DNA of 64,000 nucleotides from a bacterium. GTDB lineage: Bacteria; Bacteroidota; Bacteroidia; Bacteroidales; FEN-979. The DNA lies in NCBI GenBank assembly GCA_043806735.1, contig JAZDGR010000052.1, positions 9,995 through 73,994 on the forward strand, in the 5' to 3' direction. The notes under the pieces are model-generated. The model had not been told where the DNA came from. It searched no databases and saw nothing but the letters and a program-made list of their open reading frames with translations. The translations under genes and the position numbers were made by a program. Positions 1-64,000 of this stretch are shown here, one piece after another. The number at the start of each line of letters is the position of its first letter. The stretch's first letter is position 1.

Positions 1-607
1 ATTTCAGGATCTCGATGCTTTCGATCTGTTCGCTGCGGGGATTCTCATCTTTCAGCAAGTTTATCGTATTGATGATGGCATTCAGCGGCGTGCGGATCTC
101 GTGGCTCATGGTGGAGAGGAACTTCTGCTTGGCGTGGGTGGCATCCTCTGCGATCTCTTTGGCCGTCTTGAGGTCTTTTTCGATCTTTTCCCTCCACAGG
201 ATCTCGTCCTGCAGGTTTTTCCGCTGTTTGTAAAGGTTGATGAACACGGTGACCTTCCCGATCAGGATATCGGGGATGATGGGCTTCGTGATAAAGTCCA
301 CCGCCCCGGTCTTGATGCCTTTGACCCGGTAATAGTCTTCGTGGTAAAAAGCGGTGATGTAGATGATGGGGAGAAGTTCATTTTCAGGATTTTGCCGGAT
401 ACGTTCCACGGCTTCAAAGCCATCCATCCCGGGCATATGGACATCCATCAGGATCAGGGCAAAATCGGTTTCCTGTGCCTTTGTAATCGCCTCTTCTCCC
501 GACAGAGCCCTTACAAAACTGGCATCCAGGTCGGCGAGCATCTCTTCCAGGACGATGATGTTTTTGATCCGGTCGTCAACGATCAGAATTTTGGGTTTTG
601 TAATCAT
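1..607 (-). CDS. hybrid response-regulator / histidine kinase, N-terminal part (runs off the left edge)
   Basis: Absent from the ORF track because it is edge-truncated. My reverse-strand translation from the ATG at 607-605 reads MITKPKILIVDDRIKNIIVLEEMLADL...LMDVHMPGMDGFE (REC domain), then ...KFLSTMSHEIRTPLNAIIN (HisKA H-box). The frame stays open to position 2. Its start overlaps the cheB-like stop as ATGA. Confidence 0.8.
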   Translation of the reverse strand, partial: MITKPKILIVDDRIKNIIVLEEMLADLDASFVRALSGEEAITKAQETDFALILMDVHMPGMDGFEAVERIRQNPENELLPIIYITAFYHEDYYRVKGIKTGAVDFITKPIIPDILIGKVTVFINLYKQRKNLQDEILWREKIEKDLKTAKEIAEDATHAKQKFLSTMSHEIRTPLNAIINTINLLKDENPRSEQIESIEILK

Positions 608-1176
608 ACTAAAGAATTCAAAAAGTTCGCAATCTCTTTCAGTGTCAATATCTGGTCCACTTTCACCGATTCAATCGCCGATCGGGGCATGGTATCGGAT
701 TCGGCTTCCCCGGGGTTCTGTACGATGACATGGCCTCCCAGTTCTTTGATTTTTTTCAGCCCCCGGCTTCCGTCGTTATTGGCGCCGGTAAGCACGATGC
801 CGATCAGTTTTGCGTGGTATGCCTCGGCGGCCGTCTCAAACAACACGTCGATGGAGGGGCGGGCATAATTGACCCGCTCATCCACGGTTAGGGTAAACGA
901 CCTGTCGGTCTCAAGCAGCAGGTGATAGTTCGGGGGCGCCACATAGGCCGTTCCTCCCTGCGGAACCTCTTTCTCGTCGGCTTCCTTCACCCGGAGCTTA
1001 TGAAGGTCATCCAGGAACGATGGGAGGTAGTTGTCCGAGTCGGGGCTCATATGCTGAACGAGGATCATCGGCAACGGGAATTTTTCGTCAAGTAGAGTAA
1101 AGATGGTTTTCAACGCGTGCAACCCTCCCGCCGAAGAACCGATCACGACCGCCTGATACTTCTTTTTTGAAACCAC
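604..1176 (-). CDS. cheB: CheB-type protein-glutamate methylesterase, catalytic domain only (no REC domain)
   Basis: 190 aa. VVIGSSAGGLHAL matches the CheB Ser-motif region, and LTGANNDGSRGLKKIKELGGHVIVQNP is a typical CheB C-terminal core. It lies directly downstream of cheR. Confidence 0.8.
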   Translation of the reverse strand: MVSKKKYQAVVIGSSAGGLHALKTIFTLLDEKFPLPMILVQHMSPDSDNYLPSFLDDLHKLRVKEADEKEVPQGGTAYVAPPNYHLLLETDRSFTLTVDERVNYARPSIDVLFETAAEAYHAKLIGIVLTGANNDGSRGLKKIKELGGHVIVQNPGEAESDTMPRSAIESVKVDQILTLKEIANFLNSLV

Positions 1177-1187
1177 GGGGTGTAAAG

Positions 1188-2033
1188 TTACGACGAAAAT
1201 TTCTTAATGTATATTCTTTCTTTTTCAACAACCGGTTCAAACTCGCCATAGTGCGCCGAGAACTGCAGGTTTTCCTTGGAGCCGAGGCAGAGGAAACCGC
1301 CACCTGTCAGGCTGTCGATGAACAGGCGGATCACTTTGTCCTGGAGCTGGCGGTCGAAATAGATCAGCACATTCCGGCAAACCACCAGGTTGACCTCGGC
1401 AAAAACGCTGTCGGTCACCAGGTTATGGGTCGCAAAGACGATGTTTTTCCGGAGCGATTCATGCAGCTTTGCCACCTCCTCATTGGCGGTATAATAGTCG
1501 GAGAAGGATCTCCTCCCTCCTGCTTTCTGGTAACTGACCGTATACTCCTTGATCCGGCTGACCGGGTAGGATGCCTCCCTGGCATGTTTGATGATACGAG
1601 GATTGAAATCGGTGGCGTAAATCTGGGTTTTGTGTAGCAGTCCCTCTTCCTTGAGCATGATGGCCATGGAAAAGACCTCCTCCCCACTGGAACATCCGGC
1701 ATGCCAGATCTTGACAAAAGGGTACGTCCGTAAGACCGGCAAAACACTCTGTCTAAGCACCTTGTAAAAAGAGGGGTCGCGGAACATTTCGGTGACGTTG
1801 ATCGAGAGATCCATCAGGATCTCATTCACAAACCGGGTATCGTAAAGGGTTTTGTAGATCATCTCGGAAATGGTATTCAGTCCCGACAGCTGAAACCGGT
1901 TCAGGATGCGGCGCTTGACATGAGCCTGGGAATAATTCCGGAAATCGTACCCGTATTTCTGGTAGATGGCCTCGACCACTAATCGGATCTCAATGTCCTG
2001 GCTCTCCAGGTTCTCTTCCTGTTGCTTTTTCAC
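1188..2033 (-). CDS. cheR: CheR-type protein-glutamate O-methyltransferase
   Basis: 281 aa. It has the CheR N-terminal helical part (YGYDFRNYSQAHVKRRI), the SAM-binding motif IWHAGCSSGEEVFS and CRNVLIYFD. Confidence 0.85.
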   Translation of the reverse strand: MKKQQEENLESQDIEIRLVVEAIYQKYGYDFRNYSQAHVKRRILNRFQLSGLNTISEMIYKTLYDTRFVNEILMDLSINVTEMFRDPSFYKVLRQSVLPVLRTYPFVKIWHAGCSSGEEVFSMAIMLKEEGLLHKTQIYATDFNPRIIKHAREASYPVSRIKEYTVSYQKAGGRRSFSDYYTANEEVAKLHESLRKNIVFATHNLVTDSVFAEVNLVVCRNVLIYFDRQLQDKVIRLFIDSLTGGGFLCLGSKENLQFSAHYGEFEPVVEKERIYIKKFSS

Positions 2034-2046
2034 TCGTACAATTTGT

Positions 2047-3123
2047 TTAAGGGGTTTCGCGCCCGTTTTGCTTCAGGGCATTCTGAATCAGCGAGGCGAT
2101 CACGCTCACCAGCAGGATCCCTGCAATGATCATCAGCGATTGTTGCGTGCTGAGGTGCAGCCAGTGGAAATGATGCAAAATCATCTTTACTCCGACAAAC
2201 GTCAGCAGGACGGCAAGGCCCAGCTTCAGGTAATGGAACCGGTTCATGACATTCATCACCAGGAAGAAGAGGGAACGCAGGCCGAGGATGGCGAAGATGT
2301 TGGAGAAAAACACAATGTAAGGGTCCTGGGTTACTGAAAAAACAGCAGGGACCGAGTCGACAGCAAAAATCACATCCGTGAATTCGATGATCAGAAGGAT
2401 GATAAACAAGGGCGTTAAAAACCGTTTTCCATTTTTTTTGATCCAGAATTTCTCCCCATGGTCTTCCCGGGTGACCGAAAACCATTTCGAGGCAAATCTC
2501 ACCACGGGATGGTGTTCCGTGTCAATCCGGTCTTCGTCTTTCCGGGTAAAAAATTCCATTCCCATTTTGCCTCCCACCACAAGGAGAATCCCACCGAAGA
2601 TCAGCAGGAACCAGGCGAATTGCTGGATCAGGGCGCTCACGGCAAAGATGAAGAGAAACCGCATGACAATCGCTCCCAGGATTCCCCAGAAAAGCACCTT
2701 TTTGTAATACTCCTGCCGGATGTTGAAGGAGAGAAAAATCATGATGATCACGAAGACGTTGTCAACGGAGAGGGAATATTCGATGAGGTATCCCGTGAGG
2801 TATTCCAGCGCCAGGTTCAGGTTGTAAACCCGGATAGCCTCTTCCATCCCCAGTCCCTCGATGCTGATCGGGTGACTGTAAGTTTGGATCCGATCTCCGA
2901 TCGCTTCCAGTGTATCGGATCCGTGGATCAGGTTTCCGTGGCTGCGGATGAAAAAATAGAATCCGATCGAGATGCCTACCCAAACGAGGGTCCGCACGAG
3001 GGCTTCCTTCAGGCTGAGTTTGTCATTTTTCTTATTGAACAGGCCCAGATCGATTGCCAGCATCAGGCCGATAAACAGCAGGAATGAAGCGAAAAAAACA
3101 AACTCGTTTACCGACATGGTCAT
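2047..3123 (-). CDS. TerC family integral membrane protein
   Basis: 358 aa and polytopic. TerC-like segments include YLIEYSLSVDNVFVIIMIF and IIEFTDVIFAVDSVPAVF. Confidence 0.8.
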   Translation of the reverse strand: MTMSVNEFVFFASFLLFIGLMLAIDLGLFNKKNDKLSLKEALVRTLVWVGISIGFYFFIRSHGNLIHGSDTLEAIGDRIQTYSHPISIEGLGMEEAIRVYNLNLALEYLTGYLIEYSLSVDNVFVIIMIFLSFNIRQEYYKKVLFWGILGAIVMRFLFIFAVSALIQQFAWFLLIFGGILLVVGGKMGMEFFTRKDEDRIDTEHHPVVRFASKWFSVTREDHGEKFWIKKNGKRFLTPLFIILLIIEFTDVIFAVDSVPAVFSVTQDPYIVFFSNIFAILGLRSLFFLVMNVMNRFHYLKLGLAVLLTFVGVKMILHHFHWLHLSTQQSLMIIAGILLVSVIASLIQNALKQNGRETP

Positions 3124-3149
3124 GGGAATAGGTTATCGGGATGATAGGT

Positions 3150-3157
3150 CAAAAATA
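3150..3157 (-). promoter_or_regulatory. Bacteroidota -7 box (TATTTTTG on the minus strand) upstream of terC-like gene
   Basis: The plus strand reads CAAAAATA, the reverse complement of TAnnTTTG. It lies 27 nt upstream of the ATG at 3123. Confidence 0.4.
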
Positions 3158-3168
3158 ATAAAAATTCT

Positions 3169-3176
3169 TACTTTTG
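3169..3176 (+). promoter_or_regulatory. Bacteroidota -7 box TACTTTTG upstream of glnA
   Basis: Matches TAnnTTTG and ends 32 nt before the ATG at 3209. Confidence 0.45.
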
Positions 3177-3208
3177 CATCCCTGCTCGTACAAAGAAACC
3201 AGATTGCT

Positions 3209-4717
3209 ATGAATGAAGTCGTTGTGCTCAATCCGAACCCGCTGATCCGGTTTTTGGACAAACCTTCGGATGATTTTACCCGGGATGACCTGATCCGGTT
3301 CATCGAGGGCCATGGGATCCAACTAGTGAATTTCCGGTATGCCGGCGCCGACGGCCGTTTGAAGACCCTCAATTTCATTATCAAAAGCCGGAAGCACCTG
3401 GAGAGCATTCTCAACGCCGGGGAACGGGTGGACGGGTCGAGCCTTTTCCCGCATTACATCGAAGCGGGTTCTTCCGACCTATATGTGGTCCCGCGGTACC
3501 GCACCGCCTTCCTGAATCCTTTTTCCGCGATCCCCGCACTCGACATCCTCTGTTCATATTACGACAAAGACGGTTTGCCGTTTGCCAGTTCTCCAGAGTA
3601 CATCATGCGAAAAGCGCACCGGGCTTTGAAAGAGTCGGCCGGACTCGATTATGAAGTGATGGGGGAACTGGAGTACTATGTGATCAGCGAAAAAAACCCT
3701 CTCTATGAAGCGGCCGACCAGCGCGGGTATCATGAATCCTCCCCTTTCTGCAAGTGGGAGAAGCTTCGCATTGAGGCCATGCAGGCGATTGCCACTTGCG
3801 GCGGCTTCATCAAGTACGGCCATTCGGAGGTAGGCACCTTCACCGAGTCGGGACTCCTCTATGAGCAGAACGAAATCGAATTCATCCCGGTACGGCTGGA
3901 AGATGCTGCCGAGCAGCTTCTCATCGCCAAATGGATCCTCCGGTCGCTGGCTTATAAATATGGCGTGACTGTGACCTTTGCGCCCAAGATCACCACCGGA
4001 AAAGCCGGCAGCGGTCTGCATATTCATACCCGGTTGCTGAAGAATGGGAAGAGCATGATGGTGGAAAACGGGGTCCTTTCGGGTACCGCCCGGAAGGCCA
4101 TTGCGGGCTACCTATTCCTGGCCAAATCCCTTACCGCTTTCGGGAACATGATCCCCACTTCCTATTTTCGCCTGGTGCCGCACCAGGAAGCGCCGACCAC
4201 CATCTGCTGGGGTGACCGCAACCGTTCGGTCCTCGTGCGTGTTCCTTTGGGATGGAGTGATTCCAAAAACAACATGGTAAAGGATGCCAATCCGCTGGAA
4301 AAGGAAACCCGAAACCATTTCATCAACCGGCAAACGGTTGAGTTCCGCTCTCCCGATGGGTCGGCTGACGTCTACCTGCTGTTTGCCGGACTGGCTGTTG
4401 CGGCCAGGTACGGACTAGAGATGAAAGAGGCGCTCGCTTATGCCGAGAAAACCTATGTGGATATTAACATCTTTGATGCCAAATATAAAAAGCGGGTCCG
4501 CGAACTTCAGTACCTCCCCTCCTCGTGCTGGGACTCTGCCGATGCGCTGGAGAGTCAGCGGGCGATTTACCAGTCGAAAGGAGTCTTCCCGAAAAAGATC
4601 CTCGACGGGATCATCAAGAAGCTCAAGAGTTTCGACGACCAGCATCTCCTGCGGAACATCATGGACAGCGAGAAGGAGATCATCAAGCTGGTGAATACCT
4701 TCCTTCATTGCGGATAA
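3209..4717 (+). CDS. glnA: glutamine synthetase (about 500-aa form)
   Basis: Start moved to MNEVVVLNPNP. The longer tracked ORF (2972) overlaps terC and the promoter box. It has a GS beta-grasp N-terminus (LVNFRYAGADGRLKTLNF) and a catalytic-domain segment (EIEFIPVRLEDAAEQLLIAKWILRSLAYKYGVTVTFAPK...GSGLHIH). Confidence 0.85.
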   Translation: MNEVVVLNPNPLIRFLDKPSDDFTRDDLIRFIEGHGIQLVNFRYAGADGRLKTLNFIIKSRKHLESILNAGERVDGSSLFPHYIEAGSSDLYVVPRYRTAFLNPFSAIPALDILCSYYDKDGLPFASSPEYIMRKAHRALKESAGLDYEVMGELEYYVISEKNPLYEAADQRGYHESSPFCKWEKLRIEAMQAIATCGGFIKYGHSEVGTFTESGLLYEQNEIEFIPVRLEDAAEQLLIAKWILRSLAYKYGVTVTFAPKITTGKAGSGLHIHTRLLKNGKSMMVENGVLSGTARKAIAGYLFLAKSLTAFGNMIPTSYFRLVPHQEAPTTICWGDRNRSVLVRVPLGWSDSKNNMVKDANPLEKETRNHFINRQTVEFRSPDGSADVYLLFAGLAVAARYGLEMKEALAYAEKTYVDINIFDAKYKKRVRELQYLPSSCWDSADALESQRAIYQSKGVFPKKILDGIIKKLKSFDDQHLLRNIMDSEKEIIKLVNTFLHCG

Positions 4718-4866
4718 ATCGGACGTTATGTCATGCAGAAGATCATCCGTTGCGTCATTTTGTCGCCAGAAAAGATTCCGGGTTCCGTTTTTCGCATTTG
4801 GTACATAAATTGAACCTGGCCGGTCAGAACAACAATAAAACAAAAAATATAAAGGAGGACTACATT

Positions 4867-5292
4867 ATGACAATTATCAGGTGGCAACACAGAAACCCGT
4901 TGGCCAATATTGTGTCCGGTTTTTTCGACACCGAATTCCATGATTTCTTCGGCAGACGCGTGTGCGACCCTACCGCGAACATCATGGAGAAACCTGAAGG
5001 GTTTGAACTGGAGATCGCTGCTCCGGGATTGAAGAAAGAAGATTTCAAGATCAACCTTGAAAATGCCGTTCTTACCATCTCTTCCGAAATGGAAGACGAA
5101 AAGAGGGAAGAAGGCAAAAACTACACCCGGAAAGAGTTTTATTACGGGTCTTTCAGCCGTTCATTCACCCTGCCGAAATCGGTTGACACCGAGAAGATCA
5201 AAGCCGATTACGACAATGGCATCCTGCGGATCGATTTACCGAAGAAAGCAGAATCCACGCTGGAAATCAAGAAAGAGATCAAGATCTCCTAA
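4867..5292 (+). CDS. Hsp20 / alpha-crystallin small heat-shock protein
   Basis: Start at MTIIRWQ. Alpha-crystallin core: FELEIAAPGLKKEDFKINLENAVLTISSE...FSRSFTLPKSVDTEKIKADYDNGILRIDLPK. AAGGAGG lies 8 nt upstream of the ATG. Confidence 0.9.
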   Translation: MTIIRWQHRNPLANIVSGFFDTEFHDFFGRRVCDPTANIMEKPEGFELEIAAPGLKKEDFKINLENAVLTISSEMEDEKREEGKNYTRKEFYYGSFSRSFTLPKSVDTEKIKADYDNGILRIDLPKKAESTLEIKKEIKIS

Positions 5293-5312
5293 ATTGATAC
5301 AAAACTTCCCCG

Positions 5313-6377
5313 TCAGAAGAGGTGCCGGAACGGAAGTAAGATGTATTCGAATATCTTTTCAATCTTCGGACGGTTCAGCCAGCGGGGAAAGTCAAACGGC
5401 TCGGAGTTCCGAAGCGTTTCCCTGACATGCTGATCAAGCTGGCGAAGGATTTCGGGTTCGCTTCCGATCAAGGCAATTTCATACTGATACCGGAAGCTCC
5501 GGTAATCAAAATTGGCTGAGGAGACCGAGAAGGTCTTTTTGTCGATGATCAGCAGTTTTGCATGGAGATTGTGCGGGGTATAAAAGAGGAGCTGTACCCC
5601 GTTTTTATGCATCATCCCGAAATATTTGTTCCGGAGGATATCGACCATGCGCATGTCGGAATGCTTTGGCATGATCACCTTCACATCGATCCCCCGCCTG
5701 CCAGCATCCATCAGCGCCTTTCGTAACAGAAAGCCGGGAAGGAAATAGGGGGTTTCGATCAGCACGCTGGTCCTGGCGCTGCGGATCATCTGGGTATACT
5801 TTTTCTTCAACCGCTGCAGGGGGATAGAAGGCACGTCGCGGACAATCTCGTACTCCCCGAACTTCATATTCTTGCTGTAACTCAGCTTGTTGGTGATGTA
5901 GTAAGGATTGAATGCCTCGAAATTCTGCTCGAAAACCGTCCGGAAAGTCGGCGTGATCTCCCCGTGAAACCTGAGTGCCAGCTCTCTCCAGTTGAGGTTG
6001 TATCCGGTGATATTCGCCGACCCGATGTAACAGATCAGGTCGTCGATCACCATGATTTTCCGGTGATCGCGGCGATGTCCCCGGGTAAAGAGGTCGCTGC
6101 TGATCTTGATCTTTTCGAAAAACTTGACCTCCCCGCCAAAGGCGATAAGGTCGGTAAAAAAGGTCTCTGATACCGGCCCTCTCCCCCACGAATCAATCAG
6201 CAGCTTCACCTTCACCCCTTCCTGGGCTTTCCGGGTGAGGGCATCTTTAAACTTGATCCCTATATGGTCGTTGGCGAATTTGTAAGTCTCCAGGTAGACA
6301 TAGGATTTTGCATTTGCTATGTCGTTGAGCATCAGGTTATAAAGCTTCAATGTATCGTCAATAACCAGGAACTCCAT
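5313..6377 (-). CDS. phospholipase D family protein (ClsB-like cardiolipin synthase, no TM segment)
   Basis: 354 aa with two HKD motifs: HRKIMVIDDLICYIGSANI and HAKLLIIDKKTFSVSSANF. Confidence 0.8.
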   Translation of the reverse strand: MEFLVIDDTLKLYNLMLNDIANAKSYVYLETYKFANDHIGIKFKDALTRKAQEGVKVKLLIDSWGRGPVSETFFTDLIAFGGEVKFFEKIKISSDLFTRGHRRDHRKIMVIDDLICYIGSANITGYNLNWRELALRFHGEITPTFRTVFEQNFEAFNPYYITNKLSYSKNMKFGEYEIVRDVPSIPLQRLKKKYTQMIRSARTSVLIETPYFLPGFLLRKALMDAGRRGIDVKVIMPKHSDMRMVDILRNKYFGMMHKNGVQLLFYTPHNLHAKLLIIDKKTFSVSSANFDYRSFRYQYEIALIGSEPEILRQLDQHVRETLRNSEPFDFPRWLNRPKIEKIFEYILLPFRHLF

Positions 6378-6416
6378 ACCGGCGGGGAATCAGAAGTTAT
6401 ATACTCTTCAATTCTT

Positions 6417-6424
6417 CAAAATTA
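6417..6424 (-). promoter_or_regulatory. Bacteroidota -7 box (TAATTTTG on the minus strand) upstream of the PLD gene
   Basis: The plus strand reads CAAAATTA, 40 nt upstream of the ATG at 6377. Confidence 0.35.
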
Positions 6425-6475
6425 GGAAAACATTCCTGAATTTTCCAACGGATTCGCCAACGGAGCGAAATTTTG

Positions 6476-6483
6476 TAGCTTTG
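6476..6483 (+). promoter_or_regulatory. Bacteroidota -7 box TAGCTTTG upstream of yicC-like gene
   Basis: Matches TAnnTTTG and ends 16 nt before the ATG at 6500. Confidence 0.4.
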
Positions 6484-6499
6484 TTAAAAATTCACCTGT

Positions 6500-7381
6500 A
6501 TGATCAAATCGATGACCGGTTACGGGAAAGGGGTTGTCGACCTCCCCGCCCGGAAACTGACGATCGAGATCAAATCGCTGAACAGCAAGGGGCTTGACCT
6601 GAACGTGAAGATCCCAGCCTGGTTCAGGGAGAAAGAGCTGGATGTCAGGAGCCTGCTTGCAACCCTGCAGCGGGGGAAGATCGACCTCTTCATCTCTTCC
6701 GAGTCGACCAGTGAAACCCTCGCCTATTCAATCAACAAACCGCTGGCTCACAAATATTACGAAGAGCTGAAAGAGCTGCTGCATGAGTTCCGTGAAGATT
6801 GTCCGGGCGGATTGCTGCCCCTGGTGGTCAGGATGCCGGATGTGCTTACGACCGGCCGGCAGGAGATCGATCCCTCGGAATGGGAAGCGATACGGGGGGA
6901 GCTTGAGCGGGCGATCGGGCAGGTAGAGGAATTCCGGATCCAGGAAGGGGCTACCCTCGAAGGCGATATCCGATCGCGGGTTACATCGATCCTTGCCCTG
7001 TTGGAGAAGGTTCTTCCTTTTGAGAAGGAACGGAAAGAGCAGGTGCGCCAAAACCTGCTGAAAGAACTTGACCAGTTAATTTCGTCTCCTGTTGCAACAA
7101 GAATAGACCCGAACCGGTTCGAGCAGGAACTGATCTACTACCTCGAGCGAATGGACTTCACGGAAGAGAAGGTCCGGCTTCAAAAACATGGGGAGTTTTT
7201 TCTGGAGACGCTTCAATCGGCCGAATCGCAGGGAAAGAAACTGGGATTTATCACGCAGGAAATGGGGCGTGAGATCAACACTCTGGGTTCCAAAGCTTCC
7301 CATGCAGAGATCCAAAAAATCGTGGTCCAGATGAAAGAGGAGTTGGAGAAGATCAGGGAGCAACTGCTGAATATTTTATGA
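6500..7381 (+). CDS. yicC: YicC family stress-induced protein
   Basis: 293 aa. It has the canonical N-terminus MIKSMTGYGKG and the C-terminal block GFITQEMGREINTLGSKA. Confidence 0.85.
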   Translation: MIKSMTGYGKGVVDLPARKLTIEIKSLNSKGLDLNVKIPAWFREKELDVRSLLATLQRGKIDLFISSESTSETLAYSINKPLAHKYYEELKELLHEFREDCPGGLLPLVVRMPDVLTTGRQEIDPSEWEAIRGELERAIGQVEEFRIQEGATLEGDIRSRVTSILALLEKVLPFEKERKEQVRQNLLKELDQLISSPVATRIDPNRFEQELIYYLERMDFTEEKVRLQKHGEFFLETLQSAESQGKKLGFITQEMGREINTLGSKASHAEIQKIVVQMKEELEKIREQLLNIL

Positions 7382-7941
7382 CCCAAAAAGCAATCATCGT
7401 ATCTGCCCCTTCGGGCGCCGGCAAATCTACGATTGTTCACCGCCTGATGCAGCGATTCGCCGAAATGGAATTCTCGGTTTCGGCCTGCACACGGCCTAAA
7501 CGGGGCGCCGAAGCGGAGGGGAAAGAGTATTATTTTCTTTCGGCGGAACCCTTCCTCGAAAAGGTCGCAAACGGCGAATTCGTTGAATGGGAGGAGGTGT
7601 ACCCCGGAAGTTACTACGGCACCCTGAAGTCGGAGCTGAACCGGATCTGGGGGCTCCGGAAAATCCCCGTATTCGACGTGGACGTGAAAGGCGGACTGAA
7701 CCTCAAAAAATATTTCGGCGCCAGTGCTCTTGCCTTTTTTATCCAGCCTCCTTCCCTCAAGATCCTCGAGCAACGCCTGCGCACGCGGAGTACCGAATCG
7801 GAAGAGAGTCTTCGGAAAAGGCTGAGCAAAGCGGAGTATGAAATGAGCTTTGCAGATAAATTTGATGAGGTTCTTGTGAATGATGACCTGGCACAGACGG
7901 TCGATCAGGCCATAGTATCTGTCAGAAATTTCCTGGAATGA
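7378..7941 (+). CDS. gmk: guanylate kinase
   Basis: 187 aa. P-loop SAPSGAGKST, plus YYFLS...F.E.A.V.G.YYGT-type core. Start overlaps the yicC stop by 4 nt. Confidence 0.9.
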   Translation: MTQKAIIVSAPSGAGKSTIVHRLMQRFAEMEFSVSACTRPKRGAEAEGKEYYFLSAEPFLEKVANGEFVEWEEVYPGSYYGTLKSELNRIWGLRKIPVFDVDVKGGLNLKKYFGASALAFFIQPPSLKILEQRLRTRSTESEESLRKRLSKAEYEMSFADKFDEVLVNDDLAQTVDQAIVSVRNFLE

Positions 7942-8540
7942 TGAAACCGGCTGCGACAAAAACCGGACTATTCTTCGGCTCCTTCAACCCGATCCACCTC
8001 GGGCACCTGATGATCGCCAGTTACATGGTGGAGTTTACGGATATTACCGAGGTATGGTTTATCCTCTCGCCGCACAACCCCCTGAAGGAAAAAGCCACGT
8101 TGCTTCCCGATGTAAACCGCCTTTATATGGTCAACGTGGCCGTGGAGGACGAACCGAAATTCCGCGCTTCCAACATCGAGTTTCACCTGCCCAAGCCCTC
8201 TTACACCATCGACACCCTCACCTGCCTGCAGGAACAATATCCCGGCAAGGAGTTCATCCTCCTGTCCGGATCCGACATTCTGCCTTCCTTCCACAAATGG
8301 AAAAACCACGAGCAGCTGCTGAACCTTTATAAATTCTATATCTACCCGCGACCGGATACCGCACCCAGTCCGTACGACACACACCCGTCCATTACCTTCC
8401 TCCCTGCCCCCCTGATCGAACTCTCTTCAAGCTTCATCCGGGAAGGCATCCGGGAGGGAAAGAATATGCTGTATTTCCTGCCTGCAAAAGTCTGGAAATA
8501 TATAGATGAGATGGGATTTTACAAAACTACACCGCCATGA
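7938..8540 (+). CDS. nadD: nicotinate-nucleotide adenylyltransferase
   Basis: 200 aa. GLFFGSFNPIHLGHL (HxGH-type nucleotidyltransferase motif) and ISSSFIREG-like ELSSSFIREG. Confidence 0.85.
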   Translation: MMKPAATKTGLFFGSFNPIHLGHLMIASYMVEFTDITEVWFILSPHNPLKEKATLLPDVNRLYMVNVAVEDEPKFRASNIEFHLPKPSYTIDTLTCLQEQYPGKEFILLSGSDILPSFHKWKNHEQLLNLYKFYIYPRPDTAPSPYDTHPSITFLPAPLIELSSSFIREGIREGKNMLYFLPAKVWKYIDEMGFYKTTPP

Positions 8541-9915
8541 TCGATTCGATCTCCTGTACCGTTTTCGGGATGGGTTTGCCAAGTACCCGGAATCCGGTGC
8601 GGGTAACGAGCACGTTGTCTTCTATGCGGATCCCGCCAAAATCCCTGTAGGTATCAACTATGTCGTAGTTGATGAATTGAGTGTGTTTTTTCTCTGATTT
8701 CCAACTATCGATGAGTTCGGGAATGAAGTAGATCCCTGGTTCGATGGTCATGACAAAGTGCTCTTGCAGACGTCGGCCAAAACGGAGGAATCCGAGGCCG
8801 AATTCTTTGCTCCGTTTGATCTCTTCGTCATAGCCGACAAAAGATTCTCCGAGTCCCTCCAGGTCATGCACATCCAGTCCGATCGGATGGCCTAGTCCGT
8901 GCGGGAAAAACATTGTGTGGGCTCCCTGGCTGACCGCCTCATCGGGATCGCCTTTCATGATCCCGATGTCCTTCAGCCCTTTCGCAATCTCCTTCGCAGC
9001 AAGCAGGTGAATATCCCTGAACGGGACACCCGGTTTGATGGCTTCGATGGTAGCTAAATTGGCAGCCAAAACAACCTTGTATATCCCCTCCTGCCGGTGG
9101 GAAAACTCCCCTCCAACCGGGACGGTTCGCGTAATGTCGCTAGCATAATGGTATTCTGATTCGCTTCCGGCATCGATGACGAGCATCCGGTCGGGCATCA
9201 ACATATTGCCATGATAATGGTTATGAAGGGTTTGTCCGTTGATGGTGAGGATGACCGGAAAAGAGACTCCGCAGGCGTTGGCGAGTGCAATTCCTTCGAT
9301 AGTCCCTGCAATTTCGCGTTCAATGGTCCCGGGTCGCGCCATCTTCATGGCGGTGGTCTGCATTATCCAGGCCACATCCACCATGCTTTCCATCTCCTGG
9401 ATCTCAAGGTTGTCTTTCTTCATCCGGAGTTTTATTACCCCTTTGATCAGGGATTCGGATACCTGATTTCGCACTTCGCTAAAGGGAATATCGAGCAGCT
9501 CTGAAATTTGGATGATCGTCTCGCCGCGATAGGGAGGAAGATAGTGAACTTTCCTCCCCCTGGCAACAGCTGCCCGCAGTATGCTTTCCAGCTCCGTCAT
9601 GGGGTAAGTTACTTCCACCCCTGCCTGGTTGCCCCGTTCCTTCATGGTAGGCTGCTTGCCTATCCAGATGATGTCGGTGATGTCGACGTCATTCCCGAAA
9701 AGGTAATCTTTCCCTCCATCCAGGTCGATGATCCCGGTCAGGTCGGGTTGGTCCAGTCCGAAAAAATAGAGAAAGTTGCTGTCCTGCCTGAATGAGTATG
9801 TATTGGCCGGATAGTTGAAGGATACCTCCTGGTTGCCCGGAAAAAACAACAAACCGCCGTCTACCTCATTGCGAAGCTTGTTTCTTCTGTCTTTGTAGAT
9901 GCTTGAAGGGAACAT
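8527..9915 (-). CDS. Xaa-Pro aminopeptidase (M24B family)
   Basis: 462 aa. M24 metal-ligand blocks: VIDAGSESEYHYASDITRT, FFPHGLGHPIGLDVHD, MTIEPGIY, IRIEDNVLVT. Confidence 0.85.
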   Translation of the reverse strand: MFPSSIYKDRRNKLRNEVDGGLLFFPGNQEVSFNYPANTYSFRQDSNFLYFFGLDQPDLTGIIDLDGGKDYLFGNDVDITDIIWIGKQPTMKERGNQAGVEVTYPMTELESILRAAVARGRKVHYLPPYRGETIIQISELLDIPFSEVRNQVSESLIKGVIKLRMKKDNLEIQEMESMVDVAWIMQTTAMKMARPGTIEREIAGTIEGIALANACGVSFPVILTINGQTLHNHYHGNMLMPDRMLVIDAGSESEYHYASDITRTVPVGGEFSHRQEGIYKVVLAANLATIEAIKPGVPFRDIHLLAAKEIAKGLKDIGIMKGDPDEAVSQGAHTMFFPHGLGHPIGLDVHDLEGLGESFVGYDEEIKRSKEFGLGFLRFGRRLQEHFVMTIEPGIYFIPELIDSWKSEKKHTQFINYDIVDTYRDFGGIRIEDNVLVTRTGFRVLGKPIPKTVQEIESIMAV

Positions 9916-9982
9916 AATTTAGATTGTTTTAAAATATGAATAAAATCCGTTTTCAGGTGTCGAAGGTACAAAAAATATCTTC

Positions 9983-9990
9983 TAACTTTG
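9983..9990 (+). promoter_or_regulatory. Bacteroidota -7 box TAACTTTG upstream of sdhC
   Basis: Matches TAnnTTTG and ends 25 nt before the ATG at 10016. Confidence 0.45.
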
Positions 9991-10015
9991 TCCATCATCT
10001 ATATAACCATTCACT

Positions 10016-10690
10016 ATGAGTTCTTCACTGTTGCACTTTTCATCCATCACCAAGAAGATCTGGATGGCTTTCCTCGGTTTATTCCTGATGGTTTTTCTGG
10101 TCGTTCACCTGGGCATCAACCTTTGCCTGTTGCGTGACGATGGCGGAGCCTGGTTTCACGAAGCGGCGCATTTCATGGGGACCAACTACATCGTAAAGGT
10201 CTTTGAAGTGATTTTGTTCGGGGGGTTCATCTTTCACATCTTGCTGGGGATTCTCCTGCAACTCCGCAACTGGATGTCGCGCCCGACGCGATACCGCATC
10301 AACAACCGTTCAACCACCCCGTTCCTGAGTAAATACATGATCTACTCCGGAGGGATCGTGCTGATTTTCCTGATCATCCATTTCATGAACTTCTATTTTA
10401 TCAGGCTGGGCTGGGTTGAAAGTCCGGTTGCCCCCTTGGAAGGCGGGGAGCCCGATTTTTATGAAACAGCCCGCTGGTTGTTCGTCCAACCTTTTTATTC
10501 GGTGCTTTACATCTTCCTGATGGTAGTCCTCGCGTTTCATCTAAACCATTCGTTTGGCGCAGTTTTTCAGACGTTCGGACTAGCTCATAAGACCTATACT
10601 CCGTACATCAAGGGATTTGGAACTTTCTATTCAATCGTGATCCCTGCTGGTTTCATTATCATACCGCTCTATTTTTTAATTTTTAGTTAG
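10016..10690 (+). CDS. sdhC: succinate dehydrogenase / fumarate reductase cytochrome b subunit (b558 type)
   Basis: 224 aa with about 5 TM helices carrying His residues. It lies directly upstream of the flavoprotein subunit. Confidence 0.8.
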
Positions 10691-10695
10691 TTCGT

Positions 10696-12633
10696 ATGGC
10701 TGAATTAAGTTCAAAAATTCCACAGGGTCCGGTGGCAGAAAAATGGACCCGGTATAAAGCTCATCAGAACCTGGTCAATCCTTCCAACAAACGGAAACTG
10801 GATGTACTTGTCGTGGGAACCGGTCTGGCCGGCGCTTCTGCGGCTGCCTCTCTCGGGGAGCTCGGGTTCAATGTCAAGATCTTCTGTTACCAGGATAGCC
10901 CTCGCCGGGCGCACAGCATTGCGGCCCAGGGCGGGATCAATGCGGCGAAAAACTATCCGAACGACGGCGACAGCATTTACAGGTTATATTACGACACAAT
11001 CAAGGGAGGCGACTACCGTTCGCGCGAAGCCAACGTATACCGGCTCGCGGAAGTGAGTAACGACATCATCGACCAGTGCGTGGCCCAGGGGGTTCCCTTT
11101 GCGCGCGAATACAGCGGGTTGCTGGAGAACCGTTCGTTTGGCGGAGCGCAGGTGTCTCGCACGTTTTATGCCCGCGGACAAAGCGGACAACAGCTGCTGC
11201 TCGGAGCTTACGGATCGCTGAGTCGCCAGATCAAGGAGGGTCAGGTCAAGATGTACAACCGGCATGAGATGATGGACGTAGTGATGGTGGATGGGAAAGC
11301 CCGTGGGATTATCGCGCGTGATCTGATCACCGGGGAACTGGAGCGTTATTTCGGCCATACCGTGATCATTGCTACCGGAGGGTATGGAAACGTTTTCTAC
11401 CTTTCCACCAATGCCATGGGTTCCAACACAAGCGCCATCTGGCAGATCTTCAAAAAAGGGGCTTTCTTTGCCAATCCCTGTTTTACCCAGATCCATCCCA
11501 CCTGCATCCCGGTTCACGGGGATTATCAGTCGAAGCTTACCCTGATGAGTGAGAGCCTCCGGAATGACGGCCGTATCTGGGTCCCGAAAAACAAGGAAAC
11601 TGCCGAAAAGGTCCGCAAAAGGGAACTAAAAGCCAACCAGGTCAAAGAGGAAGACAGGGATTATTTCCTCGAACGCAGATATCCTGCTTTCGGGAACCTG
11701 GTTCCGCGCGATGTAGCTTCACGGGCAGCCAAAGAGCGTTGCGATGCCGGGTACGGAGTTGGAGATACCGGGCTGGCCGTCTTCCTCGACTTTGCCGATT
11801 CCATCAAACGGCTCGGAAAGCACGTGATCGAAGAACGATATGGAAACCTTTTCCAGATGTATGAAAAGATCGTGGACGAAAACCCTTACGAAAATCCCAT
11901 GATGATCTTCCCGGCCGTCCACTATACCATGGGCGGGACCTGGGTTGATTACGAACTGATGAGCACCGTCCAGGGGCTGTTTGTTGCGGGAGAGGCCAAC
12001 TTTTCCGACCACGGCGCTAACCGTCTGGGGGCTTCTGCCCTGATGCAGGGGCTGGCCGACGGCTATTTCGTATTGCCTTATACCATCCAGAACTACCTCT
12101 CGGACCAGATTAATGTCCCCAGGATATCCACAGACAAACAGGAGTTTGCCGCTGCGGAACAAGCCGTCGCGGCAAGGCTTGAGAAACTGATGGTCATCAA
12201 GGGAACAAAATCGGTCGACCATTTTCACAAAGCCCTGGGAAAGATTATGTGGGAATATGTCGGAATGGGGAGAAACGCGGAGGGGTTAAAGAAGGCCATC
12301 GCCCTGATCAGGGAACTCCGGGAGGATTTCTGGAAAGAGGTAAAGATCCCCGGAAAAGCAAACGAAATGAATATCGAACTCGAGAAGGCCAACCGGGTAG
12401 CCGACTTCCTGGAACTCGGGGAGCTGATGGCCCTCGACGCCCTGGAGCGGAATGAAAGCTGTGGCGGCCATTTCCGCGAAGAGTTCCAGACCGAAGAAGG
12501 AGAGTGCTTGCGCGACGATAAAGATTATATGTATGTTGCCGCCTGGGAGTACAAAGGCGAAGGCGAATTCGTACTACATAAGGAGCCGCTTGTTTACGAA
12601 GAGATCGAGGTGAAGCAGCGGGTGTACAAATAG
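10696..12633 (+). CDS. sdhA: succinate dehydrogenase / fumarate reductase flavoprotein subunit
   Basis: 645 aa. FAD-binding motif [31 protein letters not shown], and the C-terminal [10 protein letters not shown]. Confidence 0.92.
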
Positions 12634-12661
12634 CGATTAGGGATTAGGGATTAGGGGTTAG
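12634..12661. repeat. heptanucleotide tandem array (GGATTAG)x4, left bracket of the four-helix-bundle cassette
   Basis: Reads cgattag ggattag ggattag gggttag and starts on the base after the sdhA TAG stop. Confidence 0.9.
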
Positions 12662-12669
12662 AATTGTAA

Positions 12670-13053
12670 ATGAATGTGCCAAAGAAAATAGTGTCGTATC
12701 ATGATTTGGAGGTCTGGAGGCGTGGCGTGGAATTAGTAAAACAGGTCTATAAGATAACATCTGGATTTCCAAAATCTGAGTTATATGGTATGACTTCTCA
12801 GATTCGCAGGGCTGCTATTTCATTTCCTGCAAATATCGCTGAGGGTTGGGGGCGGGAATCCTCAAAAAACTATATACAGTTTTTGCGAAATTCCAGAGGT
12901 TCTTTATTTGAATTGGATACATTGCTAATAATTACACAAGAACTCAGTTATATTTCAACCGATCAAAGTAATAATATCCGGAAGGAAATAAATGAGCTTG
13001 GAAAAATGTTAAACTCAATTATTCAAAAAATCAATGCAAGGATTTCGGAATAG
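12670..13053 (+). CDS. four-helix-bundle protein (23S rRNA intervening-sequence protein / Avd-like family)
   Basis: 127 aa. Family-typical text: YHDLEVWRRGVELVKQVYKITSGFPKSELYGMTSQIRRAAISFPANIAEGWGR...FLRNSRGSLFELDT. It is inserted between sdhA and sdhB. Confidence 0.85.
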   Translation: MNVPKKIVSYHDLEVWRRGVELVKQVYKITSGFPKSELYGMTSQIRRAAISFPANIAEGWGRESSKNYIQFLRNSRGSLFELDTLLIITQELSYISTDQSNNIRKEINELGKMLNSIIQKINARISE

Positions 13054-13070
13054 CTTTCTAGTTCCTCAAC

Positions 13071-13119
13071 CCTAATCGCTAATCCCTAATCCCTAATCCC
13101 TAATCCCTAATCGCTTATT
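13071..13119. repeat. heptanucleotide tandem array (CCTAATC)x6 plus one degenerate unit, right bracket, inverted relative to 12634-12661
   Basis: Reads cctaatc gctaatc cctaatc cctaatc cctaatc cctaatc gcttatt and ends on the base before the sdhB ATG (13120). CCTAATC is the reverse complement of GATTAGG. Confidence 0.9.
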
Positions 13120-13860
13120 ATGAAACTTACGCTCAAGATCTGGAGGCAAAAAGACGCTAAATCGAGAGGAAAATTTGTTTCCTACAGCATCGACAACATT
13201 TCACCAAACTGCTCCTTTCTGGAGATGCTCGACATCCTGAATGAACAGTTGATCGGGAAAGACGAGGAACCCGTGACCTTTGACCACGATTGCCGCGAAG
13301 GGATTTGCGGGATGTGCAGTTTGTACATCAACGGCCGTCCGCATGGTCCCGACGACGCCATCACCACCTGTCAGCTCCATATGCGGAAGTTCAAAGACGG
13401 CGAACCCATTGTTGTCGAACCTTGGCGGGCTAAGCCTTTTCCCGTGATCAAGGACTTGATCATTGACCGGACGGCCTTTGATAAGATCATTCAGGAGGCC
13501 GGCTACATTTCTGTGAGAACGGGAGGGACGCCGGATGCCAACAGCATCCTGATCAGCAAGGTCGATTCCGATCTGGCCATGGATGCTGCGGCTTGCATCG
13601 GGTGCGGCGCCTGCGTGGCCGCCTGTAAAAATGCTTCGGCCATGTTGTTTGTTTCAGCTAAGGTTTCCCAGTTTGCGCTTCTTCCTCAGGGGCAGGTGGA
13701 AGCAAAGGAACGTGTGAAAAAGATGGTGGCCAAGATGGACGAACTGGGGTTCGGGAACTGCACCAATACTTATGCCTGCGAAGTCGAATGTCCGAAGCTG
13801 GTTTCCCGCTCCAACATCGCCCGGATGAACCGGGAGTTTATTTTTGCCAAGATTCTTTAG
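13120..13860 (+). CDS. sdhB: succinate dehydrogenase / fumarate reductase iron-sulfur subunit
   Basis: 246 aa with three Cys clusters: [33 protein letters not shown]. Confidence 0.92.
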
Positions 13861-13968
13861 CCCCTAAATCCCCACTTGCCCCCAAACCCCCTAAAGGGGG
13901 CTTATTCCCGCTTCGCGGGATTATCCTCCTGAAAAGGAGGAGTAAGTCCCCTTCAGGGGATTTAGGGG
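13861..13968. repeat. 108-bp nested-palindrome element (terminal inverted repeat CCCCTAAATCCCC / GGGGATTTAGGGG)
   Basis: Starts on the base after the sdhB stop. A 13-bp perfect terminal inverted repeat encloses the mini-hairpins ccccctaaaggggg, cccgcttcgcggg, cctcctgaaaaggagg and ccccttcagggg. Confidence 0.85.
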
Positions 13969-13983
13969 CAAACGAGACAAGAC

Positions 13984-15096
13984 ATGAAATTCATTGATAT
14001 CCAGACAGACAAAACAATCAAGCAGAAGTTGATCCAAACCATTCAGGATCAGCGAGTCAGCCATGCTCAGTTGTTTTATGGACCCGAAGGGTCAGGAAAA
14101 CTGGCCCTGGCCATCGCATATGCGCAGATGATTAATTGCACTGCCCCTAAATCCCCTGACTTACCCCCCGGCCCCCTAAAGGGGGAGGTTTCCCCCCAAG
14201 GGGGAAGTAAGTCCCCTTTAGGGGATTTAGGGGTGGACTCCTGCGGCATCTGCCCCTCCTGCATTCAGTTCCAGAAACTGGCCCATCCCGACCTCCACTT
14301 CTTTTATCCTACCGCTACCACGAAACAGGTTTCATCCAAGCCTTCCAGCAAACATTTCATCGAAGAGTGGAGGAAGTTTCTCCTGGAAAATAACTACCGG
14401 GTGAACCTGGCCGGGTGGTACGATTTCATCGGGATTGAAAACAAACAGGGGACGATCTATGCCGACGATGCCAACGAGATCAACCGCATCCTGAGTTACA
14501 AGAGCTATGAGTCGGAATACAAGGTCGTCATTATCTGGATGATCGAAAAACTGTTTCATGCAGCCGCGCCCAAGTTGCTCAAGATCCTCGAAGAACCACC
14601 CGAAAAGACACTGTTCATCCTGGTTTCCGACAACCCCGATCAGGTCATTCCGACCCTTGTATCCCGTTGCCTTCCGGTGAGGATTCCAAAGATTCAACCA
14701 GAGGAGACGCGGTTGACTTCGAAAGAGGATCAGGTTCTGTTTGAGACCTTCCGGAAATGGATGCGGATCTGTTTTGCCAACAACATTCCCGAACTAATCG
14801 GTTTTGCATCTGACGTGGGGAAAATCGGCAGGGAAAAGCAAAAAAGCCTTCTTCAGTACGGACTGGACCTTTCGGGAAACGCGCTCGCTCTCCGGCATGG
14901 GTTTTTCCGGGGATCAGCTTCCGGAGGCGAAGAATCGGAGTTCATAAAAAAGTTTTCGCCGTTCCTTTCCGAAACAAAACTGCTTCCCTTTTATACCCTG
15001 CTCAACTCCTCCATCTACCACATCGAACGCAACGCCCATGCGCCGACGCTCTTTCTTGATCTGTCGTTGAAGTTCACCGGGCTGCTCAAAAGATAA
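13984..15096 (+). CDS. holB: DNA polymerase III delta-prime subunit (clamp-loader), carrying a 30-codon repeat-derived insert
   Basis: 370 aa. It has GPEGSGK, the zinc-module-like CGICPSC...HPDLHFFYP and the SRC motif LVSRCL. An extra segment PKSPDLPPGPLKGEVSPQGGSKSPLGDLGV sits just before the Cys module. Confidence 0.8.
   Translation: MKFIDIQTDKTIKQKLIQTIQDQRVSHAQLFYGPEGSGKLALAIAYAQMINCTAPKSPDLPPGPLKGEVSPQGGSKSPLGDLGVDSCGICPSCIQFQKLAHPDLHFFYPTATTKQVSSKPSSKHFIEEWRKFLLENNYRVNLAGWYDFIGIENKQGTIYADDANEINRILSYKSYESEYKVVIIWMIEKLFHAAAPKLLKILEEPPEKTLFILVSDNPDQVIPTLVSRCLPVRIPKIQPEETRLTSKEDQVLFETFRKWMRICFANNIPELIGFASDVGKIGREKQKSLLQYGLDLSGNALALRHGFFRGSASGGEESEFIKKFSPFLSETKLLPFYTLLNSSIYHIERNAHAPTLFLDLSLKFTGLLKR
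14144..14233. repeat. 90-bp nested-palindrome element, same family as 13861-13968, in frame inside holB
   Basis: It has the same 13-bp termini (cccctaaatcccc ... ggggatttagggg), an inner inverted pair gacttac/gtaagtc, and the mini-hairpins ccccctaaaggggg and ccccccaaggggg. Length is 90 nt, i.e. 30 codons. Confidence 0.85.
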
Positions 15097-15102
15097 TTTT
15101 TG

Positions 15103-15110
15103 TACATTTG
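15103..15110 (+). promoter_or_regulatory. Bacteroidota -7 box TACATTTG upstream of the PSP1 gene
   Basis: Matches TAnnTTTG and ends 17 nt before the ATG at 15128. Confidence 0.4.
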
Positions 15111-15127
15111 CGTAGATTTCCTGAACT

Positions 15128-16249
15128 ATGGACGAACCCGAAGCAAAACCGACTCCGCTTGAGTCCAATCCATTTTTGAGCCGGGGCTGCGTGGAGCCAC
15201 CGCGAATCGGCCATAAAAATGACGGGATCTTCAGCCACCGGTGTAGCAAGTTTGACACCTTCAATTGGCTGGAAAAGTTGCCGGTATCCGCCGGGTATAC
15301 TCCTCCCGATGTGGTGGAAGTCAGGTTTAAAAACAGCCGCAAAGATTTTTTCCGGACAACGCCCGACATCGAATTGAGAGTCGGAGACATCGTAGCCGTG
15401 GAGGCATCGCCCGGGCACGACATCGGGATCGTCAGCATGACCGGCGAAATTGTCCGGTTGCAGATGCGAAACAGGGGGATCCGGCCCGCTTCGGAAGAGA
15501 TCCGCAAAGTATACCGGCGGGCACGCATCAGTGATGTGGAAAAGTGGATCGCGGCGGTGGAGTTGGAAAATTCCACCATGTTCAAATCCCGTGAGATGGC
15601 CGAAAAGCTGGGGCTGTCGATGAAGATCAACGACGTGGAATACCAGGGGGATAACACCAAAGCCATTTTCTACTATACCGCCGACGACCGGGTCGACTTC
15701 CGGGAGCTGATCAAGGTGCTGGCCGAGGAGTTCAAGGTGCGAATCGAAATGAAGCAGATCGGCGCCAGGCAGGAAGCCAGCCGGCTTGGCGGAATCGGTT
15801 CGTGCGGAAGGGGACTCTGTTGCTCGACCTGGTTGAGCCATTTTCACTCCGTGACTACGCAGGCCGCCCGGGTCCAGCAACTCTCCATGAATCCTCAAAA
15901 ACTGGCCGGACAATGCGGCAAGCTGAAATGCTGCCTCAACTACGAATATGAAACCTATGTGGATGCCCTGAAGGATTTTCCCGATACCGATACGGTTCTG
16001 AAAACCAGGAAGGGTGACGCTTTTCATCAGAAGACCGACATTTTCAACAAGCTGATCTGGTACTCCTACGCCGGGACTACCAGTAACCAGATGGCCATTC
16101 CTGTCGATCAGGTGATCCAGGTCATCGAACAAAATAAAAAAGGGATCTTTCCCGAAAACCTGGAAGATCTCTCCAATAGTACCGAACAAAAAACCGACTT
16201 CGAAAACGGGAACGGACCAGATGACCTGAGTTACCTTGATCATTCCTAG
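15128..16249 (+). CDS. PSP1 domain protein (RicT/YaaT-like)
   Basis: 373 aa. PSP1 core: GDIVAVEASPGHDIGIV...AIFYYTADDRVDFRELIKVLAEEFKVRIEMKQIGARQEA...GSCGRGLCCSTW...CGKLKCCLNYE. Confidence 0.8.
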   Translation: MDEPEAKPTPLESNPFLSRGCVEPPRIGHKNDGIFSHRCSKFDTFNWLEKLPVSAGYTPPDVVEVRFKNSRKDFFRTTPDIELRVGDIVAVEASPGHDIGIVSMTGEIVRLQMRNRGIRPASEEIRKVYRRARISDVEKWIAAVELENSTMFKSREMAEKLGLSMKINDVEYQGDNTKAIFYYTADDRVDFRELIKVLAEEFKVRIEMKQIGARQEASRLGGIGSCGRGLCCSTWLSHFHSVTTQAARVQQLSMNPQKLAGQCGKLKCCLNYEYETYVDALKDFPDTDTVLKTRKGDAFHQKTDIFNKLIWYSYAGTTSNQMAIPVDQVIQVIEQNKKGIFPENLEDLSNSTEQKTDFENGNGPDDLSYLDHS

Positions 16250-16272
16250 TTCCGGTTGAAGTCCTCCGAAGC

Positions 16273-16749
16273 ATGCATCCTAACATCCGGATATCTCTCT
16301 TCGTTATTCAACTTGCCGTTGCCTGGTCACTTTGTTCGTGCCTCGACAACCGGGTCTTTGATGAGAGCATGAGAATAGAGAAAGGGGTGTGGAAGGCGGA
16401 TAACATTGCATCCTTTTCCGTCGTTATTACCGATACCATTGCCTTATACGATTTTTACGTGGATGTAAGAAATGACATAAGCTATAAATTCAGCAACCTG
16501 TATCTTTTTCTCAGGACAGATTTTCCCGATGGCCGGGTAACCCGGGATACGATCGAATGCATCCTGGCAACATACGAAGGAAAGTGGCTGGGTTCGGGGA
16601 TCGGGAGCGTAAGGTCCAGCAGGTTCCTGTTTCAGAAAGGAATGCGGTTCAAGATTCCGGGAACCTACTGGTTTGCATTTGAGCAGGCCATGCGTGTCCC
16701 TGATCTTGAGGGGATTCGTGATTTCGGGATCCGTATTGACAAGGAATAA
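16273..16749 (+). CDS. gldH: gliding-motility lipoprotein GldH-like
   Basis: 158 aa. It has a lipoprotein signal with Cys (AWSLCSC). Its size and pattern (RVFDE...W.K.D...F....D....YDF.V.VRN...Y.FSNLYLFL...PDG...D..E..LA...GKWLG.G...) match my recollection of GldH. The usual holB-PSP1-gldH neighbourhood is present. Confidence 0.7.
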   Translation: MHPNIRISLFVIQLAVAWSLCSCLDNRVFDESMRIEKGVWKADNIASFSVVITDTIALYDFYVDVRNDISYKFSNLYLFLRTDFPDGRVTRDTIECILATYEGKWLGSGIGSVRSSRFLFQKGMRFKIPGTYWFAFEQAMRVPDLEGIRDFGIRIDKE

Positions 16750-16770
16750 TTCTCTGCTAGTCAAAATATA

Positions 16771-19041
16771 ATGGGTTCAAAAGGGAAAGGAAAAGTTCCG
16801 GCCGGTAAGGTGAAAAAGTACATCTGGGGGTTCTGGATCACTTACCTGCTTGGGCTTTTGCTGGTTATTTTTATCTTTGTTTCCATCGGATACGGCCTTT
16901 TCGGGAAGATGCCCAGTTTCCGGGATCTAGAGAACCCGGAAAGCAACCTGGCGGCGGAGATTTTTTCGTCCGACGGAAAACTTCTCGGGAAATATTATGT
17001 TGAGAACCGGTCGAACATCCATTACCAGGATCTCTCCCCCAACGTGGTGAATGCCCTGATCGCCACCGAAGATGCACGGTTTGAGACCCATTCGGGCATC
17101 GATGTGAAAGCTACGGGGCGGATGTTTTTCGGCATCCTTTCCGGGGCCGACAAAGGAGGCGGAAGTACTATTACGCAGCAACTTGCCAAGAACCTTTTCC
17201 CCAGGAAGCCCCATTATTCAAAACTGGAATTGGGGGTGATGAAGCTTAAAGAATGGGTCACTGCCGTGAAGCTGGAGCGGAACTATTCAAAACAGGAGAT
17301 CCTGGCCATGTACTTGAATACCGTCGACTTCGGGAGCATGTCGTACGGCATTAAATCGGCAGCCAGGACCTATTTCAACAAAACTCCCGTCCAGCTTTAT
17401 GCCGAAGAAGCCGCTTTGCTGATCGGGATCCTGAAAGCCCCTTCCTTCTTCAGCCCCGTCAGGAATCCCGAGCGTGCCCTGGAACGGCGGAACATCGTTC
17501 TCCGCCAGATGGAGAAATACGGTTATCTAACCCGTATGGAGTACGATTCGATCAAGGAGGTTCCGATTGACATGACCAGTTACCGGATCCAGGACCATAC
17601 CAGCGGACTGGCAACCTATTTCCGGGAGTACCTACGGATGTACCTAACCGAATGGTGCGAGAGCCACCCCAAAGAGGATGGGACTCCCTATAGCCTGTAC
17701 CGCGACGGATTGAAGATCTACACTACCATCAACACCACCCTCCAGGAGTATGCTGAGGAGGCCGTGCGCGAATACCTCGGAAAAGAGCTGCAACCTTCAT
17801 TCTTCCGGCACTGGAAAGGGCAACCCAACGCCCCGTTTGTATTTGAGAACAATCCGCGCAAAGAGATCAACAGCCTTATGACATCGGCGATGCGGCGTAC
17901 CGACCGGTATTACCGTTTGAAGCAGGATAATTATTCTGACGAAGACATTTACCGGAATTTCCAGCAGCAGGTCTCCATGAAAGTCTTCTCCTGGAAAGGC
18001 CCGATCGACACCGTCATGACCCCCTGGGATTCGATCCGCTATTACAAATTCTTCCTCCAGGCAGGATTACTATCCATGGATCCGCACACGGGGTATATAA
18101 AAGCTTACGTGGGAGGGATCGACAACAAATATTTCCAGTATGATCATGTGATCCTGAGCAAACGGCAGGTGGGTTCCACGTTCAAGCCCTTCCTGTACAC
18201 ACTGGCCATTCAGGAAGGGGAAACCCCGTGTACAAAATACCCGAATATCCAGCCGGTCATCGAGCTGTGGAACGGCGATAAATGGGCCCCCGACAATGCT
18301 GATGAAGATCGTCGCGGCGAGGAGGTCACCCTGAAATGGGCCCTGGCGAACTCCAACAACTGGGTGAGCGGACATCTGATGAAGAAATACAGTCCGCAGG
18401 ATGTCATCACCATTGCCCGGAAGATGGGGGTCACCAGCGATATCCCGGCGGTCTATTCCATTGCCCTGGGATCGTGCGACCTCACATTGTACGAGATGAC
18501 GGGCGCTATGAGCACCTATGCCAACAAAGGCCAGTGGATCCAACCGATCTTTATCACCCGCATCGAAGACAAATATGGGAACGTCCTGGAGCAGTTTGTC
18601 CCCAGGCGACAGGAAGCCATCAGTGAAAAGACGTCTTACCTTATGATCGAGCTGCTGAAAGGGGTGGTGGAGAGCGGGACCAGCGTAAGGTTGAGATACA
18701 AATACGGATTTACCAATGAAATTGGCGGCAAGACCGGAACCACGCAAAACCAGAGCGACGGTTGGTTTATGGGGATCACGCCCGACCTGGTGACGGGTGT
18801 TTGGGTAGGTTGCGAAGACCGGGCGGCTCATTTCCGAACGATAGACTTAGGGCAGGGGGCCAACATGGCCCTCCCGATCTGGGCGATCTACATGAAGAAA
18901 GTATATGCCGACTCCACTACCACCGGGATTACGAAACGTGCGTTTGATCGTCCGGATTTCCCGGTCGATGTGACATTCAATTGCGACTCTCTGGCCAAGA
19001 TCAGGAAAAAGCCCGATAAGAATAAATTCGACGAGTTCTAA
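16771..19041 (+). CDS. penicillin-binding protein 1A (bifunctional transglycosylase / transpeptidase)
   Basis: 756 aa. GT51 motifs EDARFETHSGID and GGSTITQQLAKN. Transpeptidase motifs GSTFKP (SxxK), SNN and KTGTT. Confidence 0.92.
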   Translation: MGSKGKGKVPAGKVKKYIWGFWITYLLGLLLVIFIFVSIGYGLFGKMPSFRDLENPESNLAAEIFSSDGKLLGKYYVENRSNIHYQDLSPNVVNALIATEDARFETHSGIDVKATGRMFFGILSGADKGGGSTITQQLAKNLFPRKPHYSKLELGVMKLKEWVTAVKLERNYSKQEILAMYLNTVDFGSMSYGIKSAARTYFNKTPVQLYAEEAALLIGILKAPSFFSPVRNPERALERRNIVLRQMEKYGYLTRMEYDSIKEVPIDMTSYRIQDHTSGLATYFREYLRMYLTEWCESHPKEDGTPYSLYRDGLKIYTTINTTLQEYAEEAVREYLGKELQPSFFRHWKGQPNAPFVFENNPRKEINSLMTSAMRRTDRYYRLKQDNYSDEDIYRNFQQQVSMKVFSWKGPIDTVMTPWDSIRYYKFFLQAGLLSMDPHTGYIKAYVGGIDNKYFQYDHVILSKRQVGSTFKPFLYTLAIQEGETPCTKYPNIQPVIELWNGDKWAPDNADEDRRGEEVTLKWALANSNNWVSGHLMKKYSPQDVITIARKMGVTSDIPAVYSIALGSCDLTLYEMTGAMSTYANKGQWIQPIFITRIEDKYGNVLEQFVPRRQEAISEKTSYLMIELLKGVVESGTSVRLRYKYGFTNEIGGKTGTTQNQSDGWFMGITPDLVTGVWVGCEDRAAHFRTIDLGQGANMALPIWAIYMKKVYADSTTTGITKRAFDRPDFPVDVTFNCDSLAKIRKKPDKNKFDEF

Positions 19042-20189
19042 TTGTCGAGAACTTTGGTCGTTTCCTTGTAATTCACCCCTCTCTCTTTCAGCCCTTTCAG
19101 CAGGAAGTTTACACATTCAGGACGCTTTCCGAGGAACTCAGGAACGGTGATCCCCTTGTGATCATAGATCCCTTCGGCGATCATACGGAGGGCGACCGTA
19201 GCGGTATATCCGGTTGTCCGGGCCATGGAATGGACCCGGGTAACCGGGTCGTACGTATCGAACAGATCGTAAACGTACCTCAACCGTTTCCTTTCCTTCT
19301 TCCCTTCCACAACCACTTTCATGATGGTGATGTCCACCTCTCCCTCCTTCAGCTTCCATTTCGGGAACAGCAACCGGGCAGTTACATCGATAGGACGGAT
19401 CATTTTTCCGTTGATCTCCAGGATCTCCTGGCTAAAAAACCCGGTTTCGCGAAGAAGCCGCATCTTCTCAATATGCCCGGGATAACGAAGGGTTTTTTCC
19501 CTCATATTGGGACACTTTATGGTGTGTACAAGCGAGCGCAGGCCGTCGGTATTAAACGCTTCCAGCGTACCGATTCCCGGGAAGTTGAGCAGTTCGGCGT
19601 CGGAAAGAGCCGGCCTCACGACCGGTTTGCCGTTTTCGATAAAGCGGGCCGGCCGGGTATATTCTTCAATTATATCCAGCGGGGAGAAGACGGCCTTGTA
19701 CTCATAGGGCCATTCCCTCACCTGGGGCAGTCCACCCACATAATAAATGATTTTCTCGGTTTCGTCGAGGAGGTGATCCACGTATCCGATCAGCACGTTG
19801 CACATGCCGGGGGCGACCCCGCAATCCATGATGGCGGTGACATTTTTCTTCCGGGCAAGGTCTTCGAGGGCAAACGGATCTTCGATGAAAAACGCAATAT
19901 CAACCACATTTTTCCCGGCTTCAATGACGGCCTTGAGGGTTTGAAATCCCATGAAACCGGGGACGGCATTGAGTACCAGATCATAGCTGGCCACCAGCCG
20001 GGTGACCTCTTCCGGGAAACTGAGATTCATCTGGATGGGTTTGACAGAGCTTCCCTCCGTGACCTTCTGCAAGGTCTCTTTATTGATATCGACAACCGAC
20101 ACCTGAAAATCAGGGTCTTTAGCCAGGTCCAGGGCCATTGGCCCTCCGACCAGTCCGGCGCCGAGAATGATGATCTTTTTCGTGCTCAT
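19038..20189 (-). CDS. saccharopine dehydrogenase family oxidoreductase
   Basis: 383 aa. N-terminal Rossmann motif KIIILGAGLVGGPMALDL, and length and C-terminal domain typical of the saccharopine DH family. Only 29 nt downstream of the LtaS-like gene, on the same strand. Confidence 0.65.
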   Translation of the reverse strand: MSTKKIIILGAGLVGGPMALDLAKDPDFQVSVVDINKETLQKVTEGSSVKPIQMNLSFPEEVTRLVASYDLVLNAVPGFMGFQTLKAVIEAGKNVVDIAFFIEDPFALEDLARKKNVTAIMDCGVAPGMCNVLIGYVDHLLDETEKIIYYVGGLPQVREWPYEYKAVFSPLDIIEEYTRPARFIENGKPVVRPALSDAELLNFPGIGTLEAFNTDGLRSLVHTIKCPNMREKTLRYPGHIEKMRLLRETGFFSQEILEINGKMIRPIDVTARLLFPKWKLKEGEVDITIMKVVVEGKKERKRLRYVYDLFDTYDPVTRVHSMARTTGYTATVALRMIAEGIYDHKGITVPEFLGKRPECVNFLLKGLKERGVNYKETTKVLDN

Positions 20190-20218
20190 TTTGTAAAAGT
20201 TTGAGTCAGAGTAAGCGG

Positions 20219-22678
20219 TTAATGAGCGGTAAATCCCGAGATCTTAACCGAAAGTGTATCCATTTTTACGGGTATTTTCTGTTTGTTCCACAAGTATAGT
20301 TTCATAAATTTTGAACTTAACCCCTCAACCCGGCTTACATCAAAAAGCTCTCTCATCCGGATCGTATCCCACGACTCACCGGATCCATCTGGTATGTTTG
20401 TTCTGTTTAGGTCGAACGAAAGATAAAGATGCTGGGCATAGGTGGAATCCACTATCTCCACTACCAGTTTGGGAAGAGTGGCGGCGTCTTGCGGATCCGC
20501 TTTGACATTCAGGTTCATCTCCAGATATATATATTTGAAGTCCTGGTCAAAATCAACCGGCTTACTAATCCCGATAAATTCCGCGTTAGTCGGAAAATCA
20601 TGGTATCTGTAAACAGAAGAAAGGGGAATGGGATGCTGTTTGGAATCATTTCCGATGTATTTGCCAAGTGGAACCAATGCGTTGCAATCGGCAATGTGGC
20701 GGCTCAAGGTAAGATAATTTTCATGTTCTTTCTTCAGTTCAGCCAGCATGGCGCTGTTTTCCGTTTCCTTGAAGCTGAATCCCTCTTCTTTAACATACAG
20801 CTTTGAGTAGGAGAGGAAATAGTTATTCCGGAGGTAATCCACTTCTTCTTTATTATTCAGCACGAAGGAGAGCGCATGTTTGTTGCCGGAAGTGGATGAG
20901 ACATCGATCCCGCTTCCCAGCCAGTGGCAATAGGGATTCGTATGGATCCCGTAAGCGGGCCTGAGCAGCGCAAGGAATGAGGGTGTGATGTCAAGATGCG
21001 AAGAAACAGCATCAAAACTGGCTGCCTGGTTCAACATGGGGGAATAAATGATCAGGGGTACATGGTACTTTTCCGCCGGAGTAACCCAGGAGGTATGGAG
21101 TTCAGGCATTGCGTGGTCTCCGGTGATCAGAAAAATCGTGTTCCCGAAGCCGGGCCGTTGCCGGTATTTATCGAAAAATCTCCGAAGCATGTCATCGGTG
21201 TACAAAATGGTGGAAAATATGTGGCTCAGCTTCTCTATCATTCCCTTTCGTCTATCTTCCGGGGGCATCCTGTCAAGGATTTTTTTCAGCCGGGCAAGGT
21301 ATTGATCTTTATTTGGGGGGATAAAGGGAGCATGCATCGAAAGAGTCAGGTAGATATCCAACCGGGGGGATTTCTGAAGAGAATCCAGGATTTCCAAAGA
21401 TCGCTCAAAGAGTTCTCCATCAGGGTAACCCCAGCGGAACCAATCATCGTAGATGACGTCGTTTTCATGTTCCTTCCCGAATGTCTTCAGCACAAACTCC
21501 ACACCTTCATCTACAAGGAATCCTTCGTAATTTGTGAATTTCGGATCGCCTCCGTAAAAGAAACTCGGGTAATAACCATTGTCCTTGAGATAACGGATCA
21601 TAGAGAAGTGTATCGGGGCCTCTTTTCCTGATTCAATGAACACCCCTTTGCTATATGGAAGAGAGGCAAAAACTGCAGGAAAGACATTGAAGGTTCTTTC
21701 CGAGGTGGCCAGGAAATTGTTCCAGTAAAGACTTTTGGAAATCAAGGAATCAAGAAAAGGCATAAAGCTCCCGAAATAAGGGTTCGTGCCGCAGAAGGTA
21801 GGGGTCAAAGATTCAACGATGAAGAAAACCAGGTTTGGTTTTTGCTCATTCAGGTTAAAAAAACGACCCAGTGCATCATAGGTATTATCCATCCTGAGAA
21901 AGGGGTAGGCCGGATCCAGGTATATGAACCGCTGATTGTTTTTTTGATATTCCCGTGCGATTTCCAGGATCCGGGGATCAGACAACCGGGTAGTTCTAAA
22001 CACAGCTGCGTTGGACAAACCCGAATTGCCGGCATTTTCCAGGTAAAATTGAAACACTTTTTTACCTGCGTAATGGAGCTTGTTCTCCACCAGGTAATAA
22101 TCAAATTCCTTAAGGTAATTATGCCGCGAAGGGGTTGTTACGGCGACCAGCACAGGAGATAAAATAAGCAGAATACCTGTAAGGATGAGTGTTGCCCGGC
22201 CGGCTTTCCGTTTTCTGAAAATGCGCAGGAGGATCAAAGGGATGGCAATGATCAGCACATAAACTACCATTCCCCCTATATCAACACGGGTGGAACTGAT
22301 TACTATACTAATGATCTCATCCCAGGAATAGGAGAAGATGACCTGGTCAAGGGGAATAAGGGTGATAGTAAAATACTTGATCGCCGAGAAAGACAGGATA
22401 AAAACAAGCAGCATGAGGACACTAAAGAAAGCAGCGGCTATCGTTTTCTTCCACATCCCGATCGCAAGGTAGGGGAATAGCAGGATCAGAGAGCAGGTGA
22501 AAAAAAGAAGGTAATCGTTGCCCAGTCCGGCCAGTTCCAGTCCCCATGTCCGGGGCGGAAGCTGATAAAGCGAAGTAAGGCTGTTCAGTTCGTAGATCCG
22601 GAAGAGAAGCGGTAAGGGGAGAAACGCAATAAGCAGGATACTATAATGTTGAAGCAGGGATAACAGTTTCTCTTTCAT
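20219..22678 (-). CDS. LtaS/OpgB-like membrane-anchored sulfatase-fold (phosphoglycerol/alkaline-phosphatase superfamily) transferase with C-terminal CBM-like module
   Basis: 819 aa. About 5-6 N-terminal TM helices are followed by the sulfatase-fold blocks NLVFFIVESLTPTF and IFLITGDHAMPE. The C-terminal ~150 aa end in KLYLWNKQKIPVKMDTL. Confidence 0.7.
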   Translation of the reverse strand: MKEKLLSLLQHYSILLIAFLPLPLLFRIYELNSLTSLYQLPPRTWGLELAGLGNDYLLFFTCSLILLFPYLAIGMWKKTIAAAFFSVLMLLVFILSFSAIKYFTITLIPLDQVIFSYSWDEIISIVISSTRVDIGGMVVYVLIIAIPLILLRIFRKRKAGRATLILTGILLILSPVLVAVTTPSRHNYLKEFDYYLVENKLHYAGKKVFQFYLENAGNSGLSNAAVFRTTRLSDPRILEIAREYQKNNQRFIYLDPAYPFLRMDNTYDALGRFFNLNEQKPNLVFFIVESLTPTFCGTNPYFGSFMPFLDSLISKSLYWNNFLATSERTFNVFPAVFASLPYSKGVFIESGKEAPIHFSMIRYLKDNGYYPSFFYGGDPKFTNYEGFLVDEGVEFVLKTFGKEHENDVIYDDWFRWGYPDGELFERSLEILDSLQKSPRLDIYLTLSMHAPFIPPNKDQYLARLKKILDRMPPEDRRKGMIEKLSHIFSTILYTDDMLRRFFDKYRQRPGFGNTIFLITGDHAMPELHTSWVTPAEKYHVPLIIYSPMLNQAASFDAVSSHLDITPSFLALLRPAYGIHTNPYCHWLGSGIDVSSTSGNKHALSFVLNNKEEVDYLRNNYFLSYSKLYVKEEGFSFKETENSAMLAELKKEHENYLTLSRHIADCNALVPLGKYIGNDSKQHPIPLSSVYRYHDFPTNAEFIGISKPVDFDQDFKYIYLEMNLNVKADPQDAATLPKLVVEIVDSTYAQHLYLSFDLNRTNIPDGSGESWDTIRMRELFDVSRVEGLSSKFMKLYLWNKQKIPVKMDTLSVKISGFTAH

Positions 22679-22685
22679 TGAATGT

Positions 22686-24653
22686 CTATTCGATCGTCAC
22701 TTCGTAGATCTCCCCGATGATGTTGTTTTTCGGAAATGGAATGTTGTCCTGGGAAAACATCGACCCTACCCACCAGCGGGTGTTGTGGAATTCCTGGGAA
22801 ATGATCAGCAGCATCTGGTTATTCGGGATCGATGTGATGGTGTAATCTACATACCCGACTATGCGAAGTTGATCCTTTTCGGGTCCGATCCGCCAGATGA
22901 TCCGGTCGGGTTCCCAGTCGATCTGGAAATAATAGTAGGGTCTGCCGAAAAGCTCATCATCCAGTTCCGGCACTTTTGAAGTAATCGCACGGTAATTCAT
23001 ATCCCACTTGTGCTGCCAGAAAACCTGCCCGGCAAACACAATCGGACTGCAGCCGCCGGCATAGTGCATTGGGTCCTGGCATGCCATATCCCAGTTGGTA
23101 CAGGTCACCAAAATCTTGTCGTTCATCTCTTCCACCTCTTCCGGCATGGCCACGTTCCAGTTCGCGATGTTGTGTTGGTCGATCAGTCCCTGGTTATAGG
23201 CAGGAGGCAAAACATAACCCGGACAGTACTTAACGGTTTTCAGGATCTCAAAATCAATTTCAGAATACCCTACGTTTTTTACCCGTTTATCTATATCACC
23301 CCCGTAGTAGTTGGCAAAATACCCGGCGTTGTTGCAATCCCGCCTGAAATTCCATTCCGCCAGATTCTGGGTGATCAGCCAGATCGCATTAGTCAACCCG
23401 TTCCATACATAGTTCCGGTTCAGGAGTTCGGTCAGTTTGGCTTTCACTGTCCATTTCCCGTAAGTAAAGCCGTGCCGTGTGATGACCCCCACATTCTGTT
23501 TTTCCCACTTGCCAAATTCGGTCCCCGGATTTTTAATAATGATCTTATGCTCGTCCGCATCCGAAATTACTGTTTCACATGGCCGCTTGCTGGTGGTAGC
23601 CGTGATCGACACCATTTCTTCCTTCCGGTAAAATCGTTTGTTCCAGTTATATTCCATCATTGAATAATTGTCCTTCAGCACGTCGGCAACCACGGGAATG
23701 TTGCTGTATTTGGTTGTGGGATCAATGTAATGGACAAACTGCTCAAAGGCAGCCAGGTTATTCAGTCGGGGATTGTCGCCGCAGTTGGAATTAAAGTACT
23801 TGCCGTATTTATCCGCCGGATAGGCCCCCGGGTGAATGTAAATGCCAGCTCCCGGATCAGGCTTAGCCACGACCTTCAGGTGATAAGGGAACAGGGTGAC
23901 GACCGTATTCGGCAGCCGTTTCCCCTCCCCGTAAAGAAAATAGAAATAGGGATTCAAAAAGGAGCTGTCGGCCGGAAGGCTGATATTTTGGATCCACTCG
24001 GGGATTGTCTTCTTTTCCACGTTCCCGGAAGTGGTCACGGCAAGGAGGAAGCTGTACTCTCCCACACGCGGGTTCCGCTTCCATCGATCGTTATTGCCAT
24101 TCGAATAGTACCGTTGTTCATCCCGCGGGTTTCCGACAATCCGGAATTGATCCGCTACGCGGTAGAACTTGCCGTCGGCCGGAATCTCAACCGTGAGGGC
24201 GAATGTTTTGGCAACATCTTCCCAGCTTCCGTAGAAGTTCTCCCAAGCCAGGATATTGAGCCTGGTTACATCGGCCGTGTCGCGTTCGGGGAATTTGTAA
24301 GACTCGTTCTGGTAATAGATTTTATAGGCGAAGCGCTGGGGTTGAACACCCGTATTCCGGATGGTAAACTCCATGTGGAACAATCCGTTTTCCGTCTGGC
24401 GTACCGAGGGAATGACAAACCCCTTTTCCCTGGCATCAGTGTAATCAAGGACGATCAGCTTTTTGCAGAAAGGATCGTCGGTCTCTTTTCCGGCTGAATC
24501 GGTTTTCCAGTTGACTAGTGGATTGAAATCCCTGATGGCAAACTGATCGGAGATCACTTCTTGCCTTTCCGGAGCGCGGTTACACCCGGCTGTGAAAAAC
24601 AGGAAAGCGAACCCAAAGAGGCAACCTATCGTTTGTTTCTGTGAAAACATCAT
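22686..24653 (-). CDS. lipoprotein with C-terminal GH16-like (ExDxE) domain
   Basis: 655 aa. It has a signal peptide with lipobox FFTAGC and the GH16-type catalytic motif in GYSEIDFEILK. The N-terminal half is of unknown fold. Confidence 0.55.
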   Translation of the reverse strand: MMFSQKQTIGCLFGFAFLFFTAGCNRAPERQEVISDQFAIRDFNPLVNWKTDSAGKETDDPFCKKLIVLDYTDAREKGFVIPSVRQTENGLFHMEFTIRNTGVQPQRFAYKIYYQNESYKFPERDTADVTRLNILAWENFYGSWEDVAKTFALTVEIPADGKFYRVADQFRIVGNPRDEQRYYSNGNNDRWKRNPRVGEYSFLLAVTTSGNVEKKTIPEWIQNISLPADSSFLNPYFYFLYGEGKRLPNTVVTLFPYHLKVVAKPDPGAGIYIHPGAYPADKYGKYFNSNCGDNPRLNNLAAFEQFVHYIDPTTKYSNIPVVADVLKDNYSMMEYNWNKRFYRKEEMVSITATTSKRPCETVISDADEHKIIIKNPGTEFGKWEKQNVGVITRHGFTYGKWTVKAKLTELLNRNYVWNGLTNAIWLITQNLAEWNFRRDCNNAGYFANYYGGDIDKRVKNVGYSEIDFEILKTVKYCPGYVLPPAYNQGLIDQHNIANWNVAMPEEVEEMNDKILVTCTNWDMACQDPMHYAGGCSPIVFAGQVFWQHKWDMNYRAITSKVPELDDELFGRPYYYFQIDWEPDRIIWRIGPEKDQLRIVGYVDYTITSIPNNQMLLIISQEFHNTRWWVGSMFSQDNIPFPKNNIIGEIYEVTIE

Positions 24654-24655
24654 CC

Positions 24656-26533
24656 TTATTTTTGTGTTTGTAACGAATAGATCTGAAGGGTATTTGGCAA
24701 GGCCGGCAGTTCTTCATAGGTCTGGCAGTCTCCACCCTTGTAATTGTTATCCTTGCAGTTCCGGGCAATGACCAGGACCGACGTAACCGCGGGATCGATC
24801 CAGTTCCCCGTAAATAGCTTCAGGATCTCATAATATTTGGGATTCTGATCCCCGGTAAACCCGGTGAAATCGACATTCTCCAGCGCCTGGAAAGTGGTAT
24901 CGTTAAAGCGGATCTCTTTCAGGTCGAATCGCCAATCGCGGTTGTACCTCAGAAAGGCAAGCCGGCCTTTGGCAAACGTAACCTGGAAAAGGGGATCGCC
25001 CGGTTTCAGGGTATCCAGTCCGATAGTTACTCCTTCATTCCCCTGCCGGCCCTGGTGAGGCGGTAGGAATTTCTTGTTGGGAATGTCATACCTGAGCAAC
25101 GAATATCCCAGTTTTCCTGATTTTTTATCCTGGAAGGTCGTCAGCAAGATATTTTGGTCGAACCGGGAAAGGTATTTTCCGGCAGAGATCCGGAAAAGGT
25201 TCAGGTCGGGGTTCCACTCCCTGACTGGGTATTCTTCGCCTGTAGCAAGAGGTGTCCATCTTCCCCCATCCGGGCCGCCCGGAGTAAACCGTAACAGCTT
25301 CCAGGATCCCTCCTTGTCGAACAAAATCAGTTCAGTCAGCCTGTCGCCATTGAGGTCGCCGCAGGCCGGCGGTTTGTCTTCCCGGAGCGTGACCTCTTCC
25401 AAGGTCAATCCGGAGGATCTCCACAATAGCTTTACCCTGGCCTGTATTCCGTTCCGGGAAGCACAGGGAGCTCCGGTTTTTTCGATTCCGAGCAGCGCCA
25501 TGCCCTCGGGGCCGGTTACCAGTAATTGGTCGTTGGTGGAAGGGAGAAACCTCCCTTTTTCCCATGCATAGCCCTGGAGAAGCGGATAGATGTCGGCCGG
25601 ACAATCCAGCGGCACCTGTTCAAAAACTTGCCGATCGGGACAGTAATGATAGAGCTCGGGCTTTCCACCGGGTTTAATCACCAGCATGGACTCCGTTCCG
25701 CCGTAAGGAGTTAAAAAGTTTGCGGAGAGTACTTTGTCGGCGGGGGTAATTTCCCCGCTGTTCGTCTCTCCCTGCGTGATCAGGAATACCTTATTTCCGT
25801 TATGGATATCCTCTTTTTGCAGGTAAATGGTATGGAACGGAGGGGCGTTGAAGCCAGCAGGGCCAGGTTCTCCCTTCGTCATATCTATCCGAGCCGAATC
25901 CCCGATCCGTTCCCTGGGAGCTCCGAACACAAAATAGAAGTCATCGACCAGGATATCGGTGTTGCTGTTATTCCAGAAGTAAAGCTGGACCTGGTCATCG
26001 GAACGCAACCTGACATCCGAAAGATCAAAGTAGGCGCTGATTTTCGTCCACTGTTCAACCGGGATCAGCGGGCCGTTGAAATGCACCCCTTTCCAGCAGA
26101 TATTCACCCCAACCGAATTGTTTACCGCGAAGACGAGGGAGCCGTTAATCTCGTTGTCGGTCGGAAACACGTAGACCGAGGCGCTCATAGCCACTCCGTT
26201 GAGGTTCGCGAGGCCAATTTCTCCGGTCGATCGAACCACGCTCACCGAGAAGCTGTTCTTCCCGAAAGCTTTCGCCGAATATTCCCCCGAATGGGCGATT
26301 CCCTTGTAGATCCCGTTCGGGACATCCTGACCGGGAGCTACTTCAAAATCGAAGCTGAGGGCGTTCGGGGCGGGGGTCCGCAGTATATCACTCCGGATAA
26401 ACGCGGTCTCATTCGAGGTGGGGATTTTCATGATCTTATGCCATGGGGCGTACCGGAATACCAGGTAAGCCATGATGGCTATGAAAATGACGGCTGCTCC
26501 GATAATGAACAGCAGTTTCTTTCTTATTTTCAT
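24656..26533 (-). CDS. N-terminally membrane-anchored protein: CBM-like module + FG-GAP/beta-propeller-like region
   Basis: 625 aa. One TM helix (FIIGAAVIFIAIMAYLVF) is followed by a module ending in QLYFWNNSNTDILVDDFYFVF, then an FG-GAP-like Ca-loop CGDLNGDRLTELILFD. Confidence 0.5.
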   Translation of the reverse strand: MKIRKKLLFIIGAAVIFIAIMAYLVFRYAPWHKIMKIPTSNETAFIRSDILRTPAPNALSFDFEVAPGQDVPNGIYKGIAHSGEYSAKAFGKNSFSVSVVRSTGEIGLANLNGVAMSASVYVFPTDNEINGSLVFAVNNSVGVNICWKGVHFNGPLIPVEQWTKISAYFDLSDVRLRSDDQVQLYFWNNSNTDILVDDFYFVFGAPRERIGDSARIDMTKGEPGPAGFNAPPFHTIYLQKEDIHNGNKVFLITQGETNSGEITPADKVLSANFLTPYGGTESMLVIKPGGKPELYHYCPDRQVFEQVPLDCPADIYPLLQGYAWEKGRFLPSTNDQLLVTGPEGMALLGIEKTGAPCASRNGIQARVKLLWRSSGLTLEEVTLREDKPPACGDLNGDRLTELILFDKEGSWKLLRFTPGGPDGGRWTPLATGEEYPVREWNPDLNLFRISAGKYLSRFDQNILLTTFQDKKSGKLGYSLLRYDIPNKKFLPPHQGRQGNEGVTIGLDTLKPGDPLFQVTFAKGRLAFLRYNRDWRFDLKEIRFNDTTFQALENVDFTGFTGDQNPKYYEILKLFTGNWIDPAVTSVLVIARNCKDNNYKGGDCQTYEELPALPNTLQIYSLQTQK

Positions 26534-26542
26534 GGAACCGGA

Positions 26543-29500
26543 TTAGTTAACGAACATGAGTTTTAGTATATAGGTTTCGCCCTCAGTGGTAAGGCGGAGC
26601 AGGTAAATTCCGGGATTGACTTTTTTACCCTGTGCATCGGTTCCATTCCAGGTTACCAGGTGGTCTCCTGCATGTTGCCGCTGGTTTAGTAAGGTCAACA
26701 CGGGTTCACCCCGGATATCGGAGACATCCAGTTGAACCTGGGTACTTTCCTGCAGAGTGTACCGAATCAAGGTTTGATCCCTGAATGGATTGGGATAACT
26801 GAACAGGCCGGAAGTCCCGTTTTCGACCGGATCCGGAATCCCTATCGGATCATTGATGTGAAGAGTTACCGGGATTGGGATGATGTTATTCCAGAGATCC
26901 CGAACCAGGAGATTACAGGTGAAGTCTCCCGGATTCAGGGTTCCGGCGCTGAAGTTCAGGATAATTTCGTCACTTTCTCCAGGAAGCAGGCTGCCGGTGC
27001 TGGAAGAGAGGCTTAGCCAGTTGTTTGGGAGCCCGGTATTACTGATCCGTATCTCTTCGGGAACGAAATGAGGAGCAGTTCCCACGTTGTCGCCTGTGAT
27101 TACGTAAACAATGAAAACATCGAAGGTATTTCCCTCTCCGATCGTCCCTGTCACTACTGATGTTGCTGTCTCTCCCGGCTTGATCACTCCGCGCCCTCCG
27201 CTGCTCTCTCCGTGCCAGTTGACCGTGGCGCCGGCGCCGGTCGTGCCGTCATAGACTAGGTCCCCGAGTGATCCCCCCGAGAAGTTGGTTGCGCTGTTCA
27301 CGGTGACTCCCTGCGGAAATTCCATCCGGATATTCTTCAGGTACTCATTATCACTGCTGGTATTGGAAACCGTAAAGTTCCAACCGAATGTCTGCCCCGG
27401 CACAAAGGTGGATGCGGAGCAGGTAATTGACGATCCGGTGAGGTTATCGGTAAGGTTCGATTCATTAGCCGTTGTGTCGAAGATCTGAAGGGTGTACTCC
27501 AGCAATCCGCCGCTGGCATTGGATATGGTGAGGGTATCTGCGGTAGTGTGGCCCGGATCGAGCGCTTTACTGAATGTCAATGGACTGACCTCAATCTCCG
27601 GCAAGGCTCCTTCAAATGGCGGGAAGGTGATGAAGTCAAGCCAGCAGCAATCGTAGTAGCCCGAAATGGAATTGTCTTTATGATAGACCCATTTGAATGT
27701 GTGATATCCTTTGGAGACCGGGTAGCTGTTTTCCTGCCAGGGGAGCATCCCGTCCCACCTGCCCTGTTCGACGTTATCGATGAAGAATGCCAGGTAATCA
27801 AAGTCGGTCCCGTTGGGGTCGTCTTCACACGAAACCCGCCTCCAGAATGAGATCTCTCCGTCGGCCAGCACGTTCACAGTGAGTAGGACATGCGATTCCA
27901 TGTCGTCAAAGATCCAGCCCGATTTGATTGAATAAACACCCTCATAGGTCAGAACCTGGTCAATATTCCAGGGGGCATCGCCGCCGAAATACCATGGGAA
28001 CTTCTCAAATGTGCCTGTTTCATAATCTTCAACGATCTCCCCGGAGAACAGCCAGATGCTGTCACTCCCGTTATATCCGTTGTTTCCGGTCATGGCCGCC
28101 TGCGTCAGGTAGAGATGCTCAAAAGGAGCCTGGTCTGAAGCGGAGATATTAAAAGAAAGCTGCCAGGAAGAGTCGGGTTTCAGCACGGGGATGGTGCCAG
28201 ATTCCTGGTTTATGGTCAGCAGAGGATCTCCTGAAGTCAATAAAGTCACCAGGTTTTGCACTTTGGCCCCGCCGTGGTTTTCAAACGTGATGAGCAACGG
28301 GGAAGTTTCGCCGGGATCCAGCTGTCCGTTGTCCCCGTCGGCTACGATGATCTCTCCTATCACGATATCGGGAGCCAGCGCGATCAAATCGATGGTGGTC
28401 ATGAAATTCTGCTGGGCCGAGGTCTCGTGAAGTATCAGACTGAACGGGTGCTGGTCAGGGATATCCGGTGATATATAAAAACTGAAAGCCCCGGGAATAA
28501 AAAGTGTCTGACCAGGATTGACTGTACCGATGTATTGAACGCTGTCGATCAGTGAAATGAAGGGGTCTGTTTCCGTGATCCACGTGTTGATGTTTGTCAC
28601 AGGCTGAGAGCCCAGATTGGTCAGGCTAAGGGTAATTAAGGCGGTATCTCCGAATTCGATCAGGCTATCGCCTCCGGCTATGACGAAGTACCCGATCTGG
28701 AGTCCGTTGGTCGTAAAGTTCAACACTTTGGTGTTGGAGATCCCATTATTATCTGTGACTTTGAATTTGACCGGTTGATTGGCGTATGCGAACTGGGGTG
28801 TTCCGCTGAAAAGCCCCTCTTCCGACAGGGTCATCTCCACAGGATACCCGCAGGCTGTATACTTGTTCAGGGTGTTTGCCGGGATTGCAGAACTATTGTT
28901 GAGCTGCGAATACTGGTAGTTCCTGTTATCTCCCGATGACATTCCTCCTGTCCATACGGTTCCGACCGGGTAATTCATGTTTCCGTAATAATATTCGATC
29001 AGGCCGTTGGGGTAAAACTTAACCGCAATGTTGAGCGACGTGGACCCCGGGAGGTTATTGATCGAAGCTTTCCACCGGATCGTGGCTGAATTGGCATCAC
29101 CCTCATACCAGATGCCGTCGCCCTGGGCCGAATAGAGCCTCAGGTCGGCCATGAAGGGGCTGAGGATCCGGGTCTGCCTGAACAACAGGTTGGGATCTAC
29201 AAGGTAAGGGTAGGTGTAAGGCTGATCGTCGAACAGAATATACCCGTCAACGTATATATAGAGCGTATTGACCACATCCTCATAGAACGGAAAAGGGAAA
29301 TCGAGTGTCTTCACGGCATACCCGGTGTTGGCATTGGTCACGGTGAGTGGCTGGGTTGTCACAGAGGGAAATAAAGCAGTGGTTACGATCTCCGGGTAAT
29401 CCAGCTGTACGTCCCAGAGGTAGGGGGTGGTCCCTCCCAAAGCCGTTAGCTGGTAAGAATAGGGCTGGTACAACGTCGCCATCGGCAAGGCAGATGTGGT

Positions 29501-30967
29501 CACTGAAGGTTTGTTGAACGAGGCGCTGTGGTTGACCGTAATCCGGGTGATGTCGTTATTCAGTAATGGGACATTGGTGGAAGGGCAATTGATGATCTGG
29601 GGTGTTCCGGAAGTATAATCGATGAGGGCCATTTGGATTATTTCTCCGGGATAGGAGTTCCCGGGATCATTTTCCTGCACCTGCAAAAAGTATTTTGCCG
29701 GCTGGCCGGGTGTCAGCCGGCTCAATATCTGAGTAATATCCAGGCCGAATTCAATGGTTTTATCCGATTCATTCGTGCCCCCCTGCATGTAGTAGGGACC
29801 TCCCTGGAAAGCAAAAATCGGATACTCGTAAATATAATTTGGAATGATGGCCGATAAATCTGTACTCATCCCAACCGTCACCTTGAGCTTGTTCCGGGAG
29901 AGGTGTTTGAGGGTCACTTTCATTGTAAGCTTCGGATCGCATGTTTGCTTTACATCCACCACATAAACCGTATGGTTCCAGATGCCGCCGTACCCGATAT
30001 CGTCGGCCAGCGTCTTATACATCAGGTAACAGAATCCCTGGTTGCACCATCCCGTACCGGCATACCCGCTAGCGAATTTCAACCCTCCAATCTCCCAATC
30101 GTGCATATCTACGATTCCGTCGCCGGTGATGTCGAGGTTGTTGGTGTATTGCCCATCATTGTTATAATCAAACCGGATCGAATCGTTGAATCCGCAAACC
30201 GTCCATGCGTGGGAAGGACTTGATCCCCAGTTGGTCTGGACAAACTTTCCCGCTTCCGGTGTTCCCGGCGGAAGTACCGTAGTGACGGAACTGTAATATT
30301 TGGCGTAAAAATTTGCTACCCCTCCTACAGACGACCCTTCCAGGTGATCCCAGAGCCAGTATTTCAGGGTCTGGAGCCCTTCCGGGTTATCTACCCGGAT
30401 TGCCTTGACCGAATTCAGCCGGTTTTTCATCCCGTTATAGTAGACGTCATACCCGGAGATCCAGCGTTTGTATCCGCCGAAATTGAGGGTGCCACCGTAA
30501 TCGGTGACATTCATGGTTCCGCAGGTCCTGACGATTTCCCAGGAATCAAAAAAACTGGCTCCCACATAGTTGTCACCACTGTTCAGGAAATCCCAGACAA
30601 AATGCGTAGGATACTGGTTGTTTGTTGTGTTGGCCGGAACCGCCCGCAAGCGGTCTATTTCGTAAGTAAAATTAAACGCAACTCCCGCCGACTGGCCGCA
30701 TTCATAGCCCGACTGAGAAGTGATGGGGCGGAAATAAGGTTGGGAGGAATTATCAATAAAGAATGGGAGCAGGGGAGCGTTCGCCCCTTTATAGGCATCC
30801 GGCAATTCAAGCAGGGGCACGTTTGCCAGTACGAAGAGCTCATCGGGAGACAACGAAGCGGGTTCATAGCCTGATCCGGAACCCGGATCCTGAGCCCACA
30901 AAGAAGCGGAGGTTAACAAGCCTATCAGAAACAGACCGAACCGAAACAGATAAGTTTTCATCTTCAC
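26543..30967 (-). CDS. 1474-aa secreted protein with T9SS C-terminal sorting domain and N-terminal papain-like (Cys/His) domain
   Basis: Signal peptide MKMKTYLFRFGLFLIGLLTSASLWAQ. Candidate catalytic Cys in QSGYECGQSAG and candidate His in PSHAWTVCGFND. The C-terminal ~85 aa (FSYPNPFRDQTLIRYTL...PGIYLLRLTTEGETYILKLMFVN) look like a T9SS CTD. Confidence 0.7.
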   Translation of the reverse strand: MKMKTYLFRFGLFLIGLLTSASLWAQDPGSGSGYEPASLSPDELFVLANVPLLELPDAYKGANAPLLPFFIDNSSQPYFRPITSQSGYECGQSAGVAFNFTYEIDRLRAVPANTTNNQYPTHFVWDFLNSGDNYVGASFFDSWEIVRTCGTMNVTDYGGTLNFGGYKRWISGYDVYYNGMKNRLNSVKAIRVDNPEGLQTLKYWLWDHLEGSSVGGVANFYAKYYSSVTTVLPPGTPEAGKFVQTNWGSSPSHAWTVCGFNDSIRFDYNNDGQYTNNLDITGDGIVDMHDWEIGGLKFASGYAGTGWCNQGFCYLMYKTLADDIGYGGIWNHTVYVVDVKQTCDPKLTMKVTLKHLSRNKLKVTVGMSTDLSAIIPNYIYEYPIFAFQGGPYYMQGGTNESDKTIEFGLDITQILSRLTPGQPAKYFLQVQENDPGNSYPGEIIQMALIDYTSGTPQIINCPSTNVPLLNNDITRITVNHSASFNKPSVTTSALPMATLYQPYSYQLTALGGTTPYLWDVQLDYPEIVTTALFPSVTTQPLTVTNANTGYAVKTLDFPFPFYEDVVNTLYIYVDGYILFDDQPYTYPYLVDPNLLFRQTRILSPFMADLRLYSAQGDGIWYEGDANSATIRWKASINNLPGSTSLNIAVKFYPNGLIEYYYGNMNYPVGTVWTGGMSSGDNRNYQYSQLNNSSAIPANTLNKYTACGYPVEMTLSEEGLFSGTPQFAYANQPVKFKVTDNNGISNTKVLNFTTNGLQIGYFVIAGGDSLIEFGDTALITLSLTNLGSQPVTNINTWITETDPFISLIDSVQYIGTVNPGQTLFIPGAFSFYISPDIPDQHPFSLILHETSAQQNFMTTIDLIALAPDIVIGEIIVADGDNGQLDPGETSPLLITFENHGGAKVQNLVTLLTSGDPLLTINQESGTIPVLKPDSSWQLSFNISASDQAPFEHLYLTQAAMTGNNGYNGSDSIWLFSGEIVEDYETGTFEKFPWYFGGDAPWNIDQVLTYEGVYSIKSGWIFDDMESHVLLTVNVLADGEISFWRRVSCEDDPNGTDFDYLAFFIDNVEQGRWDGMLPWQENSYPVSKGYHTFKWVYHKDNSISGYYDCCWLDFITFPPFEGALPEIEVSPLTFSKALDPGHTTADTLTISNASGGLLEYTLQIFDTTANESNLTDNLTGSSITCSASTFVPGQTFGWNFTVSNTSSDNEYLKNIRMEFPQGVTVNSATNFSGGSLGDLVYDGTTGAGATVNWHGESSGGRGVIKPGETATSVVTGTIGEGNTFDVFIVYVITGDNVGTAPHFVPEEIRISNTGLPNNWLSLSSSTGSLLPGESDEIILNFSAGTLNPGDFTCNLLVRDLWNNIIPIPVTLHINDPIGIPDPVENGTSGLFSYPNPFRDQTLIRYTLQESTQVQLDVSDIRGEPVLTLLNQRQHAGDHLVTWNGTDAQGKKVNPGIYLLRLTTEGETYILKLMFVN

Positions 30968-30986
30968 CTCGATTTATACTGCAATG

Positions 30987-32336
30987 TTAATGATTTTCCA
31001 GATTATAGAGGTATTTTGCATCTCTTTCAATCTGACTTTCAAGGGAAATTCCATTCATCTCAGCCTTTTTCACCAGGAACCGGAGCCATCCCCGCTCGTT
31101 ACGGATGCGGTTTTCATAGGGATACCACGGCGGATCGCTGAATCCCGGGAAAAAAGCCTGGTAGGCTTCATCCGCAAAGTTCCAGAAACCGCAATGCAGG
31201 TTGATCTCCGATACCATCAGCAGGATCACATCGAAACCGGTCAGCTTGTTCAGCAAATCACTTTTATCGACATGGACCAGGTCCCGGTCGTCAATGATAT
31301 GCGGATACAGCTTCGAATTATAGTACCAGTACTCTTCGCTTTCAAACACCTTCCCTGAATAATCGTTGATCACATTCAAGTAATAGCTGTCGGCGATGGT
31401 GAGTACTTTCAAGGTCGGTTCAGCGTGCTCCTTCCCGATTGTTACTTCCTGATAAGCCATCTTCGAACCGCGAAGCGGGATTACCAGGTTTAACAGGTCG
31501 GCGATGTCCTTATCGGTCCACCGGAGCGAATCGGAAAGTACGACACGGCCGGTTGTGAACCTTGGCAGTTTTCTGTTTGTGACGGTTTCGATATAGCCTG
31601 CCAGGGTGTCGACGACGAGCGGAACCGAATAAAGGCTCCAGTGCATTCCGTATTCCGGAAATAACGGGTAACGACAGGTGTCCTTTAGTTCAAGAAACCA
31701 TTTATTCAGGTTCAGGTACGGGATCTTCCTGCTATCCAACCAGGAAGTCAGATAGGTATAGTTCGACAGGGTTTTCCCATTCCGGAGATACCTGTAGGGA
31801 ATCAATTCAGAATAATAACTTGCTTTTCCGGGTTCCACTACCAGGATCAGATACGTGCCTGCCGAATGCAACTTTTGCTGAACGGCCTGCAGCTTTCTAA
31901 GTTTGTAGTCCCAGCTCTTTTTGCCGATAAAGTATTTCCCGGTATATTCAAGAATGTAATCCTCTTCGAACAGGTTTCCGCCTTTCCCCCGGATGAATCC
32001 CTCCGTATGCGTGATCCCGAAGAGCCGGTAATCATAGTCGTTATGGATACGGAACAGGCTATTCCGGAAACCGGTATGATCTTCGAGATTCGCTGTGGTT
32101 TTTTCCTGGAACTCCCCGCTGAACCATCGTCTCCAGGTAAAAAATTTCAACTCCGGTACGGGTTTCAGCCGGAAATATCCGTTCAGGGACTTTTCCGGGA
32201 ACCCATGAAATGAAAACTGGAGCGATGACAGGGCCAGGAAAAGAACGGTAAAACAGAGTAACATTTTTTTCAGAATCGCCATTCCCTTTAGGGACTTTTC
32301 CCGTTTTACGAGCAAAACTACTGATAGTTTTTCCAT
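30987..32336 (-). CDS. AlgJ/AlgX/DltD-like SGNH-type partner of the MBOAT (extracytoplasmic O-acyltransferase component)
   Basis: 449 aa. The true start may be the internal MAILKKMLLCFTVLF at 32282, which gives a signal/anchor. It has an AlgJ-like motif EYGMHWS and lies immediately downstream of an MBOAT gene, the usual AlgI/AlgJ or DltB/DltD arrangement. Confidence 0.5.
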   Translation of the reverse strand: MEKLSVVLLVKREKSLKGMAILKKMLLCFTVLFLALSSLQFSFHGFPEKSLNGYFRLKPVPELKFFTWRRWFSGEFQEKTTANLEDHTGFRNSLFRIHNDYDYRLFGITHTEGFIRGKGGNLFEEDYILEYTGKYFIGKKSWDYKLRKLQAVQQKLHSAGTYLILVVEPGKASYYSELIPYRYLRNGKTLSNYTYLTSWLDSRKIPYLNLNKWFLELKDTCRYPLFPEYGMHWSLYSVPLVVDTLAGYIETVTNRKLPRFTTGRVVLSDSLRWTDKDIADLLNLVIPLRGSKMAYQEVTIGKEHAEPTLKVLTIADSYYLNVINDYSGKVFESEEYWYYNSKLYPHIIDDRDLVHVDKSDLLNKLTGFDVILLMVSEINLHCGFWNFADEAYQAFFPGFSDPPWYPYENRIRNERGWLRFLVKKAEMNGISLESQIERDAKYLYNLENH

Positions 32337-32461
32337 CCATCAACAGTTTTTTCTCTAGATGTTGTAATGGTGATGATTACCGGTTTTTCATGCACATGAT
32401 CCGCCGCGACGCCACTTACATGGTAGAACAGGAAAAGATTCATAAATGGAACTGATCCGGC

Positions 32462-33931
32462 CTAGAAACGGAAATAGATAAAGGGGGTGAATCCGGTGGA
32501 AGTGATTGTCGCTTCATTCAGCACAAAGAGTATTATGGCCAGGAGTGTAAACAGGATGACCGTCGCATTTCCCGGAGTGGAGAAGAGCTTCTCGCTCCAT
32601 CCCTGAATTCGTTTCCATCCTCCCCAGAAGGAGAAAAAAATTGCAATGCCCAGCATCGTCCAGAACTTGGGGTTGAGCCAGATTTCGTTCTGACAATTGA
32701 CAAAGAGGAACATCCGGCGCAGGTAGAACCAGGCATAATCCAGGTTCTCGGCACGGAAGATCACCCAGCCGATGACCAAAACAAGAAACGTGAGGAGGCG
32801 CGAAGGAATTTTCCCGGTTTTCTTCAGCCACCTGATCAGGAACAGGCGGTCGAGGATCAGAAAGAAAGCCATGTAACCGCCCCATAGGATGAAGGTCCAG
32901 GCAGCGCCGTGCCAGAAACCGCAAATGAGAAAGGTAATGGCCGCAGCATAACAATAGAGCAGCTTGTCGGTGCGGATTCCCAGGTATTTTTCCTGTTTCC
33001 ATTTCCGGGAGGTGGAATAGGCGATCGGGAGAAACAGGTAGTCGCGAAGCCAGGTCGACAAGGTGATGTGCCACCGTTTCCAGAAATCGGTGATGCTGGT
33101 GGAAACATACGGAAAGTTGAAATTTTCAGGCAGGCGGAATCCGGCCATTTTTGCCAGTCCGATGGCCATATCGGTGTATCCCGAGAAATCGAAATAGATT
33201 TGGAACGTATAGGCAATGCCTCCGATCCAGGCAAGTCCGGAAGAGAGTTCCAGCGAACTCAGAGCAAATAATTCATTGACGGTAACCCCCAGCACATCGG
33301 CGATCAGTACTTTCTTGGAAAGTCCGATCACAAACCGGTAAAATCCGATCAGCCGCTCATTCGCGTTTTCCTGGGCTCGCCGGTCCCGGATCTGGTCAGA
33401 GATCTGCCCCACCCGCACAATGGGGCCCGAGAGAAGCTGCGGGAACATGAAGATGTATAAGGCATAGTCCTGAAGCCTTGTCAGTGCATTGTGCCGGCGT
33501 TTGTATACATCCAATGTACAAGAGAGTTTCTGGAAGGTGATAAACGAGATTCCGATGGGCAGAGCCACGTTGGTCCATTCGGCCGGTTTACTCCCGAACC
33601 AGCTTAAGAGGACATTGAACTGATCCACGAAAAAGTTCATGTACTTGAAGTACACTAACAAACCCAGGTTCAGCAGCACGCTGATCCAGAAAAGGATTTT
33701 TCGTTTTCTTCCTTCGCTCCTTTCGACCTGTTTCAGGATGATGAAGTCGGCCAGCACCGATCCGGTCACCACAAACACGAAGACAGGGGCTCCCCAGGCA
33801 TAATAGAACAGGCTGACCAGTAGTAAAAACAGGTTCTTCGGCCAACTTTGGGGTATGCGCGCAAGCAGGTAATAAATGATCAGAAAAGCCGGCAGGAAAT
33901 AGAGAAGAAACAAACTTGTACTGAAGATCAT
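32462..33931 (-). CDS. MBOAT family membrane O-acyltransferase (AlgI/DltB-like)
   Basis: 489 aa and polytopic. It has the conserved His block FWKRWHITLSTWLRDYLFLPI and CGFWHGAAW. Confidence 0.85.
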   Translation of the reverse strand: MIFSTSLFLLYFLPAFLIIYYLLARIPQSWPKNLFLLLVSLFYYAWGAPVFVFVVTGSVLADFIILKQVERSEGRKRKILFWISVLLNLGLLVYFKYMNFFVDQFNVLLSWFGSKPAEWTNVALPIGISFITFQKLSCTLDVYKRRHNALTRLQDYALYIFMFPQLLSGPIVRVGQISDQIRDRRAQENANERLIGFYRFVIGLSKKVLIADVLGVTVNELFALSSLELSSGLAWIGGIAYTFQIYFDFSGYTDMAIGLAKMAGFRLPENFNFPYVSTSITDFWKRWHITLSTWLRDYLFLPIAYSTSRKWKQEKYLGIRTDKLLYCYAAAITFLICGFWHGAAWTFILWGGYMAFFLILDRLFLIRWLKKTGKIPSRLLTFLVLVIGWVIFRAENLDYAWFYLRRMFLFVNCQNEIWLNPKFWTMLGIAIFFSFWGGWKRIQGWSEKLFSTPGNATVILFTLLAIILFVLNEATITSTGFTPFIYFRF

Positions 33932-33944
33932 ATAGCCAGGTTTA

Positions 33945-35726
33945 TTAATTTACACAGAACTTCACGGTCATATCATCCAGAAAAAAAGTAGTGCGGTGTT
34001 TATTCCAGCAGTACACCTTAATGTAAGAGTCAGTGTCGTACCATTCAGGGAGGGTAAATGTTGTAGTAATCTCGTTCCATTTCCCCATTTCCCTGAGTAC
34101 CGGATCTATCTCGAATGATTGCCATATGATTGATCGTCCTTCTTTTTCTACTGAGCATACAATCACAGCGCCCGTCAAACTATCTCCCGGATTCAACACC
34201 CATGAGTTCACCAGGATTTGGGTTGGAAACGCAAGGTCAAAGTCTTTTGCGGCTTTTATTACACCCCCGCAAAATTCAATGGAAGGATTAAAAACAGCAC
34301 AATGGGAATAGGAATGATACACCGAATCGGTTATGAAAAAATAGGAACGATCATCTGAAGGTTCATAGGTAATTGTCACCTTGTCCAGTGTTCGGTACAG
34401 GTGTATAAGGTCATCCGGGAGGATGCTTGCCTTTGTCAGATTCACTAAATACGTCCTGAAATCCCAGGTATCCGCTTTAAAACACATCGTATAATACCAG
34501 GAGGAAAGTATGTTGATATAGACGATAACAAGAAGGACTATTCCACCTGCAAACTTCCCAATCCAACGGGTATGATTCCATGCGGATTGCAGCAGAAATC
34601 CAAGGGGAATGCTGAAGACCGCATAGTACTCGATAAAACAACGGTGCCCGAAACCACAACCGAAGTACCAGGAGTACCAGGAAGCGCAAAGGTAGCTGAC
34701 CAACAGAAAGAGAAAAAGAAACTGCCATCCGTTGCGGATCTTTTTCAGGATCATCGCTCCCATTCCCAGGATCATAAGGATGGCGAGGGGTGTATTCAGG
34801 AAAAGGCCATTTTTTGGGGCAAACCACACCTCGAGGAGAAAGGGATGGCGCCAGTTCGTAAATCCTTCGTGATCATATGAATAAACCAGGAAAGAGCCAA
34901 AGCCATATTTCCAATAAAGCATCTGGGGGAATACGACAATCAACAGGCAGATCAGGAAGGTAAGCAGGTACTTCGGTTTCATAAAAATCGAGAACCTTGT
35001 GAAAAGAGCTTGCCCGGTTTGAACATTCCATAAGAAAAAGAGAAGGAGAATGATCCCGTTGATTGGCCGGATGATCACTGCCAGGGAAAAAGAAACCGAA
35101 AGTAACAAAAACCATTTCCATCGACGGGTTGCCATAAACCTCAGCAAGGCAAGCAGGTAAAGTGAAAACACAAAAAAAGAATAGATATGCGACATCGATG
35201 TTGCAATCATGGAATAATAGAAAAGATTCGTTCCTGTAAACACAAGCAGTAAAACAATGTACTGAATCAATGGCCGGAAAAACTCCCGGAGTACCTGTTT
35301 CAGGATCAGCAATCCCAGAATGAGATAGACAACAGCTGCCACATCGATCATGCGATGATAGATGGGGGAAAATCCTTTATCTTCAGAAATATTCAGGGCT
35401 TTTGCGATCCCATGAGCAGAGATAAAGAATGGGGAAAGCAGGGTGGATACTCCATAAAAATATTTGGTTTGAATGGTATTCTGTTCTTTATTCAGATGGA
35501 ACGCGTTTCCTGTTTTCTCTGCGATATTTTCCGGCAGCTTATCCGCTTCAAAGTCTGCAAAAAATAACGAAGGAAGATAGATATAGTACCCAGCTCCATC
35601 AGCCCAGATCACCCCTTTCCAGGTCAAATTATCGCGATTGTCATGGAGCAAGAATGTCAGCCCTAGTGAGATCATAAACAAGATCAGAAAAAACAGAAGA
35701 CCCGGAATGTCAGCTTTTTTCTTCAT
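33945..35726 (-). CDS. GT-C-like polytopic membrane protein (ArnT/PMT/YfhO-like architecture) with C-terminal CBM-like module
   Basis: 593 aa. Roughly 11-13 TM helices are followed by a ~150-aa soluble tail ending in KVYCWNKHRTTFFLDDMTVKF. It is a paralogue of the next gene. Confidence 0.5.
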   Translation of the reverse strand: MKKKADIPGLLFFLILFMISLGLTFLLHDNRDNLTWKGVIWADGAGYYIYLPSLFFADFEADKLPENIAEKTGNAFHLNKEQNTIQTKYFYGVSTLLSPFFISAHGIAKALNISEDKGFSPIYHRMIDVAAVVYLILGLLILKQVLREFFRPLIQYIVLLLVFTGTNLFYYSMIATSMSHIYSFFVFSLYLLALLRFMATRRWKWFLLLSVSFSLAVIIRPINGIILLLFFLWNVQTGQALFTRFSIFMKPKYLLTFLICLLIVVFPQMLYWKYGFGSFLVYSYDHEGFTNWRHPFLLEVWFAPKNGLFLNTPLAILMILGMGAMILKKIRNGWQFLFLFLLVSYLCASWYSWYFGCGFGHRCFIEYYAVFSIPLGFLLQSAWNHTRWIGKFAGGIVLLVIVYINILSSWYYTMCFKADTWDFRTYLVNLTKASILPDDLIHLYRTLDKVTITYEPSDDRSYFFITDSVYHSYSHCAVFNPSIEFCGGVIKAAKDFDLAFPTQILVNSWVLNPGDSLTGAVIVCSVEKEGRSIIWQSFEIDPVLREMGKWNEITTTFTLPEWYDTDSYIKVYCWNKHRTTFFLDDMTVKFCVN

Positions 35727-37606
35727 TACTCTTTTACGGGTTCCAGCAATTCGATCAAAAGGTCATCCATATAAAAAGGTTGTTTGCCGCGGTTCCAGAT
35801 ATAGACTGCCAGCACATCTTCCGCGTCGGTCACAAACGGAATCTCGTAATCCATACTTACGGGATTCCATTCCCCAACCTTCAGGGAATCATCTGCCAGC
35901 TGGATCGATTTGTATTTGTAGTTGTTTTCTTTCCCGGTCATGGTCACCACCAGGTTGGCCGGACTCTCTTTCATTTCAACGGTAGGGTAGACAAACAGGG
36001 TCACCCGGAGCCAGGAACCCTCTTTCGCTGCGAGCTCATTGTAGGCTACCTTAATCCCGGGGGAGAATTCAACGGTCGAGTCCATCTGATACGAATGGCT
36101 GCCAGCCTTCACGATGGTTCTGGAAAGATGCGGGTCCTGATCTGCCCCCTGGTATTCAAAGGTATAATTGGCAAGTACGCGCTTTGTAAACTGCTGACCC
36201 TCCTTCAGGAATTCGCGGTCGGAAGTTTCCACAACCTCCAGCAGTTTTTTGCTGGATTCTTCCACGTGTGTCCGACCAAAAATAGCCCAGTAGTATTCTT
36301 TCGTCATCCGCGACGGGTCAATGATCCAGGTCATGTACTGCCAGGTCTGGAACAGGTTAAGCCAGATAAAGAAAGCTGCAACAACGAAGAACACCAGCTT
36401 CAGCCAGATGCGGCGACGAAAGATCCAGGTGATGAATGCCCCGAAGGGGATCGCCAGTAAGGCATAGGATTGCATGAGGGACCGTTGGCCCAGACTGCCA
36501 CCATACCACCAGGTTGTCCAGGAGGAGACGATGAGCAGGTTGACGGTAAAAAAAAGGAATGCTGCCCAGAAGAGTTCCCGTTTCTGCCGCCAGAGGAAGA
36601 TAAAACCTGCCACCGGAAAACACATCATGGGAGCATAGATCAGCCAGCCCTTTTTCCAGGAAAAGAGGACAAACATGATGTAAGGCGCCAGGAACCGCAA
36701 TCCCTCCCCTTCTTCGTAACTGTAATACAAAAATCTCCCGGAATAGATCTTCCAGTAGATTAATTGGACTGAACCCACCAGCAATACGCACAAACCCATA
36801 CCAATGACCTGTGACCAGTGACTAGTGACTAGTGACAATTTTTTCTGCAGGGTATCTTTATTCCATATACCCCAGAGCAGGGGGATCAGTGCACTGATGA
36901 TCTCGGTAGGACGAATCAGGACCGCGAGGCCCACAAACAAACCCAGCGGTATGGCAAATCTCCATTTCGGCGTTTCATGCCATTTCATGGTAAACCAGAT
37001 GATGAGGGCATAAATGGCAAACAGCGTGTTGTGCACCATTGCCCCGTCGTATGCGGTAAGCTGGAAAAAGTTGGTTCCCAGGATCAGAAGTACCATGACA
37101 ACCGAGGTGACAACATCCGAAAAGTACCTGATCAGGATCTTGCGCAGAAACCAGATGCCGATGACGGTATAAATGAGGCATCCCATGGCAATGGAAAACT
37201 GGTAGGGCAGTGAAAACCCGTCTTGGACATAACCGAGAGCACCTGCCAGCCAATGGGCAAGAAAGAAAAAGGGTGAGAACAAAATAGCCATCCCCATCGG
37301 GTATTTCAGGATGTAGTGCTCTTCGGGGCCCATATAGGCCTGATAAAACCCGATGGTGGGTCCATATTTGTCGAGGATCTGCTGAAGCCAGGAGAAATCG
37401 GATATTCCCAGGTCATGATAGATGAACTTTGCCGGAAGGTAGAGGTAATAACCAAAAACATCCCATGAGAGGATCGAAAGTACATCATAGGTCAGCCAGC
37501 GCGGGAGTAAAAACCTGCCCAGAATTACTCCGGCCGATAAAATCAGAAAGGTAACGCCGGAGATTGGGGCAACTGCTTTATTCTTCACCATTAAACCGGT
37601 TGTCAC
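35726..37606 (-). CDS. GT-C-like polytopic membrane protein (ArnT/PMT/YfhO-like architecture) with C-terminal CBM-like module
   Basis: 626 aa with the same architecture as 33945-35726. The tail ends in [21 protein letters not shown]. It overlaps the GT2 gene by 4 nt and the next GT-C-like gene by 1 nt. Confidence 0.5.
36802..36836. repeat. heptanucleotide array, 5 units (nnGTGAC), translated in frame inside the GT-C-like gene
   Basis: Plus strand: caatgac ctgtgac cagtgac tagtgac tagtgac. On the coding strand it is read as TTG TCA CTA GTC ACT AGT CAC TGG TCA CAG GTC ATT, giving [12 protein letters not shown]. Confidence 0.85.
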
Positions 37607-38373
37607 TTTGTGTATTTCCTGTCAAAAATGTTGTACCGGATCAGGCAGATCACGGCTCTCAGCGCATCTTTCATCCGGATTTTCTTTCCTTCTTCATAGG
37701 TTCTTCCGTAGTAGGAGATGCCCACTTCATAGATCCGGATCCCCGGAAACCGTGCGATTTTGGAGGTGACTTCCGGCTCAAAGCCAAACCGCTGCTCCTT
37801 AAAATGGATTTGTTTCAGGAACCCGGCACGGAACAGCTTGTAGCAGGTCTCCATGTCGGTAAGGTTGAGGTTGGTAAAGAGGTTGGAGACGAAGGTCAGG
37901 ATCTTATTCCCGATCGAGTGCCAGAAAAAGAGGATCCGGTGGGGACGGCCTCCCATGAAACGGGAACCATATACCACATCGGCGACGCCATCCAGCATAG
38001 GTTTTAACAGCACTTCATATTCCTGGGGATCATATTCCAGGTCGGCATCCTGAATAATAATGAACTCCCCTGTTGCCAGCTCAATGCCTTTATGGATTGC
38101 TGCACCTTTGCCCTGGTTGAAGGGCTGTGAGAAGAACTGGATAGTGGTGACTGGTGACTGGTGACTGGTGACTGGTGACTTTTCAATGTACTCTTTGACG
38201 ATCTCTCCCGTATTATCCGTTGAGGCGTCGTTGGTGACAATGATCTCTTTTTTGAGTCCGCCGGGCAGGGTCGCCGAAAAGACCTTGTCAAGGATCCGGG
38301 TGATGGTTTTTCCCTCGTTAAAAGCCGGGATCAGGATGGAAAGTGTTTGATCCATGGAAGTAGAATTATTCAT
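37603..38373 (-). CDS. family 2 glycosyltransferase, small soluble polyprenyl-phosphate-sugar-synthase-like type
   Basis: 256 aa. [21 protein letters not shown] and the DxD motif [12 protein letters not shown], plus NQGKGAA. It contains the repeat-derived segment [11 protein letters not shown]. Confidence 0.8.
38145..38179. repeat. heptanucleotide array (TGGTGAC)x5, translated in frame inside the GT2 gene
   Basis: Five perfect units. The coding strand (TCACCAG)n is read as [11 protein letters not shown]. Confidence 0.9.
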
Positions 38374-40921
38374 GAAAATAGATGCGTTTCACGCGTCTTG
38401 AAATACTGGTCAGGATCTCATACGGTATCGTCTCCAGGGTTTTGGCCAGCTCCGTTACCGGGAAGTCGTCCCCGAAAATGATCACCAACTCCCCTTCGTT
38501 CACGGGGGTTCCGCTTTGCACAATCTGCGTAATGTCCAGCATGCAAAGATCCATGCAAATGTTGCCGATCACCGGGGCGCGAACCCCTTTCACCAGCAGG
38601 TGCCCGCGTCCATTTCCCAGTTTGCGGTCTAATCCGTCGGCATATCCCACCGGGACTATTGCTATGAGGCTGTCCTTATATGCTTTTCCGATGCGGTTAT
38701 AGCCGATGGTTTCTCCTGCTTGTATGGTTTTAATCTGGGTGATGACCGATCGTAAAGTGCTCACATTCCGCAGGCGCTTTTGCTCGACTTCATCATACCC
38801 TACCCCGTAAAGGCCGATCCCCAGCCGGACCATCTCGAACTGACCCTCTGGGAACCGGCTGATTCCTGCCGAATTCAGAATGTGCCTTAACACCGGGTAT
38901 CCGACAGCTTGCCTGATTTTTTCGCTCATTTCGATAAACTTGCGGAACTGTTCGCCCGTAAAGGGATCCAGATTCGGGTCTTCGCTTCCCGCAAGATGGG
39001 AGAATACGGAACAAACCCGAATGGTGTGACTTCCCGTGATTCTTTCGATCAATGCATCGAGCTCGTCGGGACAAAAACCCAGCCGGTGCATCCCGGTATC
39101 CAGCTTGATATGGATTGGAACGGCTTCCCTGGACCCGGTCGGATTCCGGTCAATGGCTTCCTCCAGCATGCGCAGGATCCGGTGGTTGTATATCTCCGGT
39201 TCAAGGTTGTAATTCAAAAGCGTTTCAATGCTCTCTTCTTCCGGACTCATCACCATAATGGGCAGACTGATGCCGGCGTTTCGCAGTTCGACGCCTTCAT
39301 CGGCATAGGCAACAGCCAGGTAATCGACATGATTGAACTGAAGCAGGTTGGCGATCTCGTAGCTTCCACTGCCGTATGAAAAGGCTTTTACCATCGCCAT
39401 AATTTTTACACCCGGTTTCAGTTTGGCCTTATAGAAGTTGAGGTTGTGAACCAGGGCATCCAGGTTGATCTCCAGTACCGTTTCATGCGATTTTTGCTGC
39501 AATGCCTGGCTGATCCGCTCAAATCCGAACAGGCGGGCGCCTTTCAGGAGAATGGTCTCGTCGCGAAAGGACGAGAGCGGGAAGTGATTTAGGAACTCAT
39601 CAGTAGTTTCAAAGAAGGCTTTCTGCATCGGAAACTGATGCAGGTTCCGTGAAATATCCGGACCGATTCCGATGATCCGGTCAATTTTTTTCTCCGCCAG
39701 GATCCTGGCGATTGTTCCGTACAGTTCCTCCTGGCTACGGCCTGTTTGCAGGATATCCGACAGGATCAGGGTCTTTTTCCGGTGCTGGTTCTGCTGCACG
39801 AGGAAATCCAGGGCAATGCCCAGCGAATTGATGTCGGAATTGTAGCTGTCGTTGATGAGGGAGCAATGGTTGATCGCCTCCTTGAGTTCGAGGCGCATGG
39901 CGACGGAAGTCAGGAGGGGGAACCGATCGGTGATACGAGATACGGGATCCGGGATTCCTAACACCATCGTCAACGCCCAGCAGTGAATTGCGTTTTCAAC
40001 AGAAGCTTCGTCGGTGAAAGGGATGGTTATTTCGATCTCTTTTTGTTGATATAATCCCCGGATGCAGGAATGTCCCTGCTCTTTTCGGATCTCTTTGATC
40101 ATCAGGTCATCTCTTTCCCCGCTCCCCCATGTAAACCGCTTCAATGCCGTGTATTTTTCCGACCGCTCAAGCAGGTCGCCGATCATCCGATAGTCTGACC
40201 GGTAGATCAGGATATCAGAGTGCACAAAAATCTTCAGCTTCTCTTCCGCTTTTCCTTCATATCCGCTGAAGTGTTCATCATGCGCCGGGCCGATGTTGGT
40301 GAGGATCCCGATGGTCGGTCTGATGATCTCTTCCAGCCGGTCCATTTCCCCGGGTTGTGAAATTCCGGCTTCAAAAATAGCCAGGTCATATCGGGGTTCC
40401 ATTTTCCAGACCGACAGGGGTACTCCGAGTTGGGAATTGAAGCTTTTGGGACTGCGGATCACTTGGAAATCCGGAGAAAGCAACTGGTACAGCCATTCTT
40501 TCACGATGGTCTTCCCGTTGCTTCCCGTGATCCCGATTACCGGATATCCGAATTGCTTCCTGTGATGGGCGGCGAGTTGCTGGAGGGCAGTCAGGGTGTC
40601 GGAGACCAGGATAAAGACAGGATCCCGTTGCTTCGCTGCGCTCGCAATGACAATGTTTCCTGCCAACTGCCAACTGCCAACTGCCAACTGCAAATTGCTG
40701 ATCAGGAAGCACTTCACGCCCTTTTCCGCCAGCTCCCGGATGTACCGGTGACCATCGTTCCGGCCGCTTACAAGGGCAATAAAGAGGGTCCCTTCGGGAT
40801 TTGCAAGCCGCCTGCTATCAATGAGCAATTCTGATATGGCCGGATCTGCCGGAGCTGAAGAAATCACCTCCCCGTCGGTGATCCGGGCGATCTCGCTGGC
40901 GTTATATTGAAGCACACTCAT
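38366..40921 (-). CDS. murF: bifunctional UDP-MurNAc-tripeptide--D-Ala-D-Ala ligase (MurF) / alanine racemase (Alr) fusion
   Basis: 851 aa. Mur ligase P-loop GITGSNGKT in the N-terminal half. Alr PLP-site block [12 protein letters not shown] and the C-terminal PVGYADG in the second half. It carries a repeat-derived insert [24 protein letters not shown]. Confidence 0.85.
40661..40695. repeat. heptanucleotide array (TGCCAAC)x4 plus one degenerate unit, translated in frame inside murF-alr
   Basis: Reads tgccaac x4 then tgcaaat. The coding strand (CAGTTGG)n is read as [11 protein letters not shown]. Confidence 0.9.
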
Positions 40922-41997
40922 TCCTGGTTGCTCTCAGATTCCGCTTTCGCGGGCTGAAGCGGATTTTTTCTCAGTTCTTTGTATTGAACCCGGTTGTTGA
41001 ATATATCACATGCCAGGAACAGGGCATGCCGGAATGCTTCCGGGTTGGCTTCGTTTTTCCCGGCAATATCGAACGCCGTTCCGTGAGCCGGAGAGGTACG
41101 GATCACCGGCAATCCCGCAGTATAGTTCACCCCTTCATCGAAGGATAACAGCTTGAACGGAACCATCCCCTGGTCGTGGTAGATTGCCAGGATCCCGTCG
41201 AAAGCGCGGAAATTGGAGGAGCCGAAGAAACCGTCGGCCGGAAAGGGGCCAAAAACCAGGATCCCTTCCCCGAAAGCTTTATCGATGGTGGGTTTGATGA
41301 TGCGGGTATCCTCATCCCCGATCAGACCGTCGTCTCCGGCATGCGGATTGAGCGCCAGGACCGCGATTCTGGGTTTCAGTACCCCGAAGTCCTGTATCAG
41401 GGATTGATTGAGGATTTTGATCTTGTTCAATAAAAGCTCCTCTGTGAGGGTTTCCGATACCTTCGACAGGGGAATATGACCGGTTACCACCCCGATCCGG
41501 AACTGCTTGTTCACCATCAGCATCAGCATCTCCCTGACTTTGCATTTCTCAGCCAGGTATTCGGTATGACCGGGAAACTGGAAACTCTCTGACTGAATAT
41601 TTTTTTTGTTGATGGGAGCTGTCACCAGCACATCGATCTGATTTCTCAACAGGTCCGATGTCGCCATTTCCAACGATTTGAACGCCAGCTCTCCGGCTAT
41701 CGGGGTTAGCTTCCCTATGTCAATTTTTACTTCATCTTCAATGATGTTGATGATGTTCGGCCTGCGAGGATGAGCCTGGTCAGCCCTTTTCACAAGGTTG
41801 AAGTTGAGGTCGGTGATGTTCATGATCTTGCGGTAGTAAGATGCTACCTTGGAAGAGCCATACACAATGATGGTATAATTCTCAAGCAACCACTGATCCT
41901 GTAACGTTTTTATAATGATCTCGTAACTGATCCCGTTGATATCCCCGTGAGAAATTCCCACCCGGATGCGGTTTTCTTTTTCTGCAATCTGTTCCAT
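40918..41997 (-). CDS. pdxA: 4-hydroxythreonine-4-phosphate dehydrogenase
   Basis: 359 aa. PdxA blocks: GISHGDINGISYEI, FQFPGHTEYLAEK, LNPHAGDDG, IRTSPAHGTAFDIAG. Confidence 0.88.
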   Translation of the reverse strand: MEQIAEKENRIRVGISHGDINGISYEIIIKTLQDQWLLENYTIIVYGSSKVASYYRKIMNITDLNFNLVKRADQAHPRRPNIINIIEDEVKIDIGKLTPIAGELAFKSLEMATSDLLRNQIDVLVTAPINKKNIQSESFQFPGHTEYLAEKCKVREMLMLMVNKQFRIGVVTGHIPLSKVSETLTEELLLNKIKILNQSLIQDFGVLKPRIAVLALNPHAGDDGLIGDEDTRIIKPTIDKAFGEGILVFGPFPADGFFGSSNFRAFDGILAIYHDQGMVPFKLLSFDEGVNYTAGLPVIRTSPAHGTAFDIAGKNEANPEAFRHALFLACDIFNNRVQYKELRKNPLQPAKAESESNQE

Positions 41998-42002
41998 ATT
42001 TC

Positions 42003-42026
42003 TATTTTCCTAATTTCCTATTTTCC
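42003..42026. repeat. octanucleotide array (TAWTTTCC)x3 abutting the pdxA start
   Basis: Reads tattttcc taatttcc tattttcc. On the pdxA strand it reads GGAAAATA GGAAATTA GGAAAATA GAAAT ATG. Confidence 0.8.
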
Positions 42027-42203
42027 CAACTTGGCTGAGCCAGAACCAAACAAGAATAAAAGCGTAAATTTAGCATAAAAGGCTAAGTGAAGCCCGAAAA
42101 GAAGATATTGTAAGCGAAGCTATTGCATAGAATGGTAAAACCAAGGGGTTACTGCACATTTTATAGTTTTTAAGGCACTAATTTCACAGTTTCCTTTCCC
42201 CTC

Positions 42204-42848
42204 CTACCAGTATGGCTTCCCCTTAAACTGGTAAAACAACGACAGTGAAAGCACATCATTGTATTGCCCGGTATCGAAAAACCGCTTTTTATAACCATTC
42301 GCCACGCCATCGCGGATCGAGAGGATCGAGTTGTTGGTGCGGAAATTGACTTTAAGGCTTTTGGTAATGTAGCACGAAACGCCTATGATCGCGTTGAAGG
42401 TGAGGGTGCGCAACGGGATCCCTTCATCGTGTATCTCATACCCGTCATATCGCTCTTCATAGGAACCAACCAGGATATCGAAGGCCGGTCCGATCTCCAC
42501 GCTTAACCGTTTCAGGAAATTATACTGATAAAGGATCGGGATTTCAATGTAATTCAGCCGCAATTTGTAACTCCAGCTGTCTCCTTTTTCGTAATCGGCA
42601 TTTTTGCGGCTTCCTTTCTGGATGAATTCCAACTCCATCTGGAAGGATGAATGCCTGCTGATGTCGAGGACCACAAAACCCCCGCCCTGGAACCCCACCT
42701 TGTCAAATCCTTCCCACAGGTCTCCTGCAACCTGGCTGACATTGCCACCTCCCATCAACCCGCCGTCGAACTTCTGGGCAGTAAGTCGGCTACCTTTAAG
42801 AGACAACAAGTAAAGTATCCCCAAAACTACAACTGCTTTCGTATTCAT
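42204..42848 (-). CDS. small outer-membrane beta-barrel (porin-family/OmpA-like barrel) protein
   Basis: 214 aa. It has a signal peptide (MNTKAVVVLGILYLLSL...AQ), an alternating beta-strand pattern, and an aromatic-rich C-terminus SLSLFYQFKGKPYW. Confidence 0.6.
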   Translation of the reverse strand: MNTKAVVVLGILYLLSLKGSRLTAQKFDGGLMGGGNVSQVAGDLWEGFDKVGFQGGGFVVLDISRHSSFQMELEFIQKGSRKNADYEKGDSWSYKLRLNYIEIPILYQYNFLKRLSVEIGPAFDILVGSYEERYDGYEIHDEGIPLRTLTFNAIIGVSCYITKSLKVNFRTNNSILSIRDGVANGYKKRFFDTGQYNDVLSLSLFYQFKGKPYW

Positions 42849-42880
42849 ATATAAGTTATAAGGTCAGGAGGTCAGACGCT

Positions 42881-42901
42881 TCACGTCTCACGTTTCACGT
42901 C
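42881..42901. repeat. heptanucleotide array (TCACGTY)x3, preceded by aggtcag-g-aggtcag
   Basis: Reads tcacgtc tcacgtt tcacgtc. It lies between the barrel gene start and the response-regulator promoter. Confidence 0.75.
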
Positions 42902-42940
42902 ATAAAATTACGATTTTATCCCGAATCTTCTCACATTTGT

Positions 42941-42948
42941 TAACTTTG
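42941..42948 (+). promoter_or_regulatory. Bacteroidota -7 box TAACTTTG upstream of the OmpR-type regulator
   Basis: Matches TAnnTTTG and ends 26 nt before the TTG start at 42975. Confidence 0.4.
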
Positions 42949-42974
42949 AAGCTCAGTTTCAGAATTCGGTCTCT

Positions 42975-43673
42975 TTGGAAAACGCAGATTACAGAATCCT
43001 TCTGGTCGACGACGAAGCGGATATCCTGGAATTCCTCGGATATAACCTGAAACGGGAAGGGTACCAGGTTGCCAAAGCCAGAAGCGGGAATAAGGCGATC
43101 AGGCTTGCCAGGGAATTTCTTCCTCACCTGATCATCCTGGATGTGATGATGCCCGGGATGGATGGGATGGAAACCTGCGCTGTCCTGCGAAATATGCCCG
43201 AATTGAAACATACGCTTGTCATCTTTCTTACAGCCCGGGGCGAAGACTATTCTCAGATTGCCGGGTTTGAGGCAGGAGCGGATGACTACATCACAAAACC
43301 CATTAAACCCAGGCTTTTCCTTTCACGGATCCAGGCTTTACTGAGACGTCACGGAACGCAGGGTCCGGAAACCGATGTTGTACCGGAGCTGCTTGTTACC
43401 CGTCATTTGACCATAGACAAAGGAAAGTATACGGTCCTCCGGAATGGCATGGAGATTTCCCTGCCAAAAAAGGAATTTGAACTGCTGCGGTTCCTGGCTT
43501 CCTCCCCAAACAAAGTGGTGACCCGCGAGGAGATCTTTGCAGCAGTTTGGGGAGACGACGTCCTTGTGGGCGAACGAACCATCGACGTGCATATCCGTCG
43601 CATCAGGGAGCGGTTGGGGATTGAGAACATCAAAACGGTCAAAGGAGTTGGGTACAAATTTGAAGACCGATGA
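42975..43673 (+). CDS. OmpR/PhoB-family response regulator
   Basis: 232 aa. REC domain (ILLVDDEADILEF, DVMMPGMDG, KP) plus winged-helix output domain (TIDVHIRRIRERL...VKGVGYKF). There is no in-frame ATG before the REC domain, so the tracked TTG start is kept. Confidence 0.85.
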   Translation: MENADYRILLVDDEADILEFLGYNLKREGYQVAKARSGNKAIRLAREFLPHLIILDVMMPGMDGMETCAVLRNMPELKHTLVIFLTARGEDYSQIAGFEAGADDYITKPIKPRLFLSRIQALLRRHGTQGPETDVVPELLVTRHLTIDKGKYTVLRNGMEISLPKKEFELLRFLASSPNKVVTREEIFAAVWGDDVLVGERTIDVHIRRIRERLGIENIKTVKGVGYKFEDR

Positions 43674-44731
43674 AATACCATGAACCACGGCTTATTTCAT
43701 TGATCAATTCTGCGTTGGTCACGTTCGTTTATATCCTTTTTCTTCTGCTGGGGGGATGGATTCTTTTTCCCGGTATCCTGAATTCTGTTCAGGCCTGTTT
43801 GTTTATCGTCCTGTCAGCAGCAATTCTTTTCCTGATTTCCTTTTTTATTTTCCGGTATACGTTGGAACGCTTCATCTATAGCAAAATCAGGTTGATCTAC
43901 AAAACGATCCACGAAAGTAAGATCAGGAAAGGGCAGGCAAAATCTTCGCGGATCGATCCCCGGTTACTTGAAAATGTGGGCCGGGAAGTTGAAGTCTGGC
44001 AGCAGGAAAAGAGCCGGGAGATTGAGCAGTTGAAACAGCTTGAGCAGTACCGGAGGGAGTTTATCGGCAACGTGTCGCACGAACTGAAAACCCCGTTATT
44101 CAATATCCAGGGATATGTGTTGACTTTGCTGGATGGCGGTCTGGATGATTCTTCCATCAACCTGGAATACCTGAAACGGACCGAGAAAAGCATTGAGCGG
44201 CTGATCCGGATTGTGGAAGACCTGGATGAGATTTTCCTGCTGGAATCAGGTCAGCTCAAACTGAATGTGACCCGGTTTGACATCAATTCCCTGTCGAAGG
44301 AGGTGTTGGAGCTGCTGGAGGTAAAAGCCAGGAAAAAGAGCATCCGGCTGGTTCCTGCGAAAGAAGATAAACCCATATCCGTAGAAGGGGATAAAGAAAA
44401 GATCCGGCAGGTGCTCACGAACATCCTGGAGAACTCGATCCGGTATGGTGTTGAGGAGGGGAAGACAAAAATCAGTTTCTTCGACATGGGGGAGCATATC
44501 CTTACTGAAGTCACCGACAATGGGATAGGAATTGAGCCGGAGGAGTTGTCCAGGGTCTTTGAACGGTTTTACCGTACGAAAAGCGGCCGGGCTTCTTTTT
44601 CGAAAGGGAAAGGGCTCGGACTGGCAATTGTCAAACACATCCTGGAAGCTCATCAACAAACGGTAAATGTCAGAAGTACTCCTGGCGTCGGAACTACCTT
44701 TGGGTTTACCCTTAAGAAAGTCAACATCTAG
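43670..44731 (+). CDS. sensor histidine kinase (PhoR-like)
   Basis: 353 aa. Two N-terminal TM helices, H-box FIGNVSHELKTPL, and N/G boxes LTNILENSIRYG and DNGIGI...GLGLAIVKH. It overlaps the regulator gene by 4 nt. Confidence 0.85.
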   Translation: MKYHEPRLISLINSALVTFVYILFLLLGGWILFPGILNSVQACLFIVLSAAILFLISFFIFRYTLERFIYSKIRLIYKTIHESKIRKGQAKSSRIDPRLLENVGREVEVWQQEKSREIEQLKQLEQYRREFIGNVSHELKTPLFNIQGYVLTLLDGGLDDSSINLEYLKRTEKSIERLIRIVEDLDEIFLLESGQLKLNVTRFDINSLSKEVLELLEVKARKKSIRLVPAKEDKPISVEGDKEKIRQVLTNILENSIRYGVEEGKTKISFFDMGEHILTEVTDNGIGIEPEELSRVFERFYRTKSGRASFSKGKGLGLAIVKHILEAHQQTVNVRSTPGVGTTFGFTLKKVNI

Positions 44732-44734
44732 GCA

Positions 44735-45709
44735 TCAGCTTTTTCGCTCGGTCGTAAACAGGACCAACTGCTCCAGGGATTCACGGCAGGGGCCGGGCGG
44801 GAAGGTACGGATCAGTGAAATGGATTTATCGCGGTATTCCATCATCTTTTCCCGGGCATAATCGAGGCCTCCGCTTTGCCTGACTTTTTCCATCAGTTGC
44901 GCTACCCTTTCGGGATTGGTATTATGGTTCTTCACGGTATTGATGATCCATCTCTTTTCTGTGAAAGGGGTATTATTGAGCAGGTAAATCAGGGGCAGCG
45001 TCATTTTCTGGTCTTTGATGTCGATGCCGTTTGGTTTTCCTGTAATTTTCCCGGATGCATAATCAAACAGGTCGTCCTTTATCTGGAAAGCGATCCCGGT
45101 ATATTCTCCAAACAGGCGCATCCGTTCTACCGTTTCGTCATTGGCACCTGCGGATGCCGCGCCCGAAGCACAACAGGAAGCAATCAGGGATGCTGTTTTC
45201 TTCCGGATGATTTCGAAATAGATCTCTTCCCGGATGTCTAGTCTGCGTGCTTTCTCGATCTGCAAAAGCTCCCCTTCGCTCATCTCCTTCACGGCCCGGG
45301 AAACGATCTTCAGGAGACTGAATTCATTCTTTTCAAGGGACAGGAGCATCCCCCGGGAAAGTAAAAAGTCGCCGACCAGCACGGCAATTTTATTCTTCCA
45401 AAGGGCATTGACCGAAAAAAAACCCCTTCGCATATTCGAGTCATCCACCACATCGTCGTGGACCAGGGTAGCAGTATGAAGCATTTCAATCAGGGATGCC
45501 GCCACATAAGTGCTCTCACTCACCTCTCCGCAGACCCGGGCAGACAAAAAGACAAACACCGGACGAATCTGTTTCCCTTTTCTCCGGATGATGTAGTTCG
45601 TAATGGTATCAAGCAGGAGAACCTGGCTTTTCATATAGTCTTTGAACTTGCCGTTAAAAATTTCGAGGTATTCGGCAACAGGAGCTTTGATCTGTTCTAA
45701 AGACTGCAT
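44735..45709 (-). CDS. ispB: polyprenyl diphosphate synthase (IspB-like)
   Basis: 324 aa with two Asp-rich motifs: LVHDDVVDDSNMRRG and FQIKDDLFDY. Confidence 0.85.
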   Translation of the reverse strand: MQSLEQIKAPVAEYLEIFNGKFKDYMKSQVLLLDTITNYIIRRKGKQIRPVFVFLSARVCGEVSESTYVAASLIEMLHTATLVHDDVVDDSNMRRGFFSVNALWKNKIAVLVGDFLLSRGMLLSLEKNEFSLLKIVSRAVKEMSEGELLQIEKARRLDIREEIYFEIIRKKTASLIASCCASGAASAGANDETVERMRLFGEYTGIAFQIKDDLFDYASGKITGKPNGIDIKDQKMTLPLIYLLNNTPFTEKRWIINTVKNHNTNPERVAQLMEKVRQSGGLDYAREKMMEYRDKSISLIRTFPPGPCRESLEQLVLFTTERKS

Positions 45710-45806
45710 CGGTACCGGATTGGTGTGTAAAAATAAGGATAATTCAACAGGTAACTATAGGATTATCCTGATAAAAATAAGAATTTTGCAGCCTAACCTC
45801 AATCTG

Positions 45807-46586
45807 ATGGCGGGATTCCTGTTTCATGAAGTGGTCTTCGGTCCGGTCCGCAGCCGGCGACTCGGACTCTCCCTGGGCATAAACCTGTTACCTACGCACT
45901 CCAAATATTGTTCTTTTAACTGCATCTACTGTGAATGCGGCTGGACACCGCCCGTCTCGGGAACCCTTCCGGAAATCCCCTCACGGGAAGAGGTTTTCTG
46001 GTACCTGGAAAAACAGCTTAAGGAATTGAAAGAGGAGGATTACCTCCCCGATGCAATCACTTTTGCCGGGAACGGTGAGCCCACGATCCATCCCGGTTTC
46101 CCGCAGATCGTAGAGGATACGATCTCTTTGAGAAACCTCTATGCGCCTGACGCAAAGGTGACTGTGCTGTCCAATGCCAGTTTGCTTAACAGGGAAGAAG
46201 TTTTCAGGGCGTTGCTCAGGCTGGACCACAACATCCAGAAACTCGATGCCGGAAGTGATCGGATTTTTCGCCTGATGAACAATCCGGTTGAACCTGTCAG
46301 GTTAGAAGAACTGGTAAACAACCTGAAACGGTTTCACGGGAACGTAATCATCCAGTCGATGTTCCTGCGCGGGATCTATAAAGGAGAGGAGGTCGACAAT
46401 ACCACAGATGAAGAGGTTTCAAAGTGGCTGAATCACCTGCAGGAGATCACCCCGAAATCGGTTATGATCTATCCGGTAGCCCGTGCTACTCCGGTTCATA
46501 CCCTGGAAAAAATCCCTATCTTTACCTTGGAAAAAATCGCGGAAAAAGTCCGGGCAGCCGGGTTAAAGGTTGAAGTCTATCAGTGA
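45807..46586 (+). CDS. radical SAM protein
   Basis: Start moved to MAGFLFHEVVFGPVRSRRLG. CxxxCxxC cluster in YCSFNCIYCECGW. About 259 aa. Confidence 0.75.
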   Translation: MAGFLFHEVVFGPVRSRRLGLSLGINLLPTHSKYCSFNCIYCECGWTPPVSGTLPEIPSREEVFWYLEKQLKELKEEDYLPDAITFAGNGEPTIHPGFPQIVEDTISLRNLYAPDAKVTVLSNASLLNREEVFRALLRLDHNIQKLDAGSDRIFRLMNNPVEPVRLEELVNNLKRFHGNVIIQSMFLRGIYKGEEVDNTTDEEVSKWLNHLQEITPKSVMIYPVARATPVHTLEKIPIFTLEKIAEKVRAAGLKVEVYQ

Positions 46587-46600
46587 AAAACCAATAACCA

Positions 46601-47005
46601 ATGACTTTTTACTATCCAGCTAAGATCTGGCTTGCTTTCGGTGAAACCTTCGCCGGGAATCAGAAAATTGTGGACTGGTTAATTCACAACGGTTATCCCG
46701 AAGTAGCAGCTTTGTCGCATGCCATGAGAGGCAGCGACGAGGCGTTTACCTGGCTTATGACCCACGGTTTCCTGCACCTGGCTGCGCTTGACAGCGCCGT
46801 TACCTCGGAAGATCCGAAAGCGTATCAATGGCTCAAGGACAATAAACATCTTTTCCTCATTGTCTTTGCCGATGCCTGCCGCGGGAAACCGATATCTATT
46901 GCCTGGTTCCGGAAGCATAAGTTAGATGGATTCCTGCTGATTGCAATGAGGATCAAATCATTTTGCGATAATCAAACCCATGACTATCACAAAAAGCGGT
47001 TTTAA
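46601..47005 (+). CDS. hypothetical protein with two internal W-L-x2-[NH]-G-[YF]-x2-[VL]-A-A-L repeats
   Basis: 134 aa. DWLIHNGYPEVAALSHA and TWLMTHGFLHLAALDSA are followed by a third partial repeat, YQWLKDN. I recognise no family. Confidence 0.4.
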   Translation: MTFYYPAKIWLAFGETFAGNQKIVDWLIHNGYPEVAALSHAMRGSDEAFTWLMTHGFLHLAALDSAVTSEDPKAYQWLKDNKHLFLIVFADACRGKPISIAWFRKHKLDGFLLIAMRIKSFCDNQTHDYHKKRF

Positions 47006-47014
47006 CACCCGGGA

Positions 47015-49693
47015 TTAGCTGCAGCGGGAGTAATCGCAGTGGCGGCAGCGGACACACCCCTCCTCGTATACAAGGCCGTCTTTCTGGTGGCATTTCGGGC
47101 AATCGTGTTCGGCGGCTTTGGTACCGTCGGGGATGAACTTCTTCAGCGCACGTTCCACGCCATTTTTCCAGGTATTGATGGAATCCACCTCAAAATGGAG
47201 TTTGGATATGATGTTGACCACAAAGGGAAGCGGCATCCCATGACGGAGGATCCCGGAGATCAGTTTGGCATAGTTCCAGTATTCCTTGTCAAATGACCGG
47301 GAGAGTCCTTCGATGGTGATCTTGTATCCCTGGCGATCTTCAAACTGGAAGTCGTAACGCGACTGGATGCTGTCGGGGCGACTTTTGACGATCCATCCTT
47401 TCTGCACCCAGGTGGGTACCCAGAAATCGTCGGAGAGTCCGGTGAAGATTTCATAGGGCCTTCCGTTGAGCAATCCGACTACGGCCACCCATTTTTCTTT
47501 GTCGTTTTGGAACCGTACGATCTCGGCTTCCAGCTTATCGGGCCGGTGAGGAGCCTTTGTTTCCCTGAATTCGTCGAACTCCATTTTTTCCTCTTCCTTG
47601 TTGACCAATACTCCTGCACGTGATCCGTCGCGGTACACGGTCATCCCTTTGCATCCGCTCTTCCAGGCTGTTTCATAAATCGTACCAATCAGTTCCTTGG
47701 GGGTATCTTTCGGCACATTCACCGTTACGCTTATGGAATGGTCGACCCATTGTTGAACGGCTCCCTGCATTTTTACTTTGGCGATCCAGTCGACATCGTT
47801 AGCGGTAGCCCGGTGGAACGGGGATTTTTTGATGACATCCTTCACCTCCTTATCGCTCCAATGGGATACTTCGTCTACTTTATATCCATTGGTTTCGAGC
47901 CAGGTGACGAAATTATGGTGGAACACATTGTACTCTTCCCAGGTATCTCCCACTTCATCCGTAAAAGTGATCACTACATTCTTGTCATTGGGATTCACTT
48001 TGCGGCGACGTTTGTAAGAGACGGCAAAGACGGGTTCCAGGCCGGAGGTTGTCTGCGTGAGAATGCTCACCGAGCCGGTGGGGGCAATCGTCAGCAGCGC
48101 GATATTCCGGCGACCCCATTTTTTCATGTCCTCATAAAGTTCAGGATCGGCGTCTTTCAGCCGGAGGATAAAGGGGTTGTTCTTTTCCCGTCCCGTATCA
48201 TAAATGGGGAACGGGCCTCTTTCCATTGCCATGGTAACGGAAGAACGGTAGGCTTCGATGGCGAGGATCTTATGGACTTCAACTGAAAAGTCGATGGCTT
48301 CCTCGGAGCCGTACCGGGTGCCGAGAGCTGCCAGCATATCTCCTTCGGCAGTGATTCCAAATCCGGTTCTTCTTCCCTGAATGGCTTTCTTTTTGACGTT
48401 GAGCCAGAGGGTACGTTCGCGGGCCTTGATCTCTTCGAGTTCGGGATCCTGGTCGATCTTCTCCAGGATCTTATCGATCTTCTCCAGCTCAAGGTCTATG
48501 ACATCATCCATGATGCACTGGGCTTTATGGACATGTTCGATGAAGAGCTCCGAGTTAAAATAGGCATCCTGAGTGAACGGATTTGCCACATAATTGTACA
48601 GGTTGATGGCCAGAAGGCGGCAACTGTCATACGTACAGAGGGGGATCTCTCCGCAGGGATTGGTGGAAACGGTTTTGAAGCCCAGGTCGGCATAACAGTC
48701 AGGGATCGACTCCCGCTGGATGGTATCCCAGAATAGGATTCCCGGTTCAGCCGATTTCCAGGCGTTATGTACGATCTTGCTCCAGAGGTCCCGGGCGCGG
48801 ATGGTTTTTGTTACCGTAGGTTCTGTCGACTCGACCGGATATTTCTGGGTAAATTCCCCATCATGGATCACCGCCTTCATGAAATCGTCGGTAATTTTCA
48901 CGGAAATGTTTGCACCTGTCACTTTCCCGACTTCCAGCTTGGCATCGATAAAATGCTCGGCATCGGGGTGAACAATGGATATACTAAGCATCAGGGCTCC
49001 CCGTCTTCCCTCCTGGGCGACTTCCCGGGTTGAATTGGAATACCGTTCCATGAAGGGGACAATGCCGGTTGAGGTGAGCGCGCTGTTTTTCACCATGCTG
49101 TACTTCGGCCGGATGTGCGAAAGGTCGTGGCCGACGCCTCCCCGGCGTTTCATCAGCTGAACCTGTTCCTCGTCGGTCTTCAGGATCCCGCCATAGGAAT
49201 CGGCAAGCCCTTCGTTCCCGATCACAAAACAGTTGGAAAGAGAACCAATCTGAAAATTGTTGCCTATTCCTGCCATGGGGCTTCCCTGAGGTACGATGTA
49301 CCGGAAGTCGCGGATCAGTTCGAAGATCTCCTCTTCGCTCATCGGATTGGGGTACTTGCGCTCAATCCGTGCGATTTCCCCGGCAATCCTGCGATGCATG
49401 GCATCCGGAGTCAGCTCGTAAAGGTTCCCTTCCGAATCTTTCAAGGCATATTTGTTGGCCCAGACACTTGCGGCCAGACTGTCGCCCCGGAAATATTCCG
49501 TCGATTTCGCCAGGACTTCATCAAAGGAATATTTTTTCCGTCCGGGTTCCTTTTTGGGCTCCTTTGGTTCCATTTTTTCCTTCATCTCCAAAGCATCAAT
49601 CGTTAGTTTAGGCCTGATCCTCTTGTTTAATACTTCGTTATAATAGGTCGTCTCCGTTCCCTGTTGCGTCTTAACGATGGGAGCATCTTCCAT
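47015..49693 (-). CDS. nrdJ: class II (adenosylcobalamin-dependent) ribonucleotide reductase
   Basis: 892 aa. RNR barrel blocks (SNCFV, TNPCGEIPL) and a C-terminal Cys4 zinc ribbon CPKCHQKDGLVYEEGCVRCRHCDYSRC. Length and layout fit the monomeric/dimeric NrdJ of Bacteroidota. Confidence 0.85.
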   Translation of the reverse strand: MEDAPIVKTQQGTETTYYNEVLNKRIRPKLTIDALEMKEKMEPKEPKKEPGRKKYSFDEVLAKSTEYFRGDSLAASVWANKYALKDSEGNLYELTPDAMHRRIAGEIARIERKYPNPMSEEEIFELIRDFRYIVPQGSPMAGIGNNFQIGSLSNCFVIGNEGLADSYGGILKTDEEQVQLMKRRGGVGHDLSHIRPKYSMVKNSALTSTGIVPFMERYSNSTREVAQEGRRGALMLSISIVHPDAEHFIDAKLEVGKVTGANISVKITDDFMKAVIHDGEFTQKYPVESTEPTVTKTIRARDLWSKIVHNAWKSAEPGILFWDTIQRESIPDCYADLGFKTVSTNPCGEIPLCTYDSCRLLAINLYNYVANPFTQDAYFNSELFIEHVHKAQCIMDDVIDLELEKIDKILEKIDQDPELEEIKARERTLWLNVKKKAIQGRRTGFGITAEGDMLAALGTRYGSEEAIDFSVEVHKILAIEAYRSSVTMAMERGPFPIYDTGREKNNPFILRLKDADPELYEDMKKWGRRNIALLTIAPTGSVSILTQTTSGLEPVFAVSYKRRRKVNPNDKNVVITFTDEVGDTWEEYNVFHHNFVTWLETNGYKVDEVSHWSDKEVKDVIKKSPFHRATANDVDWIAKVKMQGAVQQWVDHSISVTVNVPKDTPKELIGTIYETAWKSGCKGMTVYRDGSRAGVLVNKEEEKMEFDEFRETKAPHRPDKLEAEIVRFQNDKEKWVAVVGLLNGRPYEIFTGLSDDFWVPTWVQKGWIVKSRPDSIQSRYDFQFEDRQGYKITIEGLSRSFDKEYWNYAKLISGILRHGMPLPFVVNIISKLHFEVDSINTWKNGVERALKKFIPDGTKAAEHDCPKCHQKDGLVYEEGCVRCRHCDYSRCS

Positions 49694-49926
49694 GTACAGC
49701 CCGTGTTAACTTGTTTAACTTAATTTAATTGACTGATTAACCGTATTTTAATAAAACCCCGGGGGGAATTTTTCAGATGCAAGATACTACGAAGAAACGT
49801 CTATAGGGAGAATTTTTATTAACAGAAACAGAGAAGTTATCCCTAATAGACTGACTTCAAAAAACATAGGGCTTAATAAGTCATAAAAAGTCACTTCGCA
49901 TTGTTAAGTTGCTCAATTTCTGTGAG

Positions 49927-50364
49927 TTAACTGGAAGCGCCCCATAGTAGCTTCCTTCCGAAGCCCAGACGGTTATCCGTGAGCTTGATCAACGAGGGTT
50001 CCACCCCCCAGAGAACCAGTTTTGCCAGTCTGGCTACCGGGAATCTTGACAGGTACTCCCGTTTTGCCTGTCGCAATTCGGTTCCCTCCAGTTTTCTCAT
50101 GGTTCCCGAAAACTGGATTCCGCGTATTTTTCCGGTTATTTTGGTTTCGAGGGCGATGGTCCCGGAAACCTGTGTGTGGCCGCAGGCCAGGAACTCTTTG
50201 ATATGCCGCGTATCGGCATCCGAGGTGAAGACGAACAGGTTCCTGTCGGGCAGGTAACAATAGAAACAGGAAGCACACCAGGGTATGTTTTTATGGCTGA
50301 CTGCCAATGTCAACACATGGTGCTGCTGAATAAAGGTGAGGATTCGCGGATTGACGGGCTCCAT
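49927..50364 (-). CDS. pyridoxamine 5'-phosphate oxidase-like FMN-binding fold protein (YhbP/UPF0306-like)
   Basis: 145 aa. FIQQHHVLTLAV...PWCASCFY...LFVFTSDADTRH resembles the YhbP family. Confidence 0.5.
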   Translation of the reverse strand: MEPVNPRILTFIQQHHVLTLAVSHKNIPWCASCFYCYLPDRNLFVFTSDADTRHIKEFLACGHTQVSGTIALETKITGKIRGIQFSGTMRKLEGTELRQAKREYLSRFPVARLAKLVLWGVEPSLIKLTDNRLGFGRKLLWGASS

Positions 50365-50367
50365 TTG

Positions 50368-53300
50368 TCAGAAATCAAGACTGAGTGAGAAATAAAAGAT
50401 CGGCTTCCGGATATGCCCGTCTTCCACCCCCCAGGCGAGGTCGGCTCTCAGGAAGTACCCCAATAGGCGGGTGCGGAGGCCGCCGCCGAATCCACCCACC
50501 AGCGGATCTTTGATCATCTCGACCTGGATAAACAGGGGATTGCGGTAGATGTATTTTTTGAAGAGCTGATTGTCCTCCGACCAGGGGCTGATTCCGGTCC
50601 AGGCAGTTCCCAGGTCCCCGAATGCTACGACCTGAAAGTTGTTGAGGAAGTCGGACCGGATCGGCCGGTTGAAGAAATAGCGGAATACCGGTAAGCGGAT
50701 CTCGCTGTTGATCACGAAGAAGCTGTTCCCGTTCCGGATGTTCTGTTGAAATCCGCGTAGGTTGGTCGCGAGGGTTTGGAAAACATAATTTTGATCGAAG
50801 GCCACCGGGGTATTCATGTCAAACCGTGGCCAGAGCCAGTTATCCACCCCTCCCATGTAGTAGACCAGTTTGTTGCTTCCGAAAGAAGTAGAAGCCGCCA
50901 GGCGGTTCGCCCAGATCATGGTGCGGTGGATCTTCTGGTAGTGGCGGATATCCATCCCCAGGATAAAGACGTTGTTCCCCGGTTTGTTTACCGTCTGGTA
51001 GTATTCACCGAAGAATTTGTATCGGGTGCCATAATAAAGGTTGACTCCGTAATTCCGGGTGTTGTCATAGGTTAGTTCTCCTTTCAGGCTACCCCATATC
51101 GTATTCACATCAGGTTGCTTGAGGTTTAGTTGGTCGGTTGAGAGATAGACCGCCCGGTCGTAACGGATGGAGGCGGTTCCGCTGACATTCAGGACCGGGG
51201 TGAAGGGATACTTTGCGATGTAATAGAGTTCATTGACCTTGTGCCGGATATAGGAATAGACACCAAACTCATCCACCCCTATGCGGTGATAGATGATCTG
51301 TTGATCGAGCCGGCGTTTGCAGTTCAGATAACTGAAAATGTATTCATTGTTCACCAGGTCGAAATTGAGCCGTACACCGCCTGAGATCCGGTAATCTTCC
51401 ATCAGGTCGGTCACCCCGACCATAAACAGCACATTCAGCCCGGGATTGATAAACACCGGCTGTAGTCCGCCGCTAAAAGGCTGATAGGAAGTGTTGAGAT
51501 AGGTAAAGTCGATCTGCGTGACCATCTCATCGATCGCGTATTCCACATTGTAATTCAGCGCCTTCGCCTGTTTGTACTTATTCAGGGTATCTTGGACAGG
51601 GGTGTTCAGCAGGGTCATCAGGGAGGTGGTATCCTGTGGCGTTCTGATCATTCCGTGTTTCTTCTGAAGCATCTTCAGATAGGAACTATCCCGTGCATCC
51701 GCCGGCTGGAGGTCCCCGATGACATCGCTCAGCAGTACCGTGCGAAAATGCTTTTTCCCGGGCTTTGCAATAATTTCAATCGGTTTGATGACCGTATCCC
51801 CTTTGCTGATGGCTTCCTGCAATTCCACCTTTTTCCGCTCACGGTCCATAAATGTGGTCGGTTTGAGCGTGGCGGAAGAGACCTGTCCGGGCAACATCAT
51901 ATCCATCCGGTACATCCGTGAATATTGCTGGCCGACCACTACCTCCCCGATTCCGGCCGCGGCCAGGGAGAGGTCCTGTTCCACGATGTTTCGTTTGTAG
52001 TTGGTGACGGGAAAGGCGGTGGTGAAGTAGCGGTAATGGGTCGCTGTATCAATGTAGGAAATGACGGAGTCGAACCTGGCCAGGTAACGGTTGTAGATCC
52101 CGTTTTCATCACTGAGGTAACAGAACAATCCGTCGGCATAAGGCATGGGTTGGATCTCATTGGCCAGGGGGGTATGGGTGATCCGTTTCAGAAGCGGACT
52201 TTTCGCCCGGTAATTGTAAACAAAGATGTCGTTAATAAATGTCAATTTTTCAAGGTCCACTTCCGGATAAAATCTGACGGTATCACTCACCCGGTTGGAG
52301 GAGAAGATGATCTCCCCCGATCCCGGAAGGAACCTGGGATTGAAGTCATCGTAGACGTCGTTGGTCAGTTGCTCATGCGATCCGGCCGCGATGTTGTAAA
52401 CAAAGATATCGGATTTGCCCTTTTGCACGGCCGAGAAAGCCAGCAGGGCCCCGTCGCCCGAATATCCCATGTCGAGGATCTTCTGGAAGTTGTAAAGGAT
52501 CTGGTGGTCGAACAGTTTCTCTTCCACGTTGTAGAAGTAAAGCCAGTTTTCTCCTTTCCGTTCGGTCAGGATAGCCAGGATCTTTCCTGACGGGTGCCAG
52601 GCGAGGAAAGGGAAGGTGTAATCGGGACGTTCGGCGAGCCGGTATCCGGCGCGGTAAATCCGTTTCTTTTTCCCGGTCTCGATATCCAGCAGGTAAACCT
52701 TATAAATACCCAGTTCGTGGGTGGTATAGGCGACGATCCGGCTGTCGGGACTCAGTTTGAGCTGCCGGTAAACGCGGTTGGGCTTGTATTTCCGGTTGAG
52801 AAGCTGCCCAACCGGATTGGTCCTGTCAAAATCCTGGGTGCTGTAAAGGGCCTGGTAGTAAGCCAGCCAGTCATCTAGCAACGTCTTGTAAGGCAAACCC
52901 ACCACATAGAGGAATCCCTTTTCGATGTTCCGGCTCAGCCGGGCCATATAGACAATATTGGGGATGGCCGCTTCGCCGTATCTCACGGAAATATAATGCC
53001 AGAGGGAGTGTCCGGCCCAGGTGGCTTCAATGCCGGTGAGCCGGTTGAATTTCCGGTATTTTCCTCCCAACACGGCATCCCTGACAATGTTGTCCACTTC
53101 CGTATTCCATTTGGTGGAGATGTAGGAGATCAGTCCGTTCATGTACCATTCGGGCATGGTAAAGAGAGCGTTGTTTTTAATCTGGGCCCCGATGCCGGTT
53201 CCGTACATCATCTGGTTCAGGATCACAGTGGCGATGCCCGAGCGGATCTGCTCCTCGAAATGGGCATAATCCCCGTCGAAATAGAGCATGACACGGCCGC

Positions 53301-53721
53301 CGACGATCCGGGTAACCCCGCCCGTGTTGTAAGTATCCCAGTCGCCGTACAATCCGATGTTGCTTTGCTTCAGATCCGACAAGTTGTTGAAAATGATGAA
53401 CTGGATCTTATCCTCCAGTCCCGACTGCAGCATCAGCTCGATCTCCCGGATGTGCTGGTCGGCATATTCGGCCGTAAACTGTGCCAATTCCTTTCCGTTG
53501 AGGTAATAATAGGTGTCAAATTTGTCGAACCGGAAATAGGTCCAGAAGAAGTCGTTAAACTGCACCCGGCTCTTCCCGAAATTGAGCTGGGAGCCGTTGT
53601 AAAACTGGGCATGTAGAGAAGGAAGAAGGAAGAGGGAAGCGGGAAGAGGGAAGAGGGAAGAAGTAAGAAGAACAGTACGGAGAACGACAGTGAAAAGTCG
53701 GTGGTTTCTTTTTCCAGGCAT
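50368..53721 (-). CDS. large outer-membrane protein: N-terminal peptidase-MA-like region, TolB-like beta-propeller, C-terminal Omp85/BamA-like barrel
   Basis: Start moved to MPGKRNHRLFTVVLRTVLL, which gives a signal peptide. TolB-like repeats: SPDSRIVAYTT, WHPSGKILAI, YSGDGALLAFSAV...SDIFVYN, PGSGEIIFSSNR. The C-terminus ...IFYFSLSLDF ends in an OMP beta-signal Phe. Confidence 0.55.
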   Translation of the reverse strand: MPGKRNHRLFTVVLRTVLLTSSLFPLPASLFLLPSLHAQFYNGSQLNFGKSRVQFNDFFWTYFRFDKFDTYYYLNGKELAQFTAEYADQHIREIELMLQSGLEDKIQFIIFNNLSDLKQSNIGLYGDWDTYNTGGVTRIVGGRVMLYFDGDYAHFEEQIRSGIATVILNQMMYGTGIGAQIKNNALFTMPEWYMNGLISYISTKWNTEVDNIVRDAVLGGKYRKFNRLTGIEATWAGHSLWHYISVRYGEAAIPNIVYMARLSRNIEKGFLYVVGLPYKTLLDDWLAYYQALYSTQDFDRTNPVGQLLNRKYKPNRVYRQLKLSPDSRIVAYTTHELGIYKVYLLDIETGKKKRIYRAGYRLAERPDYTFPFLAWHPSGKILAILTERKGENWLYFYNVEEKLFDHQILYNFQKILDMGYSGDGALLAFSAVQKGKSDIFVYNIAAGSHEQLTNDVYDDFNPRFLPGSGEIIFSSNRVSDTVRFYPEVDLEKLTFINDIFVYNYRAKSPLLKRITHTPLANEIQPMPYADGLFCYLSDENGIYNRYLARFDSVISYIDTATHYRYFTTAFPVTNYKRNIVEQDLSLAAAGIGEVVVGQQYSRMYRMDMMLPGQVSSATLKPTTFMDRERKKVELQEAISKGDTVIKPIEIIAKPGKKHFRTVLLSDVIGDLQPADARDSSYLKMLQKKHGMIRTPQDTTSLMTLLNTPVQDTLNKYKQAKALNYNVEYAIDEMVTQIDFTYLNTSYQPFSGGLQPVFINPGLNVLFMVGVTDLMEDYRISGGVRLNFDLVNNEYIFSYLNCKRRLDQQIIYHRIGVDEFGVYSYIRHKVNELYYIAKYPFTPVLNVSGTASIRYDRAVYLSTDQLNLKQPDVNTIWGSLKGELTYDNTRNYGVNLYYGTRYKFFGEYYQTVNKPGNNVFILGMDIRHYQKIHRTMIWANRLAASTSFGSNKLVYYMGGVDNWLWPRFDMNTPVAFDQNYVFQTLATNLRGFQQNIRNGNSFFVINSEIRLPVFRYFFNRPIRSDFLNNFQVVAFGDLGTAWTGISPWSEDNQLFKKYIYRNPLFIQVEMIKDPLVGGFGGGLRTRLLGYFLRADLAWGVEDGHIRKPIFYFSLSLDF
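53617..53672. repeat. purine/pyrimidine heptanucleotide array, 8 units (AGARGGA-like), encoding the signal-peptide core of the Omp85-like protein
   Basis: Plus strand: agaagga agaagga agaggga agcggga agaggga agaggga agaagta agaagaa. The coding strand is read as LLTSSLFPLPASLFLLPS, followed by LHAQ. Confidence 0.85.
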
Positions 53722-53779
53722 AGACGGTCGACGGGATCTGGGGTAAAATAGAAGTGTAAAGGTACAGGAAAAAATCAAT

Positions 53780-53814
53780 CCCCCTCCCCAACCCCTCCCC
53801 AAGAAGGGAGGGGC
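53780..53814. repeat. C/G-run palindromic element in the divergent promoter region
   Basis: Sequence tccccctccccaacccctccccaagaagggaggggc. An 8-bp stem forms between cccctccc (53792-53799) and gggagggg (53806-53813). It produces the spurious N-terminal extension MGRGWGGG in the tracked ORF. Confidence 0.7.
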
Positions 53815-53832
53815 TAATTAACCTCCTTTCTT

Positions 53833-53840
53833 TATCTTTG
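53833..53840 (+). promoter_or_regulatory. Bacteroidota -7 box TATCTTTG upstream of the MBL-fold hydrolase
   Basis: Matches TAnnTTTG and ends 23 nt before the ATG at 53864. Confidence 0.45.
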
Positions 53841-53863
53841 CTTCCTCAAAAATATCCTACCGG

Positions 53864-54502
53864 ATGATCACGATCAAAACCCTTGTTGTTAATTCGTTCA
53901 TGGTGAACGCGTATGTGTTGTACGACGAAACCCTGGAAGCCATCCTGGTGGATGCTTCCTGTGCCGACCGGCAGGATGAGAACCGCCTGGCGGAGTTCCT
54001 GGAAACACATCATCTGAAGCCTATGCGGAACATCAACACGCACTGCCATGTCGATCATGTGCTGGGGAATGATTTCATCGAGCGGAAATATGGTCTCCTT
54101 CCCGAGTGCCATCAGGCAGGAATCCCTTTTGTCTTCCGGGCCAAGGATATCGCAGCCACATTTGGATTTGTTTTATCTCATATCCCGCATCCCGTATCCT
54201 TTCTGCAGGATGGGGACATTATCACGTGGGGGAACTCCGGTCTGCAGGTCCTGTACACCCCGGGTCATGCTGATGGCAGCGTATGCCTGTTCAGCAAGGA
54301 GCAGGGATTTGTTCTGACGGGCGATGTACTGTTCCGCGATTCGATCGGACGGACCGATTTTCCCACCGGGGATTTCGACCTGCTGATGAACAGCATCCGC
54401 GAGAAATTGTTTACCTTACCCGATAGTACCGTGGTGTACCCGGGTCATGGTCCGGAAACGGAAATCGGGTATGAGAAACGAAATAATCCGTTTATCCTAT
54501 AA
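53864..54502 (+). CDS. MBL-fold metallo-hydrolase (glyoxalase II-like)
   Basis: 212 aa. It has the HxHxDH motif THCHVDH, then TPGHADGS and VYPGHG. Confidence 0.85.
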   Translation: MITIKTLVVNSFMVNAYVLYDETLEAILVDASCADRQDENRLAEFLETHHLKPMRNINTHCHVDHVLGNDFIERKYGLLPECHQAGIPFVFRAKDIAATFGFVLSHIPHPVSFLQDGDIITWGNSGLQVLYTPGHADGSVCLFSKEQGFVLTGDVLFRDSIGRTDFPTGDFDLLMNSIREKLFTLPDSTVVYPGHGPETEIGYEKRNNPFIL

Positions 54503-54741
54503 TTTTTTGTTGTATTTAATGGCTGGGACAAAGATCAGAACTATTTGGGCTAAAGCCCTGCTTCCATTGTATCGTTGCCCGTCCGCTAAAGCTGACGGCA
54601 ATTTAATTTTAAACAGTCTCTTATATTCGATTATTTTTGACCGCAGAGGAAACAGAGGAGAGATCTCCGTGTCCTCAGCGCTTTCCTCAGCGTCCTCCGC
54701 GGTTAAAAGGTGTCAGCAAACAGCCTTAATATAATTTTAGC
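54503..54741. repeat. intergenic region packed with small palindromic repeat elements
   Basis: Includes the gggctaaagccc mini-hairpin and ccgtc-cgctaaagct-gacgg (54545-54600). Also includes the imperfect long palindrome ccgcagaggaaacagaggagagatctccgtgtcctcagcgctttcctcagcgtcctccgcgg (about 54641-54702). Confidence 0.7.
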
Positions 54742-55737
54742 ATGAAGATTCTGGTAATCCGGTTCAGTTCTATCGGCGACATCGTCCTGACGACCCCTAT
54801 TGTCCGGTGCCTCAAGGAGCAGTTGCCTAACGTGGAGATCCATTACCTCACCAAGAAGCAATATATCCCGGTCCTTCAGGCAAATCCATATATTACTAAG
54901 ATTCAGCTTTACAAAGAGAACTTCCGGGAGCTGGTTCCGAAGCTGAAAGCCGAACGGTTTGACCGGATCATTGATCTGCATAAAAACATCCGTTCCCATT
55001 ACATCCGGTTTTGTTTACGGAAACCTGCCACTTCATTTCCCAAAGTTAATTTTCAGAAGTGGCTGATGACCCGGTGGAAGATTGACCTGCTGCCCCCTAT
55101 TCACCTTGTAGACAGGTATTTTAAGGCAGTGGAACCGTTGGGCATCCGGAATGACGGTAACGGACTGGATTATTTTTTACCTGATCCGGGACAATTTTCC
55201 GTTTACGAGAGATTTCCCGATCTCACAGGTAGGTTCATCGCGATTGCTATCGGCGCCCGGCATGCTACCAAAATCTATCCGGCCGCCAAGGTGTCTGAAC
55301 TGTGCGATCTGTTGCCTTTGCCTGCGATTCTGCTGGGAGGAAAAGAGGATATGGCACGCGGGGAAGAGATCATCAGGATAACCCGCGCAAAGGTCTTCAA
55401 TGCCTGCGGACTGCTCACCCTCAACGAATCGGTTTCGGTAATCTTCCAGGCTGTTCAGGTAATTTCCAACGACACCGGGATGATGCACATCGCGGCAGCC
55501 CTGAAGAAGCCGGTGATCAGCCTTTGGGGAAACACTATTCCCGGATTCGGCATGTACCCGTATTTCCCCGAAGAGTGCAGCCATCTTTCGACCCTGGTTG
55601 AAGTGAAGAGCTTGTCCTGTCGTCCCTGCAGCAAGCTGGGGTACCCAGAATGTCCGAAAAAACACTTCGATTGCATGGAGAAGATCGACCCGAAGGCTGT
55701 TGTGGAGGCAGTGAGGCTGGTAAACAGTGAACAATGA
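54742..55737 (+). CDS. family 9 glycosyltransferase (LPS heptosyltransferase-like)
   Basis: 331 aa. MKILVIRFSSIGDIVLTTP, the C-terminal half ISNDTGMMHIAAAL and PCSKLGYPECP. The last residues and the stop codon lie inside the CAGTGAA array. Confidence 0.8.
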   Translation: MKILVIRFSSIGDIVLTTPIVRCLKEQLPNVEIHYLTKKQYIPVLQANPYITKIQLYKENFRELVPKLKAERFDRIIDLHKNIRSHYIRFCLRKPATSFPKVNFQKWLMTRWKIDLLPPIHLVDRYFKAVEPLGIRNDGNGLDYFLPDPGQFSVYERFPDLTGRFIAIAIGARHATKIYPAAKVSELCDLLPLPAILLGGKEDMARGEEIIRITRAKVFNACGLLTLNESVSVIFQAVQVISNDTGMMHIAAALKKPVISLWGNTIPGFGMYPYFPEECSHLSTLVEVKSLSCRPCSKLGYPECPKKHFDCMEKIDPKAVVEAVRLVNSEQ

Positions 55738-55766
55738 ACAGTGAACAGTGAATAGTGAACAGTGAC
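55725..55766. repeat. heptanucleotide array (CAGTGAA)x6 with variants
   Basis: Reads cagtgaa caatgaa cagtgaa cagtgaa tagtgaa cagtgac. It spans the GT9 stop (55735-55737) and ends 3 nt before the tatD ATG. Confidence 0.9.
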
Positions 55767-55769
55767 CGC

Positions 55770-56549
55770 ATGGCAGTTTTTGCAGATACCCACGCACACC
55801 TTTACCTGGAAGCGTTCGATGAGGATCGGGAGGAGGTCATCAGGCGTGCAGTTGAGGCGGGAGTACATTACCTTTTTCTGCCAAACATAGACACATCGAG
55901 TATCCCGTATCTCGCATCTCTTATCTCACAGCATCCCGGCTATTGCTTCCCCATGATGGGCCTTCATCCCGGTTCCGTGAAAAATGACTTCCGGGAGCAA
56001 CTGGGAGTCATTGAAATGGAACTCCGGCAAAACCCCGGAAAATACTGTGCGGTGGGTGAGATCGGGATTGACCTATACTGGGATAAGACATTTGCCAAAG
56101 AGCAGGAGGTTGTGTTTGTCAGGCAACTGGAACTGGCACTGGAGTTTAACCTCCCGGTCGCTATCCATACCCGCAATTCGATGGAACTTGCGCTGAAGTT
56201 GGTGGAAGGAATGAAGGATCCGGCCCTGTGCGGAGTGTTTCACTGTTTCAGCGGAAACCTTGCGCAAGCGAACCGGGCGATTGAACTGGGATTCAGACTG
56301 GGGATTGGTGGGGTAGTCACTTTCAAGAACTCCGGTTTGCAGACTGTGGTGGAGGAAATTGAGCTCGAACACCTGCTTCTGGAGACCGATGCTCCTTACC
56401 TGGCGCCAGTGCCGTTCCGGGGCCAGCGCAACGAACCGTCTTATATTCCGTATATTGCGGAGAAGCTAGCGGAATTGAAAAAGCTGTCTGTGGAAGAGGT
56501 AGCGGCAGTTACGACGGAAAGCGCGTTGAAGTTATTCGGTTTGCATTAG
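55770..56549 (+). CDS. tatD: TatD family metal-dependent hydrolase/nuclease
   Basis: Start moved to MAVFADTHAHLY (HxH motif). Further blocks: GEIGIDLYW, VAIHTRNS, FHCFSG, LLLETDAPYLAP. Confidence 0.85.
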   Translation: MAVFADTHAHLYLEAFDEDREEVIRRAVEAGVHYLFLPNIDTSSIPYLASLISQHPGYCFPMMGLHPGSVKNDFREQLGVIEMELRQNPGKYCAVGEIGIDLYWDKTFAKEQEVVFVRQLELALEFNLPVAIHTRNSMELALKLVEGMKDPALCGVFHCFSGNLAQANRAIELGFRLGIGGVVTFKNSGLQTVVEEIELEHLLLETDAPYLAPVPFRGQRNEPSYIPYIAEKLAELKKLSVEEVAAVTTESALKLFGLH

Positions 56550-56555
56550 GGATAC

Positions 56556-56587
56556 AGGCACCAAGGCACAGAGGCACAGAGGCACAA
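56556..56587. repeat. octanucleotide array (AGGCACAG)x4 with variants
   Basis: Reads aggcacca aggcacag aggcacag aggcacaa and starts 7 nt after the tatD stop. Confidence 0.85.
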
Positions 56588-56661
56588 CGAAGAGATCGGC
56601 AAGCTTCTCCGGATGCCGCTACGGGGGGGTGATGATGGTTTGATGGTTCAGGAACTATTCG

Positions 56662-56669
56662 TACTTTTG
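56662..56669 (+). promoter_or_regulatory. Bacteroidota -7 box TACTTTTG upstream of tRNA-Ser
   Basis: Matches TAnnTTTG, about 80 nt upstream of the tRNA 5' end. The TTCACTG array lies between this promoter and the tRNA. Confidence 0.4.
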
Positions 56670-56716
56670 CAATCCAAAAAAAACAGAGAATAACGAAAAG
56701 TGAAAAACGAATAACT

Positions 56717-56744
56717 ATTCACTATTCACTGTTCACTGTTCACT
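56717..56744. repeat. heptanucleotide array (RTTCACT)x4, inverted relative to 55725-55766
   Basis: Reads attcact attcact gttcact gttcact (gtttag). TTCACTG is the reverse complement of CAGTGAA. It ends 5 nt before tRNA-Ser. Confidence 0.9.
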
Positions 56745-56749
56745 GTTTA

Positions 56750-56837
56750 GGAGAGATGTCCGAGTGGTCTAAGGAGCACGCCTGGAGAGCGTGTAATCGC
56801 CAAAAGTGGTTCATGGGTTCGAATCCCATTCTCTCCG
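56750..56837 (+). tRNA. tRNA-Ser (anticodon GGA)
   Basis: Folded by hand. Acceptor GGAGAGA/TCTCTCC, anticodon stem CACGC/GCGTG with loop CTGGAGA, long variable arm, T-arm ATGGG-TTCGAAT-CCCAT, discriminator G. 88 nt. Confidence 0.9.
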
Positions 56838-56843
56838 CCCTCC

Positions 56844-56889
56844 CCTGCCAAAGTCCCGATGTATCGGGACGAAGGCAGGTTTTTTTTTA
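56844..56889 (+). terminator. rho-independent terminator after tRNA-Ser
   Basis: Hairpin cctgcc-aaa-gtcccga-tgta-tcgggac-gaa-ggcagg, followed by a run of 9 T. Confidence 0.75.
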
Positions 56890-56921
56890 TTTTTGTTCAA
56901 GAAAAAGAACATGAACCTGGC

Positions 56922-58133
56922 ATGAACATCGCCTGGCGAAAAGAAGTCTTGCTGGATATTCTCGAAATCCGGGGACGCATTGATGGGCTGACTGCTGCTG
57001 AAATCAAGCGGGCATTTGATCAGGCTGTGAGCGAAGGACAGCGGCATCTCATGGTCGATTTCACCGGGGTCTCCTACATGAGCAGTGCCGGATTACGGAT
57101 TATTCTTCAAACTCATAAATCGCTGAACGTCATTGGAGGTGAACTGATCCTTTTTTCCATTCCGCCTCCGGTTGCCGAGATCTTCAGGGTAAGCGGCCTG
57201 GCCCCGATGCTGCATATTTTTCAGGACCTTGCTGCCCTGAGGAAACATCTGAATGTAGCCGCTGACGATGAAACAGGTACGAATGTAGAATTTGAAGGGA
57301 TCTCGTTTGAAAAAAGGGTGATTTCCGGTGAATCCGGGTATCTTTTCCCCTATGGTTCTCCGGAAAAATTGATGGATTCTTCGTATTCAACCTCCGATAT
57401 TATCCGGGTCGATCAGTCAGAAATCGCCTATGGCGCAGGCATTTCCGCCCTGGGTGACGACGTGGAAGATTTCAGGGATTTGTTCGGTGAGTCGGTTTTT
57501 CTAAATCATCATTTCTTCTCCTACCCTGCCGTGAGGAGACCCACAGTCGATTATTCATACTTTACCAGGGACTTCAGTCATAAAATTAATTTCCTCCATG
57601 GCTTTGGGATACACGGAAACTTCTCCGGTATTCTTCATTTTGGATCGACGGAAGAACGTATTACGCTATCAAGACTGGCCAAAGCAGCCGGAAACATTTC
57701 CCGGTCGAATGTTTTTGGCATGGTACTACTGGCTTTGAGCGGGGGAATTCTCGGGATGCACCTGAAGCGTTCGCCTGTCATTGAGAACCAATCCGGGGGA
57801 AAACAGATCCTTGCACCAGATAGTTTCGATACATGGATGAGTTATCCGCTCGAGGAAGAGGCCATTCATAAAACAGTTGTGGGTGCCGGAATTGTTGTTA
57901 AAGAGCCCGGGAAACTTACACCTGAATGGAAAAGATTATTCCCGAAAGAGGGCGATCTGCATTTCCATGCCGCCGTTTTTGAAAATGGATTGTGGAGCAA
58001 CAAAATGACTGAATTTGAACAGGAGCTGGAACGGGTACTCAAGGATTTTGAAGTGGAGAAAGTGGTACACTTGCTGCCGGCCTCGGTACTTTTAAGCGGT
58101 TTTATCGGTGTAATTAACCTGGAAAATATCTGA
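56922..58133 (+). CDS. STAS-domain protein with ~290-aa C-terminal domain of unknown function
   Basis: Start moved to MNIAWRKEVLLDILEIRGRIDG, because the tracked start at 56859 lies inside the terminator. The STAS / anti-sigma-antagonist pattern is LMVDFTGVSYMSSAGLRIIL...GGELILFSIPPPVAEIFRVSGL. Its stop overlaps the permease ATG by 1 nt. Confidence 0.7.
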   Translation: MNIAWRKEVLLDILEIRGRIDGLTAAEIKRAFDQAVSEGQRHLMVDFTGVSYMSSAGLRIILQTHKSLNVIGGELILFSIPPPVAEIFRVSGLAPMLHIFQDLAALRKHLNVAADDETGTNVEFEGISFEKRVISGESGYLFPYGSPEKLMDSSYSTSDIIRVDQSEIAYGAGISALGDDVEDFRDLFGESVFLNHHFFSYPAVRRPTVDYSYFTRDFSHKINFLHGFGIHGNFSGILHFGSTEERITLSRLAKAAGNISRSNVFGMVLLALSGGILGMHLKRSPVIENQSGGKQILAPDSFDTWMSYPLEEEAIHKTVVGAGIVVKEPGKLTPEWKRLFPKEGDLHFHAAVFENGLWSNKMTEFEQELERVLKDFEVEKVVHLLPASVLLSGFIGVINLENI

Positions 58134-60970
58134 TGGATCTTTGGATTGGAGCGCTTAACCTGGGTTTTCTTTATGCCTTTATGGCAATCGGAACCTTTAT
58201 TACCTATAAACTCTATTCTTTTCCCGATATCACCATCGACGGAACCTTCACCACCGGCGCTGCTGTCGCTTCCATTCTGATCGTCGACGGCTGGAATCCT
58301 TTCCTGGTCATCCCGGTCGCATTTTCTGTTGGTTCCCTCGCAGGCTTTGTAACCGGTTTTATCCATACCCGGTTCAAGATCGAAGGCTTACTTTCGGGGA
58401 TCCTGGTCATGACCGGGTTATATTCGGTAAACCTGCACATCATGGGAAAATCGAATATTCCCCTGATGAACAGTCCTACATTTGTTTCGATCATTTCTGC
58501 TTCGAATCCAGGATTCAATCCCGAACTATGGGCGTGTATTTTCCTGGCTATGATCATCGTCGTTTTCTGGATGCTGGTTTCCCTCTTCCTGCGTACTGAT
58601 TTTGGGCTGACCATGCGAGCGACCGGGAATAATCCGGTCATGATCGCAGCCCAGGGCGTCTCCGTCGGCAGGATGAAGATCTTTGGGATCTCCCTGTCCA
58701 ATGGTTTTGTGGGAATATCCGGAGCCATGGTGGCACAGTACCAGGGCTTTGCCGACATCGGGATGGGTATCGGTTCCATCATATTCAGTCTTGCCTCTGT
58801 CATCATTGGGGAAGCGGTGTTGCGCCACCGCTCCATGTTCGTAAAGATACTGGGCGTCATCCTGGGATCCATCATCTTCCGTTTTGCAGTTGCTTTTGCC
58901 CTGTATCTGGGAATGAATCCCAACGACCTCAAGATTATTACCGCTATATTCGTGCTCCTGACCATTATCACCACCCATGCGATCAGTGTAAAGGAAGGAG
59001 GTGCATGGATACGATTCCTGCGCCGGAATAAATGGATCTTACGGCTGGTAACCATTGCTTCTGTCGTGGGAGTCATCACCTGGATTTTCATACAGGTGCG
59101 TTCCCCGTTTTCCGCGGAAGAAAAAAAGACCAAAATAGGACTGATCCTGGCAAACCAGAGTTCCCTTTTGACCAATACCCGGAATGGGTTTTATGATGAA
59201 CTAAAGAAACTGGGCTATATCCCCGGGGTAAACTGTGAGATAGATGAATTGAATGCCGAAGGCGATATCCCTACCAACAAGACCATCGTGGATCATTTCC
59301 TCTCCGAAAATGTTGATGTGTTTGTGTCGGTGTCGACGGCTTCCACTCAGGCGGTACTGAACAAAGTGAAAGATAAACCGGTTGTTTTTGCAACCGTGGC
59401 CAATCCTTTCATTATTGGCGCGGGGAAAACCGAATCCGATCATCTTCCTAATGTGACGGGAGTCTATGGAACTGCTCCAAGCATGGAGTTGTTAAAAATT
59501 TTCGTCCAATTATATCCGGGCAAACAAAAGATCGGCACTATCTATAATCCAGCTTATCCGAATACGAAAGTCAATCTCGGTGATTTCCTCCATGCCTTGA
59601 AATCATTTCCACAGATAGAGCTTGAAGAAGTCGCTGTTTCGGGAACCAGTGAAGTGCTTCAGGCAGCCCAATCGCTTGCGTCAAAAAACATAAAAGCCTT
59701 CGTCCTGATCAACGATCTCACGGTGTTCAATTCCCTGGAGTCGGTAGTAAAAGTATCCCGGCAGAGAAAAATTCCGATCTTCACCAACGATGCCGAACGG
59801 CTGAATGACGGTGTTCTTCTGGTTTACGGGTATGAGTACTACGTAAGCGGAATGCAGGCGGCTCATCTTGTCGACCGCATTTTGAAAGGAGAAAGTCCGG
59901 CAAGTATCCCGTTTGAGAAATACAAAATCATTACCTATGGGGTGAATTATGATGTGGCAAAAGAATTTGGAATCAGCCTTCCTGAATCTATCCGGAAAGC
60001 AGCCGGTGCGAGTGTGATCAATGGGAAATTAATCAGGCCGCCCCTGATCCTGCCGGGGGATATCCGCTCATCAAAAACCAGGAGAGTCGCCCTCTTCCAG
60101 TTCAGCAGTAATTCACTGATCGAACGGGCTGTTCAGGGATTTAAGGATCAGGCCAGAAAAGAAAACCTTGTCAATTCCGCTGCCGTGGTATTTTCCGAAT
60201 TCAATGCCCATGGCGATTATAGTGTCGGACAGGCCATCGCAAAAAACATTGTCGATAAAGAATACGATTATATTGTTACTTTTTCTACTGTTGCCCTGCA
60301 GATCATGGCTAACAACAACAAAAAGATCCCGCATGTTTTTTGTGCAGTGACCGATCCTGTCCGTGCAGGGGTAGCAAAAAGCGCCACGGATCATCAGCCG
60401 AATCTTACCGGTATCGCCACTCCCCAGCTTGTAGGTGCAACCGTTGAGCTCATGAAGAAGCTGCTTCCGAACGCCAGGAAAGTCGGAATTATCTGGAACA
60501 CCAGTGAGGTCAACTCGCAGATTTGTACCGAGAAAGCGAGGGAAGCCTGCAAAAAACAAGGATTCCAGCTGATCGAACGAACCATCACCAATCTGAATGA
60601 CCTCGACGATGCAGTGAATTCCATTACTACGGCCGGGATAGATATTTTCTTTATTTCGGGGGATGTAATGATCTCCCAGGTTATTCCGCAACTGGCAAAA
60701 AAAATGACCGAAAAAAACATTCCGTTTTTCAGCAATACTGCCGACGATATCCGTTCCGGAACCTTGGTGAGTCTCGGCGCCGATTACTATGAGGTCGGGG
60801 AAAAGGCAGCGGAAGTTTTTAAAAAAATCCTGGGGGGAATACCTCCAAATGATGTGCCGGTTGAAACATTCGTCCCGGCGGCGTTTGGGATAAACCTGGG
60901 TCTTGCCAAAAAATATAGGATCCCTGTTCCCGATGCACTGGTGAAACAGGCTAAAATTATTATTCGCTGA
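58133..60970 (+). CDS. ABC transporter permease (LivH/BPD_transp_2 type) fused to two tandem ABC_sub_bind-type substrate-binding domains
   Basis: 945 aa. Residues 1-~300 are polytopic permease, followed by one extra TM helix (ILRLVTIASVVGVITWIFIQV). Two SBP-like modules follow, starting KIGLILANQSSLL... and RRVALFQFSSNSLIERAVQGF... Confidence 0.7.
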   Translation: MDLWIGALNLGFLYAFMAIGTFITYKLYSFPDITIDGTFTTGAAVASILIVDGWNPFLVIPVAFSVGSLAGFVTGFIHTRFKIEGLLSGILVMTGLYSVNLHIMGKSNIPLMNSPTFVSIISASNPGFNPELWACIFLAMIIVVFWMLVSLFLRTDFGLTMRATGNNPVMIAAQGVSVGRMKIFGISLSNGFVGISGAMVAQYQGFADIGMGIGSIIFSLASVIIGEAVLRHRSMFVKILGVILGSIIFRFAVAFALYLGMNPNDLKIITAIFVLLTIITTHAISVKEGGAWIRFLRRNKWILRLVTIASVVGVITWIFIQVRSPFSAEEKKTKIGLILANQSSLLTNTRNGFYDELKKLGYIPGVNCEIDELNAEGDIPTNKTIVDHFLSENVDVFVSVSTASTQAVLNKVKDKPVVFATVANPFIIGAGKTESDHLPNVTGVYGTAPSMELLKIFVQLYPGKQKIGTIYNPAYPNTKVNLGDFLHALKSFPQIELEEVAVSGTSEVLQAAQSLASKNIKAFVLINDLTVFNSLESVVKVSRQRKIPIFTNDAERLNDGVLLVYGYEYYVSGMQAAHLVDRILKGESPASIPFEKYKIITYGVNYDVAKEFGISLPESIRKAAGASVINGKLIRPPLILPGDIRSSKTRRVALFQFSSNSLIERAVQGFKDQARKENLVNSAAVVFSEFNAHGDYSVGQAIAKNIVDKEYDYIVTFSTVALQIMANNNKKIPHVFCAVTDPVRAGVAKSATDHQPNLTGIATPQLVGATVELMKKLLPNARKVGIIWNTSEVNSQICTEKAREACKKQGFQLIERTITNLNDLDDAVNSITTAGIDIFFISGDVMISQVIPQLAKKMTEKNIPFFSNTADDIRSGTLVSLGADYYEVGEKAAEVFKKILGGIPPNDVPVETFVPAAFGINLGLAKKYRIPVPDALVKQAKIIIR

Positions 60971-60972
60971 AT

Positions 60973-61785
60973 ATGATCAGGATCCAAGAGTTAAATAAAA
61001 AATTCAATGCCGGGACCCTGGATGAGGTCATTGCCCTGGATCATATCTCGCTGGAAGTTCGTGAGCATGAATTTCTGACGGTGATCGGAACCAATGGATC
61101 CGGGAAATCGACCCTGCTTAACGCAGTGGCGGGAAATATCCTCCCCGATAGCGGGACCATTGAAATAGATGGCGAAGATGTTACCCGGAAACAGGATTAT
61201 CAACGGGCGAAAAATATATCCAGGGTCTTTCAAAATCCTTTTAGCGGAACGGCGTCTGACATGACTCTTGCTGAAAACCTTCTCATGGCCTGGTTGCGGG
61301 GAAGACCCCATTATCCGAAGATCAGCCTGAACAGGATGGGGCGTGACTTCTTCCGGAAACAGTTGGCTTCCCTGGAAATGAATCTTGAAGACCGGCTGGA
61401 TAATATCATGGGCACCTTTTCAGGGGGGCAGCGGCAGGCAATCACTTTACTGATGGCCGTCATGCAAAAACCAAACGTGCTGCTGCTCGATGAGCATACG
61501 GCTGCACTCGATCCGAAAACTGCCTCCCAGGTTCTGAAACTGACCCAGAAGTTTGTGACCGAATCCAGGTTGACGACCCTCCTGGTGACGCATTCCATGA
61601 AGCAGGCGCTGGAGCTGGGAACCCGTACCCTGATGATGCATCACGGGCAGATCATTGACGATATCCCGGCTGCCGAAAAAAAACACCTCACCGTGGAAGA
61701 CCTTCTCAATAAATTTGAGGATATCAGGAAACGGGAAAAGCTGACTCCGGAGTTGATCGAACAGTTAAAAAATCAATACGCGTAA
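60973..61785 (+). CDS. ABC transporter ATP-binding protein
   Basis: 270 aa. Walker A GTNGSGKST, signature FSGGQRQA, Walker B LLLDEHTAALD, H-loop VTHS. Confidence 0.9.
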   Translation: MIRIQELNKKFNAGTLDEVIALDHISLEVREHEFLTVIGTNGSGKSTLLNAVAGNILPDSGTIEIDGEDVTRKQDYQRAKNISRVFQNPFSGTASDMTLAENLLMAWLRGRPHYPKISLNRMGRDFFRKQLASLEMNLEDRLDNIMGTFSGGQRQAITLLMAVMQKPNVLLLDEHTAALDPKTASQVLKLTQKFVTESRLTTLLVTHSMKQALELGTRTLMMHHGQIIDDIPAAEKKHLTVEDLLNKFEDIRKREKLTPELIEQLKNQYA

Positions 61786-61797
61786 AATCGTTTATTG

Positions 61798-61872
61798 TGG
61801 GAACTACAGGATTCGAACCTGTGGCCTCCTGCTTGTAAGGCAGGCGCTCTGAACCAACTGAGCTAAGCTCCC
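61798..61872 (-). tRNA. tRNA-Val (anticodon TAC)
   Basis: The reverse complement is GGGAGCTTAGCTCAGTTGGTTCAGAGCGCCTGCCTTACAAGCAGGAGGCCACAGGTTCGAATCCTGTAGTTCCCA. It gives a clean cloverleaf with anticodon loop CTTACAA. 75 nt. Confidence 0.9.
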
Positions 61873-61883
61873 GTTTGAGGGTG

Positions 61884-61891
61884 CAAATATA
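61884..61891 (-). promoter_or_regulatory. Bacteroidota -7 box (TATATTTG on the minus strand) upstream of tRNA-Val
   Basis: The plus strand reads CAAATATA, 12 nt upstream of the tRNA 5' end. Confidence 0.5.
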
Positions 61892-61934
61892 ACCATATTT
61901 TTTTCGTAAACTTGCTTGTTCTTACTCCACGGCC

Positions 61935-63836
61935 ATGATACGGCGATCTTTTCGCTACTGCTGGTTATTGCCAACAGTGTTTCTCCTCCCCTTCTGCACT
62001 CAAACCCATTCTCCTGAAATCCAGCAGGATCCCTCCCGGCAGGCAGCAGTGCGGGATTCGATCGGAGTACTGGATTCGCTGGTTTCCATCTATAAAATCC
62101 GGGATCCAAAACTTGCCCAAACCTGTGCACGCAGTGCGATGACCCTTGCCCGGCAAATCGATGACCGGGCCATGGAAGTTAGAGCTTACAGGCTGATGGG
62201 CTTTTCATTGATCAATACAGATGAGGACTCCAGTTTTATATTTTACCACAGAGGATTGGAGATTGCAGATTCATTCCGGATCACCGGGGAAAAACCGCAT
62301 CTCTATTACAATCTGGCGGTGATTTATCAACAAGCCCAGAATTATCAGACAGCATTGGCCTATTATGATTCGGCCAGAAGGATGTTTTCCCATGGAGATG
62401 ATTTTGCGAACTTATCGAATGCCTGGTGTGCGATCGGAAACATTAAGCATGATCTCTATGATTATACAGGAGCCCGTGAAGCTTATGATACCGCATTAAA
62501 AATAGCTGTCGATCATTTCATTCATAAACAAAGGGGAATCGCTCTTGCCAATTTATCTAAATACGCAGACACCGGACAACGGGCAATCAGGATGCAAAAA
62601 GAGGCGATTGAGTATCTGAATAAATCAGAAGGGAACGAAGAAGAGATTGCCTTAATCCTGATCAATATCGGCAAATACTTTCCTGATCCGGATTCCGCAT
62701 TGGTTTATTATAAGGAAGCAATCCGGTTGGGCGAGAAGTATTCCCTGGAAGAAGTAATGATTGGAGCCTATAATAATATGGTTTATAGCTTCCTGGATAA
62801 GGGAGACCTGGCTCAGGCCGAAGCCTGTTTAAAGAAGTATGCGATTCCCCTGGCCCAATCGGATTCCAACTTCGACTGGCTCTCCACCCTGTATGATTCC
62901 TATGCCGATGTGTTTGCAGCCAAAGGCGACTTCCGGAATGCCTTTGCCTCGGAACGGAAAGCGATGGAGGCAAAGGGTCGGTCGGATACGAAGCGTGCAA
63001 CCGGTCAGGTTCGTCTGTTGGCCGCTTTGCTGGATCTGAAAAACAAAGAGTTACTGATCCGGGTAAAGAGCCAGCAAGTGCTGGCAGAGGAGAGCCGGAG
63101 CCGGCAATTCCTGCTTTGGCTGATCATTGCCATGTTTGTTGCGATAGGTCTCGGCGTTTTAGTTTTTATCCTGTCGCAACGGAACCGGTTAAACATGCAG
63201 CGCCAGCAGATTGATTCGGCTACCCGCATCCTCCGGATGGAAGAGCAGGAGAAAGAGCGGCTGGGCAGGGAGTTGCATGACCTTACCGGACAGGTGATCC
63301 TGGGGATCGCCGGGGAGCTTGAGCAAGCCGGGTTTACCGATATGGGGAAAAAGGAGCATCTTCAGCAGCGGATCCGTGAGATCGGCGACGGCATCCGGCA
63401 GATCTCCCACCGGATGGCCAAACCGGGGATGCATCAACTCACTTTGGCGGAGCTTGTCACCGACCTGTGCGACAGTTACCGGAAATCGCTGGGAATGGAG
63501 ATTGCACTCAAAATGCCGACAAAGTTGCCCGATTTGCCTCCCGAAGCTACCCTGCACCTTTACCGGGTGGTTCAGGAGCTGCTCACCAACGCAAGCAAAT
63601 ATGCCCGGGAGAGCCTGGTGAGTCTTGCAATCCATTACGATGGAAAGCAGATCGAGCTCTTCTATTCCGATGAGGGGCCGGGATTTGACAAAACCAACCT
63701 TCCTTCCGAAGGCATGGGATTATCCATTATCTTTGAGCGGATTAAGTTTTTGGGTGGGGAAGCCCGCCTCGAAACGGATCGTGGAGCCGGGACATTCTGG
63801 GAAATTATTGTGCCGGTCCACCGGTCCACCAAGTAA
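61935..63836 (+). CDS. TPR-repeat sensor histidine kinase (HisKA_3 / NarL-partner type)
   Basis: 633 aa. A TPR-like N-terminal ~380 aa is followed by one TM helix (FLLWLIIAMFVAIGLGVLVFIL). Then come the H-box LGRELHDLTGQ and the ATPase blocks LLTNASKYA and DEGPGF...GMGLSIIFERI. Confidence 0.8.
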   Translation: MIRRSFRYCWLLPTVFLLPFCTQTHSPEIQQDPSRQAAVRDSIGVLDSLVSIYKIRDPKLAQTCARSAMTLARQIDDRAMEVRAYRLMGFSLINTDEDSSFIFYHRGLEIADSFRITGEKPHLYYNLAVIYQQAQNYQTALAYYDSARRMFSHGDDFANLSNAWCAIGNIKHDLYDYTGAREAYDTALKIAVDHFIHKQRGIALANLSKYADTGQRAIRMQKEAIEYLNKSEGNEEEIALILINIGKYFPDPDSALVYYKEAIRLGEKYSLEEVMIGAYNNMVYSFLDKGDLAQAEACLKKYAIPLAQSDSNFDWLSTLYDSYADVFAAKGDFRNAFASERKAMEAKGRSDTKRATGQVRLLAALLDLKNKELLIRVKSQQVLAEESRSRQFLLWLIIAMFVAIGLGVLVFILSQRNRLNMQRQQIDSATRILRMEEQEKERLGRELHDLTGQVILGIAGELEQAGFTDMGKKEHLQQRIREIGDGIRQISHRMAKPGMHQLTLAELVTDLCDSYRKSLGMEIALKMPTKLPDLPPEATLHLYRVVQELLTNASKYARESLVSLAIHYDGKQIELFYSDEGPGFDKTNLPSEGMGLSIIFERIKFLGGEARLETDRGAGTFWEIIVPVHRSTK

Positions 63837-63851
63837 CCAACCTTCCGCCCT

Positions 63852-64000
63852 ATGATCAAGATATTTGTTATCGAAGACCATGTGGTTACCTCTGCCGGGA
63901 TCCGCAGCCTCTTCCGGTCGTCGCGCGATGCCATTGCCGTAACTGGTTGCGTCACCCGAGTGGAAGAGGCTCTTGAAAAAGCCGATCCTGCGAAGATAGA
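63852..64000 (+). CDS. response regulator (NarL/LuxR-type), N-terminal fragment running off the right edge
   Basis: My translation from the ATG at 63852 reads MIKIFVIEDHVVTSAGIRSLFRSSRDAIAVTGCV..., a REC-domain start. It lies immediately after a HisKA_3 kinase. Confidence 0.6.
   Translation, partial: MIKIFVIEDHVVTSAGIRSLFRSSRDAIAVTGCVTRVEEALEKADPAKI

Follow-up and report, generated by a model that had tools for sequence, protein, structure and literature searches.

A four-helix-bundle gene lies between inverted heptamer arrays in the sdhA-sdhB spacer

The window, which is the whole stretch of 64 kb of DNA that we analysed, contains a succinate dehydrogenase/fumarate reductase operon on its plus strand. 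The first gene of this operon is sdhC/frdC (10016..10690; cytochrome b558-family subunit; TIGR02046, E 6.5e-52), followed by sdhA/frdA (10696..12633; flavoprotein subunit; PF00890 and PF02910; NF005749, 1174.7 bits) and, after a spacer of 486 bp, by sdhB/frdB (13120..13860; iron-sulfur subunit; PF13085; NF005746, 421.5 bits). The initial annotation had described this spacer as a run of heptamers, a 127-aa open reading frame (ORF) of the four-helix-bundle (4HB) type and a run of inverse heptamers. We confirmed this observation, as Tandem Repeats Finder (TRF) and a match to PF05635 agree with the order (GATTAGG)x4.4, 127-aa 4HB gene and (CCCTAAT)x6.1.

The two arrays were delimited using TRF, inverted-repeat arms and pattern searches. 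The left (5') arm is a G-rich array of 4.4 copies on the plus strand (12631..12661; TRF period 7, unit TAGGGAT), which reads TAGCGAT, twice TAGGGAT, TAGGGGT and a last TAG. The right (3') arm is a C-rich array of CCTAATC/CCCTAAT on the plus strand (13065..13115), with ~6-7 copies that are the reverse complement of the left arm; TRF found 6.1 copies of CCCTAAT with period 7 at 13070-13112. The left array had been placed one base after the sdhA stop codon, but the TAG itself (12631-12633) is in register with the array and is its first triplet. As for the right array, which had been taken to end one base before the sdhB start codon (ATG at 13120), its clean part ends 7 nt before this ATG, and it is a degenerate GCTTATT that reaches it.

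The genes called within ~3 kb of the 4HB gene are pepP, sdhC, sdhA, sdhB, holB and PSP1. The insert, hereafter the cassette, is hosted by the coding flanks of sdhA and sdhB and not by a 23S or 16S rRNA helix, and no Rfam match was detected at 12400-13400. A scan of the sdhA-sdhB spacer revealed no sigma-70-type promoter-like or terminator-like sites, defence-system models gave zero matches, and a viral-contig scan for phage carriage confirmed no relative.

The two arrays are predicted to close a long stem around the 4HB gene

The best inverted arms (12632-12661 with 13086-13115) are 30 nt long and 97% complementary, and a longer alternative pair (12631-12666 with 13067-13102) covers 36 nt at 86%. 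The proposal that the arms can form a stem therefore stands, with a best duplex of 30 bp instead of the ~28 bp first estimated. This duplex runs from within the sdhA stop codon to 4 nt ahead of the sdhB ATG, with sdhB directly 3' of the stem base. The predicted fold of the spacer RNA reached -158.9 kcal/mol, compared to -117.2 +/- 5.7 kcal/mol in shuffles (z = -7.4), with the arrays as its closing stem; folded alone, the left arm is predicted to be unstructured and the right arm has an MFE of 0 kcal/mol. Like rRNA intervening sequences (IVS), the cassette thus has complementary termini that can close the element with a stem of ~20 bp or more.

A chance origin of the arrays was rejected: a search of the 64-kb window for a 21-mer made of three units, allowing up to 3 mismatches, gave 9 occurrences, always within the two arrays and on opposite strands, when 0 occurrences were expected from 100 shuffles. 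Pattern searches found the array unit nowhere else in the window. Both arrays consist of head-to-tail 7-nt units, are longer than expected by chance and mostly intergenic, which are the features of the repeats published as long simple-sequence repeats (LSSRs).

Heptamer arrays are also common elsewhere in the window, where every array has its own unit. Separately, a gene for a TatD-family nuclease (tatD) is bracketed by another inverted heptamer pair without any 4HB gene, showing that such a bracket is not exclusive to 4HB genes. The initial annotation had argued that these repeats can persist only outside ORFs; this is true for the sdh unit but does not extend to other arrays, as some arrays of the window lie within genes and as, at some other 4HB loci, the N-terminus of the downstream protein is encoded by the right array.

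The cassette encodes a conserved protein of the S23p family

The 4HB gene (12670..13053, plus strand) encodes a protein of the PF05635/TIGR02436 family ("23S rRNA intervening sequence protein", S23p), as judged from HMM matches above cut-off, an AlphaFold model and dN/dS values. The matches were to PF05635 (E 5e-39, 133.1 bits; cut-off 33.8), TIGR02436 (E 1e-37, 128.4 bits; cut-off 24) and NF008911 (154.7 bits; cut-off 137), and the protein P0001 is 100% identical to that of the window. The modelled monomer (pLDDT 94), with helices at residues 14-30, 35-60, 65-91 and 97-126, is an up-down four-helix bundle resembling XCC0516 (PDB 2GSC; TM 0.86/0.95, rmsd 0.8 A, 39% identity; phmmer 2.5e-25) and, as the next fold match, BT_0352 (PDB 2RLD; TM 0.76/0.89). 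Both PDB entries have five chains that form a homopentameric toroid in the crystals, and our model covers the monomer alone. The motif Q-x2-R-x3-S-x3-NIAEG-x-GR is invariant, and dN/dS values of 0.09-0.28 among orthologues show that the ORF is under purifying selection. Clustering at 50% identity divides this very large family into 22,543 clusters.

Occupied and empty spacers are interleaved among related sdh operons

Empty sites, which the initial annotation had proposed to look for in relatives, are present in most of 80 related sdh operons: their sdhA-sdhB spacers measure only 1-100 bp, and the 4HB gene is absent from ~70/80 of them. On a tree of SdhB proteins, occupied and empty spacers are interleaved, and the cassette therefore shows the sporadic presence at a conserved site among close relatives that is also a feature of IVS.

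The closest 4HB homologues are orthologues located in the sdhA-sdhB spacer itself, with proteins that are 76-78% identical and a conserved pepP/sdhC/sdhA/4HB/sdhB/holB synteny. In each orthologue, the sdhA stop codon marks the start of the left array, the right array stops a few nt short of the sdhB ATG, and the unit GATTAGG/CCTAATC is kept on both sides despite synonymous differences that are saturated (pS 0.65-0.85), with copy numbers that vary from ~4 to 7 on the left and from 4 to 6 on the right. In more distant orthologues (L104-L107), the two arms covary: both have changed jointly, from GGGATTA to GGCATTA/GCCATTA on one side, with TAATGCC/TAATGGC opposite. On the basis of these comparisons, the cassette is an old, vertically inherited resident of its own clade that was sometimes lost. 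Among cultured bacteria, Ulvibacterium marinum CCMM003 (locus L069) also has a 4HB gene in its sdhA-sdhB spacer. In one empty relative (L001), a partial left unit abuts a single right unit (GATTA-CCTAATC). Some other sdh spacers contain heptamer hairpins without an ORF; the idea that these are decayed cassettes was rejected, since 4HB coding traces are absent from them (all E > 1).

The 4HB protein might simply be a fixed member of the operon, such as an accessory or assembly factor of the succinate dehydrogenase/fumarate reductase, in which case the repeats would be incidental. The gene is indeed intact at this site across its whole clade and under purifying selection, and many 4HB proteins from Bacteroidota sdh spacers group together in the protein tree. 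Nevertheless, its patchy presence on the SdhB tree led us to reject a fixed Sdh accessory gene. The size of the family, the divergent 4HB lineages (35-43% identical) that share the sdhA-sdhB spacer as a site and the 4HB genes found with a like bracket in unrelated operons (nuo, ilv, met and others; see below) also make this explanation highly improbable.

Inverted heptamer arrays are the usual packaging of the 4HB family

To characterize the family more broadly, we compared 67 4HB genes from 80 unrelated metagenomic loci with 108 control genes. The RNA duplexfold energy between flanks did not discriminate, with shuffled flanks also at ~-43 kcal/mol, and we adopted instead an ungapped inverted-repeat score, with a strong bracket defined by a score of at least 12, together with lag statistics. 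Strong flanking inverted repeats were found at 39/67 4HB genes and at 0/108 controls (Fisher 4e-21), so that other family members are bracketed too, as the initial annotation had suggested checking. With this result and the empty sites in relatives, the proposal withstood two of the three refutation tests that the initial annotation had set. A lag of 7 was the best in 56 flanks; all other lags together accounted for 5 flanks, none of them for more than 2. Complementary units were present on both arms at 31/49 loci, compared to 3.9 expected with shuffled partners, and array units were in direct orientation on the two sides at 0/49 loci. The 4HB loci with arrays use 24 different units, their arm-to-arm distances cluster at ~400-530 nt, which is the size of the gene, and the arrays adjoin gene ends, with a median of 3 nt past the upstream stop codon.

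The hosts of 4HB genes are operon-internal spacers (nuoA-nuoB, ilvB-ilvN and metH-metF) and also a linker between MetH domains, and further bracketed ones sit in operons for fatty-acid oxidation, ABC exporters and DNA methyltransferases. No known RNA family was found in 20 other 4HB loci, showing that none of these 20 is in rRNA. Altogether, a bracket of heptamer arrays able to form a stem is the usual packaging of the 4HB family inside ordinary operons. The initial annotation had seen in the sdh locus a mobile or selfish cassette that colonises protein-coding operons: family members do reside in such operons, but mobility is supported only indirectly, as the sdh cassette is an old vertical resident and as no recent copies, no transposase and, judging from the array units, no target-site duplication were seen. 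The family-wide pattern points to an insertional origin, with a mode of spread that we infer.

The arms are also polar with respect to the direction of the gene: G exceeds C in 51/58 left arms, and C exceeds G in 46/56 right arms. The upstream neighbour of 4HB genes is almost always co-oriented and close, and divergent in none, and both neighbours are co-oriented in 41/48 cases. Together with the placement of the arrays exactly at stop and start codons, this polarity and this co-orientation argue for a constraint at the level of the transcript or of translation; a symmetric DNA cruciform would not predict the G/C polarity.

These features bear on a possible DNA-level explanation, in which the arrays would be slippage-prone LSSRs whose symmetry is kept by template switching (quasipalindrome correction) or by hairpin/cruciform extrusion, with a role in DNA rearrangement (cassette insertion or excision) rather than in the transcript. 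Copy numbers that differ among orthologues, heptamer arrays elsewhere in the window and even inside its genes, and the polymerase slippage to which heptamer LSSRs have been ascribed (PMC4692102; PMC4679880) would all fit such a process. In addition, the sense strand shows no G.U excess: the 55 arm pairs contain 38 G.U and 60 A.C mismatches (p = 0.03, in the opposite direction), and the usual mark of selection for an RNA helix in the sense strand is thus absent. The GATTA-CCTAATC junction of L001 could likewise be the footprint of a hairpin-mediated deletion, but a similar ATTACCTTAATC motif is present in L003, an outgroup with an empty site, and the junction may therefore be ancestral sequence. 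Furthermore, arms that are ~420 nt apart are, as far as is known, poor substrates for quasipalindrome template switching, and a unit kept when synonymous sites are saturated indicates selection rather than neutral slippage. Considering also the polarity, co-orientation and stop/start placement described above, we judge the DNA-level explanation unlikely. As for the period of 7, stop codons were rejected as its cause because stop triplets are not enriched in left-arm units (26/49 loci versus ~46% expected); right-arm units show a weak excess (21/49 loci versus ~24% expected).

The heptamers might also be binding sites, in RNA or DNA, that a probably pentameric 4HB protein recognises around its own gene for autoregulation or packaging, the symmetry reflecting the geometry of binding. 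This would agree with the conservation of the unit sequence itself across saturated divergence, with the invariant protein motif, and with the fact that the related Avd protein belongs to a DGR reverse-transcriptase ribonucleoprotein (PDB 8UBE and 8UB7, both among the fold matches of the 4HB protein). GGGATTA-type units also recur at 7/31 of the loci whose units are complementary, next to 4HB genes of different clades and G+C contents, and resemble the GGGANTN and GGGGA(C/T)T heptamers published for Xanthomonas and Nostoc (PMC4692102). Yet 24 different units accompany closely similar proteins, and in each of two cases where one contig has two cassettes (L174/L174b and L148/L148b) their arms are unrelated. 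Moreover, the tatD gene has a like bracket without a 4HB gene, and pairing predicts the complementary, never direct orientation of the arms, for which tandem binding has no need. Recognition of the heptamers by the 4HB protein thus seems a rather remote explanation for the bracket.

An IVS-type cassette in mRNA is the favoured reading

In our opinion, the sdh insert is probably an IVS-type stem-loop cassette that resides in mRNA instead of rRNA: inverted arrays of a single heptamer would make up the two arms of a long stem, with a functional S23p/PF05635 gene in its loop. Since the spacer has no promoter-like or terminator-like signal, the cassette would most likely be co-transcribed with sdhC-sdhA-sdhB, in the order sdhC-sdhA-cassette-sdhB. 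Within this RNA, a duplex of ~30 bp would form in vivo between the G-rich 5' arm and its C-rich 3' counterpart. The base of this duplex would bring the sdhA stop codon, which is part of the stem, next to the sdhB start codon, which lies 4 nt outside, and the insert of 486 nt would be looped out of the operon. The stem would most likely be a substrate of RNase III, by analogy with the 23S IVS of Coxiella and Leptospira, and cleavage would free the 4HB message and separate the RNAs of sdhCA and sdhB. Without cleavage, a ribosome terminating on sdhA might open the outer part of the stem and make the sdhB start accessible, which would amount to long-range translational coupling. Cut or uncut, the stem would render the insertion harmless to the host operon. 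The period of 7 probably comes from the growth and shrinkage of the arrays by slippage, because slipping arrays would still pair in many registers, and a unit that is private to each cassette would make its arms pair solely with each other.

Besides the missing G.U excess, the bracketed tatD gene and the differing state of the Coxiella ORF (see below), three further considerations weigh against this reading of the cassette as an IVS in mRNA. Template switching between the arms at the DNA level could maintain their complementarity, a 30-bp stem that stays unresolved beside the sdhB start could be harmful, and the orthologues conserve the sequence of the unit, when a pure model in which any stem will do needs complementarity alone.

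More tentatively, and with less than even confidence, PF05635 genes in inverted heptamer arrays may form a single widespread class of IVS cassettes that colonises RNAs of dispensable continuity: 23S rRNA helices, spacers between subunit genes (sdhA-sdhB, nuoA-nuoB, ilvB-ilvN) and even inter-domain linkers, as in MetH and MmeI-type methyltransferases, where insertion would yield two coupled ORFs. In RNA, the heptamer stem would remove or loop out the insert, and the Avd-like protein might be a maintenance or spreading factor, acting for example on heptamer RNA or DNA, possibly with a reverse transcriptase in trans. If so, much of the bacterial heptamer-repeat excess would be explained.

More than 25 years after rRNA IVS and S23p/4HB ORFs became known, the literature consulted shows no agreement on how either arose or what it does, and the excess of bacterial heptamer repeats, on record since 2007 or earlier, is likewise unexplained. 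The sdh locus and the family survey join these two puzzles: an ORF in a heptamer stem is the normal packaging of a family of more than 22,000 clusters (50% identity), mainly inside protein-coding operons and at the exact junctions of genes with cooperating products. Should processing or looping-out of the stem follow the rRNA example, a selfish or semi-domesticated gene would have a general route to live harmlessly inside essential operons, and the stem would be a portable RNA "insulator" of natural origin, able to split or couple cistrons.

Comparison with known systems

Similarly to MITE/REP-type palindromes, the cassette is a short, non-autonomous intergenic insert with inverted ends and a possible hairpin in the transcript. 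Unlike them, it contains a conserved protein gene and its ends are heptamer arrays that differ from copy to copy, with no direct repeat of the array unit around the cassette and no multi-copy identical family seen. We therefore rejected a transposon or MITE identity, considering also the 24 arm units, which are never direct (0/49), and the housekeeping genes that are its neighbours.

The initial annotation had also proposed that the DGR accessory protein Avd uses the same fold. This is correct at the level of the fold (PDB 4DWL; TM 0.77/0.90), but sequence identity is only 14% and the sequence relation is weak, with PF22296 (E 1e-7, 32.5 bits; cut-off 40) and NF033474 (E 4e-10, 39.9 bits; cut-off 80) both below cut-off. 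Since there is also no reverse transcriptase among the called neighbours within ~3 kb, an identity as a DGR accessory Avd was rejected.

The arrays resemble published LSSRs. PMC4692102 describes GGGAATC (GGGANTN) in Xanthomonas, with 70-75 arrays arranged in convergent inverted pairs, as well as GGGGA(C/T)T in Nostoc, and PMC4679880 describes TAACTGA arrays, unstructured alone, in Beggiatoaceae, Cyanobacteria and Bacteroidetes. The passages of both papers considered here discuss G-quadruplexes or translational regulators and contain no link between the arrays and 4HB genes or IVS elements, and we found no literature link of heptamer arrays to S23p/4HB genes outside rRNA. Common features are the period of 7, a G-rich GGGANTN-type unit (here GGGATTA), a variable copy number and a mostly intergenic location right after stop codons or right before start codons. 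In the same sources, a single unit dominates a genome, whereas each array of our window has its own unit.

The closest parallel that the initial annotation had drawn, with the ORF-carrying 23S IVS, is supported by the IVS in the 23S rRNA of Coxiella burnetii (PMC4990558): it contains an S23p ORF and GACAGAT heptamers in varying numbers, and its terminal stem measures 28 bp. Cutting by RNase III within the stem was demonstrated for this IVS, with Salmonella and Leptospira cited likewise (PMC4990558); for the sdh cassette, such an excision would follow by analogy. The two cases are not identical, since the Coxiella ORF is probably untranslated and decaying (PMC4990558), whereas the sdh ORF is under clear purifying selection. 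The hosts also differ, with helix 9, 25 or 45 of 23S rRNA on one side and the mRNA spacer of a respiratory enzyme on the other. What the sdh cassette shares with the ORF-containing 23S IVS of Coxiella burnetii and Leptospira (PMC4990558) is an S23p/PF05635 protein encoded in the loop, terminal inverted repeats with a stem of ~28-30 bp, tandem heptamers with a varying copy number, a total length of ~430-490 nt, a sporadic presence among relatives and the need for a host transcript.

Inverted heptamer arrays enclose a four-helix-bundle gene in an sdh operon

The host region in the window is a type-B succinate dehydrogenase/fumarate reductase operon with sdhC (b558 family; 10016-10690), sdhA (10696-12633) and sdhB (13120-13860). 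The 486-bp sdhA-sdhB spacer contains a left array of period 7 (12631-12661; 4.4 copies, TAGCGAT TAGGGAT TAGGGAT TAGGGGT TAG), an ORF of 127 codons (12670-13053) and a right array of the same period (13070-13112; 6.1 copies of the unit CCCTAAT). The two arrays are reverse complements, 12632-12661 matching 13086-13115 over 30 nt at 97%, with a G opposite a T as the sole non-Watson-Crick position. The left array opens with the TAG stop codon of sdhA, and the sdhB ATG lies 4 nt past the final paired base of the right arm. Coordinates, arrays and complementarity thus confirm the layout proposed in the initial annotation, a four-helix-bundle (4HB) gene between inverted heptamer arrays. A probe of three units, allowing 3 mismatches at most, matched the 64 kb only in the two spacer arrays, on opposite strands (0 expected by chance). 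The spacer RNA was predicted to fold with the arrays as its closing stem (-158.9 kcal/mol, z = -7.4), and single arms folded separately were nearly unstructured (-3.2 and 0 kcal/mol). Site scans detected no sigma-70-type promoter-like or terminator-like sites in the spacer, which also matched no Rfam family and no defence-system model.

The ORF clearly belongs to the family PF05635 / TIGR02436 / NF008911, named "23S rRNA intervening sequence protein" or S23p, which comprises 22,543 clusters (50% identity, E <= 1e-3). Its AlphaFold model is a four-helix bundle (pLDDT 94) that superposes on XCC0516 (2GSC; TM 0.86/0.95, 39% identity), on BT_0352 (2RLD) and, more distantly, on Avd (4DWL; 14% identity), the accessory protein of diversity-generating retroelements. 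It scores under the cut-offs of Avd-specific models and a reverse transcriptase is absent among the called neighbours of its gene: the protein is Avd-like by fold, yet not an Avd. Residues Q44, R47, S51, N55-I-A-E-G59, G61, R62, F71, G77 and E81 are invariant at corresponding positions across two 4HB alignments.

Inverted heptamer arrays accompany 4HB genes across the family

Scanning metagenomes with a 4HB alignment gave 80 loci on diverse contigs, AT-rich as well as GC-rich, and nearly all of them, judged by eye, carried a G-rich period-7 array upstream of the gene and its complement downstream. For each gene, we then scored the best inverted repeat without gaps that its two 120-nt flanks can form: a score of at least 12 was obtained for 39 of 67 4HB genes and for none of the 108 other genes at these loci (Fisher 4e-21), so that strong inverted repeats do flank other family members, a check that the initial annotation had called for. 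A lag of 7 gave the highest autocorrelation in 26 upstream flanks and 30 downstream ones; other lags ranked first in 5 flanks altogether, none of them in more than 2. Among the 49 loci with arrays on both sides, which display 24 different units, consensus units were complementary (at most 1 mismatch) in 31, compared to 3.9 expected with shuffled partners (maximum 11 in 2000 shuffles), and a direct arrangement of the units was found in none. The inverted pairs are ~400-530 nt apart, corresponding to the size of the gene, and two cassettes on one contig can have unrelated arms (L174/L174b and L148/L148b).

Arm polarity is fixed relative to transcription, with G>C in 51/58 upstream arrays and C>G in 46/56 downstream arrays. 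The upstream neighbour practically always lay close by in the same orientation, upstream and downstream neighbours alike were co-oriented with the 4HB gene in 41 of 48 cases and a divergent upstream gene was seen in 0 of 48; the cassette depends on an upstream co-oriented gene. Its arms adjoin the neighbouring stop and start codons, the array starting at a median of 3 nt past the upstream stop and ending at a median of 17 nt ahead of the next ATG-initiated ORF.

Cassettes persist, change and are probably lost at the sdhA-sdhB junction

The nearest 4HB homologues (P0003, P0011 and P0013; 76-78% identity) lie in the same pepP(-)/sdhC/sdhA/4HB/sdhB/holB/PSP1 arrangement as in the window. Synonymous divergence from the window is saturated at these loci (pS 0.65-0.85), and the 4HB ORF is intact in all of them, with a dN/dS of ~0.09-0.28 versus ~0.03-0.06 for sdhB, indicating that 4HB is a functional gene; a selected protein gene is thus held within the two complementary arrays. 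The unit GATTAGG / CCTAATC is retained on both arms in orthologues, with ~4-7 copies in the left arm and 4-6 in the right arm, and this conservation of the unit sequence itself leaves room for a sequence-specific factor that would bind the heptamer. In every orthologue, the sdhA stop marks the beginning of the left array, and a few nt separate the end of the right array from the sdhB ATG. In a more distant clade (L104-L107), left units GGCATTA/GCCATTA face matching right units TAATGCC/TAATGGC, a concerted change in both arms. The arms co-vary between lineages, without self-folding.

We also compared 80 fetched loci encoding SdhB relatives from Bacteroidota MAGs and isolates, the closest being labelled Prolixibacteraceae or Bacteroidales. 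Most sdhA-sdhB spacers measured 1-100 bp, and that of the closest genome match (L001) was empty at 21 bp, so that empty sites, which the initial annotation had proposed to look for, do exist. The L001 junction, TAG-A-GATTA-CCTAATC-ACTGAAGT-ATG, has one partial left unit adjoining one right unit. These residual units could be a deletion footprint; alternatively, since the outgroup L003 has a similar ATTACCTTAATC, the motif may be a short palindrome, present ancestrally, that later grew into the arms.

Four of the 80 loci, L016, L045, L069 (Ulvibacterium marinum) and L075 (Polaribacter), have a 4HB gene in this spacer, encoding proteins with 35-61% identity to that of the window and flanked on both sides by imperfect inverted short-period arrays whose sequence differs from locus to locus. 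When all ORFs of 607 kb of sdh loci and of the window were searched with the family HMM, no further 4HB gene was found outside sdhA-sdhB spacers. Several "empty" spacers (L004, L025, L031, L065 and L066, at -18 to -39 kcal/mol, and also L008 and L063) contain ORF-less hairpins of inverted heptamer arrays built from lineage-specific units, and no 4HB coding remnant was detectable in them, showing that stem-only versions exist at this junction. The L041 spacer carries an unrelated ORF of ~190 aa (268-857) without heptamer arrays, whose translated N-terminus looks hydrophobic and signal-like; this spacer can therefore take up other cargo too.

In the SdhB tree, occupied spacers are scattered, each beside empty sisters, and in the 4HB tree one broad group takes in most sdh-located proteins, with L069/L075, L045, L139 and L171 outside. 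Both are neighbour-joining trees of short proteins and indicative only; together, they point to long vertical residence with repeated loss, and probably to a few independent arrivals in this one spacer.

Cassettes occupy other operons and apparently split single genes

Pfam searches on neighbouring genes placed cassettes in the nuoA-nuoB (L119), ilvB-ilvN (L177) and metH-metF (L165) spacers, so that the suggestion that such cassettes can colonise protein-coding operons was largely borne out; fatty-acid oxidation, phenylacetate, ABC-exporter, clpP and lexA operons are other apparent hosts, judged from sequence alone. At some loci, the cassette lies within a normally single gene: in MetH it separates the homocysteine-binding from the pterin-binding domain (L146, L147, L150, and probably L153 and L168, which share downstream sequence), and in MmeI-type methyltransferases the YYTP from the DPACGSG motif (L140, L142, L152). 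At the MetH loci, the upstream part terminates within the left array, and the downstream frame runs uninterrupted from the 4HB stop across the right array with its sole candidate start overlapping the 4HB stop, so that the right array is translated as a low-complexity N-terminus. This arrangement suggests a gene split by the cassette and translationally coupled via the 4HB gene. A common theme of cassette sites is junctions with dispensable RNA or protein continuity, and IVS sites in 23S rRNA have likewise been described as places of dispensable continuity (PMC4990558).

Multiple 4HB cassettes were found at L126, L148 and L174; the two different ones of L174 (2992-3342 and 4617-4985) have unrelated arms and occupy successive spacers of what looks, from its sequence, like a phenylacetate/thiolase operon (thioesterase, thiolase, gamma-carbonic-anhydrase-like). 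Different met operon spacers likewise contain 4HB proteins that are related to one another (metH-N/metH-C and metH/metF), which hints at local spread within operons. The case for mobility is indirect, resting on patchy distribution, divergent lineages in one spacer and gene-splitting contexts; no recent duplicate, transposase or target-site duplication was seen for 4HB cassettes.

Other repeats in the window

A tatD gene (TatD/YchF-family nuclease; about 55770-56549) also lies between inverted heptamer arrays, (GTGAACA)x6-7 at 55720-55767 and (ACTATTC/ACTGTTC)x5 at 56714-56749, whose arms show 94% complementarity over 36 nt and are 957 nt apart. The left array spans the stop of an upstream heptosyltransferase-like gene and ends 2 nt ahead of the likely tatD ATG, and the right array finishes at the first base of tRNA-Ser(GGA) (56750-56839). 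Thus, genes other than 4HB can be bracketed in this way.

Additional heptamer arrays, all differing in their units and several of them intragenic, lie at 36800-36836, 38145-38180, 39932-39955, 40660-40691 and 53617-53670, and those at 36805 and 38145 are near-complementary (at most 1 mismatch) and 1.3 kb apart. (TGGTGAC)x5 within a glycosyltransferase-like ORF and (CTGCCAA)x4.6 within an 851-aa ORF resembling a murF-alr fusion are read as protein, and an ORF of 1144 aa carries (AGAAGGA)x7.7 close to its 5' end. Heptamer array density is 15.6 per 100 kb in the window versus 4.8 per 100 kb in the 607 kb of related sdh loci.

A palindromic element of ~90-110 nt with termini GCCCCTAAATCCCC / GGGGATTTAGGGGC is present in two copies, one in the sdhB-holB spacer (13860-13971) and the other (14143-14233) in frame within holB (DNA polymerase III delta'; 13984-15096), where it adds ...APKSPDLPPGPLKGEVSPQGGSKSPLGDLGVDS... 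to the protein. The latter is consistent with a tolerated MITE/REP-like insertion, orthologous holB products ranging from 347 to 408 aa.

How the arms may work

We propose that the arms pair within the sdhCAB transcript, forming a stem that would loop the insert out and bring the sdhA stop and the sdhB start next to each other. The ~30-bp helix would most likely be cut by RNase III, as in rRNA; if left uncut, a ribosome terminating on sdhA could open it and permit sdhB initiation. Arm polarity may follow a translational logic, because a C-poor 5' arm would readily contain stop triplets and a G-poor 3' arm could contain no ATG, GTG or TTG.

Mismatches in 55 arm pairs (loci L016-L183 and the window) showed no sense-strand G.U excess (38 G.U versus 60 A.C), so that a direct sign of selection on an RNA helix is missing, and a process that maintains the arms as DNA is a live rival to pairing in the transcript. 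The commonest mismatch was a 5'-arm A opposite a 3'-arm C (43, with 17 C/A, 20 G/T and 18 T/G), meaning that the 3' arm is systematically more C-rich than a perfect complement; A/C mismatches would allow G.U pairs in an antisense transcript only.

Relation to known systems

The 4HB protein family, the IVS concept and heptamer arrays are already known. The Xanthomonas heptamer GGGAATC (consensus GGGANTN) forms 70-75 convergent inverted pairs and Nostoc has GGGGA(C/T)T arrays (PMC4692102), and TAACTGA arrays stand directly ahead of start codons in Beggiatoaceae, Cyanobacteria and a few Bacteroidetes (PMC4679880). The window unit GGGATTA agrees with this Xanthomonas consensus. A term search of both papers found no mention of these S23p/four-helix-bundle genes. 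A non-exhaustive full-text literature search returned no link between 4HB genes and flanking heptamer or inverted repeats outside rRNA, although an earlier description is possible; neither the location of such cassettes in mRNA operons nor the association of PF05635 genes, throughout the family, with inverted heptamer arrays seems to have been described.

The closest known counterpart in anatomy is the 23S IVS of Coxiella burnetii, an element of 428-444 nt with an S23p ORF, a 28-bp terminal stem and three or four tandem GACAGAT heptamers upstream of the ORF, their number varying between strains; RNase III cuts its stem where the first repeat begins (PMC4990558). The window element matches this anatomy but lies in an mRNA, so that the reading of an IVS architecture within a respiratory operon largely stands.

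Follow-up and report, generated by a model that had tools for sequence, protein, structure and literature searches.

Palindromic repeats that are read in frame within protein-coding genes were first an oddity of Rickettsia and were later met as occasional REP insertions. According to the summaries in PMC10969869 and PMC3733652 of work from 2000 and 2002, the Rickettsia palindromic elements (RPEs, ~100–150 nt) are, like the element described below, palindromic interspersed repeats found in frame in unrelated functional genes. REPs have been reported in frame in subclass 2.4 tnpA-REP genes and in replication and repair genes (PMC3116915, PMC3733652, PMC6006769), and the bacterial MITEs (Correia, ERIC, Nezha and others) have been reviewed in PMC10969869. 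A tolerated selfish palindrome inside a gene is already known; in the case presented here, the DNA of the palindrome is oddly well conserved.

The window, i.e. the whole 64-kb stretch of DNA that was analysed, belongs to an uncultured Bacteroidota and carries a nested palindromic repeat inside a holB-like gene, which encodes the delta-prime subunit of the clamp loader (Table 1). The initial annotation had described this 90-nt segment with its termini, inner inverted pair and mini-hairpins, as well as a 108-nt copy 176 nt upstream in the sdhB-holB spacer, and all of these are present. The holB copy begins with CCCCTAAATCCCC and closes with GGGGATTTAGGGG; its inverted ends are perfect as described and have an actual length of 14 nt (14144–14157 and 14220–14233), and the inner pair is formed by GACTTAC (14158–14164) and GTAAGTC (14207–14213). 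The spacer copy has one extra mini-hairpin compared with the holB copy (13906–13923). RNA folding energies were -54.7 kcal/mol for the holB copy (z -3.5 against shuffles) and -59.9 kcal/mol for the spacer copy (z -6.5). The pairing and recurrence of the element ends is more than chance, since an exact 13-mer was found only at the two copies within the 64-kb window, the folds beat those of shuffled sequences and other genomes have the exact paired ends at 120 loci or more.

The gene order sdhA-sdhB-holB-PSP1 is preserved in relatives. A perfect complementarity of 18 nt links the two copies: the spacer copy contributes its right end and the holB copy its left end, and between these arms lie the start codon of holB and its first 53 codons. 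From this complementarity an alternative pairing of the transcript is possible. Consensus scans for terminators and promoters inside the spacer copy found none, and such a role was rejected. Rfam gave no match at gathering score, with generic sub-threshold hairpin matches only.

Table 1. Positions of the two repeat copies, their parts and the surrounding genes, numbered from the first nucleotide of the window.
Feature	Position	Strand	Remark
sdhB-like iron-sulfur subunit gene	13120..13860	+	Fer2_3 and Fer4 families; stop codon abuts spacer copy
108-nt sister copy, sdhB-holB spacer	13861..13968	+	Directly after sdhB-like stop codon (13858–13860)
18-nt perfect complementarity	13953..14159	+	13953–13970 (spacer copy right end) with 14142–14159 (holB copy left end)
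Delta-prime (holB-like) clamp-loader gene, 370 aa	13984..15096	+	PF13177, TIGR00678, AlphaFold2 model
Zinc-module coding region	14137..14262	+	C52 (14137–14139), C87 (14242–14244), C90, C93; insert between C52 and C87
90-nt nested palindromic repeat in delta-prime gene	14144..14233	+	Perfect 14-nt inverted ends; fold
Left end CCCCTAAATCCCCT of holB copy	14144..14157	+	Not followed by the G-run arm that the family has in its left hairpin
Mini-hairpin 1, CCCCCTAAAGGGGG, of holB copy	14172..14185	+	Also in orthologues L121, L122, L126
Mini-hairpin 2, CCCCCCAAGGGGG, of holB copy	14192..14204	+	L126: compensated form CCACC..GGTGG
Right-end module TAAGTCCCC-TTTA-GGGGATTTAGGGG	14208..14233	+	Best-conserved element part across all orthologues
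End module written as single strand: CCCCTAAATCCCC-loop-GGGGACTT			
Tryptic peptides predicted for insert read-through: GEVSPQGGSK, SPLGDLGVDSCGICPSCIQFQK			

The product of the host gene matched PF13177 (E 3.9e-38, 131 bits against a cut-off of 27) in two stretches that are broken at the insert. The best NCBIfam model was TIGR00678 (holB), with a score of 153.6 against a cut-off of 180.6, which rose to 163.9 when the insert was removed. The AlphaFold2 model (mean pLDDT 78) has the three-domain clamp-loader fold, and its top Foldseek matches were HolB (9a80_B) and the E. coli clamp-loader gamma/tau and delta-prime chains (probability 1.00). The SRC motif of delta-prime was found as VSRCLPV, the ATPase motifs are degenerate (Walker A GPEGSGKL, with no Ser/Thr, and IIWMIE where hhhhDE is expected), and homologues are named delta-prime by JGI. 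The four-cysteine zinc module C-x8-C-x2-C-x2-C was recovered except for its first spacing, which is 34 residues and not 8. The homologue alignment keeps all four cysteines (C52, C87, C90 and C93) without exception, and the position of C52 is occupied in E. coli gamma by the LNCET Cys, which is the first zinc ligand there. The insert costs ~10 bits of family-model score. The delta-prime protein of the window carries the annotation 'hypothetical'; the insert was rejected as the sole cause of this name, as the score without it is still below the cut-off.

The repeat had been placed in frame just before the zinc module. It is in frame and lies inside the module, its first nucleotide being the second of codon A54. 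Frame +3 is the sole open frame of the holB copy on the forward strand (read PKSP...GDLG), and the open reading frame (13984–15096) continues across the insert as ...INCTAPKSPDLPPGPLKGEVSPQGGSKSPLGDLGVDSCGICPSC.... The 30-residue peptide quoted initially corresponds to 14146–14235 and not to 14144–14233, and the claim of exactly 30 extra residues is replaced by an excess of ~26, the window loop having 34 residues over a C-x8-C baseline. Residues 59–81 had a pLDDT below 50, with flanks at 77–91, and this low structural confidence in the model fits a flexible loop; the Pro/Gly-rich surface loop that had been expected is compatible with this and has no confident structure. The kept frame suggests that the insert is translated.

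The repeat family spans at least five bacterial phyla, namely Bacteroidota (~38 genomes), Cyanobacteriota (9), Fibrobacterota (4), Spirochaetota (4–5) and Hydrogenedentota (2). A copy has a variable centre between two inverted end modules of ~25 nt, of which the left one reads CCCCTAAAT-(C4–5, loop, G4–5)-ACTT and the right one mirrors it. The hairpin and ACTT module was found at 75–100% of the ends in each phylum, and it lay outside the search pattern, so its presence was not forced by the search. In 179 of the 198 hairpins, C-run and G-run match in length. From the left-end hairpin of both window copies the G-run arm is missing; only their right-end module is intact, and they are degenerate, compound members of the family.

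Nearly all copies (123/126) are extragenic, with three (~2%) inside genes. Intergenic copies lay between tandem (54), convergent (21) or divergent genes (7; n=82), and 48 of 75 were at most 50 nt from a stop codon. In-frame copies elsewhere were found in a HATPase_c domain (L069), in a BioF-like aminotransferase (L086) and in the DUF1156 gene of PCC 7002 pAQ6. No target-site duplication was found in 122 copies, and their flanks are inverted (GC-element-GC, TG-element-CA), prolonging the palindrome. Lengths modulo 3 were distributed 54:29:42, the excess at 0 deriving from one 102-nt cyanobacterial subfamily; this gives no support to a multiple-of-three rule for the family, which was rejected, and the divisible length of the intergenic copy, which had been pointed out, is a coincidence. 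Copies are sparse here: two were counted in the 64 kb of the window, and 80 kb from relatives yielded very few. Complete genomes rich in copies include Larkinella punicea, Leptolyngbya sp. AN10 and the Larkinella chromosome NZ_OZ245776. A search of viral contigs for phage carriage gave no matches to the element, and a literature search on the motif returned unrelated papers only.

No autonomous element with the same ends was found, and no distant end pair encloses a gene in the 120 loci. Neither an ORF with an HUH/Y1 motif in ~1 Mb around 124 copies (8 kb per copy; RAYTs are single-copy) nor a tblastn match to a RAYT-like protein around the copies was detected. A motif scan of 1.25 Mb yielded one RAYT-like gene, located in the sdhB-holB spacer of L181, which has no modules of the element family and no remnants elsewhere. 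Its homologue on a Spirosoma plasmid is followed by a GTAG...CTAC double-foot REP different from the element, and the plasmid also carries a copy of the element family. A link to RAYT transposases was not supported within the sequence covered, given the missing family modules in L181 and the tie of the Spirosoma homologue to another REP. A link to the neighbouring PF05635 cassette (23S rRNA intervening-sequence protein, four-helix bundle) was likewise rejected: in the window, L124 and L121 the cassettes are flanked by inverted heptamer arrays and not by the element, and a PF05635 homologue was found in one of the 120 element loci, where it is non-adjacent. The family is presumably moved by a single-strand (HUH-type) or other duplication-free mechanism.

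In distant Bacteroidota, the delta-prime loop has 8–9 residues, in agreement with the initial view of the segment as an interspersed repeat and not native holB. The extra loop is absent from these distant genes and is not private to the genome under study, as the holB site of orthologues with 65–78% protein identity has either the element itself or what is left of it. Orthologues with similar residues also carry the repeat DNA, and the pattern named at the outset as a refutation, like residues in orthologues free of the repeat, was not seen. Family copies with the same right junction were found at holB in L121, L122, L123, L124 and L126, and the junction GGGGATTTAGGGG-T-N-GAC is identical in the window, L121, L122 and L126, which share a two-hairpin subtype seen at holB only. 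The left end has decayed in L121–L123, and the spacer copy is absent from L122 and L124. At holB, L124 carries a copy of the spacer subtype (79% to the spacer copy of L123) with two right ends, and in L126 and P0006 an intact copy is followed by older right-end remnants. Scars remain in L125 (CCCCTAAATGGGGATTTAAAGG), L127 and L128. The closest relative (78% identical) has the element shrunk to a 22-nt scar and others retain fragments only, which indicates a dispensable peptide; in close relatives the loop was deleted or replaced. All nine orthologous loops are stop-free and a multiple of three in length, and the insertion recurs in assemblies from NCBI, ENA and JGI that are independent of one another. 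As judged by comparing these sequences, the insert can be regarded as old, foreign and dispensable, since orthologues have the same element or deletion scars at the site and the ordinary Bacteroidota loop has only 8 residues. Among the 120 closest delta-prime homologues, 85% have an expanded zinc-module loop, the expansions being of several unrelated kinds of repeat DNA.

The locus is probably best explained by a degenerate REP/REPIN-like repeat that entered the delta-prime gene, was tolerated as a flexible loop, and was inherited and trimmed in frame. The insertion would date from an ancestor of the present, uncultured Bacteroidota lineage and would have fallen between zinc-binding cysteines 1 and 2, in the only stop-free reading phase of that strand. 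Translation across it would add to the zinc module a flexible loop rich in Pro, Gly and Ser, which the clamp loader would tolerate and which would be functionally neutral for the protein. Inheritance, local duplication, trimming and, in some lineages, near-full deletion would have followed, with the frame always kept, as the essential AAA+ and collar domains follow the insert. We infer one ancestral insertion at holB, although the spacer subtype of L124 and the intact copy beside an older remnant in L126 make a single event too simple. It also counts against this explanation that the searches around the copies brought up no mobilising enzyme. Of the two fates suggested at the outset, 'tolerated' fits the insert better than 'exapted', given the collapse of the element in the closest relative.

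The nucleotide conservation of the insert bears on this explanation. Third-codon-position identity was 0.8–1.0 in the element and 0.3–0.6 in the flanks on both sides; four-fold sites of the host gene were 33–42% identical, with synonymous sites saturated, and the element evolves far slower than the neutral sites of its host gene. Between the window and L126, seven nonsynonymous and one synonymous substitution were counted within the element. Substitutions fell in loops and linkers, and changes in mini-hairpin stems were compensated. The holB copies grouped across genomes and not with the spacer copy that accompanies them, and copies of different genomes (83–89% identical) were as alike as the two copies within one genome (89%). 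A passively tolerated ancient insert is expected to decay, so this conservation counts against simple tolerance and is the one feature that could point beyond tolerated selfish DNA. Third-position conservation in a saturated gene and the widespread loop expansion by unrelated repeats are two unexplained points.

High identity despite saturated synonymous sites would follow if the holB copies were young and not orthologous, the site having been re-invaded or refreshed by gene conversion with the element or its remnant as a preferred target. The spacer subtype and two right ends of L124, and the older right-end remnants behind intact copies in L126 and P0006, argue for such renewal, which we consider a real but minor possibility: the two-hairpin subtype occurs at holB only, in four genomes with an identical right junction, and the sparseness of the family here means that donors are rare.

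A broader account, which we regard as unlikely, takes CCCCTAAAT-hairpin-ACTT as the mark of an undescribed GTAG-less REPIN-like family held constant across the five phyla by a horizontally spread protein or cellular function; the copies at holB would be maintained as a nucleic-acid cis-element, and the zinc-module loop of this Bacteroidota clade would be a general, perhaps targeted, landing site. It is quite unlikely that the holB copies are kept by selection on nucleic-acid structure, as cis-elements tuning holB expression after the sdh genes with the peptide as a by-product. These could act as an mRNA hairpin, as a processing site or through the long-range pairing that brackets the start codon with 18 perfectly paired nucleotides, and the third-position identity, the placement and compensation of substitutions, the clustering of holB copies across genomes and the between-genome similarity of copies would all agree with this. 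Set against them are the deletion of most of the element in the closest relative and several others, the missing spacer copies of L122 and L124 and the decayed left end in L121–L123. Moreover, compensated changes in a palindrome are possible without selection, as hairpin-templated correction in quasipalindrome mutagenesis yields them.

Exaptation as a functional delta-prime loop, for instance as a new interaction surface, is highly improbable; the peptide motif SKSP(S/L)GDLGV is common to several orthologues, but the excess of nonsynonymous changes together with conserved third positions is the reverse of protein-level selection, close relatives have lost or exchanged the loop, and AlphaFold2 gave it no confident structure. 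Palindromes can mislead assemblers, and GC-rich hairpin elements are bypassed during translation in yeast mitochondria, yet an assembly artefact or an untranslated, bypassed segment is hardly credible here, with the insertion present in independent assemblies and nine of nine loops in an open frame, which bypass would not need.

Taken as a tolerated REP/REPIN-like repeat, the holB insert shares with the RPEs an extra peptide at a fold-compatible position and an insertion common to related species. The RPEs differ in their alphaproteobacterial hosts and unrelated sequence, and the analogy is functional only; nearly half of RPE copies are intragenic, against ~2% in the present family, which ranges over at least five phyla. 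Like MITEs, the copies are small and interspersed, with terminal inverted repeats, no coding capacity of their own, strong transcript hairpins and occasional in-frame ORF fusions. The MITE half of the proposed label 'MITE/REP-like' is nevertheless not supported, as the element has palindromic flanks in place of a target-site duplication and no autonomous element or insertion sequence with the same ends was found in the 120 loci; in cyanobacteria and Larkinella, moreover, the conserved module lies inside longer lineage-specific palindromes and is not terminal. The REP half probably stands. As in REPs and REPINs, a short imperfect-palindrome unit (20–40 nt; here the ~25-nt end modules with their C4–5/loop/G4–5 hairpin) is paired in inverted orientation to a hairpin of ~100 nt (here folding at -55 to -60 kcal/mol), without target-site duplication, with a bias downstream of genes, depletion between divergent genes and occasional in-frame intragenic copies in loops, and a similar taxonomic spread has been reported for RAYT subclass 2.4 (Cyanobacteria, Bacteroidetes and scattered phyla). 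In contrast to them, the hairpin foot has no GT[AG]G or CGTC tag, its place being taken by ACTT/AAGT and TAAAT/ATTTA (GTAG occurs in the flanks of few family copies only), and the 8 kb covered around each of the 124 copies contained no RAYT. Inserts at the one holB site range from intact and duplicated to trimmed and scarred, a natural series that is useful for following the gain and purging of palindromes within genes and that reveals how much the delta-prime zinc-module loop absorbs. Compared with the systems described so far, the phenomenon is extended to an essential clamp-loader subunit of an uncultured Bacteroidota as host, and to a family whose end module is identical in five phyla.

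The palindrome that the initial annotation had placed inside holB was recovered as claimed, as was its 108-nt sister copy with matching termini in the sdhB-holB spacer. The ends of the holB copy form a perfect 14-nt inverted repeat around an inner pair (GACTTAC/GTAAGTC) and two C5/G5 mini-hairpins, and the only four exact matches to the end 13-mers in the 64-kb window came from these two copies. Single-strand folding energies were -54.7 kcal/mol (holB copy) and -59.9 kcal/mol (spacer copy), with z-scores against dinucleotide shuffles of -3.5 and -6.5, respectively. Both copies are compound and degenerate, where the left hairpin is without its G-run arm and the sole right end pairs with a variant second left arm (CCCCCAAACCCCC-TAAA-GGGGG-CTTA in the spacer copy). 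The coordinates of the 30-residue peptide quoted earlier had to be corrected: since the first base of the element is the second of codon 54, the peptide corresponds to 14146-14235. Over 18 nt, the spacer copy is also perfectly complementary at its right end (13953-13970) to the holB copy at its left end (14142-14159). This exceeds the terminal pairing of each element by itself, and between the two arms lie the ribosome-binding region of holB, its start codon and 53 codons.

Coordinates of the features in the window and, where a locus (L) is named, in other genomes
Feature	Location	Strand	Remarks
holB copy, nested palindrome	14144-14233	+	starts CCCCTAAATCCCC(T), ends (A)GGGGATTTAGGGG
Spacer copy, 108 nt	13861-13968	+	ends as in holB copy; first base right after sdhB-like stop codon
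Delta-prime (holB-like) ORF	13984-15096	+	PF13177 (DNA_pol3_delta2), match in two stretches split at insert
PF05635/TIGR02436 gene	12670-13053	+	between sdhA and sdhB
PF05635 cassette	12631-13115		also L124 5037-5580, L121 4450-4966
(TGGTGAC)5	38145-38180		in ORF 37603-38373 (-), read in frame, glycosyltransferase-like protein
(ACCAGTG)5, related array	36800-36836		in ORF 35726-37606 (-), 626-aa membrane protein
(AACAGTG)6 and inverse (ACTGTTC)5	55723-55765 and 56714-56747		bracket 264-aa ORF 55755-56549
(CTGCCAA)4.6, isolated	40660-40691		
(AGAAGGA)7.7, isolated	53617-53670		
Zinc-loop repeat, L180			(ATTACGA)4 read as FTNYELRITN
Zinc-loop repeat, L182			(GGACGAA)n read as GDEGRGT heptads
Zinc-loop repeat, L181			GC-rich palindromes
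RAYT-like gene, L181	7311-7841	+	176 aa, between sdhB and holB
54-57-aa ORF before holB	L180 7670-7843; L181 7150-7314; L182 107-280; L131 446-607; L132 2766-2921		
Tandem AAGTCCCC-loop-GGGGATTTAGGGG modules	L183 about 1380-1560		Picosynechococcus sp. PCC 7002 pAQ6, inside annotated coding sequence (DUF1156)
GTAG...CTAC 'double-foot' palindrome	L185 1960-1995		Spirosoma sp. KNUC1025 plasmid

The best NCBIfam model for the host ORF was holB, with a score below the cut-off, and the AlphaFold2 model of its product matched HolB and E. coli clamp-loader chains. The insert lies between C52, which aligned to the LNCET cysteine of E. coli gamma (first zinc-module ligand), and C87, which forms with C90 and C93 a CGxCxxC motif invariant in the alignment of delta-prime homologues (A1). 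Delta-prime had been expected to have only a short loop here, and this was borne out: among more distant Bacteroidota delta-prime genes (29-47% identity) where the loop could be found, the first two cysteines were 8 or 9 residues apart in 24 of 27 loci. The E. coli proteins likewise have 8 residues at this position, and the window delta-prime has 34. The AlphaFold2 pLDDT was below 50 at residues 59-81 and 77-91 in the adjacent blocks. The spacing of 34 versus 8-9 residues and the low pLDDT together indicate that the insert is extra sequence in the zinc-module loop, for which the model predicts no structure with confidence. The core idea of an interspersed palindrome read as a delta-prime loop was right. 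Elsewhere in the protein, a segment of ~33 residues (e.g. EIKEYLVGKTGCSLAEAQTVTRASYGNIKQAMHKL; A1 columns about 350-381, window residues around 236-243) is missing from the window delta-prime and most close homologues and kept in P0009, P0011, P0012, P0014, P0018 and P0088. AlphaFold2 confidence falls at residues 240-244 of the window delta-prime.

Gene order (sdhA-sdhB-holB-PSP1-gldH-PBP) was kept in relatives, and comparison of holB with their orthologues found family copies or scars in the same loop. Copies were present in L121, L122, L123, L124 and L126 (66-74% protein identity to the window), all of which retained the right-end module; the junction GGGGATTTAGGGG-T-N-GA(C/T) was identical in four of them, and the left end had decayed in L121-L123. 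In L126 and the homologue P0006 an intact copy is followed by diverged right-end duplicates, and L124 has two right ends and a copy of the three-hairpin 'spacer' subtype. The loop of the closest relative, L125 (78%), holds CCCCTAAATGGGGATTTAAAGG only, the remainder that deletion of the palindrome interior would leave, and short fragments of the left or right end remain in L127 and L128. The window, L121 and L123 have the spacer copy, and L122 and L124 lack it. All nine loops (9/9) were stop-free with lengths in multiples of three, as read-through translation of an essential gene would demand. Judged from these sequences, the holB insert is old in the lineage, dispensable and length-unstable, which favours tolerance of the peptide over its exaptation. 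Of the earlier wording 'tolerated, or exapted', the first half fits better, and the second is not supported for an insert scarred or trimmed in relatives, including the closest.

Nucleotide conservation of the element is at odds with simple tolerance. Four-fold degenerate holB sites were 33-42% identical between the window and orthologues, near saturation, whereas the element was 81-92% identical; third-position identity was 0.8-1.0 over residues 61-90 and 0.3-0.6 on either side. Copies from different genomes were 83-89% similar, on par with the 89% between two copies of one genome. The nine differences between the window and L126 elements fell on first (five), second (three) and third (one) codon positions, giving seven nonsynonymous changes and one synonymous; one stem change was compensated (CCCCC/GGGGG to CCACC/GGTGG), and three further compensated pairs were seen in the three-hairpin subtype. 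In one of the two remaining explanations, DNA or RNA structure, or recognition by some protein, constrains the family sequence; in the other, re-insertion or gene conversion renews the copies. Hairpin-templated correction of quasipalindromes, an established process, can account for the compensated stems but not for the identity between lineages. Selection at the protein level could not have produced the third-position identity and the 7:1 ratio of nonsynonymous to synonymous changes. Because third-position identity falls on both sides of the element, a larger gene segment cannot have been exchanged recently.

The family search (one genome per species, the two ends 55-85 nt apart) gave at least 120 loci, with the matches listed coming from about 38 Bacteroidota, 9 cyanobacterial, 4 Fibrobacterota, 4-5 Spirochaetota and 2 Hydrogenedentota genomes. 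The end consists of CCCCTAAAT, a small hairpin (C4-5, loop, G4-5) and ACTT, with the mirror image at the opposite end; the hairpin loop varies by phylum and the centre of the element is variable. Among the matches listed, the hairpin-ACTT module, not demanded by the search pattern, was found at 75-100% of ends in each phylum, and C-run and G-run were of equal length in 179 of 198 hairpins. Longer, lineage-specific palindromes enclose the module as their inner part in a cyanobacterium and in Larkinella. Gene settings among the matches listed were tandem (54), convergent (21) or divergent (7), and 48 of 75 copies lay ≤50 nt from a stop codon, as does the window spacer copy. The label MITE was not supported, as flanks of the matches listed had no target-site duplication and prolonged the palindrome instead. 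No matching family was present in Rfam, no paper containing the motif was found in the literature search, and no carrier among the viral contigs searched.

Each element strand has one open frame, reading PKSP...GDLG, and in 3 of the 126 copies listed a long ORF runs through the whole element in this frame: the holB copy, one within the HATPase_c domain of a Saprospiraceae histidine kinase and one splitting the aminotransferase domain of a cyanobacterial BioF-like protein. Several tandem right-end modules also lie in the RefSeq-annotated DUF1156 gene of the PCC 7002 plasmid. Intragenic copies are rare but real, and PCC 7002 is a model cyanobacterium, tractable for asking whether such modules are translated.

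Among the 120 closest delta-prime homologues (≥52% identical), the zinc loop ranged from 7 to 64 residues, with 10 or fewer in 18; signatures of the palindromic family were seen in 13, and peptides in other loops were translated repeat DNA of different kinds (table). On the simplest reading, the loop is exceptionally permissive, and insertions into an essential gene would survive only at a site of this kind. Of note are the cross-phylum module, the behaviour of the zinc loop as a repeat sink and the unexplained nucleotide conservation.

The L181 locus, with a delta-prime 56% identical, carries a RAYT-like gene with the motifs NHIH, WQ and YIRKNP, whose sole NCBIfam match was the REP-associated tyrosine transposase model (E 3.5e-10) and sole PDB match E. 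coli TnpA-REP (4ER8). The gene is followed, just ahead of the holB start, by a tandem array of ~17 units of 8 nt (GATGTGCT). As the gene sits exactly in the sdhB-holB spacer, the spacer does receive mobile DNA; considered as the family's transposase, the gene is not linked to the palindromic family. Upstream of holB, more distant relatives have a conserved ORF of 54-57 aa, which belongs to no Pfam family and is missing from the window.

Heptamer arrays are common in the window, including one in frame inside a glycosyltransferase gene, and are similar to the short heptamers that cyanobacteria are known to carry in tandem repeats. Homologue P0109 has the peptide SPVTSHQLPVTS as well, in its delta-prime zinc loop. 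The PF05635 gene encodes a four-helix bundle ('23S rRNA intervening sequence protein', Avd-like) and is flanked by a 30-nt inverted repeat (97% complementary) that consists of tandem heptamers (GATTAGG)n. The same cassette occupies the same location in L124; a cassette elsewhere in L121 has another heptamer. The arrangement, a long stem whose loop holds an ORF, suggests a mobile cassette.

The behaviour of the palindromic family matches that described for REP and REPIN repeats (PMC3733652, PMC3116915). Like these, the family is without target-site duplication and lies mainly between tandem or convergent genes, near stop codons; unlike these, it has no GT[AG]G or CGTC tag, and no RAYT gene adjoined a family copy among the copies listed. 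It is an undescribed REP/REPIN-like family lacking GT[AG]G, and REP/REPIN membership itself is not established. On the L185 plasmid, a perfect GTAG...CTAC palindrome (GGTAGAGACAAGGCATGCCTTGTCTCTACC) right after a RAYT-like transposase gene lies 20 kb from a CCCCTAAATCCCC element copy, so two distinct palindromic repeat families coexist there. In-frame REP insertions in loops have been reported, among others in replication and repair genes and in RAYT genes of the subclass with members in Cyanobacteria and Bacteroidetes (PMC3733652, PMC6006769), and the classic in-frame case is that of the Rickettsia palindromic elements (PMC10969869). By mechanism and behaviour, the holB insert is like the protein-coding palindromes of Rickettsia and intragenic REPs.

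Follow-up and report, generated by a model that had tools for sequence, protein, structure and literature searches.

Three short heptanucleotide arrays are translated within three consecutive envelope genes of the window, by which we mean the whole 64-kb stretch of bacterial DNA that was analyzed. Probably there is nothing special about these arrays: they would belong to a population of heptanucleotide simple-sequence repeats found throughout the lineage, with a slippage-type origin, a filter imposed by selection and passive translation. Homologue comparison of the three array-bearing genes places the host of the window in the Bacteroidota.

Heptanucleotide arrays within and between genes

The three host genes lie on the minus strand and were assigned from their ORFs and Pfam domains. 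A GT-C-like membrane glycosyltransferase gene (PMT_2, 626 aa; 35726..37606) hosts array 1, a family 2 glycosyltransferase gene (GT2; Glycos_transf_2, 256 aa; 37603..38373) hosts array 2, and a murF-alr fusion gene (Mur_ligase and Ala_racemase, 851 aa; 38366..40921) hosts array 3. The fusion gene encodes two essential peptidoglycan steps and is itself essential.

All three arrays are head-to-tail direct repeats of a 7-nt unit, each within a long intact minus-strand ORF; copy numbers and match percentages were obtained with TRF and an independent period scan. Array 1 (36802..36836) reads (GTCACTR)n on the coding strand and is imperfect, with about five units (5.3 copies, 86% matches); on the plus strand these are CAATGAC, CTGTGAC, CAGTGAC, TAGTGAC and TAGTGAC, the first being degenerate. 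Array 2 (38145..38180) is a perfect (GTCACCA)x5.1 on the coding strand, or TGGTGAC x5.1 on the plus strand (100% matches). Array 3 (40660..40695) comprises (CAGTTGG)x4.6, perfect, and one degenerate unit; the plus-strand CTGCCAA x4.6 occupies 40660-40691 (100% matches) and the degenerate unit extends through 40695. A reading of the sequence alone (hereafter, the sequence-only reading) had reported three arrays of about 35 bp inside coding sequence, translated in frame in three consecutive envelope genes, and likened them to STRR repeats. The sequence check and TRF located them where it had placed them, the ORFs are intact with Pfam-supported domains, and the 7-residue repeat peptides that it listed, including QLAVGSW, occur in the three translations; the likeness to STRR holds for the 7-nt direct repeats and the excess of period 7. 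Because 35 nt amounts to fewer than 12 codons, the 7-residue motif repeats only about 1.6 times per array.

Applying one scoring rule to every period from 4 to 15 and counting arrays of at least three units, we observed eight period-7 arrays in the window and none at periods 4-6 and 8-15, compared with approximately zero period-7 arrays in shuffled sequence. Array occurrence is far beyond chance. The excess of 7-nt arrays anticipated by the sequence-only reading extends to the related Bacteroidota clade, where a 200 kb set contained 27 period-7 arrays vs 3 in 1.19 Mb of murF neighbourhoods from other Bacteroidota. This is a density about 54-fold above that of 79 other Bacteroidota loci with the same gene neighbourhood.

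Four of the window's arrays fall in the 93% of sequence that is coding and four in the 7% that is intergenic or at gene edges, making arrays about 13-fold denser outside genes. The units within genes contain no stop codon when read on the coding strand. Two arrays at gene boundaries, TAGGGAT and AACAGTG, have stops in every phase, and sdhA and GT9 take their stop codons from them. In-frame stops are plainly excluded from the arrays by selection. The fourth in-gene array (53617..53661; AGAAGGA/AGAGGGA on the plus strand), identified by TRF, the scan and Pfam, encodes TSSLFPLPASLFLLPS from the minus strand, in the predicted signal peptide of a 1144-aa PD40-repeat protein.

The arrays outside genes form two inverted pairs, listed here by plus-strand unit. 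A (TAGGGAT)n array (12631..12661) that starts with the sdhA stop codon and a (CCCTAAT)n array (13068..13115) that stops 5 nt short of the sdhB start codon bracket an IVS-protein gene (12670..13053); their arms are 97% complementary over 30 nt and are predicted to pair as a 30-bp RNA stem (z = -6.7). The second pair, 94% complementary over 36 nt, flanks tatD and brings together an (AACAGTG)n array (55720..55765), containing the GT9 stop codon and overlapping the tatD start region, and an (ACTGTTC)n array (56710..56749) abutting tRNA-Ser (56750-56839). Genes of the 23S-rRNA-IVS protein family (PF05635) usually lie between inverted heptamer arrays (49 of 74 loci), and this bracketing looks new.

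Array sites in orthologous genes

The sequence-only reading had treated the arrays as inserted residues, which proved correct for two of the three genes. In MurF, array 3 contributes to an insertion of 12-14 residues within an N-terminal domain loop; the segment is missing from 45 aligned orthologues and from the solved MurF structures 4QDI and 4ZIY. The array is in register with those of relatives L081, L082 and L084 and begins inside the conserved native codons GTG-GGC-AGT, and the MurF loop of L054 has no array. Array 2 is a 12-residue insertion relative to 244-aa GT2 orthologues, positioned in the loop that joins helix 55-65 to strand 76-82. An alignment of 120 homologues identified this loop as an insertion hotspot, with inserts of 0-58 aa in the nearest approximately 30 relatives. 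The AlphaFold model of GT2 puts the insert in low-confidence coil (pLDDT < 50 at residues 69-72), and disorder is predicted for the loop. Both the MurF and the GT2 array lie in surface loops and encode residues not found in distant orthologues. The GT-C array, however, is not an insertion: we found no indel at its site in about 75 orthologues, down to 47% identity, and that candidate interpretation was rejected. Codon alignment indicated instead an old array site common to the clade, occupied by GTCATTG in L084 and GGTTTCA in L085, where the segment keeps a constant length and a conserved H-W/R pattern.

Codon alignment also settled the direction of change within array 1. Its units 1 and 4 start in frame, as TTG and TGG, and both TAG units are out of phase, so that the codon phases given by the sequence-only reading are correct; its proposal that an A-to-G change had rescued an in-frame stop was rejected, and the direction is the reverse. 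Relatives all have TGG, CGG or AGG as the in-frame codon, and where the window has its TAG units they have CTG/TTG and GGT/GGC; therefore TGG is the ancestral form, and the TAG units arose from it by G-to-A changes in phases where they do no harm.

The relatives also suggest how such arrays begin. The insert-free GT2 loop of L167 reads GGA-TCA-GGC-ATC-CGT, and the same loop in L168 and L166 holds (GGCATCC)x3.3 ending in native GGC-ATC-CGG, for a net gain of 7 aa. Arrays thus appear from these alignments to grow from native codons, with three GGCATCC units adding exactly 7 residues.

Sequences resembling discrete elements occur in the same loops of relatives. One type encodes GGSKSPLGDLG and is bounded by GGGGATTTAGGGG inverted repeats, with an in-frame copy in a holB-like ORF of the window; a second carries a TCATTGCGAG...AGCGAAGC motif. 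In the window itself, the motif TCATTGCGAGCGCAGCGAAGC (VIASAAK; 40630..40650, minus strand) belongs to the additional loop sequence of MurF and directly follows array 3 in the coding direction. It has a single exact match in the window and recurs, read in a different frame, in the GT2 loops of L085 and L166, two relatives, with no matches in 1.2 Mb of other Bacteroidota or in 80 IVS-protein loci.

These inserts, together with the occurrence of identical units in different genes, are what would be expected if short preformed elements, comparable to MITEs or Rickettsia palindromic elements, entered permissive loops in frame. The Rickettsia elements offer a precedent, being short repeated DNA carried in frame by unrelated housekeeping genes at structurally permissive positions (PMC10969869). 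They are, however, palindromic, about 150 bp long and built on family consensus sequences, unlike the direct 7-nt repeats described here, which have no inverted termini and would have grown from native codons. In the holB-like ORF, the element bounded by GGGGATTTAGGGG does show inverted-repeat termini and an element consensus; the heptamer arrays lack both, as well as target duplications, and are continuous with, and extend, the native codons. Insertion at a permissive site describes the MurF and GT2 arrays but not the GT-C array, which involves no insertion. We consider a mobile-element origin unlikely.

Across the clade, the array sites in the three genes are occupied, often by different units, so that on these alignments the run of three consecutive genes is no local peculiarity of this genome. 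Units at one site may be unrelated (AAAAGCG vs GGCAGTT), as are the encoded peptides (SPVTSHQ, VGSWQLA and AVSSPQS), and substitutions accumulate faster in the repeat loop than in the rest of the GT2 protein. What is conserved is the nucleotide period, not the amino-acid sequence. Selection for the repeat peptides themselves, as flexible linkers or interaction motifs, for example, might account for the retention of sites across the clade and for the constant length and H-W/R pattern of the GT-C segment. It is nevertheless very unlikely, given the unrelated peptides at one site, the range of insert lengths, the predicted disorder of the loop and a conservation that resides in the period. We infer that the encoded peptides are nearly neutral.

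Array stability and phase variation

The sequence-only reading had suggested that gain or loss of one unit could switch these envelope genes on and off, as in contingency loci. A repeat unit of 7 nt is indeed frame-shifting, the host genes have envelope-related roles, and phase-variable heptamer repeats exist in Haemophilus influenzae (PMC8262952, PMC12721329). The arrays also share with the contingency loci of Haemophilus and Neisseria an intragenic position and a unit length that is not a multiple of three. They differ in being short (about five units) and in occupying sites conserved across many lineages with the ORFs intact. Unit-number stability was judged in relatives, the window's own species being represented by a single assembly. 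The length of the GT2 repeat loop did not vary among approximately 100 relatives' contigs within seven species-level clusters (90% identity), and no indels separated L082 from L083, which are samples of a single related species, across a 20.9 kb stretch that includes arrays. Furthermore, since murF-alr is essential, its OFF state would be lethal. Nothing points to the arrays as on/off switches, and phase variation is disfavoured as a highly improbable explanation.

Related repeats and the origin of the arrays

The sequence-only reading had also called translated arrays unusual in Bacteroidota, which overstates the case. Heptamer arrays, including translated ones, are already known from cyanobacteria, Beggiatoaceae and some Bacteroidetes: heptamer direct repeats have been published for five Bacteroidetes, and translated in-ORF arrays for Beggiatoaceae and cyanobacteria (PMC4679880). 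The closest parallel is the TAACTGA family found in these groups (MacGregor 2015, PMC4679880), whose arrays of 2-6 or more units share an ACTG core with those described here. Its forward arrays carry stops in all phases and lie at gene ends; its reverse arrays give an in-frame LSVISYQ repeat of 7 residues, including in a MurG. Arrays of the family survive at the protein periphery. In contrast, that family has one dominant unit, which directly precedes start codons and has been proposed to act in regulation, whereas the arrays studied here comprise many units with no start-codon preference and occupy internal loops of conserved enzymes common to relatives.

More generally, heptanucleotides are the most abundant class of long simple repeats in most prokaryotic genomes, for which polymerase slippage has been proposed (Mrazek 2007, as related in PMC4679880), and heptamer arrays are mainly intergenic and under-represented in coding DNA (PMC4692102). 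The long repeats of Mrazek 2007 and the GGGAATC/GGGGAYT arrays of Xanthomonas and Nostoc (PMC4692102) show the same period-7 over-representation, intergenic bias and coding under-representation as our arrays. Convergent inverted pairs are common among the G-rich Xanthomonas arrays (PMC4692102), and the window's GGGATTA arrays resemble the GGGGATT unit. Unlike our data, these two sources describe no orthologous array sites within genes and do not identify the content between inverted pairs.

The STRR repeats of Calothrix, Nostoc and Anabaena are likewise tandem 7-nt units. Each genome has many such arrays, which are lineage-specific and lie mostly between genes. Several units here differ by no more than one base from TTGGTCA, CAACAGT or CCCCAGT, which we take to be canonical STRR units, and the GT-C array of L084 is (TTGGTCA)n exactly. 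Strict membership of the cyanobacterial STRR class does not follow: the host is a member of the Bacteroidota rather than a heterocystous cyanobacterium, the units are very diverse, and orthologous sites within conserved genes, some of them essential, have kept their arrays.

Certain features sit uneasily with unbiased slippage. The CAGTTGG/CAGTGGG unit family occurs in both the MurF and GT2 loops of the same genomes and also makes up long arrays in distant phyla. Of the 27 clade units, 11 contain a CAGT/ACTG core, against 5.5% expected, and slippage of arbitrary native 7-mers predicts no such enrichment; this hints at a sequence-biased mechanism, ectopic conversion or a function. Arrays 2 and 3 are perfect at old sites, so renewal is ongoing. 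The switch of unit at constant length in the GT-C site is awkward for simple expansion and contraction. A dedicated, CAGT-biased and heptamer-specific process, or selection of the arrays as nucleic-acid motifs (e.g., binding sites or RNA elements in the murF-alr/GT2/GT-C operon transcript, with the peptide a side effect), would accommodate these observations as well as the turnover of units at conserved sites. The inverted arrays around IVS-protein genes are clearly structural, and regulator binding was proposed for the TAACTGA arrays (PMC4679880). This alternative is nonetheless rather improbable: the array is missing without obvious consequence from the MurF loop of L054 and the GT2 loop of L167, one site can hold unrelated units, many clade arrays have no CAGT core, loop substitutions outpace those in the rest of the protein, and no candidate enzyme or binding protein was found. 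It is doubtful, too, that such a dedicated, sequence-biased process writes and re-homogenises arrays at fixed sites, even in essential genes and without length change, in this Bacteroidota clade, some cyanobacteria, Beggiatoaceae, Xanthomonas and others, with a mechanistic link to the IVS-protein (PF05635) cassettes that lie between inverted heptamer arrays.

We favour slippage followed by selection as the origin of the arrays. Tandem duplication specific to period 7, most likely of a replication-slippage or misalignment type, would act throughout the genomes of this Bacteroidota clade and duplicate native 7-nt segments in place. Selection would then filter the products, leaving arrays common in intergenic DNA. 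Within genes, an array would survive only where its unit is stop-free in any phase of the coding strand, where it alters the length by a multiple of 3 overall (three units, for example, give 21 nt or 7 residues), and where the site tolerates a low-complexity peptide; the sites here are a surface loop in the N-terminal domain of MurF, the loop from helix to strand in the GT2 fold, a juxtamembrane segment of GT-C and a signal peptide. Old sites shared by relatives would be repeatedly re-homogenised or replaced, and for this reason their units would differ between lineages. Within a species, the arrays would be stable and passively translated parts of their host genes rather than contingency switches.

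Period-7 arrays in the window and its lineage

The sequence-only reading had placed three heptamer arrays within consecutive envelope genes, and all three were recovered inside intact minus-strand ORFs by TRF, ORF calls and Pfam domains. Array 1 (36800-36836; period 7, 5.3 copies, 86% matches) lies in a PMT_2/GT-C-like protein of 626 aa (35726..37606), array 2 (38145-38180; period 7, 5.1 copies, 100% matches) in a family-2 glycosyltransferase (GT2) of 256 aa (37603..38373), and array 3 (40660-40691; period 7, 4.6 copies, 100% matches) in an 851-aa MurF-alanine racemase fusion (murF-alr, 38366..40921). An assembly artefact was ruled out: the arrays span about 35 bp within intact ORFs, and relatives assembled independently have arrays at identical sites. 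In Rfam, the arrays and the cassettes described below matched no family, and the window yielded two tRNAs only.

The three arrays are a portion of a larger phenomenon. Applying the same scoring rule to all periods from 4 to 15, and defining an array as at least 3 units, we counted 8 period-7 arrays in the window, none at any other period and approximately zero in shuffled sequences, a result that was stable over a range of score thresholds. The five further arrays start at 12631, 13068, 53617, 55720 and 56710. Four of the eight fall in coding DNA, which makes up 93% of the window, and four in the 7% that is intergenic or at gene edges, an approximately 13-fold greater density outside genes. 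All four in-gene arrays are in envelope-related proteins, a number too small to interpret, and the relatives' loci are biased to the same neighbourhood. In a 1144-aa PD40-repeat protein, the fourth (53617-53661; AGAAGGA/AGAGGGA on the plus strand) codes for the hydrophobic core of what is predicted to be a signal peptide (TSSLFPLPASLFLLPSLHA-Q), another tolerant context for an in-gene array. TRF also reported weaker period-7 tracts in murF-alr (GATACGG x3.4, 39932-39955), at 42881-42901 (TCACGTC x3.0) and within tatD (GTATCTC x4.0, 55900-55927), as well as period-8 tracts directly downstream of tatD (AGGCACAG x3.9, 56556-56586) and at 41998-42026 (ATTTCCTA x3.8), all of which may be decayed arrays.

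The window belongs to the Bacteroidota, and its proteins were found on one contig only in a collection of 15 billion proteins, from a MAG that NCBI leaves unclassified. The closest reference genome is a Prolixibacteraceae MAG (locus L054; MurF-Alr 65%, GT2 78% and GT-C 67% identical). For a like-for-like comparison we used murF neighbourhoods. The window and eight close-relative loci (200 kb) contained 27 period-7 arrays, 4 period-8 arrays and 0 at periods 4-6 or 9-12, versus 3 period-7 arrays in 79 other Bacteroidota murF loci (1.19 Mb), a difference in period-7 density of approximately 54-fold. The host lineage is unusually rich in heptanucleotide simple repeats resembling the short tandemly repeated repetitive (STRR) class.

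The arrays themselves are of an already known kind. Most prokaryotic genomes have heptanucleotides as their most abundant class of long simple repeats, and slippage of the polymerase is a proposed origin (Mrazek 2007, as summarised in PMC4679880, PMC4692102). Heptamer arrays are on record for five Bacteroidetes (PMC4679880), so the "unusual" status first given to those in the window was overstated. Arrays within ORFs are translated as seven-residue repeats in Beggiatoaceae and cyanobacteria, one of them in MurG (PMC4679880), and those of Xanthomonas and Nostoc lie chiefly between genes, are under-represented in coding DNA and frequently form convergent inverted pairs (PMC4692102). Rickettsia palindromic elements are selfish repeats tolerated in frame in housekeeping genes (PMC10969869). 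Our literature search found no paper on heptamer arrays at orthologous sites within Bacteroidota genes; a string search of the literature for canonical STRR units was drowned by unrelated sequence matches.

Tolerant loops and probable growth from native codons

Comparison with orthologues indicated which arrays are insertions. The MurF-Alr segment is absent from 45/45 aligned orthologues and from solved MurF structures, where the site lies in the N-terminal domain with a strand on either side. Orthologues of the GT2 protein with 244 aa have nothing at the array position, and inserts in this loop range from 0 to 58 residues in the approximately 30 nearest relatives. In the AlphaFold model, GT2 residues 66-75 form a coil between a helix (55-65) and a strand (76-82), away from the DxD motif, and pLDDT drops below 50 for residues 69-72. 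The GT-C array is not an insertion: no orthologue down to 47% identity showed an indel, and the segment aligns to K-W-x-L-I/V-R-x-H-x-x-Q-V. At this site the unit has been swapped while length stayed constant.

A second insertion hotspot in MurF-Alr, the linker ahead of the C-terminal Mur ligase domain near residue 330, is empty in the window. Four relatives have unrelated arrays or elements there: CTCGCAA x7.4 (L054:10935-10986), AATTACG x4 (L081:7619-7646), an ATCCAGT-type array (L084) and a 45-residue MITE-like insert (L082).

The relatives maintain the gene order pdxA, murF-alr, GT2, GT-C and have heptamer arrays at matching positions of the corresponding genes, often with different units. 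In the MurF N-terminal loop the unit is GGCAGTT in the window, L081 and L082, GGCAGTG in L084 and AAAAGCG in L085, with no array in L054. The GT2 loop has CAGT-NNN units in one register, right after GAA-AAG, where NNN is CAC in the window, TGG in L081 and L082, and GGG in L084 and L166. Units at the GT-C site, in tracts of equal length, are GTCACTR in the window, GTCATTG in L084 (nearly perfect) and GGTTTCA in L085 (perfect). Perfect arrays at sites common to proteins that are just 65-80% identical argue for continuing renewal; by this comparison, the sites are old and their sequences renewed.

The arrays also run continuously into native codons. The insert-free GT2 gene of L167 reads GGA-TCA-GGC-ATC-CGT (G-S-G-I-R), whereas L168 and L166 carry (GGCATCC)x3.3 ending in native GGC-ATC-CGG, a gain of exactly three units, or 21 nt and seven residues (SGIRHPA). 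Lineages with a native CAG codon have (GCATCCA)n instead, read SSIQHPA, and the start of the MurF array falls within the conserved GTG-GGC-AGT strand codons. This continuity points to in-place tandem duplication and away from a foreign element brought in from elsewhere. A strong lineage-specific mutational bias toward 7-nt tandem duplication would put low-complexity peptides into conserved, even essential, enzymes, and the arrays are probably translated passively at permissive protein sites.

A CAGT/ACTG core occurs in 11/27 units versus 5.5% expected (P = 8e-8, a nominal value as orthologous sites are not independent), and a CAGTTGG/CAGTGGG unit family is found in both the MurF and the GT2 loop of several genomes. 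Long CAGTTGG/CCAACTG arrays occur in Microcoleus, Thiocystis, Yersinia ruckeri, Aeromonas, Lonsdalea and Sedimenticola, where they have been mis-called as tiny hypothetical proteins of (QLAVGSW)n (P0276-P0395). A protein-database search with (QLAVGSW)x6 returned almost solely tiny spurious ORFs over long arrays, and shows the taxonomic spread of the unit, not of in-gene arrays. The shared core, the unit family common to two genes and to distant phyla, and the length-neutral change at the GT-C site leave room for a sequence-biased mechanism or for a function at the nucleic-acid level.

One copy of a MITE-like element, which is bounded by the inverted repeat GCCCCTAAATCCCC...GGGGATTTAGGGG and has G/C hairpins inside, lies in the sdhB-holB spacer (13861-13968); another (14144-14233) lies in frame within the holB-like ORF (13984..15096), where it reads KSPDLPPGPLKGEVSPQGGSKSPLGDLG. 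Peptides of this type (GGSKSPLGDLG / KSPSGDLG) occupy the GT2 and MurF hotspot loops of relatives (proteins P0014, P0019 and P0021; loci L082 and L168). The motif TCATTGCGAG(n)AGCGnAGC (window 40630-40650, L085:10183-10203, L166:910-933) was seen only within protein loops of this clade, read VIASAAK in the window MurF and HCHCERSEA or VSLREAERP in relatives' GT2, with no match in 1.2 Mb of other Bacteroidota. That this TCATTGCGAG...AGCGAAGC motif is part of the IVS-protein cassette (see below) was ruled out by 0 matches in 80 IVS-protein loci.

Reading phase, stop codons and array stability

In a perfect array with at least three units, translation passes through every phase of the unit, and so in genes only units without a coding-strand stop trinucleotide would persist. 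The units of arrays 2 and 3 are stop-free on the coding strand; array 2 would be unreadable on the opposite strand, because TGGTGAC includes TGA. Stop-containing units are found at gene boundaries, where they provide the stops of sdhA (TAG of TAGGGAT) and of a GT9 gene (TGA of AACAGTG). MacGregor set out the same stop-phase logic for TAACTGA arrays (PMC4679880).

For array 1, an A-to-G change had been proposed to rescue an in-frame TAG. The phase analysis was correct, but the direction of change was not. In frame, relatives carry TGG, CGG or AGG, and opposite the window's two TAG units a codon comparison gave CTG/TTG/CTC and GGT/GGC/AGT. TGG is thus ancestral, and the TAG forms arose via G-to-A changes at out-of-phase positions, one of them synonymous (CTG to CTA) and the other Gly to Ser (GGT to AGT).

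The arrays could also have served slippage-based phase variation, for which we found no support. Repeat-loop length did not differ in any of seven GT2 clusters (>=90% identity, roughly 100 contigs of relatives), in which all length differences were terminal and due to gene-call differences, and two samples of one related species differed by 4 SNPs and no indel across 20.9 kb with several arrays. The arrays are also short, and one host gene, murF-alr, is essential. Within one GT2 cluster the repeat loop gathers substitutions more quickly than the remaining protein (12/25 variable columns). Judged in these relatives, the arrays are stable within species; a contingency function is not supported, and this is not a new phase-variation system.

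Inverted arrays around IVS-protein genes and tatD

A gene for a PF05635 23S-rRNA-IVS protein (12670..13053) separates the stop codon of sdhA from the start of sdhB and is flanked by (GGGATTA)n and (TAATCCC)n, whose 30-nt arms are 97% complementary (12631-13115). RNA folding predicts a stem of 30 bp between the arms, with the ORF enclosed (z = -6.7). Scanning metagenomes with this protein identified 80 loci (L086-L165; 45-78% identity), 74 with usable flanks. An upstream/downstream inverted repeat scoring >=14 was present at 49/74 of these versus 0/50 displaced control windows. Arm autocorrelation was highest at period 7 (0.79 versus 0.21-0.38 at periods 5, 6, 8 and 9), clear heptamer arrays of many different units made up 41/49 arms, and the upstream arm is G-rich (41% G, 11% C). 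No description of inverted heptamer arrays around IVS-protein genes was found in the searchable literature. The idea that in-gene arrays are footprints of such cassettes was unsupported: cassette arms are G-rich, of GGGATTA type, with stops in every phase, whereas the in-gene arrays are solitary, with stop-free and mostly CAGT-type units.

The window has another inverted pair, in which (AACAGTG)n and (CACTGTT)n (36 nt, 94% complementary; 55720-56839) enclose tatD (55755..56549). Its upstream array includes the stop codon of the GT9 gene ahead of tatD, and the downstream array stops one base short of tRNA-Ser(GGA) at 56750.

The arrangement around IVS genes suggests RNase III-type processing or mobility of the cassettes. 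It may be the more novel lead, in that it ties an abundant, functionally uncharacterised gene family to heptamer repeats. For the in-gene arrays, a few loops repeatedly take up heptamer arrays as well as short repeat elements of other kinds, marking where proteins tolerate insertions; for MurF, GT2 and GT-C enzymes this amounts to a natural map of permissive sites. The arrays call for caution when annotating or aligning MAG proteins. Orthologous array sites combined with unit turnover offer a tractable system for asking why period 7 dominates the long simple repeats of bacteria.
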